Position numbers and translations under genes: made by a program
Assembly (NCBI GenBank): GCA_964304625.1
Contig: OZ199839.1
Span: 137,770-201,769 of the forward strand
DNA: 64,000 nucleotides
Source: Kudoa neothunni
Lineage: Eukaryota > Animalia > Cnidaria
Reading direction: 5' to 3'
The notes under the pieces: model-generated
Seen by the model: only the letters and a program-made list of their open reading frames with translations
Database searches by the model: none
What the model was told of the DNA's origin: nothing
Shown: in pieces, positions 1-64,000 of the stretch
How the letters are laid out: each line of letters opens with the position of its first letter
How positions within the stretch are numbered: the first letter of the stretch is position 1

Positions 1-59
1 CTAGTTTTCTCTCATACTTTAGTAAATGACTTATTTCATTTTTATCCATAATTGAAGCT

Positions 60-132
60 AAAAAAGGTGGGGTCCATTGGACCCCAATAGAAGGAATGTG
101 TAAAGTCAATTTTCAGGCGCTCGGAAGGTTAA
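60..132. mobile_element. Terminus of a piggyBac-type element that extends beyond the window start
   Basis: Ends ...GCGCTCGGAAGG|TTAA (TTAA 129-132) with a palindromic subterminal GGGGTCCATTGGACCCC. A diverged reverse-complement copy starts at 49408 (CCTTCCGAGCGC...GGGATCTATTAGACCC) and a similar subterminal motif lies at about 26532-26552. Confidence 0.7.
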
Positions 133-2307
133 ACTGTGGCTCTGAGGGTTTGAACCATGTCCGCGACTATTCATTGCATTATCATGTTTGTGTAATTTGA
201 TTTTATTCTCAATAGTTCTCTGAAAACGAGTCATTTTCTGTTTTTATTGTGAAGCATTTTGAAGATTAAAGGGATTAAAATCAACGATTTTAGCTACGCA
301 ATAGCATGAATTATAAATTTTCCCCCTTTTTCCGATTTTTTTGTATTTTTAAAAAATAAACCAATCAGAGATGAGGTTCTAACATCACATATTATTATTA
401 TTAATTTTCTTTATCATGGTAAAATTATCAAAAAATATGCTCAAATATAATGGATTACGCAATACAGTCTTGCAGATTTATTGCGCACTTTTAGAAATAA
501 TGTCGAAAATTCAAAATATACGAATTAACTATGGATATTAATCGTGAGATAAGAGTAAAATATGTCGATAAATATAATTATAGAATTAATAAATAATTTC
601 TTCGTTCGGAAAAATAGGAGTGCATGGTTATTACTCACCTGAAATCTGTTGTTTGATTACATAGGTATGGTTAATACGCAGCAGGGAAAATTATCGCTTA
701 CTTGAAGAAAACGTGTAGATTATTAAATAATTGGAAAAATAAGGAACTAAGAGTGGCTCTAAAGCGAGCATCGGTAAGCCCTCCGGCCCCAAATCACTCA
801 CCACATTGAATACAATTGTATCAATAAAATCAAAAATATTTGCAGACTTTATTTCAAGTGATTTAAAATTTTATCGCAAAACTCTTAGAAAAAAAAATTC
901 AAACTACTCGATATAAAAATGGATGAATGGGCCAACATTCGAAAACGAGGAACACATAGCTGTCCAGAGAGTACAATATAGTAGGAAAATAAATTAGTCA
1001 ATGGCATAAAGGACCACCCTTAAAACAACATTCCTATAACTGTCTGTCGGGGACAGTTCCATGGGTTTGTTTCGAGATTTAGTATAAAAACGAACAAATT
1101 AAATAGAAAATCAAAAAGAAATAAAGAAATTATTCAAAGTACATCCATCACGCCAAAATTCTGGGACAAATTACAAAGTTAAATTTTTCCTTTTGAAAAA
1201 TAAAATGAGCTTGGTTTAAAACAGGAGAAATAACAAATTTCTTGTTGAAAAAATAATTTTGTCATAAACTGCCTTATTCGTTTCCAAAATGCTCTTCGAA
1301 CAATAAAAAAATTAATACGAAAATTTTTCACATCTCCCTATTAAAGCTATTATTAGTGCAACGAGAGAATAAATTAAAAAAGCAGAAAAAGTGGTCGCAC
1401 ACCCACACAATTTTCCCCTATATGCGATGGCGCGAAAGCATGGATATTAAATAGTGTAGGGTTATTACGCAATCGAGTCGTTCTCCCAAAAAGATGCGTA
1501 GTATCCTTGCATAACTGTACAGAGAATTTACTGTAAATATAATTGAAAAAATTAAAATGTTTAACATTCAATTCGATTCAACGTTTTTAATATTAATGTG
1601 GGTCATTAAATCTTTTTTTTCAAAAAATTATCAGTTACGGGTAAAAAAAGTACGGGAAACACCGACTTAAAAGTTTATTTGTGTCTAAATTATTTTAATG
1701 ATAACTGTTGTAACGCGAAAAAAACCAAATGACAACAATAACAATATGATAAAAATGTGGCGCCCTATTTTAATACTTTGTTAAGCTTGCACCTAACTAA
1801 AACACAACACAACAATAACCGATCTTTTACAAAATTTATAATCATTTGTTAATGTGTCTCTTCGGTCAAAGAAGGACTACAATGTTCCTTAATGCGAATA
1901 ATATAAAATTCAAACCTATAAAAGGTAATCACGAAAAATGGGATAAAGAAAAATTTTTGTTTTCCTATCGTTAAACATTGTTTATTAACGATGTTCAATG
2001 TAGGTTCCGTAACTATTACGTAACATTTACATAATATCAGGAAAAGTGTAGTAGACATATTTAATTAAAGGTTGTAGCTATTGGAAGATTGTTGGTTTAA
2101 TTAAAAGTTGAATTTCGTAATGGTTGATTCTAGCTTTATATTTTTTCAAAAAAGTTCCTCCCATATTTTAACCGATAACTCATTCCCTTCCGATATACAC
2201 AGTTAAATCGTTGAAAAATGGCTACTTAAGATAGTCGAATATTTGCGAGAAAATGCGTCAAAGGGGCTTTACATACGAAAATGCGATTAGGCAAAACCCA
2301 CCAATGT

Positions 2308-3329
2308 ATGATGGGTGCAGCGATGATTCAGACAGCACTAATTTTAATATTTATAGCAACTGCTATGGAAACTGCCATAGTAAGCGATACTGGTGAGATG
2401 CTGAAACGTTTTTGTACGGGATTGGATTTAATTTTGTGCACCTTTTCAGATAGGACCAACTATTGCATAGGAAGTGCAGCCAAACAGTTGATCACAACAA
2501 ACAATTTGATGGTTTACGACTATGTTGGCCACAGAAATAACTATGTTGTCGATAAAAATTACAAATGTTGTATTGATCAGGGAGAATTGTGCCTATTTTA
2601 CGATCCCTGCCTAACAAGAAACATAAAAATCAAGGGAGAAACCTTTGAACGCGTCTATTTGGCATTTCTAGGTGGAAAGTACACTCAAAGTGAATTCTCT
2701 ATTGTGTACAACTCGAAAACTAATAAAAATCAAAAATTGGATCCCCGAACGTAATTCCGTTAGTGTCACACGAAGACGACAAAAACAAACACAACTAACT
2801 GTTTTCTTGTAGATACAATTTTAGTGTTACACTTAGCCCTAATTCCAATGGTTTAATTTGGATACAGGTATTAGATTGGTAGGTGAGCTTTTAGTTGATG
2901 AATAGAATGAAGGTCACTACTGAAAATTGTAATCCCAAGAAACTGCCTCAAGCGCTCCAATGTGATAAACGATACATCACTGCTATCTATCACACACAAA
3001 CAACCAATGCCGATTGTACTTTTCTTAAGAGGCTGGGGAAAAATGGATCAATCAAATTTTTTATCACATTCACTGTTGCTCCATTAATGGCATTTTTGAT
3101 GATTTTTGGATATTCAATTTTTAGCAAGAGAGTTCTGCTCGAAGAATATAACCTGGTTGTGTCGGAACAATCCTCCAATGCTAGTAATCAAGCTATTGGA
3201 ATGGTTAATTTACCGGTGGATACTACCAACTACAACTCCAACAAAGTGGATAGCCCTAACTCATGTTTGACTATCAACAAAGAAACTACGCCGGCTCAAA
3301 AATCTAGCAGTGTTGAATCGCAATTATAA
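2308..3329 (+). CDS. Lineage-specific single-pass (type I) membrane protein, about 4 exons
   Basis: Hydrophobic signal-peptide-like start (MMGAAMIQTALILIFIATAMETA) and a GT-AG intron at 2393-2449, with further short introns near 2751-2812 and 2868-2911. Cys-containing ectodomain, TM segment FFITFTVAPLMAFLMIFGYSIF and a Ser/Thr/Asn-rich tail ending TAA 3327-3329. No family recognised. Confidence 0.65.
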
Positions 3330-3399
3330 CACTATTTATATATCATAATTTTATTTTATCGCAATTATAACACTATTTTATATATCATAATTTTATTTT
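3317..3399 (+). repeat. 41/42-bp tandem duplication overlapping the stop codon and 3' UTR
   Basis: ATCGCAATTATAACACTATTT(T)ATATATCATAATTTTATTTT occurs twice in tandem (3317-3357, 3358-3399). Confidence 0.9.
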
Positions 3400-3424
3400 T
3401 TTCATTTTGAGAGTTAGTTATGTT

Positions 3425-4100
3425 TTTCGGTCGGTGTCTATTGACCCCAAACACTCACACATACGATATTTCGTAATCAACTTTACGAGTTGGTAATCCA
3501 ATTCCGTAGTACAAATCTTTAAATTTTACCGGCTCTGCCGAATATTCATTCAATTTGTGAGTCAACTATAGTTTAAATCGAATTAAACACTTATGAACTG
3601 ACGAATCTAAACTGATACCATCTCTATTTCTTCTTGGTTGTCCTTAAGATTTGATCCATTGTACTTGTTTCCCATACTAAATGGTTGGGTTGGTTATATT
3701 TAATTTTTTAAATCAATCCCTCCACCTAATTTGTTTGTTTATTTATTTATTACCTTACAACATATTCCAACACTTAACATTGTTTCGCTGTTCGGTAAAG
3801 CGTTATAGCCGGTGTGATTGAGACAGGATCTTTTTATGAGATACCCCACAACAAAAATATAGCAACAACGCAACAGTTTACTCTATATGGGTTGTCAACG
3901 ATCCTTTACAAAATCACGATTACCCCACAGATATCATGGCGAATATGAAAATGATAGGTCTATATCTGGAAAAACTCACTCATCATACCAATAGCAGAAA
4001 TCTACCCAAAACAGCACCCCTAAATGATTGATCTGTTGAAATTTGAAGAATGTCATCAAATAAGCGCTAATATCATTTAAGAAAGTTACTTTAACTGAAT
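3425..4100 (-). mobile_element. Highly decayed piggyBac-like remnant
   Basis: Minus strand gives KLGGGID, resembling the piggyBac YN.xMGGVD motif, near 3715-3740. A GGTGTCTATTGACCCC subterminal-like motif lies at about 3434. Confidence 0.35.
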
Positions 4101-5926
4101 TAAAAAATGAATTGGTGTAATAATTCATAAGATGATAACCGAACCAATGGGATCACATGCCGAGCTATTGATCTTACTTAGTGTGTGGAAGTTAGGCTGT
4201 AAATAAACACGATTAATTTTATTCCTATCCAGCGTAATTAGTTGTGAGATCAACCCTGTATCTATAAATCCATCCTTAAATGGTTTTTAGGATTATTTGT
4301 AGAATCTATAGACCTATCATAAAATAGAGGTATTTTGAATTTGGCGTATTTAGCTATAGAACATTATAAACTAGCTTAAGGCGATTACAGGCGTTTGACA
4401 GGTAGGATCTACTCTCAACGAAATGCTCCCTTCACATATTAATAAGAAGTTGACTATTAAACCGTCAGAATATACGAATTAATGGACATTAAACAATCCA
4501 CCAACAAAACTCCTTTGTTAAGACTTTTGAGCTTAAAATATGAGCTATGTAAAACTGCAGTTGGCTTAATTAATAACATTGTTTTTTTGAATGTAGACAA
4601 AAATTGTTTTCCTACTTCTTAAATTTCTTAAATAAAGGCGGGATGTAGTATTTAACTTTAATGAATGAAACCTGATAATCAGATTTACCGTCATCGGCAA
4701 TTTGCTATTTTAGATTGATTTTTAGCTTGATTGACTTATAGGAAAATTATGACTACCATTATTCTTTAAAATTTAAAATATTTTAATGACTTGTTTTTTT
4801 TACGTGTTTAACAATCACGTAAGATAGCATCATCGACGCTAATCATATGTGTATATGCACTGATTTAAAGTCCAATCGATAGTCGATTGTTGCCTCTGGT
4901 TAATTCTGTAATGCTTGTCTCTAATCCAAAACATTTTTCTGCTGATTTTACGAATAGAGTACATTTTATACGTGAAGTGATCTGATAATTTTTTGTGTCT
5001 GTATAATGTACAATATTTTCTTTACTTAAGTCAACGTTTGAGCTCTATCATTATCTGATTTCTATATTAAAATAAATTATTAAATTCAGCTAATAATTCA
5101 CCTTGTCCCATAATTGGGTCTAACCCTCCTTAGCGCTTGATTTTAAATCAACTTAAGTTCTTTTTATGTCAGGCTGAGGACAAGTGATTGATTTTATTCT
5201 CATAATTTTAATGTTTCTATAATACAATTAGCAGGTATGTAGTTAAAACAAATATACATTACGATACCAACCATTCGTTCTCCTCAGATTCTTACTAAGC
5301 CAGCTTGGATTCTATTTGCAATACAGTGCTGCAACCTCAGAGTTCGATCGTCTTGGATCTCGTATAAATCGGAGTTTGGCCAAAAATTTCGAGTCAGAAA
5401 CACTTTTGAATTCGAGCATATATAGAAAGAGTATTCAGAACAAATACAGTTGGAGCAAAAACAGAGAAGAAGAGTCACTCAATCAAATTATGCAACCGTC
5501 ATCAAAGGAGAAATATTTATCCTATATTTCATTTTTACCAACATATTTAATATTTACATTTTATAAACACAAGATATTCATGGTTTTTTATAAATAAGAA
5601 TAAAAATAGTCATTTATTTGAGTCGCGGTAATGGATCAAACTAATTCTTATTATTTTGTAGGTAAAAAATTACTCGAAATCGAACACACCACTAGAACGG
5701 ATTATTATCGAAGTTCGCGGTTGCACTGTATTTGTAATAAGGTTTTTTAGTAAATATTGAAATTTTTGATACATAATCATCTTGAATAGATAAAGAAAAG
5801 ATCAAGGTTTCTAATAAAGACGAAGAAAAGAAATCGAGTAGTTTTGTAATATAAATAATTAAAATATTTTGGAAGAACAGGAAGCACGATATTGTTAAAG
5901 AAAAAATTGGAGTCAGACTCATTTAA

Positions 5927-8335
5927 CCCTTAACCCTTAAAGGATAACCTTCAGTTCCATGCACCCATCTTTATATTATTTTGTTTATAAATTTTGTTGT
6001 TATGCATGTTATATTTTGTGTATATTCGTCAGAATTTTATCTACATTTTTAAAAAAGCATTATCTACCGACCGACATAATAAAATAAGTTAATGGTTTGG
6101 CGAAATTACATAAATTATAACAGGTTTTACAACAAAATAATAGGGAGGTGGACGCACGAATCCAATGGTTAGCCGTTAAGGGTTAATGGACAACTCTGGG
6201 TTCCACGATCCCATATACATTTACCGGCTTAATTATAGTATTAATGTGTTAATTCATGCATTAATTCGTGGTCTCTCTTAAAGCTAGCTGTGTTGTATAA
6301 TAACGCTTTGATAAGAAAAGAAAATAAGAATAAATATTCTACTAATTTTTTGAAATACAATAAAAATAATATTCCTCGTGGTATGCTCGCTGCATACACT
6401 TTTTTGCAAAGAGGACACGCTTATTCCTACGAGTTACGGGGCTTGGACAAAAATGACATGGCCTTCGTCTGTTATCTTTGCAGATTTGGGTTAGGTTTGA
6501 TTTATTATTGGAAAATTGATATCTAACAATTTCCGTCGAGCGTTTCAAAGTGGGTTTGGTAGAAATTAATGGATTTTCGAATTTTCTTTCTTATTCTTCT
6601 TTTATTAACGAATAAGACAAATCCAATGGGAATCCTTGTCTTCAACCAGTTTTATCGGTTCTCATGTAGGTAGGATTTCTATTTATGAAGATTACAAACG
6701 CGTTGAATGCAGCCACATCTAATAATTGGCGAAACACCGCGAATGATCAATGTCGACACATTCTCTTGCAAGAATATGTTGAAACACACTGATCTAATGT
6801 GTCAACGCCGCATTTTTATTGTAGTCTAAGATTGCCTTGAGCTTAGCATATGATATTCTTTATTTACATTTTGAGTACGGTGTTCTGATGGAAGAACAAC
6901 CACTGCCTTGTTTTTACGCGGAACGTACGAAATAAGAATGAATACTTTGTAAAAACCCAATAACGATGAAAATATCTTTCTTGATCTATGCGCCAAAAAT
7001 TCTGGGGATATAAAAGTTTTGCATATAAATATTCAGCCAGTTTCCACGAAGTGAAATAATTGTCGATGGTGATACTACGACCTGCATCCAACAGATGTTG
7101 TGTTAGATTTACCACAACATTAAAAGGCAGGTTGGATTTACGGTAACGGTCAAATTTACCAAAATATGGAATCATGTTTGAAACATAAAATGTGTCGCTG
7201 TCGCAAACAATCCAAAATTTTAAACCGTATTTCAATGGTTTTTTGGGCATGTAAACCAAAAATGAAACTCGCCCCCAAAAAGGATATAGCTGTTCATCAA
7301 CAGTTAAATTAGGACCTGGGTTATAGCTAGTTTTACAAATGTTAGTAAATTCGTCGAATATTTTTTTTATCAGTGAAAATTTATCTTCCGATCCAGGATT
7401 GTTGTTTCTGGTCCAGTACTCATCAAAACGCAATACACAGGATTTTTATGAATTTATCTCGACTCATCGTTGCAGGAAATAAGGGCCTCCCATGAATTTC
7501 ATCCCACAAAATTTTTGTACATTCCGAATTGGATTTGTAGATGACAGCTAACAACAACAACAATCCCAAAAAAGCTTTTAATTCAATCAGATCGAGATGT
7601 TTCCATTCATCTCCTATCTCATCGATGCCTCTGTGATTGGTATACAACATGATTTCTTCCATTATTTGTTTAGTTATGAAATGATTGAAACAATCAAGTG
7701 GTGTCATTGAATCGAAAGAATCAATTGGTTTCCTTGTACAATAATGCGGTCTAATATATTATGACAGGAAGTTCGTCCAGAAGTGATCTGGGGAGTACAA
7801 ATAATAGATGTATCTTTTGACAAATAATTTTTAATGGAATATCGAGTGTTACAATCATGTGAGACAATTTGTGAAGAAGAATGTTGATTAAATACATTTA
7901 GTTTCCTCTTAGATGAATATATGAATAATGAAATGAAGAATTTAAATTTTTTCGATAAATTAACCGTAATATTCATTTATTAAACTTTCGTTTAATTCGT
8001 TATTATCTTCCAAGAAATTTTTTAGCTCGTTTGAAGATAAACTTTCAGTGTCAGATGATATATCAGTAAATAGATGGGAATCTTCCATTATAACTGTTTG
8101 GTGCAATTTTTTGATCCAATTTTGTTATGTACAAACATAACAGGCTTAATGTATGTAATCCAAAAGATGAAAACACTGGTCTTACAACCATAAAAAAAAA
8201 TTTTTAATGAATAACACCAATTCATGGATAATTAATTTTTATGAATTTATGTGAAATTTCAACCCAACAATAATTAGTCTAACCTAAGTAATTGACGATG
8301 TATCATGTGGGTGGGTTCGTGGAGCCCAGGGTTAA
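5927..8335 (-). mobile_element. Decayed autonomous piggyBac (PGBD4-like transposase), with a MITE nested in one terminus
   Basis: Frameshifted transposase from ATG 8088 to about 6342 with motifs ELKAFLGLLLL, RPLFPATMSRDKF, LTVDEQLYPFWGR, YMPKKPLKYGLKFW, ITIDNYFTS, GVDTLDQ and a C-terminal RRPCHFCP Cys-rich region. Inverted subterminal repeats CTGGGTTCCACGATCCCA (about 6196-6213) and TGGGTTCGTGGAGCCCAG (8312-8329). Confidence 0.9.
5934..6182. mobile_element. piggyBac-derived MITE, family A copy 1
   Basis: TTAA at 5930-5933 and 6183-6186, TIR CCCTTAAAGGATAACC / GGTTAGCCGTTAAGGG. Closely similar to 38545-38771. Confidence 0.9.
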
Positions 8336-8559
8336 TTTAATAATACGTAAAAAATATCAGAAAGTTGGAATTTTTTATTACAGATGAAGTGTTAATTGAT
8401 ATATTTTACAAATAAACATTTTCTAAAATATCGCCGGATGTTCAAAGAGCATGATTGTGAAGAGTCCGATTTGTGCTATGTTGGAGGCACTCATTCGCTG
8501 GGATTATTTTTTTTTATAACAAAATCGAATTTAACAAATATAAATGTTTTTTTATTTCT

Positions 8560-8960
8560 AATTCGTAAAAGAAAATTTAGCCAGAATCGAAAAAGCCATT
8601 AAATGGAAGTCTAGACTACGCAGATGACGACATGCTTGGTTTTAAATAACTCTTCTCAGAATATATCGTACAAAATAAGATATGTTTTTAGGGGTACCAA
8701 TTCTTACTTCTTAGAATACTTTGCCTCTACAGAATATCCGACACTTGACAAAATACTCTGCGCATTCAAAAGTAAATTTGTTTTTAAGAAATACATTCCC
8801 TCAAAATGTTCTAAATATGAAATTAAAATTTTCAATATAGCGGATTTTTAAATTTTTTGCACTATAACACACAAATTTATGTTATGATTCATAAAATAGA
8901 TGGTTTATCTCAAAATTTCATGTTGTGTCTAGTTAGGCTAAAGTTGGCGAAGGGTTGAGG
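8560..8960 (+). mobile_element. piggyBac transposase fragment
   Basis: YPTLDKILCAFKSKFVFKKYIPSKCSKYEIKIF aligns with the piggyBac consensus TIDEQLxxFRGRCxFRQYIPSKPAKYGIKIF. AAGGGTTGA terminus-like sequence at about 8950-8958. Confidence 0.75.
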
Positions 8961-10036
8961 ATTAAGTTAAATTGTTTTTTCTAATTAGAATGATCATTTA
9001 CAATTCCTCTATTTTTTATAATCGATCTTTTCAGCACATAAGGACGTTTAATAGAAATATAAACGATTCCTTTTAAATATTATCTCCTCATTTCTAAATG
9101 GAAATATGTAAACAACGAAATAGAGATTACAATATTCCCTCCAACCTTATTCTTACTCATTTTTACTGACAGTATTATATCAGTCCTATTGTAACGAATG
9201 GAAACGTTCAATTATTGTTCTTAACGACTTTGAATCACCATTTAAATATATAAAATTTTAAATTTATTATCACCAAAATAAGATAAATTTCGAGAACAAA
9301 AATTGTATAAAACTAACCATTTCCTCATAAAAAATGTCAAGGGTTCGTTATTTTTTCGCGCTCTGCGATGAAAATCTATTCTTATAAATATCATAATGTA
9401 AATTTACGAAGCTAATTTTCAGCTGTAATGCAAAAAATTAATTACATACAATTATGTATGTATTTATATATATATATATATATTCTGGTTCGCCTTCTAA
9501 TTTAGCACGACTATCCGACCCTTGCCCTAAGAGAAACATCACATAAAATTGTTTTCTAATCAATTTCTCTATGTGAATACTAATTAAAATATGGAATCAC
9601 TACAAGTGATGACATAAGATAAAATCAAACAGAAATAATCTCAGGAATTCTACCCCAAAGAATCTCGCTATATTTAATAACTACAAAACAACGAAACATT
9701 TTAAATTTTAAAATATTCCATACTGATCAATATTATAAATATCAAAAACTAAGATTTCTTTTAAAAATAATAATTTTAAAAATTGGAATTATACAATATT
9801 CAGTCCAGTTTTGACTGTAAACTATTTTTCATAATAAAGTGCATGAATACGCATGCGCTGAGATAAAACTTTTGTAGTGCTTGTTCTGGCTCGTATGATC
9901 GACAAATCATCAACCAAAGTGCACAGTCGAATTCTATAAATGATTAAGTTTCTGTAGGTCTGTTTAAGAAGGATACCGTGTTGTTTATTGGGCGATGCTT
10001 TCTTCGATACATTCACACAAACACCTGGTTTTTTAG

Positions 10037-10830
10037 AGATGGAGAAAATTCCAGCCAATCACCCAGTCGGAAAAACCAAGTAATTTGTTTTCAGTTGAAT
10101 TTATCTGATAATTTTTATGAAGTGACTGTAAAAGTAACACATTCGAAGCGTATTTGTTGTATGACAGTTACGCTAATGCGTTACAAGTGATACATTTTAT
10201 CAACAAAATGTCGTTTATTTGCAATGAGGGTATTTCCATTCGATGACCTTTCATCATAGTTAACATATGCTTAAGTGAATAATCGTACCCATTCAATTTG
10301 TGCAATGATAGCGATAAACCAACGATTTTTTAAATGTCCGAAACTTATTGACCATTTGGAATCTGATAGAATCCCGGTCGGCGATGCTGCAATAGGAAAA
10401 AGTACTTTTCTTTAATTTGGTTGATCTAATGAATTTCGAAATAAAGACGAGGAATTTATCAGATTTCAATCAATTATTCAAAAACCACAAATTAATATGT
10501 CCGAAGCTGAGGCATACATGAAATCATTAGCTCCATCTGCCACCACATTGAACAACCATTCTTCTAAATGTAATTTAATTTTACGATATTTAGTTTTTTT
10601 GAATGTGTACTAGCCAATGAAAAGGTTCATATTATTAATCCTAAGCTTAAAAATGATAACAGAAAATCGAATTTTAACTCATCGAAAAAAAATGAAAATG
10701 GTGATCGAAGGCCGAAAAATCCTAAACAATATCGTAGTTCAGTAACTATAATGTTGGCTATTAATTTGAAAATTAAGAGGGTGCGCGCAAGGGGAGAACC
10801 GACCGCGTCGGTGATAAATCAAAGGAATAA
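10037..10830 (+). CDS. Probable 3' exons of an unidentified hydrophilic protein
   Basis: Exon-like open segments bounded by short GT..AG introns: DGENSSQSPSRKNQ; EFRNKDEEFIRFQSIIQKPQINMSEAEAYMKSLAPS; NEKVHIINPKLKNDNRK...; GARKGRTDRVGDKSKE*. The 5' end is not resolved and no family was recognised. Confidence 0.35.
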
Positions 10831-11509
10831 CCGATGTCGCTCAGAATTTCTCGTCCTTGGTGGTTGAATTGTTTGGTATTAGTCACTACTTACCGGATAT
10901 TTGTGGAATGGGTGATCACTTGCTAAACTCATTAGTTTAATGCTTTGTGTTATTTTTATTTTTGTGAACCCTTTACTTATGCTTGTTTATACGCCATATT
11001 TTTTCATACCTATTACCTATTAACGACTAGTTTTGCCCAATATTTTTTCTTTTTTTTACTAATAGTCGGTACTCACCAAAACTTCCCGTTATTCAAGATA
11101 TTCAAGACAGATGCAAAGAGAATTTGAGTCTTAAATAAAAACACCAAATAATTTAAGATAATATTCAATATCATTGATTAATAGATTAATATAAATTGTT
11201 CTCTCTTTTTGGTGTATTCCTCTCGAGAAATGCATAAAGTATAGTGTTTCCACGAAAATAAGACATTTTCTTATACTAATTTTACACAAGAAATAGCTAT
11301 TAGGTCTTACATCTCCGACATAAAATCAAAATAATTATACTCCTATGCGATTATCTAAAAAATCAATATAGATTATGTTTTTGATAGCAACAAATCATTA
11401 ATATCTTCAAAGAAAACGAAATTACTCATTATTGTTGTAACTAAAGCCTGGTAATCAAAGTACTGTCGAATAACCATTACTACAATACTCTGGAGCACTG
11501 TCAGGTTTT

Positions 11510-11668
11510 ACTTAAAATTCTCACTAAAAATATCACTAGGTTCTATTCAAAATTCCCTCCGAAAATACAGTCAAGTCTTATTTATAATTCCCATTAAAAA
11601 TATTGATAGGTCTTAAAATTCCCCCGAAAAATACAGTCAAGTCTTATTTAAAAATTCCACCCAAAGGG
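11510..11668. repeat. Imperfect tandem repeat (period about 65 bp), probably a transposon subterminal array
   Basis: AAAATTCCC(T/C)C..AAAATACAGTCAAGTCTTATTTA at about 11549-11584 and 11615-11650, interleaved with AAAAATAT...TAGGT subunits. Confidence 0.7.
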
Positions 11669-13227
11669 CGAACTTTTGCCGATGCGTGCGCACTAAAAAA
11701 TGTAATGAATTATATATTATTTTTTTACCGGATAATCTAAACAAATTGCGAACTATAAATTCTTGTAATGGATTCTAATAATAGGTTTCCGTGGTAGAAA
11801 GTGGCTATTGGCACGGTAAATAATACTTAGGTGACATTAGTTTTGACTGCATTTTAAAATTGTTGGCCTTAAGAACGAATCGGTGGGTCAGAAATAGTTA
11901 AATAGAGCAGATTCTACAAAATCAAATCTGTTAACAACTTATAAATAAGGATGGCTGAGATTAAAAATTTTGGTCGCGCGTGCGTACATGCCGTTTAGGA
12001 TTAAATTTTAGCGTGCCAATAGCCTCTACCTTTTAAGCGTTTAACTACTCCTGACTAATGATGTCACTCTTACGTATTAACTACGAAGAAGACATAATTA
12101 GCTAGTCTTATTGGAACATAATGATTATTCGAATAAATTGAGTATGGAAAGTATTTTTGCTGGTCTCAGCATCTCCCAATGTCATCTCTCTGTTTGTTCG
12201 TATCTGTCGAAATAATAGCATCATTCTTCGTGGAAATAAAACTGAATCCAAATATTTTATTACATCATTTATATTCATTTCTAATTGACAAATTTCGTCA
12301 CGTGACGTTTTTCACACCCTTTGAATCTGAGTAAATAATAGTTTTAAATTTTTAATTATTCTTTGGGAGGCTTAATGCTTAATATTCAGTGAATTTTTAG
12401 GAAATTTCGGGTTGAATTAAGTTTGAGAGTTCTTTTAAGTTGTGTTTAATTGTGGAAATATTCAATTTAAATTTTGGTTTGATTCAAAGTTTATTTCTAT
12501 TTTTTCAAACATTATTGAAAGGCAGTCGATAAGTCGATATCAATATGGGGGAATTTTTTCATTTTTTGATTATGACATTATTTGTTGGGAAGTAACAGAC
12601 TTGAGGGCCTTTCCGAACTAATAATGGATTTTTTGAATTTTTTTCATTTTAATCCCTGCAGCGCAATTATAACACTCGGCTCCAAATTTTCTTTCCACTT
12701 TTTTAGTCGTAAATAATAATTAAACCTAGAAATTTCATTAAAAATTTCTCAAAATAATTCATTTTAAAATAGGATCAAAATATCTTGAATAAATTTAAAG
12801 TATACTGGATTAATAAGCGATAATGTATTTGAATCGATTTTTAATTTGAGATGGTTCTTTGTTTTATTATAATACAGTGATTTTTTTGAGTGACAATTTA
12901 AGTAAATATTTTTTAATTAATCCGGGGATTAAATCAGTACGAATGTGTTATATAAAGTTGCACAAACAACAAACAAACTATTAATTTTATAAAATCATTT
13001 AACAAACAGCCGAGTTTTAACTATGAGAACAATAAAAATGCACATAAACTTATTTAAAATTAATTAAAGACTGCAAGTAACGCTTTAAAGGCGATAATAT
13101 CGTACTATAGTTGAAGTTTTGAATTCTTAGTTAATCGGTCGGTGAGGCTTGAATACACCGCCAAAATATTTCATGATTAAATAATTAAATAAACACTCAG
13201 CTAAAATATTAATGATCTTATTGGGTC

Positions 13228-14892
13228 ATGACCAGTACATTTGGAAAGTCATTGATGACGGTGGAAACTAGGCCAACTATAAAAGACCATCATACTATTC
13301 AATCTTTTGAACTGGTGACCAAGATTGTTGACATGAACGAAAAAACAAAATATAACGATAGAGCGTTGCGGAAATCCAGTCTAGTTAATGAACTGAACCA
13401 ATCTAATCTATCAAATGAATTACGCGATTTCATTATGAGGCAACAAGAAAATCAAGAAAGAATATGGTCTTCTCAGTTAGCAACTGCAACAAATTTGTCC
13501 CTCTATGTCATCAAATCTATTGTCGCGAGTGGCAGATATAGTGTAGGGTATTATGTGTCGAAACATGGAGTGAGACAGCAGTTTTTTATGAAAAAAATCA
13601 CATTTACCCGCCTTAAGTCGTTGGCTGATTACACGGATGTAGCTAGCGAATTACTGTTTCTGTGCAACAGTTTCCACCCACTCATTGCCAATATGTACGA
13701 GACATTCTGTGATGCGAACAGTATTTTTATCGTTACCGAGTTGTTGTTGGGTGGAGATCTACAGTATGTGATGGAAAATATGTTGGAAATGGACAAAAAT
13801 ATGGCTCACTTTTATATGGTAGAATTGGTGGGTGCGGTACGATTTCTTCACGAGTAACTAATTTTTGCCTTTACACAATTCAAAGTTAACATTATAAGGA
13901 ATTATCATTTTTTTAAATTATAGAAAAAATATTATGCACCTAGATATATCACCCCAAAATTTATTATTCACTGATAATGGACATTTGAAACTCGCTAACT
14001 TCGGTCAAACACGTTATATGAATGGTAATAGTTGGCTTTTCCTCTATCTTCAAATGGTCTACGATAATAATATGGAAGATATAGTCGAGTGTGTAGAAAC
14101 TATCCTGAAAGAATCGTCTTCTCTCTCCAGTATCCATATTTTACGAAACCCCGTTAACTTTTAAATTCTAACTGTATTTTCTTTGAGAAGACAATATTGA
14201 ACAGATGATTGATTCGAACAAACAAATTTTAAATCAAACCGATTATGCCCATTTTCTAATGCAATTGGTACGTACAGAATGCTGCACTTTTAGAAGCACG
14301 CGTTTTTTCAGTGCACCAGAAATCGTCTTAGGAAATGGTTACAACCAACTATCAGACTCCTGGTCTATTGGCGCTGTTTTCTATTACATGCGTATGGGTC
14401 AACCACCTTTTTGTATAGAGTGCAAAGAGAGCTATCCCAATCAAGTAGTCTATTTATTTGTTACGTGATTAGATGAAGCGATTTTCTCATTTTTTTATTT
14501 AGACAAACAATATCACAAGCTGTTTGATAAATACTAATATACTGAAAAATATGAGCGAAGAAGAAGTGAAATTACTACAGGTTACACTTGTTAGTAGTAG
14601 GGTGAGAAAACCAGTTCTAAATTCTGCCTGTCTCTCCGAGTCGTTAATTGGTCAACCTTATTTTAATATGGTTGATTGGAATGAAAGTTTTCATTATGCA
14701 ACTGCTCCGCTAATGTGAGTTTTCATGCTGTCCAACTGAAGATTTAGATTGTTTTCATTTAGCAATAAGACCAACTACTACAAACGCCCATCGTCCGATG
14801 TGAAAACCATTTTTGACTATGAAATTGAATCAAGTGAAGATGCCTCCAACAATACTCTAAAATCGTTACTCAAATGTTTCTCTTCTAAGTAA
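13228..14892 (+). CDS. Divergent MAST-like AGC Ser/Thr kinase, probable pseudokinase
   Basis: Exon 13228-13853 and intron 13854-13923 join to give FLHE|KNIMHLDISPQNLLFTDNGHLKLANFG. Other motifs: RQQFFMKKI (MAST RQRFAMKKI), GGDL, APEIVLGNGY, DSWSIG, GQPPF and the AGC tail PYFNMVDW. Last exon ends CFSSK* at 14890-14892. Confidence 0.8.
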
Positions 14893-17800
14893 CTATCAAA
14901 TTAATTTCCTTAATTAATTAATTAATCTTTTAAGAAAATTTAACATAGTCAATACCTATCCTCCAAAATCATCCAACCTTCGATCCTCTAATATTCAAAC
15001 CACAAATTACCTTGTTTAGTCTTGCGTTTTCAATTTATTTAACATCGCCGTTTCATTAACCGTGTTTAATTTTTTTTTATTCGCAAGAATAAAATATTCT
15101 TAATTTTTAAATTCATAATACTGATTTTGTAATTAAAAACATCATTAAACCCAATTTATTAATCGACCAAACAGATAAATGTAATTTTTGGGGATAAAAT
15201 TACTTTAATTTAGAATTTTTTAAATCTGTGTGGAAAAATGATGAAAATTTTATACTTTTAAAACTTAACTTTTTGAAACGTTAGCATTTTTCTACGTGCT
15301 GAAAACCACCATTTATGGATGAGGTGGGAATATTTTTCATAAATAGCTACCGTCAATAAGCTCTATAATCTATTAGAAAACATGGAATGTTACGTATAAA
15401 CTTTAATTTAAAAATATGGAATGTACAGATTAAGTTTATTGCTAGAACAATAACCTAGATAAAATGTATTGGTAAAACTAATAAATAATTTTACTCTTAA
15501 TTGTTAAATTTTTTAAGTTTGAATTATCATAAATTCAATTTTTTGAAATTTGATGGTTGGATTTCATGTTCTAATGTCTAGATAAGCGATTCTTATTTTT
15601 GTTTTGATCGAATCTACAGGGTTCAGCAGCGAATGGAACCTGAGGGTTTGATGAAAATATGTTTTATTTTCCCAATTTAATTTAGACTTACATTTTATAT
15701 TAATTTTTATTTATGTTTTAAGAAAATATATGAATTATGTTATGAATGTAATTAAAAGGCAATTTTTAACAATAACATAATTTCAATAACAATGTCGTGA
15801 AATTTTTAGGGTTCGATAAACCCAAAAAAGTTGAAAAAACCTGGTCTGGATATTATTTTGACTGTTCCGAAATAAATTATTTTAAGAATATCATAGAGTC
15901 TTCAAAATTTATATTATTTTTAAGAAAGTTAGATTCACAAGTAAATTCGTCTTTTTTAATGTTTTTATTTATTTTGAACATACATCAATATTTTGTACAC
16001 AAAGTAGTTTGTAGGTTAGTATTATGTTAAGAAATTAATTTTGTTGATTATAATTTATTTCCAAGATGCTAAAAAGGTATGCTTATCATCGCTTAACCCA
16101 TTTTGCCGATTTTGATTCATATATTAATCTATTAGTTAAATATTTAAGTAATAATATCAATAAAAGATATATTAAAATTTTAAATTATAGTCTTGATCTT
16201 AACACATTATTTGAATGAAATAATCGGAAGCATTTCTTCATACTCAAATTTAAAATTAGTCAGATTATATTAATTTTTTAGAAGAAATATTGTAAAATAT
16301 ATGTACCATCGTAACAACATTTATAATGAATTTTAAAAGTTAGAAAATAATTGTTTTATTTAATTTTAAAAGAATTATCCATTTCTTCATTATATTTTAT
16401 TTCTCTGTTTGGAATTCTGATCCTTATATCTTTTTAAAAAAAATTAAAAGTATAACTAATGAATTGAAGTTGCGAGGGCTAAATAAAAGGACCGTGTAAA
16501 TATAAACGGTTATAAAAAAGTACATTCGAGCCCAAATTTCATTCGCTTGGCTGTCTGGTGAAACGAATTGATAAATTACATGTTTAATTAATAAGTTAAA
16601 AAGATAACATTAAAAAAATTAAACTTAAAAATCATTCAAAGATGACTTATTTTTGGTTAGGAATCTTTTTTTAATTATCTTTCTATTTTATTTTTTGATA
16701 TCTTTATTATCCTTATTTTTTCCATTCGATTACTTTATTTCTAATAAATTTTAATTTAAATAATTGGTCAATGTTGTTTCGTTGACGCTATTAGTCAAAA
16801 ATATATTTATATTTTATTTAATGATTTTGTCGCATTTATATAATTTTTACCCATTTAAATTAAGAAAGAAAAAAGAATATTACAAAATAATTTATTTAAA
16901 TAACATTAATTCAGTTATACATCAGGAAGAAATCGAACAAAACATTCTAAAGCCAAACTTTATTTCTCTGCAAGAAAACAAAATAAATGTCTTATTGAAC
17001 TTTAGAATTTCTTCTACACTAAGTCATATTCGGCATGGGTTTTCAAATAGGGCAGCACCATTTAAGATTAGGTTTGAAATGGCCAATAAAAAAGACATAA
17101 TCATGTATCAATGATAATGTAGTATCTTTTGGTTATAAAATGTGAAAATAATTTATATTTCGATATAAACCTTAGAAAATCTCAATTGATGTTATAATTT
17201 TCATCAATTTTTTATTCAAAATGTAAAAATATTGGAGCAGTCACCTACATACGAAATGTGAGCAATGCAGTGAATCATATGCAGCGCCTCACTTTGTCCT
17301 TCTGCGATGATATGGGAATTTAACTCGCATGTACACCCATCTAGACTCTAGAGCAAGATACTACTCCAAATTCTACCTCCCAACTTCAAGGTTGTTGACT
17401 CTGTGGGACAAACAGGAAATATTATTATAATTTAATAGATCCCCAACGATCCAAACGTCTAATCTACCTCATCCCATAAACATGACTTTTAACCACAGAT
17501 GCATCATAAATATCGGGCTTACACTCTAACCAAGCTTCTATTAGAGAATATGGTTAGGCAGAAGTAGTGACTCGTGCTTGTATTAATAATCTCCAGAGAA
17601 TAAGTCAAAACGTCAAGGCACCCATACCCTCATTCCCTTTTTCAGTACACACTAGTCTGGAATACAATATGTACACCTCAAATTTCACATATCTTTGCGC
17701 AAAAATACACGTAAGATGTCGCATCTCTGACGTAAACGCGGGTAAATAAAATAACAGACTAAAAGTATGTTGTATAAGAAACTATACAGTTGTATTTTAG

Positions 17801-17925
17801 TTTCAGATGGATAAACTAAATGGCGTCGAATAAATATAGCATAATTGATAAGACAATAAATTTTTTAAAAAATCTGTTGGGTCTCAACAACTCTAATAAC
17901 GTACACCCGCGTACAAACACCAACG

Positions 17926-20900
17926 TTAACCACTAGTAGGCAGGGTGTCTAGTAGGTTTTTGCACATAGCCGAAGCTCTTCTCACTATCCTTTTGGTATC
18001 TTTGATGAGCAAGCAAAGTGTGAAGTCGATAATTTGTAAGAATTGAGGGCTAGGGGTTAGTTTATTTTTCGAGAAAATCTCAATGACAACGACGAAGAAA
18101 TTGATGAGTTGGATTTTGAATTTAAGGGGATATCCACCATGGCACATTATCGCATCAATCGCTTTCACAATAGATTCTTGGCTGGAAAACATAATAGTAG
18201 GATTGGAGCGGCAAATGCTGGTGAAAATCTCAATGTTTTCCATGAGAAGCGAACCAGCCATGGAGTTATCATTGTTCACAACGTATTTCTCAATCTAAAT
18301 TGAAAGCACACTCACAACAAAATTCACCATTTATACAATGAGTTGAATAGAAATACGATATGCGGGTTTATTTTTGAATAATCTGGCAGATTCGAAAAGC
18401 ACCTCAAAATGATAGGCACTCTGGTAGATAAACTGTCGCCAACAATCTTATTTTCAAACGAATCGATCACAAACAACGACAACCATTGAACGAACAGTTC
18501 ACAAAACGATGTTTCGTTGGAGAGGGGTTGTTTAAGCCAGTGAATCCATTTTGAAGTTAGTACACATTGTAAATTTGAGAAATCGTCCAGGAAAGTCAGA
18601 TCAACTGGCACTTTCTCATTAGGGCTGTCAATAAAGGTATGGTAAAGTTGGGCGCATGTAAGGAATCCACGTATAGGTTGGAATTCGGCCGAACGAATAC
18701 ATTTTTCAATCAGCAATCTGGATCTTTTGATCAACAAACGTTGTTTGTGGGTGGCAGCTTTAGTTGCGTCATCTACACATAAAAAATTATATTTTAATCG
18801 ATTAACAAAAATTGTAATATACATATAAAGAGCGCGAAAATAAACTGAAAAACAGTCTCAGCCGAAGAAAGCAGAGAGGGCGAGTTTCCCGTGGTCAGTA
18901 GCAATTGTTCGATTAGCGCATATTTTAATTCAACGGAGGCAGTTCTATATCGACTGAACCAGCTACAACTAAAAATCAGTGGGAGCACAATCACGAATTG
19001 GGTTGGTATCGGGTTTGGGTTGGGAGAATAATTTTCGCAACATTCATCGAAACTACCCAATGACTTCAGCACGGTCTCATATACGAAGTGGTCAATATAC
19101 AGTCTGCAAAGTTGATTACAGTGAAAATAAATGCGGTTGAAAACAGACGAAAATTCGCTCAACTTTTTACACACATCAAAAACGTTCAAAGTGCGAACTA
19201 GCAGTTCCACGACTTCGATTCCTTTCATCGAATAGATTCTCTGAATATCAAACGCGGAGAGTTGACCATCAACATCAACAACGTGAAGTTGACTGTAATG
19301 GGTAATCACATCAACAATAACATCCACAATGTGAGATTGACTTGAGAAAGAAAGCAACGGTTTGGTATGATGTTTTCTTCATCAAAAGATGATAGCTGGC
19401 AGCATTTAACGGTGGAATTTCATATCTATCACTATCATTGGTAGACATTTTGAAGAAATGTCCTAAGAAGATAGTGCTTTAAATGTGGTTTAGTATTGAA
19501 AATCGTTTCCATGCTGATATTGTAGGACACGCAAAAAATATACCACCATTCTAACAATATCACTGATAACTTCAGGATGGGATGGTTCCGTTTGTTGAGA
19601 AAGACAATAATCAATCATGGTAGCACTGTGATGGACAACACTTTGTACAATAGTAGAATCTTTAGTGGATAGAGAATCGCTTCCACATTTGAGAGTTTTT
19701 CAATACGGTGCGTAATTGTGAAAGAAATTTCCTAGAGAAAACCTCGCTATGCACTCCGTCACTTTTAGCAGCATTGTCCCACTCAAATAGGTTTGCATTA
19801 TCTTCTGACAGTTCATCTCTTATACGTTTACATTTCTGCTCACATTCTCTTATAAAAAAGCCTAGCTGAGCATACACATAATGGTTGAATTGGTCGGGCA
19901 TTCGAGTGCACACCATATTCAACAATGTGTCTATCATGCGAGCGGTATGCCAATTGTTATAATTGAACATGCAACTGATGAGACTGTTGAAAAAATTCTA
20001 GCTGGTGCTTGGGAGGTATCCCAAGAGTCAATGTTGCCTTGGTAATATTGGAAGACTCTTCCAACTAAATAGCACCTCAAGGAGATTTCGTTTTTGGTGT
20101 AGTTGTTCACAGTGGTTAGTGGAACTAGTTGAAAGCTATTAATGCCACTGCTATCTAATTGATGGTGTAATGAAACAGCATTAACAAATGGTTTGATTAG
20201 TAGATGGAATAATGTAGGGGCGGGACTCGGTGACAACACGTACGGTGTTTTGATCAGCCGAATCATTTGAATTAGCTGTTAATTTAGAAAACACTGTCCA
20301 GAGTCGCCACCAACAACTGTAAACAGCACCCACGTTGTGCCACATGAACCGAATTCACACTTTCCGTCACCAAGTCAATACAACCTCCCGTATTTACCTC
20401 GGGGAACAACACCCAACACCTCCATCAGTTTCTGGGACAAACTGTTTCATATCCAACATAGTAACGACTGGGTGGTAGTGCATATGACGACAATGGAAAA
20501 TAACCATTCAGATTGGTGTATAATTCACCAAGGTGACGACTACTACTACTACTACTACTACCACCACTCAACTCCCCAAACAGCGTCAAATAGTTGTCTC
20601 CGTAGTAATGTTTTCAAAACAATTTTATATTTTTGAATCACGCCCAGAAGGAACCACAAAATAGATGGGTGGGTTTTCTTCCTCGCAGATATTAGATAAT
20701 ACAAGTGGTAGATTGATTAAAAAACTGTTTAACGTTTGTTATCCGAATCCTCCTTACTATTATTATTATCGCAAATATCGCAACTACTACAACTACTACA
20801 GCAACCATGTAACAATGCGCTCAAAATGTGACATAGATGAATCTTGATGTCGAAAGATAATGTGTTAAATCTAAGTTTGGTATTGAATCCTTCCAGCCAA

Positions 20901-21420
20901 TTGCAATCCACCAGTGAAGAATAATATGAGTGGTGGTGGTTCACGTTGGGTGGTTGCATCTGAAAATTCAACGACAACGCACCAATAGCAATATCTTGTA
21001 TGGAAAAATGGTCCGAACAAGCATTTTAAAAAATATTCAGCCAAAAATTTTTGTGAAAATTTCCACATTTAAAAAAGTGTCGAATGAAGTATTTGAAGAA
21101 GCGTTTATAGATGTATTCAACAATGAGGTTTTGAGGGGAAAATTTGGTGGCTGCTGCAGATCATTCAAAAATCTACAAACAACTAACTCACTTACTACAA
21201 ACTAAACAACGTACACACTATTCAATGAACTCATCATTGTGCATAGTTGGTGTCGTTTATTTAGATGTGGAGTGGATTTATTTTCGGCTACATATTGTTT
21301 AAATTGCTCCATCACCGAAGCATCGGCCAAACTCAAAATTAAATCCGCAAGGAAGACTCTCTTTTGGGTGTCCAAACATTGCTCGTATTCCTCAAGGTAT
21401 TCGATTTTGACACTATCCAT
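17926..21420 (-). CDS. MMS19: MMS19/MET18-like cytosolic Fe-S assembly HEAT-repeat protein; 5' two-thirds broken by frameshifts in this sequence
   Basis: C-terminus LIKDTKRIVRRASAMCKN matches MMS19 LDDKKRLVRKEAV. The N-terminal block GELYTNLNGYFPL..LPP matches EELFEVTSCYFPIDFTPP, and ICEEENP sits where DGEKDPRNL is expected. Total length is consistent with about 1000 aa. The 3' 1.4 kb splices cleanly. Confidence 0.75.
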
Positions 21421-21762
21421 TGGATTTATTATTTGTATGCGCACGCACTCAAGTTTAGATACCGTCAAAACTCACCACAATTTCTCCGTATCCATTCTAG
21501 GTTGATACAACCAAGTAATTTTCGACTTATTCTATTTATTTGTGTTGTTATTTGTGATTTAACCAAAGTATATTGTGAAAAATTGTCCTTGTGGTGAATA
21601 ACCACAACGAAATACCCATTTACAATATAATTAATTTAATGTCACATGTACAATCAGTATTTATCATTTTAACGATTATATATCATTTTAATCTCTAATC
21701 TATCCAATGGATTTAGCATCAATCGTTTTTCTAATAGTGGGGGAGATTTAGGTTTCAGTTTG

Positions 21763-23493
21763 ATGCCCCCTACTGCCATTCACGTTGCTATAGTTATATT
21801 CCTTGAATACTGTGTATGGGGACTGATTGCGCCGTTACTTTTAACAGTAACTCTGAAATTTTTATTATAACAAAAATTCTATTAAAATAAAAATTTGTCG
21901 TATCCAGGTAACCAAACAAACATTTGGTTCCAATGCACTACTGCTCAATGGAATATGCATGGGAATAAAAGTAGGTAGGTTGGCGGTTATTGTTCTAACG
22001 CGGTTAATTAAGGGAATATTGGCGTTTATATTCGCACCGATTATTGGAGAAATCTCTGATTTCTACGGTAGGAAAAAATTGTTGATTCCCTGCGTTGGCT
22101 TCACCTGTTTGCCTGTGGTTGCATTGTTTCTCAATTACAAGTAAAAACTATTTGTGCGAAAGAATAGAAATGGGCTGATCGTGAGATAATCATTATCTAG
22201 ACTTTTCTTCCTTCTGACTGTATTATCTGGGGTGTTTAATGCGTCTTTTTCGTTGACCTTTGCCTACGTGTCCGATTGCACCACCGAAAAATACAGATAT
22301 CTCTCTTTTGGGATTGTATCTATTTTTGTTGTTAAAATAACGTTAGTCGGTGCAACTTAATTTTGATTTCTAGGTGAGCGCCTCATTTGCCGCTAGCATG
22401 ATTATCTGCCCGGTATTGGGTGAAAAAATACTACTCAGATATGGCGCTTACGCACTAACCTTACTCTCCGTTTTGGTGGCTGCCACTGATCTACTGTTTT
22501 TGTACTATATTGTGCCGGAATCTGTACGTGTCTCCAATAGCAAAAAGTTCAGCTGGAAACGACTTCTCAATCCTTTCAATGTAAGCTGGAATTCGTTGGT
22601 TACTACTGGTGTGTTTGTTTTATGATTCAACGTTATTTTTGTTGTTTTTGTAGGTATTCGGATACGTTTTCTACAACAGAGAAATAGCTGTTTTGTGTGC
22701 GATCGCGTTACTATCGAGTATACCTGAAAATGGCCAAATTTCGTCGTTGTTAATCTACCTCACTAACGTTGCTAATTTCTCCACACATGAAGCTGTCATG
22801 TATATGGCTTCGTGTGGGATGCTGGCGGTTTTCTCTCAAGTATTTATTATTTCTCTGTGTATAAACTTGCTTATACGTGAATCTTCGGCAGACCTTTGTT
22901 TTCAATTTTATCGCTTACTTCTACAGCGTTGAAAGTGCTTTGAATGTATCGCTATTCGCACAGTTTCTCCAGCTGCTTATTTTTGGATTGTTCACTAAAA
23001 AAATGTTATTTTTTGTAGTTTGTTGGTTGTTGTATTTGGGGTGATTTAGAATGATTTGGATCGCCGGTATCCTTGTATCTGTATCGTCTATCGCTTTCCC
23101 TTGCCTAAGTGCCATGGTAGCTCAAATTGCCGCTCCCGAACAACAAGGTTAGTTGTCGTGAATTATTGTAGTTGTGCTTAGTTTTTACGTTGTTGTACTC
23201 GCTAAATTATTAACTGTAGGAATCGTTCAAGGACTCCTGAATGGAGTTAGAGGACTCTGCACAGGAATTGGCCCTGCGTTTTTCGGCCTCATTTTCCATT
23301 GGTATGGCGTTAACCTAGATGATACCAACGTTCAAAACAAACTACTTCGTTGGCTGACACTGTTTACCACAAAAAAGACAGTTTTTTCTATTTCCCAGGA
23401 ATCCCTTACCTTGTTGGTAGTGCATCGGTCGCTTTCGCCATCTACATATTCCTCCAAAAACACAGAAGAAATGATCTATACCCATTATTGTGA
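21763..23493 (+). CDS. MFSD14: MFSD14/HIAT1-family major facilitator transporter, multi-exon
   Basis: Joined exons give HVAIVIFLEYCVWGL, LLNGICMGIK|GILAFIFAPIIGEISDFYGRK, FAYVSDCT, VSASFAASMIICPVLG, IVPES, SIAFPCLSAMV, EQQ|GIVQGLLNGVRGLCTGIGPAFFGLIF and a terminal IPYLVGSASV, all typical of HIAT1. Exact start and last junction are uncertain. Confidence 0.9.
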
Positions 23494-23984
23494 ATGATAC
23501 GTTAATATCAGATGTTTCTACTTTTTAATACAAACTAGATTTCTGCATTTAATTAAATTTCGATAATCCCTAATTAGAACATTTATATTACTTTTGAATT
23601 TAAAAGAAATGCTTAACTAAATTATGCAAATTTTTGTAATTCACTATACATTCTAAACAAGTATGTCCCAGCATGTACGTGAGAAAACTTTAGTATGTTG
23701 TGTAAATTTCGTAACATTAAGTTGGTATGCATCGCATGTTTAAAAATTAATAATAATCCGCAGTGAGAGTCATTTTTGAATGATCAATGAAATAATATAT
23801 ATATAATTGCATTTATTATAAATGCTTTACTTTAATAAAAATAAATTTAAATATCCAATAAAATTATTAATTGTTTTTTTATGATCTTTCTTATGCCGTT
23901 GTGTTAAGTATTTTTCGAAAATGTCTATATAAGCTTAAATTTTTAAAATTATGACAAAGCTGAGAGGTATACATCAATTTTTCA

Positions 23985-25780
23985 GAAAGACCCAAAAGGA
24001 CCCAATAAACTCCGGAGAAAATGCATGCGCGAAATAAAACACAAATATATAATTTATTAATCAACTTTTTTAAATATATTTATCCAAGTGAAAAGTATTC
24101 GAACATTTAAGATGAAGTCTCGACGAATACCCCTTACAATAAAGGTATGTTTTCTTGTGGCACACAACACAACTGAGTCGTCTTTTGTTGTCATCACTCA
24201 CAAGTACGACTCCAGAACACATATTCGTTAAAGTATTCAGCTGCAATCGAGACCTCTTCCTCATAATTTAATCCCTATGTGGAGTTATTAGACTGGCAAC
24301 AATTTCGCGTGCATGTTGAATCAATGTTATTATAGAGTCATTAAAGTGGCGTATTATTTTATATGAATTAGTGACACACATGGAAATAAGATTAGTGAAT
24401 AATGGTCAATGCCATTTTTACCCTTTATTTTGATTCTGTAGTTTGCAGTCGCGTTATCAGCTAGATCGACACCTCCCATATTCCCATTGTAATCATTAAC
24501 AATCTTTGGCTGTGTTATTTTAATGTATTTTTTTCCTTTTTTTGAGAATCTTTTAGCTGTTCCATTGAACACAGAAAATACCTTGTTTTTCACTATAAAC
24601 TTCAAAAACGTACCCTAGCAATTTGGAAAACTGCTTTGGTAGCTGAAATGGACATCGATTTGTCCGGTTCGGGTCAATTGTACCGGTATCATTTACTTTG
24701 TTTTCTTGTAGAATTTTAAATAATCTGTCCGAGGAGAAAAATGGGTTAAAGTAAACTTCCATCTCAGAAATATGAAGTATCACCAATTACCCCGACAAAA
24801 TTCATGACCACACTTTCACCTAAGCCATCATAAGTTTTATCTGTTTCTTGCTTTCCACAATAGATTTTAAAACTGTAAATATAACCATTCTTGCAAGCCA
24901 TTATCTAAAGTTTAAAACTAAATCGAACTGGCTTGCCCCTTAGAAACATCTTGCCCGAATGCATTCCATAATACGGTACCAGTTGTTCTTCTATGGATAG
25001 AATTTTTTCAAAGAAACCGAATGATTTCAAGTTTTGGTTTAGTTTTTCCACTAAAGGCCTAATCATAAATAACTTGTCGGATTTATCCGTACAATAATTA
25101 TTGTTGAAACGGATGTCTTTTTATTTCTTAAAATCCTAATGAAGGTTTTCAATTCGAACATATAAATTTTACACAATTGGACACACCCAGAAACATCGGT
25201 GATGTTATTATTTTCGAATATATTATCATGTATGGGAAATAAGTTATCTTCCAAATCAGTAAGGGCGCCAACATTATCGTGAGGAAGCGCCACTATATCT
25301 GGAACTTCTTCAAAAGTATCTTCGCTACGTTCAAAGAATGCTTCACCTAGTTTAATATACTCAATAATATCAGCCATGTTAAACCTGCTTAGCTTAGTAT
25401 CTACATGTCTCGAGGGTTTATCGTTCCCCCCTTTTGGAACACTATTGTATCGCGAAAATTAACCGATATTGATGTATTGCTTTCTATTATAGGCACTTCG
25501 ACGGTTATAGACAATGTTTTAAGAGAAAAAAAAAACTTACAAAATTGTTCTGATGTATAATCTATGTTATGGTTCTATTACAGACAAGCGTGCTGGCCGA
25601 TGAAAAGAGATGTATATTAAAATGTTTAGAATTCATAAATAACTTTACAAATAAATTTTAAATAATAGGACCACGTATATATTTATATGGAAATTAACTA
25701 GTTAATAGTCACAATATTAAACTCTATAGACGGCACCTAAACAGGGGCCCAAAAGGACCCAACATATCTTAATGAGTTAA
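23985..25780 (-). mobile_element. Decayed piggyBac (PGBD2/PGBD3-like)
   Basis: Fragments KMFLRGKPVRFSFK, VYFNPFFSS, TGTIDPNRTNRCP, QPKIVNDYNGNMGGVDLAD..ANYRIKIKGK and a C-terminal CVVCHKKTYLYC..LHLKC. The repeat (G/A)CCCAAAAGGACCCAA occurs at about 23990 and 25747, and TTAA at 25777-25780. Confidence 0.85.
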
Positions 25781-25781
25781 A

Positions 25782-26580
25782 TTAACATCTACCACGACAC
25801 GCAACTAGTTGTTCGTCAACAGTTAGATCATCATGCGGAATTAAACATATGGATAAAATATTTTTCCATTTTTCAAATACATCCCTTATGGAGCAGAATT
25901 TGTCGTTGATCTTACGCATTTGTCTAGTCTCATAGTCATCAAAATGGAGGCTTCTGTTAATTTGTGTAAACCTGGTCAATGGCATAATCTTTTAGAAAAT
26001 CTCACGCCCTTTATCAATACTCCATAACTGTTCGAGTGATTCCATTTTGGATTTGAATATTTACATGTAAATTAAAATACCAGGATACGCTTTAAATTAA
26101 ATAATATTTAGCATCTTCCATTTTTCACAGTAAGAAAAAACTCCATGTTTGTTAATGTTTGCAATGACGGTTTGATCGAATTCATCATTGAAGAATAAAG
26201 TAAAACAATCATCAATATTACAAATCCGTGAGTTTTCATATGCAGTTATGCCGGGCTTTTTCGTCATCATATTTTCTTTTCTAGATTTTGTAATTGTTGT
26301 GATCAAAATCATCCAAACAATCATCTCCAAGTTTGCTGAAATCAGATTCATCGGTAGTAGGAAATACGTGGTCAATCTCTTCCATTTCACACCAAAGAAG
26401 CAATCGGTGAAATCGCACACATACGGAAACCAACAAACTCGAATTTTCTAATAGATTGCAACGATAGAAATTTTTATAAACATGCAGTTTTTCCTTTCAT
26501 AATTTTAGAATTTATTATATGACAAAAAAATGTGGGATCCGTTGGACCCCATAGAACGTTAGGTGTATAAAATTGATATA
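25782..26580 (-). mobile_element. 5' half of a decayed piggyBac (PGBD4-like), truncated at the neighbouring element
   Basis: MPLTRFTQINRSLHFDD...DKFCSIRDVFEKW...LTVDEQLVACRGRC; subterminal GGGATCCGTTGGACCCC at about 26533-26550. Confidence 0.85.
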
Positions 26581-26659
26581 ACTTTTAAATATTGAGATGT
26601 TCACTTAAGCTTGCCGATTATGTTTATAATTTAATGGTAATATATAGACTCCTTTGAAT

Positions 26660-27528
26660 CACCTTAGTCTTTCAAACTGCCTAATAACAATCGGCGGTAG
26701 TTTTTCAACCGATTTAATCCCTTCAGGTTGAATTCGTTTGATGTGGCATAGCTTTCACCTAAGATATAACAATAAAAATACCTTAAAACGTTGCATCTAC
26801 CTCGGTCTCGAGTCTCGGAGTTGTTAATAGAATGATGCCGTCTCATCAATGTTATATACATCATCTGGATTAGTATTTTCCAGAATATTTTTCAGTTGTG
26901 GGAGCCAACTTTCAATTGCAATATTATTTACACTACCAGCTTCTCCATAAAATTTAATATTTTTTAAATTAAAAAGTCGCTGGAAACCAGCCATACGTTG
27001 CGTTGGGATTAAGTTTTTCTTCTAAACAAATTTTATGTTTCTCATTGATAATTTCGATAGATGATATTTCAATATTTTTCGAGTGCACCAAAAGTATCCA
27101 ATCATAAACTCTTTGATCAATATCTTGATTTTTTCTTCTTTTTCGTTTAAGATACCTTCGAGAGTAGATATTGAGGATATGTTAAATTGTTTAATGGTTG
27201 TTGTTTTCGCTCCACGCCTTGGCTGAGTTTCAAAAAACTTTATTATATCATACTTCTCCTTTAAGTCCTAAATCGATTCTTATTGCTGCTTACACTTTTG
27301 CCACCAATCAAAAACAAGAATCTCAACGCACCCCAAAAGTTATGGACCACAGGTCACTACAAATTATTCCATAATAAATATAATTAATTTAAAAATATTT
27401 GATTTATATTCTAAAGATAAAATAAATGTTTTTAATTAGTTTCACAAACAAATAGCTCATTATCTACTTATGCGTAAGTTAGTTTTGTAACATTTTCTCG
27501 AATTACGAACTACACGTCACCCACTGTA
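26660..27528 (-). mobile_element. Tigger/pogo-like remnant
   Basis: Minus strand reads KEKYDIIKFFE (HTH-like), VYDWILL and ATYGWF (ASxGW motif). A TACAGTGG terminus lies at about 27521-27528. Confidence 0.5.
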
Positions 27529-28823
27529 TTATGAACATTAAAAAGATTAATAATTATTGTATTTATCAAATGAAGGATTATCTACAATATTTGACTAACA
27601 AGGAAAATTAATCTTTATTGATATGTTAAACAAAAAGATTAATATTGTTATTATTGCGACGGACGGCGCATCCCGATTACAGCCGGAGTATGAGGTATAG
27701 TGGAACCTACGCTTTTGATGTAACTCCCGTTATGTCGATAGGTTAGTTAATGTAGAGCTATAGAACGATTTTCCTCTTAATTTTAAACGAATTGGTAAGT
27801 GAAACAATAGATAGAAATGATTTTGCATGTGACGGGCAATGAAGCTGGGTTGGTTAGCGTTTAGTTCCTCCCTCCCCTTCACCCCCCCCCCCAGTTAACA
27901 TTGATTCATTGTTGTTATTTCTCCTAATTATAAATGTAACAAAGCAGTTGAATTACTCGTTTTGTTTTAAAATAAGTATTACAACTGAATAAGTGCGATG
28001 AGAGTGTTGCTAGGTGCTCTTTCAAATTTAATGCTAAATCGGTATATACGAGTTTGAGCGTGTTTTTCGTCTATCAACTCTCATATATGAGCATTCCACT
28101 CAATGTGTATGTGGGACAGCCGTAGTAGTTGTCTCCTGCTGCCAACTCGAACTGGGACTATGAATAACTGAATACAGTCGAAAATAAGCACCAGGGGTTA
28201 GAATAGTATAAGCTTAATGACGCTTGCTTAAGTAATTTCGCGACAGATTGCCCATTTTTGGAAGCCAAGGTTTTAGAAAATGCAGAAAAATTCTTTTTAT
28301 TATACAAAAAGAACGAAGCGGAGATTTTTTCCTTATATTTCGAAGTAATTCTCTATAATTTATATAAATGTCATAACCAATCGTAATAATCACTTAATTT
28401 ACTCGTGAGATTATCGATTGTTATTATTCAAAAAGTTTTGTTTAATTTATCTTAATCGCTAAAATATTTAGTTCTAGATTATTAAATTTTTGTATTTAAA
28501 TGCAACGTAAAATATAAGGATTTATTAAATAATTACTTGAGTGCGAGATTTTATTATTGCAGGGTTTCGCGAAATGATAACCGAGTTAAAAAATCATAAA
28601 AAAAGTTGCTGAGTAAATTAATATTTTGTATAATTTATGAAAAAAATTCATAATATAGACATAGGAAATAAATCATGGTATTCGCGCGTGTATAAATTTA
28701 CGAAGCGTGAAACTAAAATTCGTTGGTTGGGGGGAGGAATTAAACATTAATCGAAAGCTCATCATACCTTATCATATTCCATACTTAGTTTATTAGGGAT
28801 TTATTGGACTAATTCTTTTATAG

Positions 28824-30664
28824 GTAAACTTGGTGATAGCACCCTCACCCACAAGAAAAAAAACGTCAGGTGCAAATTTTGGCCTAATTGCACAAAATCT
28901 TCTGGGGAATGCCGTTTTAGGCACCAAACAATTATCTGCACGTATTTTATTAACTTTCTGAACAACAATATGGTTTTTATAATTGGGCTTCTTTTTTTTC
29001 GAATGTGTATTTTATGGCAATGTTGACTTTTTCAAACAGAAAGGGGAAAATAAGATTTGTCCCTCAGTGATGGATGCACACGTGGCATGTTTTTTTTACT
29101 TTTACCACCTAGTGTATAGGAATTTTTCACTGCTAACGAGATTAATCATTTTAAATCGCCGACCTTAAACTACTTGAAACTTGCCTGTCAACAAAATAGA
29201 CTTTATTATCGTTAATTATTGTCATGATTGCAATCAGTTTTATAGAAATTTATAAAAAACGCTTATGTGCTATTTAAAATTGCAAATAAAAGGAAATATT
29301 GGTTCTATATTGGGTTATTTGTAAGCTTTATAAGCTCACTGTTGGATAAACTCATAATCTTATAATCCCATAATTTTATGTTGGTAATGCGCAACGTTTT
29401 TCTTTCTTAGAATTAACTAATGAAAAATCATGGAAAATTAGTAATAGAAGGTTAGGGGCAACCGTTATATTTATGAGTCGCAACATTTCGTATTTATTAT
29501 TTGATAAGAGTTTGGTGAAGTACGACTGGCGGCTTAATTCACGTTAAATATAAACTTTATATTGTAATAAATTAATCTGCGAGTTCTTGGATCCTAAGAT
29601 CGGTCGGTGTCTGCAGAATGCCACATTTTAAATGTATACGTGTTTATAATTCTATAAAAAATTATTCAATACTTTAACAATAAATTAGCCATTTCATTCA
29701 TGTGCTATTTTTAATTCAAATATTCTACATTTGCCAAATTAATAATTTGAAGTTTATCGCGCTTGAACAACCGACGGATTTTATTGTTTTTATTAACATG
29801 ATAAATCTTGGTATAAGACTCAAATATTTAATCAAAAACATTATATCTATGAGCATAATGTTTTTAAAATTATCCAACTTATCAAACAATAAGTGATTAT
29901 GTTTAATGCCATGATTTCAGTATTTGTTATTTTCTTTGAATAATAAACTCTGAATATATAAATAACGTAATGAAATATAACCCCGATATTTTTTAACGTT
30001 GTATAAAATCAATGACATACTGATATATCTTAAATAAATATTTTATAATTAAAATCGCTATAAATCTAAAAAAACGAAGCCCTTTTATGATATGATAAAT
30101 TATAATATATTTTAACTGTGTATCATTTTTAATATAGTAATTTCCCAAATTGCAAATACAGAAACAAATGTTTCTACATTCATCCCTTTTGTAAACTCGG
30201 CGCTGAGTAAATAGTTTCGTTATTGATATGAGATTTTAATTGTTTATCAAGTTGTCACAACAAGACCTGCCCATACACTCATAAAAATCAACAGATAAAA
30301 GATGTACTCTTTTCAATCTGCGATATCCGCCATATTAAAGATCGTAATGTTGGCGGTGACTCCATGTCTAGTTGTAGTATATCTTCATCTGGAATTGTTT
30401 TAAATCTTTTTTCTCCATTTAATCTATCTTTAGCTCAATCCACGTCCAGATCCCAAAATGCAATCAAAATTGATGAATCTATTCCATGCAAATATGGAGT
30501 GGATTGTCGCAACAAGCGCTGTCAATACAAACATGACAACTACAGCGACGATGCCGAAATTTCCCACTCGGAGAACGGTACTTTAAATAAATCTCTCAAT
30601 TTTTATTCCGTAAATATGATTAGAAACAAGTTTTCCAAGAAACGATCATGTTTGTGATCGCTAA
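28824..30664 (+). CDS. ZC3H14: ZC3H14/Nab2-like tandem CCCH zinc-finger poly(A)-RNA-binding protein, 3' exons
   Basis: Exons 28824-28941, 30138-30206 and 30252 onward join in phase: VRCKFWPNCTKSSGECRFRHQTIIC(T)NFPNCKYRNKCFYIHPFCKLGA(D)CHNKTCPYTH ... PCKYGVDCRNKRCQYKH, matching the ZC3H14 finger array. 5' exons were not located. Confidence 0.8.
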
Positions 30665-32677
30665 GTTTGTTTCAAAATGTAATTTACTTGACTTAAATTA
30701 TTTGTTTCCATTATTAATTCAAATTATTTAGTTGTTTGGTTCATGTAATCACGTGAGCTATGTTAACGTTTTTTTGTTTTGTTTTTGTTTTTCATTTTTT
30801 TCCAGGATATTTAAATTTGATAAGGTTTTTTGGGTTTTTTCACCATTATGGTTCCATCATAATGGTTTTTTCCGAGTCACAAAAATTCTATTTTTAATTC
30901 TTTTTTTTTAATCTTAAACGTGACTTTTTTTTCCTTATCACCTTTTCGTTTAGTTTAATTTTTATTTTTATTTTTTAAATTTCGGTGTTTATCTGCGCAT
31001 TGCAATTTGCACACGCTAGGTTTATTAGAGTGAATACGTTCTCTCTTTTAATGGATAATTTTCTCTTTTTTTTACTATTTAAGTTTTTATTGACTTATTT
31101 CCTTTGACAATTTTGTTTTCATATAATTGAAAACCGTATGCGCAACTTAGTAGGTTTTAAAACTTTGGAGGTTTGCGCTATTTTTATTCGGTGGTCATCG
31201 TTCTGATGTGTAGGTAAATATTGAGACCATTCGGTTCCCCATATCTTTTTCACATAATCAAATGTTTAATATATATTTTAATTAAAATAAAAAGATAATT
31301 CTATACAATAATTTAGAAAAGGTATGCAAATTTATACACTATTAATAAAACTAATTAAGAAATGAGAAACTTAATATTACATTCAAAAATGGATATTGCG
31401 CATTTGGGAGGATTGGCAAGAAAGTACATAATGCATATTCCGAAATTAATATTTATGCGATTGCGTACACACTAACAACCAAATTTAGATATTAGCCTTA
31501 AAATAGGCGAATGCACAATTATTTTTGGGAAACATCTACTATAAATGCTTATTTTTCGTTAGATATTATAATTTTGTGTATCCTCTCCATCATTTGATAG
31601 AAATCACTCAATCCAACTCCATTATAAAGTAAAATACCACGAGTATTTTCTAGACGATATTTTTTAGTTTCTCAGAATTTACAACATATTTTATATGGTC
31701 AATTGTGACGAGCCTAGCATCACGTTGAACATTATCGATTTAAATTAATTAAATTTTTTCATCTTTTTATAAAATTTATCATTGGTTATTATTAGCGTAT
31801 TATCAGTTAACAAAACATTGTAATTATACTATCTAAATGTTATAATTTTTATATTAAAATATTATTAAATAATACTTTTAGTTATGCTTTAGTTTATAAA
31901 TTTTTTGTAGTCAATTTTATTTTGTAAAAAAATAGTTTATATACATTATCATTAAAGTTTAAACATTGAAAATATCTTTGTCATAATATTGAACTTTTTT
32001 TAGTTTTACTGCATAGTCATTCTTGTATAAAAAATCAAAGGAATAACATAATTTATAAAAATAATTCGCAAGTATCTCATTTTTTAAAACTAAAAAATAT
32101 TATTAAAATACAATGTTGGTGAAATAGTCTAACACAGACTTTATGTCACCGTTTCATTTGATTCGAATTATATATTTTTTATTTATCATTTATTTAATGT
32201 TGTTAACATTAGAGATTTATTTATATGTTTTCTTGTGGAAAAAACGTAATCTTCAGATGATTAGTAGAATCGGTACTATTAATTAATAGAGGATTATTAT
32301 TTGATTATCCATTGAATTTTCTTCGTAAAATAAGTCTTTATATGTAACTTTTAACATTGATTAGCTATATATTCATTAATTAATACCGATGTTCTTCTAT
32401 TGTTTTTAAATTCGTAAATGGTATATTTTACTTAAATATTTATTTTATATATAAAACCGCGAAGATTTAAGATTTGAATTACGTAAACATCCACATAAAA
32501 GTTGACCTTTTTAAATTTATTGATCTAACTTCACATTCGCATATTTTTCTAAATTAATATAGCTAATGTAATAATTTAATCAATAGTTTCTTCCATATCG
32601 GTATTCAATTATTCCTGACTGGCCTGTCCTTATATTGGCGGTAAATCCAGTTCTAACCGATTGCATTGGATGATTAA

Positions 32678-35600
32678 CCCTTCCGGACGAAGCGGGGTAG
32701 GTAGTTCATGCACCCCAATGTATGCATTTGTTGAAATTTTCCTCTTTAAATTTTAAAGAACTTTATTTCGCTTCAAGTAATCTTCCAACATAATTATTGC
32801 TTCTTATTCTTGTAAATAATATTTTTATTATAAAAAAACGTCCAAACAGATTTTAGAATATGAATAAAAGGCGAATGAGCCCAATAACAGTTAGTTTTTA
32901 ACTCTCACCGACGGAGCCCTATGGGTTATCGCAATAATAAGAGATTATCAAGAAAGTCGCGCGATTCACGTTTTAGTTATCCAGTTTTGTAAGTGTATGC
33001 CAACATATGAAAAATTTTGCAAAAACTTAATATTTTCATAGAAAAAAATTCCCCAAGAAGATAATTCAGATGCATCATTTTATGAGGATTGTGTGGAATA
33101 TCCTGAGGACTTGGAGAATCAAAAAATGAACGATGACGACAATGATGGGAACCCAATTGAAATATCGACGTCTAAATCAGGATTTCAGTGGGAGTGTGGT
33201 TTAAAATTCAAAACAAGCATCAGTTTCCACAATTTTGTCAACTTTAATTCTGGCCCTATCGATGATGCAAGCAATATCTCGGATATTATGTCATCAGTCA
33301 TGCTGTTTTTTTTCTAATTTTGCATTAAAAAATACTATTGTATACGAATAAGTCTCGGCAATCCGTCGATCGTTATAACAGCACAAATGCAATAACAATG
33401 GAGGAATTGATTGCAGCTGGACGTGGTAATGGATCCAGAGCGGGGGTTATCAATGTGGGTTCCATAAACCTACAGTGATAAGAAAAATTTAATAATAACG
33501 CACGAAATCTGTACAGATTTTATCGTATGATGTCAGCGAATTTTCATTGATAGTTATGTTGGGTCTCGAGCCTTCCACGAATTGGCGCCAAAACGGAATC
33601 CCCGTTGCGGCAACAATTGGAAACCATGTCCTTCTTTATTCAAAGAGTATTTGGTCCCCGTTTCTCCATGAATTACACCACTTTCACCATTCCTTCGATT
33701 TGGTGAAGAAACGTGGGACCAATCTGCCCCTCAACATTGACCACATTAAGAAACTATCTTGCCATCGAAAGCGATGGTGCAATTTGTCAGAAATGAAGGC
33801 CGGACAACATCGGGATTTAGAGCCCCTCACCTTATTTTAACTAATGCCATATCTTGCTAGGACACTCTTTCATGCTTTTTCAATTAACTTTGTGTTTTCT
33901 TTTGGCGTTTGGCGCGTATATAACAAGCTAAAGTTTGCAACACTGGTGATGGCTGGCTTTTGTCGGTTAACTACGCACCAACCCACATGCAGGAAGATTG
34001 TGCTGCCGTGCTAATAACAAATATTTCTTCTATTCAATAAATTATTTTAACTACTTTTAAAGATATACGATGGATAGTTGGTTAAAAAAGATAAATAAAA
34101 TAACATCTAAAGAAGACAATGAAACGAATATGCTTGCCAACAAATGATCTGCAAGGACTAATTTGAAAACTATGGAATACATTCCGTTTTATTCTGAACA
34201 GCAACCAGCCAAGAAAAACCACAAATACGATCCTCAATATATGTCATGACTTTACTGGTACTAGCGATGAAGAAGCTCCTGACTCAATTTATTTACTTTG
34301 CCATACAAGATTAGCTAACAGTTTGCTGCCACCAGCAAAGTTGAAAATGCAACTGAAGCGTCATATAAAGCTTCTTACCATATTTCTCTTCATACCGAAA
34401 CTCACACTATTGGTGAATCATTGATAAAACTTGTGTCGAAAAATGTAGTTTCATGTATATTTGATGAAAAGTCTGCTCAAAAGGTTGAATCAATGTCTCT
34501 ATCCAAGGATACGGTATCGAGGTGTATTGTTGATATTTCTGATGACATTAAAACGGAGCTTATTTTACAATTGAATGCATATGGTGCTTACGCTTTGCAA
34601 ATGGATGAATCTACAGATGTGGCTGGACTAACAATTCTACTCGTGTTTGTTAGATATGACTTCAAAAAACAATTGAGAAACATTTTCTTTTCTGAAAAAG
34701 TTTACAGCTTCGTACCGAAGGAAAAGATACATTTTATTGTGTTGATAATTATATAACAAAACATAGTATCGGCTGGGATAAATGCATTTCAGTGCGCACC
34801 GATGGAGCGAAGGCTATGATGGGAAAATTATCTGGCATTGTAACTAGAATAAAAAATTTCTCAAAAAACTGCAAGAATAATCACTTCATTCTTCACAGAT
34901 ACGCATTAGTGGCAACAAGAATTTCTGCTTCGTTAAAAATGGTTTTGGCGAAGTTGTGCAAATGATCAATTTTATAAAAACTCGGCCATTACAATCAAGC
35001 GATTTTTCTTTTACATACAGAGGTTAGGTGGCTTTCAAGAGGAAATATAATGGTGAGAATGGTTGAATTGTCCGAGAAATTAAGAAATAATATAGCTCTA
35101 TCTCGTAAGTTGAAGTTCTGGCTGTTTTCCACTTCTTACTAAATTTCTACAAGAGTCTGAAATGGAATTAGACACAGAGACGCCTGATGTAATTAAAGAT
35201 CATCTTAACAGTTATGAATATTTCTTATTGAATATTTTCCTAACTTGGAGTGCAAAGAATATTATTGGGTACAAAATCCATTCACAATAAAAAAAACCAA
35301 CAGGATTTCTAACAGAGGATTACGAGAAATTAATTGAAATCACATCCGATATTCAGTCAAAAGTTAAACTTGAAGAATATCCTAAAATATCTAAACAGAC
35401 CATAAAAATACTTCCACCCTTTGCAACAACATGTTGGTGTGAATCAGGATTTTCGAGATATGCTGGCACGAAAACTAAGTATCGAAGCAGACTGGATGCT
35501 GCCCAGATATGAGAATCCAATTATCAAATATAAAACCAACTTTTCAGAGGATACTTAAGTCAAAAAAACAACTGCATTTATCTCATTAACATTTTATATT

Positions 35601-36200
35601 CCAATATATTGTGCTTTTTAAATTGTTTCTTTATTATAATATGTATTTTCTAATTCAATTTCGATAAATGTTACAAATACAATATTCTATTTACTATAAT
35701 AAATATCAACCCATTAAATTTTGCTGAACAAATATTATAAGATAATTTAGACAAGGGTTCCATTCAAAAAAAAACTATTCGCCTGTTACACATATAACGA
35801 TTGATGAGCGAATGGTAGGTTGTCGCTGACGTTAGTATGTCATATTTACTGAACGTTCAGCCATACATTGGAAAAATCGGAAACGTCAAAGAAAGTAAAC
35901 AAGATGAAAGGTTTGTCAAGGATCTCATTAGTCTGTTTTATGGTAGTGGACGAGGATTAACCACCGACAACTTTTTCACTTCCGTTCCTTTGGCCTTATT
36001 TTCGTTGTAGAGAAATACAACGTTCACTGGGAAGCTAAGGAAAAATAACAGATATATACCTGAAATACATCGAAACAACGCTAATCGTAATGAACTCTCC
36101 TCAAATTTTTGTTTCTGTGACAACTTGAAAATTGTGCCGTATGTTTCGAAGAAGAGTCATAATGTTTTTCTATTATCCAATGAATTTAAAGACAGTTAGG
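32678..36200 (+). mobile_element. Decayed piggyBac split by a nested hAT insertion
   Basis: TTAA|CCCTTCCGGACG at 32674-32690 and an acidic N-terminal fragment at 33010-33340. The sequence resumes after 35770 with NYSPVTHITIDERMVGCR and YGSGRGLTTDNFFTSVPLA...GKLRKNNRYIPE. Confidence 0.8.
33440..35765 (+). mobile_element. hAT Buster/Charlie-type transposon (ZBED5/SCAND3/FAM200-like transposase pseudogene)
   Basis: Transposase 34070-35589: MDSWLKK, HTIGESLIK, SLSKDTVSRCI, YALQMDESTDVAG, TDGAKAMMG, LHTEVRWLSRG, PFATTCWCESGFS..TKTKYRSRLD and a terminal HLSH*. Many stops and frameshifts; outer boundaries approximate. Confidence 0.9.
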
Positions 36201-36745
36201 TTGAACAACCACAAATTCGTTATTTATGAAACATATATAGATTTTTTATCCCATTGAAAACCATTAATAGAACTTATAAAATATACTTATCAAGTTATAT
36301 ACGTTAAAACTCCGCAAATAAGGAGTGTGTTTAAACAGACACCCAAACAGAAATGCCAACCTTATATATAAAGATAGATAGAAGCAGTTAATGAACATAT
36401 GATGGAGCATATAAAGGAGATAGTTAACTTCAACCGACCATAACCATGAAATAAGCAGGTGCTAATCCTATAGTTGAACTCATTTAATCCGAAAAACCAA
36501 CTTTAAATCGATAAAATCACCATTTCATAAATACTTTTTGGAAACTTTCGTAGTTCGAAAACAATTAAACAATTTTTTTAAATATCGCAAATTTATAAAA
36601 ATTTTATATATGACTCTCTACAAGGAAAAAATTATCTGCACATGCGTACTTAGGGGCATACACACACAAACAAACATACCGACAGTCCTCTTTTATATAT
36701 ATAAAGGATTTCATATCTAAGATCTTTTTGGTAATGGTAAAGTAT

Positions 36746-38017
36746 GCGGCAACTAAAAACGTCCTCTCGCGAATGTTTTTCGAATTTCTTTTTTTACGAT
36801 TATCCATAATAAAATAAAAAAATAAGGAGAGAGAAAATTTAGCTTAAAATAATAACTTCTAAATTTTAAGAATTTTTCATCCGAATGCTGTCGGATACAC
36901 TTGCGATCTCCATCTTTTTTCCAACAAACATTAAATTGTTGTCTAATTTGTTTTGATAATCACTCATGAAACTGGATATTCTTCATATGTTTTAGCATAT
37001 AAACATAAATTTTACATTGTCAGATTTATCTATACATGTTTTATTAGTTTTAATTGTGAATAGTTTAAAAACGAGGACAACCACGTTCTCTTAAAATGAA
37101 TTTTCTTAATATTTTTAGGACTGATGAGTGTTTTTTAAATAAATAAACACTATATTTTAGATGAACATTTGATTTCAATAGGTAAATAATTAAAGTTTGA
37201 TTATATGAAGTTATTATTTTATTAGAGGAATTTTTACGTGTGTTTAGTATAACATTCGACAAACTTAAAAATGTTGTTAACAAAATTCCAAAAATTGTCA
37301 TTTCTATACATTTATTAGTTTTAGTCAATTATATGTGTACCTTTAAAATAATAACCTTATTAAAGACATTAAATTTACACACAGTAATATTCTCAATTCG
37401 TGTATTTCCCCCAATTTGTTATTACTAATTTTCGACATACACAAAAACTTACAAAACAATAGAAATATAGCCTAATATTTTTTTTGAATATATTACAGAT
37501 ATAGCAAGGTGAAACAGTTTTATATTGTCATTTTCAAACATTATGTTTCTGAATTTTAATAATAAAAAATTTAATTAATTCTTAATTTTTAACAATAAAT
37601 TAAATTAAAAAAATTATAAACTAAAAAAATTGTACAACATCAGTATCTATTTTTTAAAGTTCGAAAATTATTTTCATTATAATGAAAAATGAGATCTTTT
37701 TGTGAGACACGCAATAAGTTTATATTTAAAGTTAGTCCATATAAAATTGTTATATATCAATAGTAAAAAATCTAATTAGTAATAATAAATAATTATTGAG
37801 TTAATAACTAATAGAGAAACTAAAAAAATTCAATGCTTATTGAAAAATATGAAGATTATACGTGTATCCGACCGAGTTCGGATGAAAAATTCTTAAAATT
37901 TAGAAGTTATTATTTTGAGCTGAATTTTCGCTCTCCATATTCTTTTATTTTATCATGGAAAATCGTGAAAAAAGAAATTCGAAAAACATAGGCAAGAGGG
38001 TGTTTTTTAGGTGCCGC
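36746..38017. mobile_element. Foldback-like non-autonomous element with inverted repeats of about 155 bp
   Basis: 36746-36900 is the imperfect reverse complement of 37862-38017, including the exact core AAAATAATAACTTCTAAATTTTAAGAATTTTTCATCCGAA. Confidence 0.9.
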
Positions 38018-38068
38018 TGCGGCGTATCCACATATTAAAAATAGCGCGTAATCGTGCGCCAACGCTAT

Positions 38069-38140
38069 GGTCCATAGTCAAATAATAAGGTCTCGCCACT
38101 TTTAGGTTTGAGGGTCATGGGTTCGACCTTCGTCCGTTAC
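38069..38140 (+). repeat. tRNA-derived (SINE-like) remnant
   Basis: A-box-like TAGTCAAATAA and B-box-like GGTTCGACC at tRNA spacing, but no intact cloverleaf. Confidence 0.35.
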
Positions 38141-38544
38141 ACCGCGTACTTTATCATCATCATCTTCGCACACGAAACGCACGAATGATTTCGTTCGTGT
38201 TTATAATTATGAAGAAAACTTCGTTCGCTCATGACTCGAATGGACATTGTTCGTTAAGAATGTTTATGGACTTGATTCAGATGTCAGCGTTGAATGCTTA
38301 CAATATTGTCGAAAACTGAAGATAAATTCCTATATTTCCAAGATTAAATGGTTCTCCTTGGAAACATATGAACAAATGTCCTTTGATCACTTCTTTGGAT
38401 TAGATATTGGATTATTATATTACAATATCCACTTTTATTCGCAGTTTCCCAATCCTTGATTAAAAATAATAGTAAAGATTTGCTTAATTTTCGTGTTTAC
38501 TGACGATAACATTCACAAAAATGTATTTCAATAGCGATTATTAA

Positions 38545-38771
38545 CCCTCAAAGGATAACCTTGGGCTCCACGCGCCCATCTTTATATTCTTTTGTTTATA
38601 AATTTTGTTGTTAAGCATGTTATATTTTGTGCATATTCGTCAGGATTTCATCTACATTTTGGAAAAAGCATTATCTACCAACCGACATAATAAAATTAGA
38701 TAAAGGTTTGGCGAAATTACACAAAATAATAGGAGGGTAGATGCGCGAATCCAATGGTTAGCCGTTAAGGG
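38545..38771. mobile_element. piggyBac-derived MITE, family A copy 2
   Basis: TTAA at 38541-38544 and 38772-38775; collinear with 5934-6182 apart from a small internal deletion. Confidence 0.9.
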
Positions 38772-38801
38772 TTAAAAGAAAAATTATAATATTATTTAGA
38801 A

Positions 38802-39497
38802 TCTATATATATATTAAGTTGTAGTGTCCGTGTGCACTAATCTCCTCCTCATACAGAGACTTTCTTTAGTATTTAAGATTATTTTTGTACTTTAAAAAAT
38901 ACAAAATAAATTAAAAAAATACAACGGGGTTGTCTGCTTTCTTATAAAGTGATGAATTAGTAGTGTAAACTTTTTGTAAACAGATTAGAGCAGATGATAA
39001 TGAGATTAATTTATCATATGGTTTGCTAATAGGTTCAGTGATATGCGTAGATAACTTTAATTTATATTATTTAAATACAACTGAAACTTTTAAAGTTTAC
39101 TCTTTTCTACTTTTGAACGTACTTAAGACGATCTATAACATTCGTTCGTGCGAAGGCGGGAACTCGGTGTAAACGAAGATTTGTTGTTTAATCGAGAGAT
39201 TAATCTGCATGAATAAATTATTTACTTTGCACGTTTGATTAAAGATAAAAAGTTTTAATTATTTTTTAAATAAACATAAAATGATGTTAGAACGTTATAA
39301 TTAAATGAAAATAAATCCAATAAAGATTAAAGTGAAGATGATCGGATTATTGCTGCTTATTTCGATCAATAATGTAGTCAAAAGAACGCTAAAATAATGA
39401 TAATTGACTTTGAACTTAAAATGACCTTGGTCTACTCAAGGCTTTAATCTGCGTGGCCGGACAAGAAAGCCCACGCAAAGGAGGGCTTTTGCGCTAG
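38802..39497 (+). mobile_element. Non-autonomous Helitron
   Basis: 5' A|TCTATATATAT...GTGTCCGTGTG. 3' hairpin AAAGCCC-N10-GGGCTTT followed by CTAG|T. Inserted between A and T with no TSD. Pairing of these two ends is inferred. Confidence 0.6.
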
Positions 39498-40776
39498 TAA
39501 AAATATGAATCAATGTATTTATATTTTTATAACTTAGAGGATAAAATTTGTGTTTTTAAGATTATATTTAATGTTGCAATTCCTAAAATTGAAAATTATT
39601 TGTTTATAATAATCAATAATCGGCTCATACGATCATATCAGCTGCCGACCCCTGTATTAAACATGTCTTAAATAGAAATCTGATGTTGTATAAATTTATA
39701 CCGCATTTTTAAAGAAAAACGTTAATTTTGTTTTTCTGCGTTCACAATTACTCCCATACTTAGTGTGGGGTACCAATGTTAAAACGCATTATATGCAGTG
39801 TTTTGTAATATGAACCGCCTAAATTCAAATAATTCTAAACTTTAAATAACGAATTACTGATCACAAAGAAAATTTGTCATATTAAATCTTTGGATAAAAG
39901 GTTACAATTATTTGGAAATATTACAACTTCAAAGCTCTGTCTGTCTGTATGTTTAGAAAGAAAGATATTGATTTATTACAATAATATTCATATTCAACCA
40001 TTAGGGAATTTTTCATATTATAATGATGCTTATTTTCTCCATAAAATACCAATGTTATTATTTGATAACAAAATAAAAGATGGTCCTTTATTAAATTATG
40101 TTAATGCATTAACCAAACATAAGTTGGCGCTGTCATGGTAACGACACGATTACAATAATCTGTTTTATTAATTTATGAATAATCAATCTATTTGGATTTT
40201 AAAATATTAAATCATTTTCTGTTTTAATAAGTTAAATATAAAACCAGGCTATTAAAATCAGAGTCATCTCAATAACCACCATCTTAACAAACAGATCAAT
40301 ATGGTTAATCATCTTAAATTCACAGGATTAACATTATTAAAAAAAAGTATTTGTCGTAAAAATGATAACTCTGGATCGTATCTAATTAAAATAATTAGCT
40401 CACTCAATAGACTAAGATTTGAAACCAGGAAATGATTAAAATAGTCCCTAGCTCGAATCGAAATAATCTTTCGTATAGTTGAAAATAACATAGGATTGTT
40501 TGAGAAAAATTTTGCCTGTACAATCTTGTAATCTAGTGATAAAAAAATTTATAAAAAGATTATAAAAGGCTTAATTAAGTTAGCAAAGGATTAAAAAAAA
40601 TTAGTTTGAATCACCTTTTTATAGAAGACCCCACATTCAAAGTGATAGAATATCATCAATAAACGTGTGGGTTAAGTAGTTTAATTCGTTTAGGTGTTAA
40701 ATTGGAGTTATTGTTTGTGTGTGTCGGATTTGTTACCTAAGGAGATTGATTGGCGTCCCTACGGAGGTAACTTGAA

Positions 40777-42163
40777 ATGAAGTTGGATCGCTGTGTTCGG
40801 ACGTTCATAACTGAAGAACAGGTCAACACTGAAAATCTAGACTATCTAGGTATACTATCTAGAAAATTGGTCATACATGTAGGCTGGCAACGATAAAAAC
40901 ATAACAACCGGTTGTTGATAATCTATAGCAATTGGCCTAAGTTTGAACAACAACCTAAATATAAATGATATTTTTAGAAAATATCGAGTCCTGGGAATGC
41001 AAATTTGGCGAAAAAAGTCGTATTCACGAAATAGCGAGTTCATTAGGATTGACACAAAATGCGAGGGTAAGGAGCGATGGGATGTGATAGGCCTTTTAAA
41101 TTTGTTAGGCTGTGCGTCCTAATCATAATATGAACTCATCCACGGGAAACAAGGAGAAATCCACACTGTTTACTGACCAAATAAAGAAATGGATGATGGC
41201 CACATCTAATGCAGATCTTGAAACTGTAAAGGATCTTGTGGGGAGTTATCCTGATCTTATCAATACAAAGGATCCACTATGGGTATGGTTAATTCTTATT
41301 TTTTCCATTTGTTAATATTAATTTTTTAGGGAGTAATTTCAACTATTTTTATGATACTAGTTAATTAATATTTATATATCTTTAGATGGTAAAATTAATT
41401 AATTGATTTAAATTGAAACAAAAATTGTAGACAGCATTGCATTGGGCTATTAGAAATGACGATTATTTGATGGTGGAATATCTGTGTGATCACGAGGCTG
41501 ATATAAACAAAAAATCTGTATAATATGATTATTGTTTAGTTTGTATTTTGAATTAATATTTAGTTTACGGTAAGTTATTTGTGGAAGATAGTTTATTGGG
41601 ATTAATTTGATTGTGGATTAAGGGGGAAACCCCACTGCATTTAGCCGCTCGGCTGAGCCGACCAGTTATTTTTCGTTATCTCACAACTTTTTCAAGTAAC
41701 TCGATTCATTTATATGATTTTATGTAGCTTACCATTTGTAGATTTGGATTACAGTACTCTGGATAATCGAGGCCATAAGGCGGAGTCATTTGTACAAAAC
41801 ACAACACCAACCGATTTAAATATTTCCAAATGCTCTGAGGATACCAATTCTCAAGTGTCGTCAAACTTTGAAATTGATCTCTCTGAGATATATTCTAAAA
41901 GTTCTACTTATTTTGACCTTAGATATTCGCCCGAATTGTTCCAAATCTCGTTTGATAACGGTGGTAGAGATTTAAAAGTTATGGATTAATTTTTATTTGA
42001 ATGATTTAAAGATTGGCAAATGAAAACCTCAACCACTCACAAACAATCTAAACCATCCTTACAGTTACAGTACACGAAAAGTGTGGATGATCGAAAGAAT
42101 GGAGGCTTCAAAGGCTTGTTTAATAGATACCGTGAGAAATTCACCAAAAAATCCACCATATGA
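40777..42163 (+). CDS. SOWAH-like ankyrin-repeat protein, paralog A, with micro-exons
   Basis: Exons 41109-41282, 41330-41332, 41386-41388, 41431-41517, 41564-41569, 41623-41695, 41742-41960 and 42012-42163 give KKWMMATSNAD...YPDLINTKDPLW-G-M-TALHWAIRND...ADINKKS-FT-GETPLHLAA...LDNRGHKAESF. The start codon and first exons are tentative. Confidence 0.8.
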
Positions 42164-42442
42164 TGTTAACTGATTTTTATCTGCTTATACTTTTACAAAT
42201 ATATAGCTGTGGTGGTTTTTCTGCATTCGACTTATTAGAACATAGTTGCTAACTCCCTTTAATGTCGTTTATATAAGATTAATAATTAGCACTAACATCC
42301 TATCACTGGTTGTTTGATAGATCATCACACTGCGGTTTGTAGTTAAGGTAGAGGGATATAATAAATTGTATTTGGAGCCTTCACAGATCGAATTATTATA
42401 ATTTAATATATTTGATAGTAGTTGGAATTATATATAATTAAA

Positions 42443-43407
42443 ATGAACACTGAATCACAAGTTAGTCTCCTCACAGTAAAAAGTAACTCCAGGAATATGC
42501 TAGCTACTATATCAATGGAATCAATATTTTCGAAAAAGGTTTATTTTACAGCTAATTGATATAAACTTGTTTATTGCATCTAGCTCAACATGCTGGAGTA
42601 TGGGGAGAGATACGATTTTCTGGACAAAAAATGGATGGTGCTTTGCGCCGAGAACGACATCAAAGAGGTGAGAAATTTCCTCACTAGTTATCCCGATTAT
42701 ATCAACTTCAAAGATCCTGTGTGGGTGAGGTCTAATAATAATAATAATGTATTTTAATACAAAAAAATAAAGGGAGTATTTCTTTTACTATTTCGACAGC
42801 TTTCACTTTTATAGATGGTAATATAATGGTTCACTATATTATTTCATTGTTATTCTGCATAGACTATTCTCCATTGGGCTGTGAAGGAACACAACATTGA
42901 ACTTGTTCGAATGCTACTTCTTGCTGGGGCTGATATCAACCCAACTGATGTAGGTACCATTTGAAACGGAATAATTGTAATAATAATTTTTTTATAATTT
43001 AGAAACAAGTATTTTGTATCAACGTTGAACGTCTATTTAGATACATGTCTAGGGAAGAACACCACTTCATTATTCTGTCATTTATAGATTCCAGGAAATA
43101 GAAGAAATTCTGACGTCCTCACCTGGTATATCAATTAAAAATTGATAATTAATGAGTCAAAAATCTAAATTATTTAATGCTATCGTAATGAAAATTTTTG
43201 GATAAACGATAAATTATAGATTGTGACTCTCGAATAGAAGATTTCAACTCAAATAAACCGAAACAATACTCACAACTGAGAAAAATGTCGACTAAAAGTT
43301 ATTACTGTAAACATCCCACTCTAAATAAACCAAAGGGACGCCACAAAAAACTGAAGAAATTCTGCAAAATACTCTCCCTACGGAGAAGTCAAACAAATAG
43401 ATATTGA
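42443..43407 (+). CDS. SOWAH-like ankyrin-repeat protein, paralog B, with micro-exons; missed entirely by the ORF track
   Basis: Exons 42443-42538, 42584-42724, 42773-42775, 42815-42817, 42863-42949, 43003-43008, 43053-43125 and 43220-43407 are all in phase: KKWMVLCAEND...YPDYINFKDPVW-G-M-TILHWAVKEH...GADINPTD-KQ-GRTPLHYS...IEDFNSNKPKQY. Confidence 0.85.
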
Positions 43408-43879
43408 CTATGAGAACTTATTAAATTAAATAAGTAGAAACTTAATAATTTTATGAAAAAAGTTTGTTGAATCCCTCTGATATCCAGATTATTTTTAAAT
43501 ACAATGTTTTCCCGAATATAAGACAGGTCGTATAATATATTTTGGTTTAATAAAGAGCATTAGATCTTTTTTTAAGTAGGTCTTATATTTGTGTCAGGAA
43601 AAACTTTCTATGTATTATTTAGCTAATGTAACTGAATTTAATTTTTTTTTAAATAGATAGAACAATATTTTTATTATTATTAATTACTCGAAAAATTACA
43701 TTGTTGGAGATATTTTGTCATATAATTCAAAATATCTAGACTTTTAGTATCTTAATAGTTTATATTTTCGAAGTAGATCTTATAATTAGGGTTTGCAATT
43801 TTCGACGACTATAATTATTTTGAGTGGCTACCAGTTAAAATAGAGATGAACCGTTAAAATGAAGCATCGAAACCATTGA

Positions 43880-44820
43880 AGCGCGTTCTTTTAGAATTTT
43901 TATAATTTAATTTCGAAAATCTTGGTTCTAAAGCGATAGATAAATGGGTAATGCCAACAAATTCAACGAAAGTTTTGACAACAAGGAGAAAATATTGGAT
44001 TTTTCCCTCCAGAAGTCTATAGTGATAGAAGGATGATTTGAATCCTTAAGCGCCTTACGAAGGAAATTGTATTCATCTCTAAGGATAACTTTGTCTTTAG
44101 TCCCTATTAAATAACAAAGATCATCAATATGTACATTTTCAATTGATAATGGCGTTGCTGGATCAATGTTTTTTATTGTTTTAAAGAAAATGGCTGATGG
44201 AAAACAATAATTAATTCTATTTGATATAAAACCCAGGAGTTTTTCGATGATGCTTCCGCGAAAAGATTCAATTTTATTGATAAAATTAGTTCTAATCTCA
44301 AATGGAAGAAATCCAAGATTATCTTTGTGATCATTCCAAAATCATTATTCATTCAGTCAATTATAGTTGAGAAAAAAAATTATCGTTTGTTTCAGTATGT
44401 TCCGAAAATTCAACCAACGGCGTAAGTTCATCAATTAACACAGTGACAGAAAGAAATAAGACATTGACATTTTCCAAATTCTACAGGTTTAACTTCATTT
44501 AGAAAATCAACAACAGCTGGGTAATATTCTTGTATTTGCTTTAAGCAATTGTATAAGCTATACCAACGGATATCCGTGACACGAGGAATTTCTTTGACTT
44601 TTTCAAAATTGTTGTTCTTGAGATGAATCAGAAATGTTCTCTTTGCATTTCTATTCTTTGACAGAATAGATGAAAACTTCATGCAGAATTATTTAATATC
44701 CAAGAAATATTTGTCTGCAGCTTTTCGGACAGCAATGTGGATACATTTCCTTCAAATCTTTGATAAATTTTTTCATATATGACGTTGTAAGCTGTTGCTG
44801 TAAACAACGTAGCGAAATCC
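43880..44820 (-). mobile_element. Decayed hAT transposase
   Basis: VTDIRWYSLYNCLKQI resembles the hAT TRWNS.Y.ML motif, and downstream FWREN...LSKLSLNLLALP resembles the hATC dimerisation domain. Confidence 0.6.
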
Positions 44821-47057
44821 ATATAACGCTTAGTTTTCAAATGATACTTTGGCTTATTTTTGAAGTATTTTAGGGTTCAATTATTTGTGAGGAAAATGTT
44901 TTTTAAAATAAGAGATTTTTAACTTTAATTTAAGCAGTAGTGAGTGATATTACCGATGTAAAAATAAGGTAATGGCTGTTGTGAAACTTTGCTGGTAAAT
45001 TTTAATATTTTCAATAATTAACAATAATAAATAATAATGAGCTTTTAATATTTCTAAATGACTTTATGTATGATATTTAAAATTTTAAACCATATTCCTA
45101 GATTTTCGGAGCATTTTATTAAACATGTTCCAACCTTAAATACTTCGATATAGATATCATATTCACATTTTACGTAATTAATTCTTATTAAATAATTTAA
45201 CAAATTAGATTATTTTTTGACATAAATAAATTTTTAACTCATTTTTGTATATATTAATAGTATTAATTACGATGATAATTGTTGGGTATCGTGACCAGCA
45301 GTACGGTATCTGTTGAAGAAACCAAAAACGATTTCATGGGAACCAGAATTATCAGACGGACGTACTCCGACCTCCAATAAGTGAGTAATGCAGTTAATTA
45401 CAACATGGCACAATTAAAACCTGGGTAAAAATCACATAGAAATACCCAGAGGTGAATATACACATATTCGGCAATCGGGTGTAGGACCCGCCTCTTGGAT
45501 ACATTACTTTGGGACAACATTGAATCAGTTTTTGGCGCCCCTCATCGCATATAACGTTGCATTTTTGCATAAATTAGCATTCCTTTTTTTGAGTCTCCTC
45601 AATTGTTTTCTTTCTACCGCGTTCACTCGAGGATACAACAACAGTCACTAAGGTGTGATTCAATAATCATTTTATTTCTATTTAATTATATTTGAACATC
45701 AAATTCATGTAATTATTAGTAATTTCACGTTGGCTGAAAATTTACGATTCAGAGTTAACGAAAAGTAATAAATAATTACGAAATAATTGTATTTTATACA
45801 ATTTGGATACAGAGCACATCTCAACCCATTTTATGATGGCTATATGTGCATTTCCAAATAAAATATGGAATAATTTTAAACGGTTTTATTCTTTTCTTTA
45901 AGAAACGAAACGAATGACTTCAAATTATCATCATTTTCATCACAAAAAAAAAAGGCTACACGGATCAACCGAAAAATACATTATGTGGTAGTCACGTGAT
46001 CTAATGAATTAATAATTTCACTATAAAATAAAAAATAAATTATGAAAATTTCCCATCGTTATTATGATAAAAATATTATACTAAATAATAAAAATTACGA
46101 ATCTAGCTAATTAATAAAATTCCTCATTATCGGTTACATTAATTGTATTAGATTTTCTTGTTTTTAATTTTTTATCTAATGTGTGATTCGAATTCTTGTA
46201 TTAAAAACGATTGAAAAAGTGAGATTTGTTATCAAACGTATATACATATGCTACTTCAGGTGTTATTATGTATCACAGGAATTGGTGTTATTTTATGGTG
46301 TTATAAAAAGTATGGTTGCCTCTCTTCTATTAAATGAAAAAGAAGCTATCATTACGTTAGAGAAAAAGAATTAAAGGAGATAGAATCAGCTTTTGTCATC
46401 TGATCAACACCGGAAAATTGACAGGGATGTCCGGCGAGGGGACTGTGACTCCGGAGGTCACGAGTTCAAAACCCTTATCGATACTATTTGCACGACCATT
46501 GTTTCTATAGTACGGGCTACAATTATTCAATTTATTTGTGTTTTCGGAATGTATGCTCATTATTGATGCAACAAAACTGCAGATATATAATTCGGTCCGA
46601 TCCAATGAGGAAAGTCCATAATAAACAAAAATACTGAAAGGCTAAGGAACCATCGCCATCAAAAAAATAAAGTTTGAGATGACATGGTTAGCGGGTTATA
46701 TTCTCACATACTGCGAACGAAAGATTAAGTTAGAAGTTACATCATACAACTGCTTGCAGTATTTAGTGCGTTTGTGGATACAGCTAGACCAGACATATCC
46801 CCACTGTCTATGACAAACAGCTAACTTCACAAAATGATCTAAATATTTTCAACCTAAAAGATTGCTTTCAGCTGATTTAATCTGTTAAATATGACTGCAA
46901 ACATGGTATGATGCGGTGCACATCTCTACTTATTATCAATTATTATTAACACTAGAAAATGCGAAAAAACAACACAAGACTACCATTATACATAAAACAC
47001 AAAACAGAGCCAAAAATCGGTGGTAGACCAGAAACGTTTTATAAATACTGTAGAAAA

Positions 47058-50000
47058 TCATTTTGCCAAAATCTCAAGGATTTCATCTTGATTAAGCGAC
47101 TCTTTCAATTCGAGTTGTTTCACCAACTAAAAAAAGTATTATTAATGCATAATAGAAACAGATAATAATCAATTACCTGGAAATATTTAACTTCATTATC
47201 GGTGATAATTTTGAGAGTCTTTTTGTAGGCCTCTTCTATCAACTCTAATACGCGTGAATCCAATTTGGTGGCCAATGATTTGTCGAACAAATGAGCATGA
47301 CCGATATCGGGAACCAAACTATTTTCCAACGAAGGAAAACAGGCATTTTGCATAACTGTATTGTCCATACCATAGACACCAATCTAAAAGAATTGGTATT
47401 AATTGATTTTTTTGACGGTAAAACTAGTTGATACATATGAATAGGCGAGTCTGGTAACTTTCTGTAGATCGTCCATTGCGCCGGTTGTTATTTTACCGAT
47501 AAATTTGTGTTCCGCTACTCTTCCTCCAAGTAGTGCAACCATTTGTGACATCAGCTAAATCACGTTATTACAGGCGTATATTAGTGAATGCGAAAAAAAT
47601 TATAAAAGTTTTGATAAGAAAAATAATTAATTTTTAGACAGCGGGATGAAATGAGATAGCAAGAGAAACGCTCACCTCACGACGAGTGACCATGTATTGA
47701 TCTTTGGGTATGAACAAGTTGTAACCAAGCGCTTTACCTCTTGGAACAATAGATATCTATACGCGCATTTAGACGATAACACAATGAAATCGAAGAATAG
47801 ACAAACCTTTCCAATGCGCGTAGGATCAGCTCCAAAATAACTAGCAATAGCATGACCGGATTCGTGGATCGCAATAGTATGCTTCTCTTCTGGGGAATAT
47901 TTTTTGAGATTGCTACTGCCAGCAACAACCCGATCAATAGCGTTATCAAAATCGCTCGGCTGCACAAATGTAGCGTTGTTTCTAACAGCCAACATTGCAG
48001 CTTCATTACAAATATTAGCTATATCAGCACCACTGAAACTTGCAGTAGAATCAGCTAGTCTTGAGGCAAGTTGTTTCAGTTTAGTAGTATCATTTCGGTC
48101 GATAAGTTTTATTTGTTTTAGGTAGTGTTCAAACAGCTCCTCACGACCTTTCTTATCAGGTTCGGTCAAATGTATGTGTCGATCAAAACGACCAGGGCGA
48201 AGTAATGCCTTGTCGATGGAATCAAGTCGATTTGTAGCCGCTATGACAACCACTCTACTGTCGGTTGTAAAACCATCCATCTCAACTAGAATCTGATTGA
48301 CAGTGGAATCGTTTTCGCGATGACCAGCCAATGATTTTCCCTCGCGACTTGTGGCTATGGAATCGATCTCATCGATGAAAATAATGCATGGAGCGTTCGA
48401 TTTTGCCACCTTGAATAAAGATCTAATGTGGTAGGCCCCCATTCCAACCAAACTTTGAACGAAATCCGAACCAGTTGTCTGATACAATGGTACACCACAT
48501 TCATTGGCTAATGCTTTAGCAAGGAGTGTTTTACCAGTACCCGGAGGGCCATACAATATGGCGCCCTAACAAGAAAAATTTTACTGATTTATACAATAAT
48601 CTTAAGCTAATTTAGTGATTGTCTAATGGAATGGTATAACTTAGAATATTGTGACGGTTTGTACAAAATAAACCTTTAATTGCATGTCAACATGGACGAA
48701 TGCCATTTATTCTTTCTATATCTCCTGTTTATATAGATATTTCTATTTCTATAAATGGATAATTTTTCGTTTATTTTAATGTTCCAAAAATGATTTAATA
48801 TTAAATGATGCCATGAGCATGTGTTTTATTTAATCTTCGTACCATCCACTTATCGGTTACATATACGATCGAACCTAGATTATCCGGAAGATATTTTAAA
48901 TTTTATTTCGATTTTATTGAAATTACGTCTCGATAAATGTTCGATTATCCGGAATCTCGGAAACCGTAACAACTATTTAATCATAATTTGGGATAAAAAT
49001 ACCGCCAATCACCGTACGACATATAGCGCATATAGCAATGTAATATTTAACCCTTTCGTACCCCAATTTTTTATTTTATTTCATGATTTTTTATATATAT
49101 TACAGGAACTCAATATTTTAAATTGTATGATTTTATTGTGATAGAAATTAATTAGACGTATAGTTTCAGCTGTTTTTAATGTGGGTACTAGAGTGGACAT
49201 TTGGCATGAAAGGGTTAAAACAAAAATATTTATAGGTTAATTGTTTATAAGTTTTTCTTTAAAACCTAAGTTAAGCACTCAGTTCTTATATAAATTTCGA
49301 CTATATCTGAACATATGCTCTTATGTATATTAAACAAAAATTAATTATCGATTATTTAAAAAAGTATACTGCTCCTCTCCCATAGTTGTGTATTGTTTTT
49401 GGTTTTACCTTCCGAGCGCTTCAAATTCGACTATACACTTATACACTTAGTGCTTTTGGGATCTATTAGACCCACTTTTTTCTTTAATATTATGAATGTA
49501 AATAATTTTTAAAATTTCATCATGCAAAAATAAAAAAATTCTATCGACAAAATAGCACAATATTGGCAAAAAACATGATTGGCGAAAGTTTTCCGATACC
49601 ACCCAAATAATGTTTAGGGCTTATATATTCTTGTTAAATAAATTTTTACGAAATATTATTTGAGATTAACTCTCGAAAATATTAAAAATAATATTTTATC
49701 AATTATTTCATATATAATTAATTAGATTAAAGCATTACGACACAGCAAATAGTTATCAACAAAATGGACTAAAAAGGTCTCCAACGTTCAACTTAATCAC
49801 CCCTACAAATTTAAACATACGAATAACAGCGCGCGCAAAAATCTTTTTATTTAAATCCCTTTGGTTTGTATTTCTAGACTGCACACAATTATCATTGCTG
49901 GCTCGTAATATTAAAACTGACCCATACAAGTTTAATCTTAGGAATGGGACGCACGCGCAAATCAATATTTGTATTTCATATGATTTATTTGAATGTGCTA

Positions 50001-51411
50001 TTTTTACTGTATATGTTTCAGAATCTGCTGCCGTTAATTTATTCGGGCTCAATATCACATACATATGACAATAAATGATCCACAATAGTCGTAATAATTA
50101 GCATTCCAAAAGTTTAATCTAATTTATATTCGCGCATGCGCGGGTAGTGAAAAATTTCGATTTAAAATTCCCGCCTCGCAACATTTTACGAATAAAATAC
50201 AAATAAACTGCACAAATAATTTTATTTTATTGGACACTTGAAAGTGTAGATGGATTTAAATAAAAAATAAAACTCAACTAAAATTAATCCCCCCAAGAGT
50301 TATTTCAAAAATTAATGGCCATTCGAATTTAATAATAATAATAATTATGGTATTATTAAATTGTAAAAAAATGTTAATACCTTTGGAGTTTTTGCTCCCA
50401 TTTTTTTGTAGTACTCGTTGTTGGTAAGAAAATCCGAAAATTCCTTCACCTCGATTTTGGCTTCATTGCATCCAAGCACATCACTAAATTTCACGTTGGT
50501 TTTGGTTGGTTGGTACATTGGATTTTCGGAGAAACGGCCCTATAACATAAAACACATCGATTACATTCGGAATAAATCAAACAGCCAAGCTACAAGTATG
50601 TCTTGAAATTTGAATGCACTTTTCGTCCTCGGGAAAAACATGAACCCCAATATAATTCCCATTACCATAACGGAATAGTACAAATAACTTAAAACCATAG
50701 AAACCGCTGTTGGTCTAAATCAATATCAATGTTGACATCGACAAAAACACACATCACATACAAACTATTATCGTTATAGACAAAGCTCAAATTCTTAAGG
50801 AGATCCACTTGTTCGTTGGCCATTTGGAAAATTTTATCGTAAAAGCTGTTCAAACTGCCCAAACTGATGGGTATCATTTCGCCCATTCGAGACGATAACG
50901 CGTCATTTACAACAGCGAAGCATTTACCAGAAGAACTGTTTATTATCAATGTGACTTTTCTACCTTTTCGAATGTAATCGTCGACAAAGTTTGTCCATGT
51001 CATTTCTTGTTGATCGGCATTATCTCTGAGCGAATTCAAAAATCCAAACACACCAGCCCCAATCATAACAACAAGAAAACGTCCTATTAGGGGCATTTTT
51101 TCACGAATTTTCTGTTGTGGTTCATCGAATTCATCCTTGTTGTAATCTTGGGGTTTGTCATTATTATTGCTGCGATTTGTGGTAGTTTTATCATTTGAAG
51201 ATTGATTTTTTGTAGAAAAATCTTTCTTGTCTTTGGTCTCACTGCCGGGAACATTATTTTGAATTCGATTTTGACTACATTTCACATAGCGACTTATTCC
51301 AATCACATATTTATCTGTTAGATATGAGGCTGTGAATAGATTGGGCTGGGGTTTATATTGCAAATTTTTTAAATGGTGCAACCATTTTGTTGTTGAACTC
51401 AATCTGAGCAT
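47058..51411 (-). CDS. AFG3L2: Mitochondrial m-AAA protease subunit (AFG3L2/paraplegin family, FtsH-like)
   Basis: Basic presequence-like N-terminus, two TM segments, [14 protein letters not shown]...GAKTPK|[46 protein letters not shown] zinc motif and [13 protein letters not shown]. An intron of about 1.8 kb spans 48567-50380; stop at 47058-47060. AFG3L2 is favoured over SPG7 on motif wording only. Confidence 0.9.
49051..49214. mobile_element. 164-bp piggyBac-type MITE (family B) in the AFG3L2 intron
   Basis: TTAA|CCCTTTCGTACC ... GGCATGAAAGGG|TTAA. Confidence 0.85.
49408..49510. mobile_element. Diverged piggyBac terminus of the same family as 60-132
   Basis: CCTTCCGAGCGCTTCAAATTCGACTATACAC aligns with the reverse complement of 95-128. 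Confidence 0.7.
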
Positions 51412-51593
51412 AAATAATAATGCGTGTTAACGTCTAGCGGCGTGCGCAGTATACAATGATAATTTGTTTTAGCATTTGTTGGATATTTTTGGATTTTTCG
51501 TACAAACTAAAAATTTCTTTGTGTCCATATTCAATTTAAGTTTTCGAATGTCCCCAAGGTAGAATTGTTCAAACTACAAAAACAAATAACTTT

Positions 51594-51605
51594 TGCGCAT
51601 GCGCA
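51594..51605. promoter_or_regulatory. Perfect NRF-1-type palindrome upstream of AFG3L2
   Basis: TGCGCATGCGCA, 183 bp upstream of the ATG, in very AT-rich context. Confidence 0.55.
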
Positions 51606-51690
51606 TGCTTGGATCCTCGTTAAGGTGATTTAAATGCATTGTCTTTTTAGGACTTGAAAGAATAACTTAAGGAATTTTAAACTTATCTAG

Positions 51691-51930
51691 CCCTTAAAAG
51701 CTAACTCCGAGCTCCGTTATACCGCTTTTATATTATCTTGCGTATACATTTTATTGCTAAAATAGTTATATTTTGTGTAATTTTGTCAGAATTTAATTTA
51801 CAATTCTGTAAAAATATTACCAATTTACTGATACATTAAGTTGAATCAAATTCACAGCAAAAGTACACATAATATAACAATTTTCATGACAAAATAATAA
51901 ATAGATGGACACGTAGAGCTCAAGGTTAGC
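51691..51930. mobile_element. piggyBac-derived MITE, family A copy 3 (old, diverged)
   Basis: CCCTTAAAAGCTAAC start, shared internal GTTATATTTTGTGTA..TCAGAATTT, and ACAAAATAATA...TGGACACG...GGTTAGC near the end. Confidence 0.7.
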
Positions 51931-52318
51931 TTTTCTAAGTGTACTTTAGCGTACTTTAGTTGAAGATAACTTTTAAATTATTCCGGAAATGATAAAGTAA
52001 AAAAAACAACCTTTTAACGTTATATAACTATTTAAAGCAATATCTTCAAAAATTCTGCTCTTAATAAATATAAATCAGATAAATCGTTACTATACTTTCT
52101 AAAGCAGTGTTTCTCTCCAAATTTTACAATCGTACTCCCATGCCAATATCCATGTGAAAGTCAAGGCTTAATTTTACTTATTATTTAAATGCGAAAATAA
52201 TAATACCAGTAAAAACGGTTTAAAATTATACGTTCTATTATTTTAAATGATATTTTAATTTTCTGAATTATTTTTAAAATGAATTAATTGAAAAAGAAAA
52301 ACTTATCTTTTCCTCCCT

Positions 52319-52370
52319 CATAACATGACATGACATGACATGACATGACATAACATAACGTAACATAACA
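52319..52370. repeat. Pentanucleotide microsatellite (CATGA/CATAA)n
   Basis: About 10 imperfect units read directly. Confidence 0.9.
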
Positions 52371-52732
52371 CTCAACAATTGAAACTATTATTAATTCCCG
52401 CTTGAAGATACCATTTTTATGTAAAGTAATAAATAATTCTAATTAAAAAATGTTATCACACTTATATCGAAATAGTAGAAAACAAATTTATATAAAAGTA
52501 ATATTAAATTATGGTGATAAAAAATATAATCACTCGATTAAGTTCTGTATTTAAAGGAGAAATTTAAAGAAGTCAAATAAATATATCTAATTCATATACT
52601 TCATAAAATAATCACCATTTCGAGAAAATATTATTTGGAATCTAATTGATCTGACGACTTTCTCGGTTTTGCAGGTTTTTGATAAATAATTCAATGCGTG
52701 GCACATTGTTACTCAATGATACTTGCAAATCG

Positions 52733-52763
52733 TGTGTGTGTGTGTGTGTGTGGGGGGGGGGGG
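52733..52763. repeat. (GT)n followed by a G run
   Basis: Read directly. Confidence 0.9.
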
Positions 52764-54573
52764 TTCGGGTAATTTTCGATACTTTTTATTAGTATACAAT
52801 AAAGTCGAGAAGCCTGCTCATATACAATCTTGTGCTAGATAAATCCAACGAATTCATTATTCTATATTGGGTCATATCTTAATTTAAACTTTGTGGCAAT
52901 GGGTTAAGAAAAATTCAGAAAATTCAAAACAGATTCCTTCTTAATGTACCCGAATATAAATCATTTATATACTCTGTTAAAATTGACATTCATTTGTTTA
53001 AATATATAAATGAATTATCCTATTTTTGTTGTACCAACATTTTTAAAGACAAACTGGCCAAAATTCATGTCAGAGACTTCGTACAGATCCCAGCATAAAA
53101 CTTAAAATGCAACATAATAAGGAATATACAATTAAATGATGGATATCGAATTTAGACAGGAAAAAATGTTCGAACCACATCGTGGTTTTATTTGTAGTGG
53201 TATAAGCTTGTTCTAAGTAGATAAAATGCTGACAACCTAATTAGATTTTAAGCATATAAATATGTTACCTTAAAAGATTACAAAGTTACGATTTTACATG
53301 AAAATATCTAGTGCTAGACTTTGTATGTTTAATAGGCTTAATATAAACTATTACTTTACTGAGCCATTTTGTAGAATTAGGTAAAATAAACAAATTGGTA
53401 ACAAAATAACCAATAAGATTATTACACACATTACGTCCTTACATGATTTAAACGGGGACTAACGAAAATTACGACATGAATATATTAAGACTAATTTTTA
53501 AGTTTATTCTAGAACGACTCCCGCATCGCCAATAGCAGCTTTTCTTCACCCCCTGTAGGAAAACACTGCTCTACACTAACCTTGTTGTAGTTTCGATTTA
53601 TATGGGATGAATTTTTGTTGAACTATTTTTTATAAATTTAATTCGTTTTGATATGTAATGGTAAATCAAGTGATTAAAAATAATGAACCAAATAGGATTA
53701 AAACTATTAAAAAATAATTATTATGTCTATCAAGATGCGTGCGTTTTTTACAATTAATAAATAAATTAATTGTAAGAAATCTTTTAGCTTTTTGGCATTT
53801 ATTCTTACTATCAGGAAAAATTATTCAAATTTGTAATGAATGATTATGCGCTTATTTTATGGATCATAATTATCTGCCGCTCAAAGTAAGCACTAATCAG
53901 GAAATATTTTTAGATAGGCATTCCTAGCAAACCTCAGCTGTAATAAATAAAATTTCACATAGAATAGGGGAAAGAAATTTCGTGCACTCGAGGCCCTAAA
54001 CAATTATATTTTAATTACGAGCTAAAAAAATTAGGAAAATTTTTAATCCTCTTTTTTCTAAAACCATTGCTATTATTGTTATTAAACTCTTGTTGACATC
54101 GTTATTTTAAAAGTCGCCCCATATTTTCATCATAAGAATAAAATTTTGAAAACAAAAATTTCAAAATACGTGATATAATTTTGTAAGAGAGTATTCAAAA
54201 TCATTCGATGAGGAGAATAGATAACCTAAAACAATGTTATCTCGATAGTCCTTATTATACATAAGTTATAATGTGGGTTTATTCCCTGTTACGATGATAG
54301 ACGAGAATCAAATTATGTAATACAAAGGTGATTCTCAATTAATTTAATTTAAAAAAGAATGGATAAAGTGAAAAATTTGCTCAATAAGACCCCATATCCG
54401 TATTCTATTGTTTTAAGCGATTCGGCTATTCGCAAAAAATTATAAATTATTTATTGATTTAATCGCAGCGGTGTAGATCGGCATAATTATCACTCGGGTG
54501 CAGTATCACAGTGATTCTCTGTTTGGTGCGGTGCTTGGGAGTCACTAATTTTGAAAAATTTTTGTATTATCAA

Positions 54574-57500
54574 ATGTGTGAATTTTTTCTGTGCACCTAC
54601 AAAGACAAAAGGCTGGTGGTGGACGTGTCTAACTACTTGAGACGAAATCACGCTCCAAACGATACCTTCACCAACAATGAAGATGTAAATTAAAAAATTT
54701 TTAGTTTAAATACCTGTAATGTGCCAGATGTCTCTCTTTATCAATACGATTTTTAATCACCTCTTCCATGGGGGATTAAATATCTACCTCATTGATTTAT
54801 TTCCACGCTAAAATCATTTTCGGCTATTTAACATTTTTAACATTACAAATTATGCAATTACATCTATAATAATTTTTTTATTATGCTCGTTGGACAAATT
54901 TTTTTTAATTAATTAGTATTTTCGTTTCTATTGTATTGGAAATATAACCAGATATTTCGTTGTAGAATATAACAACTGGATGGGTTAAATTATGAATTCT
55001 TTGTTAATAATAGCAACAACACCAATTGCAACATTAATAAATAATCTGCATCATAATAGGTGGAATTGGGAGATATCGAGTTTCTAAAAGATGCTAAACA
55101 ACGACTTTGTAACGTGTTGCAAGATATTTTGGACGCCAACAATAGAGATAACACTAACGAATTATTCATTGAGGTGATTCTATCCAAGGAACTCACTCAA
55201 AATCAATACCAACAACCCATCACAGACGAATGTTTGAGATATGTTGAAGAGAAAATTAATGTGAAGATGAAGTACTTACAGAAAAAGTCTTCTAATTCGA
55301 ACGGCATTCACACCAATCTGCAATATTTGTGCCAGAAGAATCAAAATACTACCAATTTCTCAGAAGTGAGGTGAGTTGAAGTGTGTAATTGTTCAAATTC
55401 ACACCATCTGTTATGTAGAGTGGCGGTTGTTGGTAATGTGGACGCGGGAAAAAGTACCCTGCTAGGTGTGTTAAGTAGGGATTGCTTGGATGATGGTCGA
55501 GGAAGTGCAAGGGTGCGTGTTTTCCGACACCAGCACGAAATCGATTCAGGAAGAACCAGCTCCGTTGGAACAGTTGTGGTTGGATTCGATAACGAAGGAA
55601 ATATTGTCAAACGCTCCCACCAATCTCACACTAACAAGGATCGAGCAAACTATCGAGATGTTTGCATGAGTTCATCAAAAGTATATTCACTAAAGTTTAA
55701 TTCATTACAAGTTGGTCTCAAATTCTATTGATAGGTTGTGCTGTTTGTGGATTTGGCTGGACATGAAAAATATCTAAAAACCACAATATTCGGGCTGCTT
55801 GGTCACTATCCTGATTATGTGCTTCTTGTTGTTGGTGCTAACATGGGCACTATTGGTATGACACAAGGTAACGCGGATGATACTTTGGATTGTTTTTAAT
55901 GACTTTTTTCAAATTTCTCATCACTAGAACATCTCAATCTTTCAATATCGATCAATCTGCCTACATTCATAGTTGTCACCAAAGTTGATATCTGCCCTCC
56001 AGATGTTTTGACAGCAACCAAAAAAAGTATCTCCAAACTAATCCGAGATACCAATAGAAAGGCTTATCTCATAAGAAACGAAAGCGATGCCATAACAGCG
56101 GCTGTTAATTTTAATCTGAGGTAAATTGGGTGTTATATTTTGACTTAAAGCGGCCGGCCCGGTCGACTAATAATTTCACTAATTTTTTTATTTAGGATGT
56201 GCCCAGTATTTTTGGTCTCTAGTGTGACCGGAGAAAGCATTGACACGTTGAAGGTGTTTTTGCAGCTTCTTATTCGAAAAACAACTTCTTCCAGTTGTGA
56301 TCAACCCTCGTTACTTCATATAGATGAGGTGTATCGAGTGCCGGTATTTTTGCTATATTATGCTTTGAGGCCTTTTTAAAAATAGTCCCCTCTTTCGAAT
56401 CGAATATGGGATGAAAATGTTTCCATTCCTTTTAATAATAAATTTTTTTCATTATTTATTGTAACAATTTTTTAAAAATTATGGTAACGATTATACTGAA
56501 ATAATATTTATAAATTCAAGAATAAATAAAAGTAAATAATCATCTTTAATCTTATTCACTGTGATTTGAATTAGTTCACCCGCGACCGCCAGGAGTTTAT
56601 TCTCTTTATTTGCAACATTAAGTTGATTAATCCTTAAATTTCAAGCTGAGTAGTTTGTTATAAAGTTGAATGAGTTAAATTCACTTAATAATAGAGGAGT
56701 TGTGTATTGGACCAAATATAATTGACACATGATGTGTTTAGATCTACAATTAATTTTTTGATACATAACCGCGTTTATTTGGATTTTAAATAATTGAATA
56801 AGGCGCTTTATTAAGAATCAACCAAATCTGTAATCAATAAATCTGAACCATATGGATTAAAAATTGAGTTCATGCGTGTGTAAATGATATTTACTATAGG
56901 GCTTGGGTTTTCCCCTAGTTCTTGGGGGTTTTTTCATTTTTTACAAAGTCTTGGGTTTTTATTGGAAACCTGTAAGCATTGAATAATAAGACAAGTTTTT
57001 TATGTGCCGCATTAATATTTATATTTTTAATAACGTATCCTATTCAGATTATATCATGCAGGGTTTAAACGGTTACGATATTGAATGACGACACTTTAGA
57101 TTGTTTATCGTGACACGACTGCATAATGACTTAGTAAACATTGTCGCACGTTATTAGAAAATATATTTTGAACTGTGAAGCAATTAATTTTGAGCATATT
57201 AATCTATCTATACTAGATATTAAGTATGAGTTAGTGTTCCCGCCAAAAAATTGCAATAATAGGAAAACAAATTTAGATTTAATATCCGAAGACGTAATTA
57301 TAGAATCGAAAGAAGTTCAGAAACTTTAATGGGTACGATTCTACCTTTTGTTGTACTATAAAATAACGTTTTTCTCGACCTTTGATTTGTTTACTTTAAC
57401 TTTGGTTTTTCTAAAACCCCGCTGGCAGCCCTGATTTACCATAGATCCTGTACAGATCATACACAAACTTTAATAAATATAATTCTATTGGCCGTTGAAT

Positions 57501-59155
57501 CCAAATACAAATTTTTCAAACTTGTATGACTGCTAAAAGTTTCATTACTTGCTGCTGATACCGATACCACCACATTGCGCACAAATCTTTATTGGGGATT
57601 TTAAATATGTGCGAATTCGATTAATTATCGTCTATAAAATTCAAAAAATTATGAATTGCAATAAGAGCTTAACAGTAATTATTTAAAAACAATTTAAATT
57701 AGATGAGGAGGGATAGACCTTCGAATTCTCCTCTAATGATTGGGAGGGTGAAAAATTTGTTCGAGTATTCTTTTCTATTAAATAGAGAGTATTAAGTTTA
57801 TTAAATAAGATAACTTAAATTATACTTAAGACGCTAATAGATGTTTTAAATAATTTTGTGCGTTTAATATATTTTTTTGTTTTTCGTAAGTGAAATATGG
57901 AGGAAAAATGTTAAAATAATAACCTATTGATCAGTATTATTAAATTCGGATCTATTCGAAGAAAAATTATGGAATTAAGCAATTTGTTTAGAATATTAAA
58001 TTATATTTTTAACCTTTTTTATGCATCAATAATTTTCGACGAGTATTGAGTATTTATCAAAATATAGGATCGGTGTGGGGCTGCATTATTTATAAGTTGA
58101 TGGAATTTTTCATTTTTGAAATCTTCTCTCTCCTATTTTGTTTATGAATGAAAAAATAAAGATTTTGTAATCAATAAATAATTGATGATATAAATAATTG
58201 CTTCAGAAAAATATTCTTTTCGAATTTTATGCGCAGAATTTAACATAACAACCCCCAAAAATTCCTTATTACTTTGATTTTACTTAAAAGTTTCATTTAA
58301 AAGCAAAATATTTTGTTTCTAATAAAGAAATTCATTTGCTACCCCAGAGTATCTCGAACTTAGAATGGTATCAATTTTTTCAAAAGTTGTAATACGTCAT
58401 GGGGGACTAAACTTAAAAAGAGGGCTTCAAGCACTATAAATACGTTAGAGTGTTAAATAACATACTGAGTTAATTAATTTATTTTACTTCTTGCATAGGG
58501 AGTTGGCAGTGTAGTTGGGGGATTTGTGAAAAAAGGTGTTATTACATCCGGTCACACCTATCTACTTGGTCCCTTTGGCGCTGAAGGAAAATTTGTACCA
58601 AGCACTATCAAATCGATACATCGTCAACGAATTCCAGTGGATAATGGTTTGGCAGGTCAATCAATTAGTGTTGCACTTAAAAATGTAACTCTCAGTCATA
58701 CCCACATGTTATCGTTGCTGCAGTTACAATTACTTTTATTTGTTAGGTTAAACGATCCGAACTCCGTAAAGGAATGATTATTGCGTGCAAATCAAGCAAT
58801 CCTGTCGCTTGTTTCGAATTTACTGCCCGTGTTTCTATAATGCACACCTCAGCTACCATATCCGAGAAGTATTGTGCAGTGGTTCACGTTAGCACTGTTC
58901 GACAAACAGCAAAAATTATCACAAAAGACAAATCCAAAATTTTGAAAGGAGGAGATGAGGCTGTTGTCACGTTTCGTTTTATGCAACGACCCGAATTCGT
59001 TGAAGTAGGTAGTCGTTTGGTGTTCAGAGAAGGAAAAATGAGAGGCCATGGTGTTGTTCTCTCTACGATTCCTATCGGTATTAATTTTTGCAACTTTAAC
59101 AGTTGTTTTATATACCAATAACTACTATATAATAGAACATAAAAATCCAAAGTAG
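54574..59155 (+). CDS. GTPBP1: GTP-binding protein 1 (translational GTPase)
   Basis: EVR|[88 protein letters not shown]|[17 protein letters not shown]...LVFREG. Intron of about 2.15 kb at 56344-58498. The first two exons (54574-54684, 54966-54983) are tentative. Confidence 0.92.
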
Positions 59156-59869
59156 CACCAAATCTAATCTAAATTACATACTCGTTTGGTTCTATGATTG
59201 TTTCTACTCAGTACCACAATTATTTGATGTGTGGGGTAGTAGTAGAGTAGATGGTTACTTGGATGAAATTCAACTTTCAAATTATGATAATATAAAAGTT
59301 GTTTGAATTTTTAAATTCAAATACTGGGAAATTGTACGTTTACTCATGTCTCATGTACACCACCTATATAAATAATCATTGAACATTTTTTCTCTTATTT
59401 TTCAATTTTCAAGATAACTTTGTTTTTTATGTAATCACAATTAAATAAAGAATTTCACTGAGAGTTCATAATTCGCCCAGCTCTTGAAAAAAGTTTATGT
59501 ATTTTTCGATAAACATTATAGCTCTTAAGATCGCTTGATTAACAACTAAATTTTGAAGACATTTGTAATTTCAATATTATTTTAATTTTCAACGCATGAA
59601 GTTAAAAATCTAAACCATTTTAATGATATAATGCCCCATTTAATTTATTTCAATATGATTTAGATTATTGTTGAAAAATATTGAAAAATTATTACTTTTT
59701 ACTACTACTACTAATAGCTTATTTATTTTGTTATACATCAATTAGATAAACAACATCCTTATGGAGTTTAATTAAACTACAAGTTAAAAAGAATCTTCGA
59801 TGTAAGGCCACTTATTTCACTTCAATCCCTTCCGCCTGAGTTTAAAATCTTTATCTAACCATCAAATAG

Positions 59870-61010
59870 TTTTTTACAGTCGAGATTGGATAATGCGTGA
59901 TTTTACCTTCAATATATGGAGGAAAGAGTGTGACATTTTCGAGGAAATTAGAATAATACGTTGTTTAATCTCAATAAAAACAATCAAAGGTGCCATAAAA
60001 ATGACGGTTGAAAAATTTATCCTAATTGATATGGTTAATTTTGTTATTTTTGTTATATCTGAATGTATATCCTTTATATATATTCAAGGACATTCAATGC
60101 CGGCAGGATTCCTTCTCATGAAATCAAGCTGAAATATAAACGTTGCAAGAAATAGGAGAAGCATTTAAATACAAGATTCATCGGCACAGGTGAAGAAGTT
60201 TATCCAAAATCGCACGAATGATCACATTATTTCTGGAGATTTATTCTTAAAATGTTTATTATCATTGCGAAAAATAATAAAGATCAAAATTATAAAGAAA
60301 GTGGGGGAAATATTGCGAAGTTTGAAGTAAGTTTAGAATCATTTTTAAACATATTCATGGCGAAGCTGCGAGCAGTATTCTTGCATCTATTGAAATAACA
60401 ATGTGATAAACATCTATAGCCCAAGAGACATAATAAATATTAATAATACCGCTATGTTTTATGAGCAGTTACTTATTAAAGGAAGGAGAGTGACATAAAG
60501 GATAAAGTTAACCATAAAAACATAACGACATTGGTATCACACTTTTTATGTGGAGAAAATTTGCCATTATCAATAATTGGAAAAGACTGAAATCCTAGGT
60601 GTTTCAAGGTCAAGGGATTAAAACATACACTATGAGTATTGTGCTCCTAAAAATTCTTCGCTGATTTTGACCATATTTTTCAGGCAATGAACAAGATAAA
60701 TTCTAAAATAGAGGCAAAGAACATACAAATGCTAATCTTGCTGAGCCAGTGCCCAGCACATCCAAAAGAAATCTGTTGTCATGGCAATATAAAGACTTTT
60801 TTTGACTAAAAATACAACATTTATTTTCCAACAAATCCATCAAGGGTTGATTTCATTGTTTTAAAATTAGAAAAAAAATAATGTGTACTCATATGATATT
60901 ATTTGATGATTCATCAACTGCTAAATACACTTTACTTGACGCAATTTTAACTCCGAAAAACGTGGAGCTGCATCACAACAAAAATTATTGTGAATATTTC
61001 AAAAAATCTA
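59870..61010 (+). mobile_element. Tigger/pogo (TIGD-like) transposase remnant
   Basis: YSPRDIINxNNTAMFY (DIFNADETGLFY-like), GENLPLSIIGKD*NPRCF, LILLSQCPAHP and KNTTFIFQQIHQGLI (PNTTSxxQPxDQG-like). Confidence 0.85.
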
Positions 61011-62122
61011 ATATATTTTATGAAAATAACAGCTAGTGCGAACATTTAAAATTATATCTATTGTGTTATGACAAGGAGACGGAAAGGGAAGATAAAAATG
61101 ATAAAAAAGTCCAAATTAAAACCAAACTTTTAACCTTTTTATTATTGATAAAAAACAAGGAAGACTATCTTTAATGATGGTAGCTTTCTTAAATGTAAAA
61201 ATGAAAAAATGAAAATTACAATTTGCATCAACCACAAAACCCCAATTCAAAGTGAAATAGAATCTGATGATGTACAAACTACAAACAAAAGTTTCGATAA
61301 AATATGTTAGATAGGCGGTAAGTATATTAAGCAAAGCATTTATTCAAGAAGCTGTATCTTTAATCTTAGTTCTCACATCAATAATGAATCAAATATTTAA
61401 ATTATCATCTAAAAATGACACTAATTGGAAATTATTTCATTTATTTATAAAAATCGACATTTTTATTCTTTTTGACTTGAAATAATTTTCTTATATGTAA
61501 GATAATTAATTAAAATTGACTAGAACTAAAATAAACGTGTAAAACAAGTTTAAATAAATCATGTTTTCCCCCACGCGCAGGCGCGGCTCGATATTGAGTA
61601 ATTTTTTCGCGGCCCCACAAATTACGCAATATCCAATCTCGACCGTACATTGTATAGGAATAATATTAATAGAATTATAGTATTGTATTTTCGACAAATA
61701 ATCAACGAAATAAATCATGAAGAATCATGTTCGTAAATAATAATATATAAACAAATATCTGTCAGTTAAAGCTTTAAAACATTTTATCTGAAAATCAAGC
61801 TTTTCTTATCAATTTATTTCATTATTTCAATATTTTTTTATTTAAAATCTAATTCAATTCCAAAATAAAAGAATAAACTTGTTTTAAATAATTTATGGCG
61901 GCGATACACCAAATCCTAATGAGTTTCGTACACGCTCTGTGTGATAAGGTTGGTAGTCGGTAGGGATCAAAAAACGCTCACAATATATTCGCCAGGAGAT
62001 TTCGATTGAATCTGTGTTACGCAACAGCTTCAAAATACGATACCGCACGACTTTATCATTTAAATTAATGTCAGCTCGCATGCGTAAGCACAACGCGTCG
62101 AACATTGCTTGAATAATATTTG

Positions 62123-63270
62123 ATGTACCGACTGCATTTTGGTAAACAAAATCCTAAATTTCTCAACAACTTACAGAGAGTAGATAAATCTATCGAACTA
62201 TGTCCTAATCGTTGATTAGCAATGCCGATTTGTTGAAACAACCACTATGGAAACATTTAACAAACATCCCCTATCGAAAGAACAAATTCAATCGAATAAA
62301 TTTCTATCAGCTGAGGTTAAAGTAATAGTGGATTAATAGTGCGGATTTTATCAAATTCAATCTTCTGTATCAAGTACAACATTGGAAAATACAATCAAAC
62401 TCCAATAGCTAATATTCCTGTTGACAGTCCAATGACACATGGCATGATTTGTCTTCAGGCGGGGGCTAGAAATGAGCCCTCAAATTATCTGGGAGTCTCT
62501 CACATTTTAAGCCATTCAATTCTCAATGTACGTGATCTAATGGTGTGATGTGAGTTAATGTGGTGGGGGGTGTTAATAGGCCACAAATAAAACTCTTGTT
62601 ACAGATGTGGTACGCTCACTACAATCATTGGGTGCTGATATAAAGTTGTTGATTGGTTAATAAGTGGATAATCTAATTGGCATTTGTGTAGATGTTTGAA
62701 TGATCGAGATTCTGTGATGGTTTACCTAAATGCACATCCCGACCATATGTATGTGTGAATTTTTATTCCATTATCCAATCGTTTTTATTCCACTTGTTCT
62801 ATATCAATTAGGGAATATTGTTTAAACACTATCTACGAAGGTCTATACAACAATGCGAACAAATACCGAGAATTTAAATATTCGTTTGATTCGTGTCTCA
62901 TTGATTACGACAATTTCAAAGAGAACTTTCCTCACGCATGTACACTTTTAAATTTGTTGTCATTTTTACAATTAATTCACCATTAGATCTAATGGAGTAT
63001 GTGCATAATTTCGCATTCAGGTAATTTCTAGTGATGTGGTGTTCAAAATGTGTACCTCCATTAAAAATTTTCATGTTTAAGGGATGGTCTCGGAAATTCG
63101 TTATACTTAAATCCTTCCGTTATTTTACGAGTTGAAGATTATTTTGATATGGTAATTAGCTCGGGATTCTCATTATTTAATTAAATTACTTAATCTATCT
63201 ATCTATCTATTGTAGATGAATGATTACCGTCGTCAAGTATTCACCGGGAATGGCTGTATGGTTTCAATAG
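62123..63270 (+). CDS. UQCRC2: Cytochrome bc1 core protein 2 (M16 family, non-catalytic), 5' part; continues past the window
   Basis: Presequence-like MYRLHFGKQNPKFLNNLQR|QCRF, then LQAGARNEPSNYLGVSHILSH (no HXXEH glutamate), VVRSLQSLGADI, NDRDSV, LMEYVHNFAFR|DGLGNSLY and FTGNGCMVSIG, collinear with UQCRC2. MPP-alpha is the alternative. Confidence 0.75.
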
Positions 63271-64000
63271 GTAATTTTTGGTGCATTTGTTATTAGAAAC
63301 TGTTGTGTCATTGTTTTTATTGACTGACAACTTAATTATCAAAATTCGAAGATTCGCGGGAATTAATCTTTTGCGCATGTTGTAATAATTGTTACGTAAA
63401 TTACTGCGAAACCAACCTATATATTCATAAATAAATAAACGTACGTAAAAAAATATTGTGACAACTTGATTATTGATTAACTTGGGAAGCATGTTTTTCT
63501 AGCGGAGATTATTGGCATGGCAAATTTTAATCCTAAGTTACATATGCGTATATGCGCATGTGCGATGGTAATTTTTAAGCCCTGAAACCTTTATTTACAA
63601 GTTGTGTATGGTTGTGGTTTTTTAAAATCTGCTATATTTGATTATTTATGGTCCACTGCTTCGCTCTCAGACCTCAGAAATTAATATAATCAAAATTGGC
63701 TACAGATGAACACTATTTATTGCACCAATAGTCATTACTTTAAATATAATAAAAACTAGCCGTTTTTGAATATTAGTTTCCGAGCCAAAGACCACGTTCT
63801 ATTTTTTACAGTCCTACTCTAGCTTATAATCTAATCTAGATTAGTTGACGAGGTTTACTTCAATTTTCACGGTTTTGTGCGCTTATTAAGTTGATATAAA
63901 AATTTGTGATTTAACCCTCCAATTCACGAAAATTTACACCTTCCAAGTAAAAATGGAGTAGAAATTTTCCCTAAATTTGTTGGGACCAAAACTGTTTTAA

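Follow-up and report, generated by a model that had tools for sequence, protein, structure and literature searches.

Two tandem ankyrin genes of the myxozoan Kudoa neothunni very probably carry a real and very old chain of microexons. We consider it highly likely that these genes, A and B, belong to a diverged sowah-type myxozoan family, and that their constitutive microexons of 3, 3 and 6 nt date back to a common ancestor with insects. The glycine and the next residue before TALHW, as well as two residues of the next hairpin, would be encoded by these constitutive microexons, and such ancient exons would have survived genome compaction.

Exon chain of genes A and B

The genes lie in a 64,000-nt stretch of contig OZ199839.1 (GCA_964304625.1, positions 137,770 to 201,769 of the forward strand), hereafter the window. 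The exons are read as follows.

41133..41282, + strand: gene A exon ending ...KDPLW, first and degenerate ankyrin repeat, start codon approximate; aligns with B and C
41330..41332, + strand: gene A one-codon exon Gly (GGA); recurs in paralogs, simulated
41386..41388, + strand: gene A one-codon exon Met (ATG); recurs in paralogs, simulated
41431..41517, + strand: gene A 87-nt ankyrin exon, begins TALHW at Ank position 4; PF00023, E 2.5e-7
41564..41569, + strand: gene A 6-nt exon Phe-Thr (TTTACG), Ank positions 33 and 1; from the Pfam register and paralogs
41623..41695, + strand: gene A 73-nt ankyrin exon, begins GETPLH at Ank position 2, phase-1 end; Pfam
41742..42164, + strand: gene A final two exons (probable), separated by an intron placed by eye at ~41964-42011
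42443..42538, + strand: gene B probable first exon
42584..42724, + strand: gene B exon ending ...KDPVW; aligns with A and C
42773..42775, + strand: gene B one-codon exon Gly (GGA); recurs in paralogs, simulated
42815..42817, + strand: gene B one-codon exon Met (ATG); recurs in paralogs, simulated
42863..42949, + strand: gene B 87-nt ankyrin exon, begins TILHW, Ank positions 4-32; PF00023, E 2.2e-7
43003..43008, + strand: gene B 6-nt exon Lys-Gln (AAACAA); from layout and paralogs
43053..43125, + strand: gene B 73-nt ankyrin exon, begins GRTPLH, phase-1 end; Pfam
43220..43405, + strand: gene B last exon, probable

The first donors lie at 41283 in gene A and 42725 in gene B. The introns along the chain measure 47, 53, 42, 46 and 53 nt in gene A and 48, 39, 45, 53 and 44 nt in gene B, and all are GT-AG. 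The exon coordinates, intron lengths and shared 87- and 73-nt exon lengths proposed in a first-pass annotation were all correct on re-reading. Its assignment of the 3-nt and 6-nt exons to phase 0 was likewise borne out: the chain exons are in phase 0 in A and B, and the intron that comes next is a phase-1 intron in both. Its remark that the introns of the two genes do not align agrees with our comparison, in which their alignment was no better than that of shuffled sequences (z from -0.9 to 0.6). A short-read contig from a separate run is identical to the window over positions 41000-43879, with zero differences, and an assembly error as the source of the chain is therefore rejected.

Ankyrin register and chance expectation

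Genes A and B, and a further gene C described below, are ankyrin repeat proteins by the Pfam Ank test, their 87-nt exons scoring 31.1, 31.2 and 29.2 bits against a cut-off of 21.1. In gene A, 28 of the 29 residues of this exon match PF00023 positions 4-31. The register places the 87-nt exons at Ank positions 4-32 and the start of the following exons at position 2, so that positions 33 and 1 fall to the 6-nt exon. Positions 2 and 3, which are G-x in the G-x-T motif, belong to the one-codon exons; this agrees with the earlier proposal that the two codons supply the missing G-x of the ankyrin repeat.

Chance expectation was estimated by Markov simulation of each gap, with 400,000 runs each for A and B. 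A Gly exon succeeded by a one-codon exon for any amino acid arose with frequencies of 1.6e-4 in A, 2.2e-4 in B and 1.2e-3 in C, and the specific succession of Gly and Met exons in none of 400,000 runs for A, none of 400,000 for B and at 6e-5 for C. The 6-nt exon by itself is not rare in the simulations (0.14, 0.09 and 0.03). Alone it is weak evidence; its support comes from its recurrence among the genes and from the place it takes in the ankyrin register.

Paralogs and a second copy of the region

Paralog C is located on another chromosome (contig C3) and displays the same succession of exons: GGG, ATG, an 87-nt exon and AAGAAT. Its introns are 46, 96, 113, 41 and 45 nt long, and the identity of its exons to those of A and B is only 28-41%. 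The Gly codon has undergone a synonymous change, being GGG in C against GGA in A and B.

A genome-wide scan with the splice pattern returned 26 matches, against 40 for a control pattern. Five of the 26 belong to genes A and B, to the near-identical copy of these, or to C. An additional match at C3:3203786-834, with an AU-rich 39-nt intron, predicted a fourth gene, D. Paralog D (C3:3203786-3203963), which is read in part only and lies 84 kb from paralog C, carries GGG and ATG one-codon exons and, 44 nt further downstream, an ankyrin exon whose length is again exactly 87 nt. This blind prediction is the strongest internal evidence for the chain. Judged from their sequences, A to D appear to form a family of at least four diverged genes with a shared layout, D being known in part.

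Window positions 38898-45896 have a second copy 32.3 kb downstream, at C2:209000-216000. The copies are 99.6% identical and differ by 24 gap positions and 5 mismatches, some of the indels falling in coding exons. Short reads agree with the window version rather than with the second copy, which has the look of a false duplication at low coverage or of a copy made very recently.

The chain of Drosophila sowah and the question of family

The first-pass annotation had asked whether such an architecture is already annotated in invertebrate sowah genes. It is: Drosophila sowah (sosondowah, CG10632, FBgn0036302) has FlyBase-annotated microexons GGC (Gly), TAT (Tyr) and AACGGG (Asn-Gly), listed as ME3, ME2 and ME19 (PMC8042270, Tables S4 and S5). 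They are supported by RNA-seq, and stand on the constitutive sheet, defined by PSI = 1; another exon of 12 nt lies upstream of the 3-nt exons (PMC8042270). Compared with the fly table, A, B and C all possess a 3-nt Gly exon, a second 3-nt exon and a later 6-nt exon in the same order, a likeness judged on exon sizes, their order and the Gly of the first exon. Differences are also apparent. The second one-codon exon encodes Tyr in the fly and Met in Kudoa; the two 3-nt exons are separated by an intron of 1081 nt in the fly and of 39-96 nt in Kudoa; and the counterpart of the fly 12-nt exon is part of a long exon in the Kudoa genes. Unlike fly sowah, the Kudoa family comprises four paralogs, encodes short proteins and has no Irx-type homeobox nearby.

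No named sowah protein emerged from the database searches made exon by exon, which yielded generic ankyrins or nothing. HMMER searches of cluster representatives with exon queries gave generic ankyrins only, and the ESM Atlas gave unnamed or generic ankyrin clusters. No homolog was found with a profile of the three upstream exons, nor with the last exon of paralog C. The motifs of the Kudoa genes appear to resemble the sowah ankyrin block. On the basis of this likeness and of the 3+3+6 layout, A to D are most likely sowah-family genes. Members of the sowah family have an N-terminal winged-helix domain, for which the short N-termini of the Kudoa genes leave little room. The TALE homeobox (PF05920) has no match on C2, and the nearest on C3 lies ~1.6 Mb from C and D. 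Since the Irx-Sowah regulatory block is described for Bilateria (PMC5803294), the lack of linkage is compatible with membership in the sowah family.

Proposed splicing of the chain

We infer that the genes are expressed in Kudoa and that their splicing follows ordinary U2-type intron definition, in which each short AU-rich intron would be recognised across itself. The introns would be removed one by one, each removal joining a tiny exon to its neighbour, so that exon definition across 3 nt would be unnecessary. U1 and U2 are thought unable to flank so small an exon simultaneously (PMC10250204), and the introns flanking plant microexons are reported to be removed consecutively (PMC8831610). The chain would persist because its residues are structurally required and its boundaries are removable by precise intron loss only.

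For the 13 introns of A and B that were inspected, the acceptor is without exception the first AG lying 33 nt or more past the donor. This is what would be expected if a minimal intron were measured across itself. The rule fails in the two longer introns of paralog C (96 and 113 nt), where earlier AGs are skipped, and branch-point choice therefore also matters. The sizes of the chain introns fit the median intron of 49 nt in K. neothunni, a parasite of yellowfin tuna (PMC12239612). Myxozoans reportedly often retain introns (PMC12239612), and splicing may thus be inefficient in Kudoa. Three RNA runs, from samples that may lack the parasite, contained no reads from it. As a whole, the earlier description of back-to-back one-codon exons and a 6-nt exon in sowah-like genes finds support in the four paralogs and the fly gene, while its appeal to intron definition is plausible.

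The best match to SRRM_C (PF15230) in the genome, at E 1.3, is below the cut-off; a true match could be masked by rapid divergence or by introns. The cwf21 and FF domains, the latter presumably as in PRP40, were found in the same genome where SRRM_C was not.

The first-pass annotation had also suggested that the microexons are alternatively spliced and that their skipping tunes the hairpin loops. Such skipping would keep the frame, the exons being in phase 0 and multiples of three in length, and the merged introns of ~90-150 nt would lie within the size range seen here. We nevertheless hold it to be improbable. The fly sowah counterparts are constitutive with PSI = 1 (PMC8042270), the Gly that would be lost is a core position of the ankyrin G-x-T, no eMIC-type domain was found in the genome, and the acceptors upstream of the microexons are without a nearby UGC.

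A similar chain, possibly outside animals

A metagenome collection scanned with the chain pattern gave four matches. Three were judged to be chance, with a GC content of 48-59% and no AU-rich intron-like gaps, one of them being a continuous ankyrin frame. The fourth lies on an intron-bearing eukaryotic contig, L035 (VFQM010019487.1, GCA_006365135.1, positions 1-431, minus strand), in a short ankyrin gene whose exons measure 81, 9 (PSN), 3 (Gly) and 3 (Tyr) nt and are followed by TALHW. Its five introns measure 50-57 nt and have GT(T/G)TGT donors. The chance of this chain is 9e-4 per gap, uncorrected for the size of the collection; the search pattern specified neither the Tyr codon nor the uniform donors. 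The gene adjoins a bacterial-type NHL-repeat (NHL/teneurin-repeat) gene, a neighbour reminiscent of Naegleria. The chain may be homologous to that of Kudoa and older than animals, it may be convergent, or it may come from an animal. We think it rather unlikely, though conceivable, that the pair of one-codon exons for Gly and Tyr or Met before TALHW predates animals. If the contig is non-animal and the chain homologous, these exons would rank with the oldest and smallest known to be conserved, and would have been retained with no neural microexon factor.

The same contig bears on whether the Kudoa genes could have acquired the layout independently, as ankyrin genes outside the sowah family, since its similar 9+3+3 chain may reflect a layout that arises repeatedly. 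Phase-0 introns are common in the hairpin of ankyrin repeats, the sequence searches gave no link to sowah, and the homeobox neighbour of Irx type is missing. Against this, three tiny exons of the same sizes and in the same order, Gly first, are unlikely to arise twice, and the apparent likeness of the motifs to the sowah ankyrin block also speaks for kinship; independent gain is even less probable in our estimate than skipping.

Least probable, and barely credible, is a single long intron in each gap (138-261 nt and 92-105 nt), with the AG-codon-GT strings as chance or relics and proteins without G-x: the lack of parasite RNA reads in samples that may not contain it, the weak splice signals of myxozoans (PMC13644364) and the commonness of 6-nt candidates by themselves (0.03-0.14) would allow it, but all four paralogs share the Gly and Met codons, with a synonymous change, amid introns that cannot be aligned between A and B, the chance is 1e-3 to 1e-4 per gene, and the annotated fly sowah carries a matching chain.

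Genome context

The assembly consists of three chromosomes of 17.15, 12.04 and 11.05 Mb and a fourth contig of ~18 kb, with a GC content of ~30% and an rRNA fragment of myxosporean appearance. The published description gives three chromosomes, a mitochondrial circle and a GC content of 30.4%, annotated without transcript evidence (PMC12239612). Elsewhere in the window, positions 43900-45600 hold a multi-copy diverged repeat with transposase-like remnants, at a short-read depth ~10x that of its flanks. An FtsH/paraplegin-like AAA protease gene (AAA, lid and peptidase M41) occupies 47100-48600 on the minus strand, and a pair of ~190-nt inverted repeats with 85% identity, which could be transposon ends, lies within 36746-38017. 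At C2:5424779-5428248, a match to SSU rRNA is limited to model positions 1158-1823 and adjoins unrelated sequence that bears an open frame; an inserted element or truncation of an rDNA copy may account for this.

Significance

The 3+3+6 architecture itself is already known from its annotation in Drosophila sowah (PMC8042270). Literature searches gave no main text that mentions both microexons and sowah, the fly data being placed in supplementary tables, and earlier literature may mention cnidarian sowah microexons. What may be new is the occurrence in a cnidarian, with minimal introns and no eMIC domain detected, together with the 9+3+3 chain of the metagenomic contig. If confirmed by RNA, the Kudoa genes would extend the fly sowah chain to Cnidaria. 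Inheritance from an ancestor shared with insects would mean that the chain has been conserved since the cnidarian-bilaterian split, surviving in a genome among the most reduced of any animal, and that it persisted through four-fold gene duplication without neurons or a detectable eMIC domain. The cassette of gene A, in which introns of 47, 53 and 42 nt separate the two 3-nt exons from each other and from the exons on either side, spans ~250 nt with those exons included. It would make a compact minigene for studying the splicing of back-to-back one-codon exons, which is hard in the fly with its introns of ~1 kb. Gene models built from protein hints alone, as for K. neothunni (PMC12239612), are likely to miss the microexon residues.

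Comparison with other microexon systems

Plant constitutive microexons are, like those of Kudoa, tiny coding exons in conserved motifs that are missed by annotation, and they belong to different genes, with ankyrin absent from the main text describing them (PMC8831610). The eMIC domain of Srrm234, on which the neural microexon programme depends, arose in bilaterians (10.1101/2021.02.24.432780), and myxosporeans are without nerve cells (PMC13644364). Exons of the neural programme (Srrm3/4, Srrm234 eMIC) are likewise small, 3-27 nt, and preserve the frame; they are alternative and neuron-specific, whereas the fly counterparts of the Kudoa exons are constitutive.

Runs of symmetric tiny exons are also known from parasites, in the micro-exon genes of schistosomes, which produce variable secreted proteins by exon skipping. 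The Kudoa chain differs from these genes in consisting of few, conserved exons inside a folded ankyrin domain.
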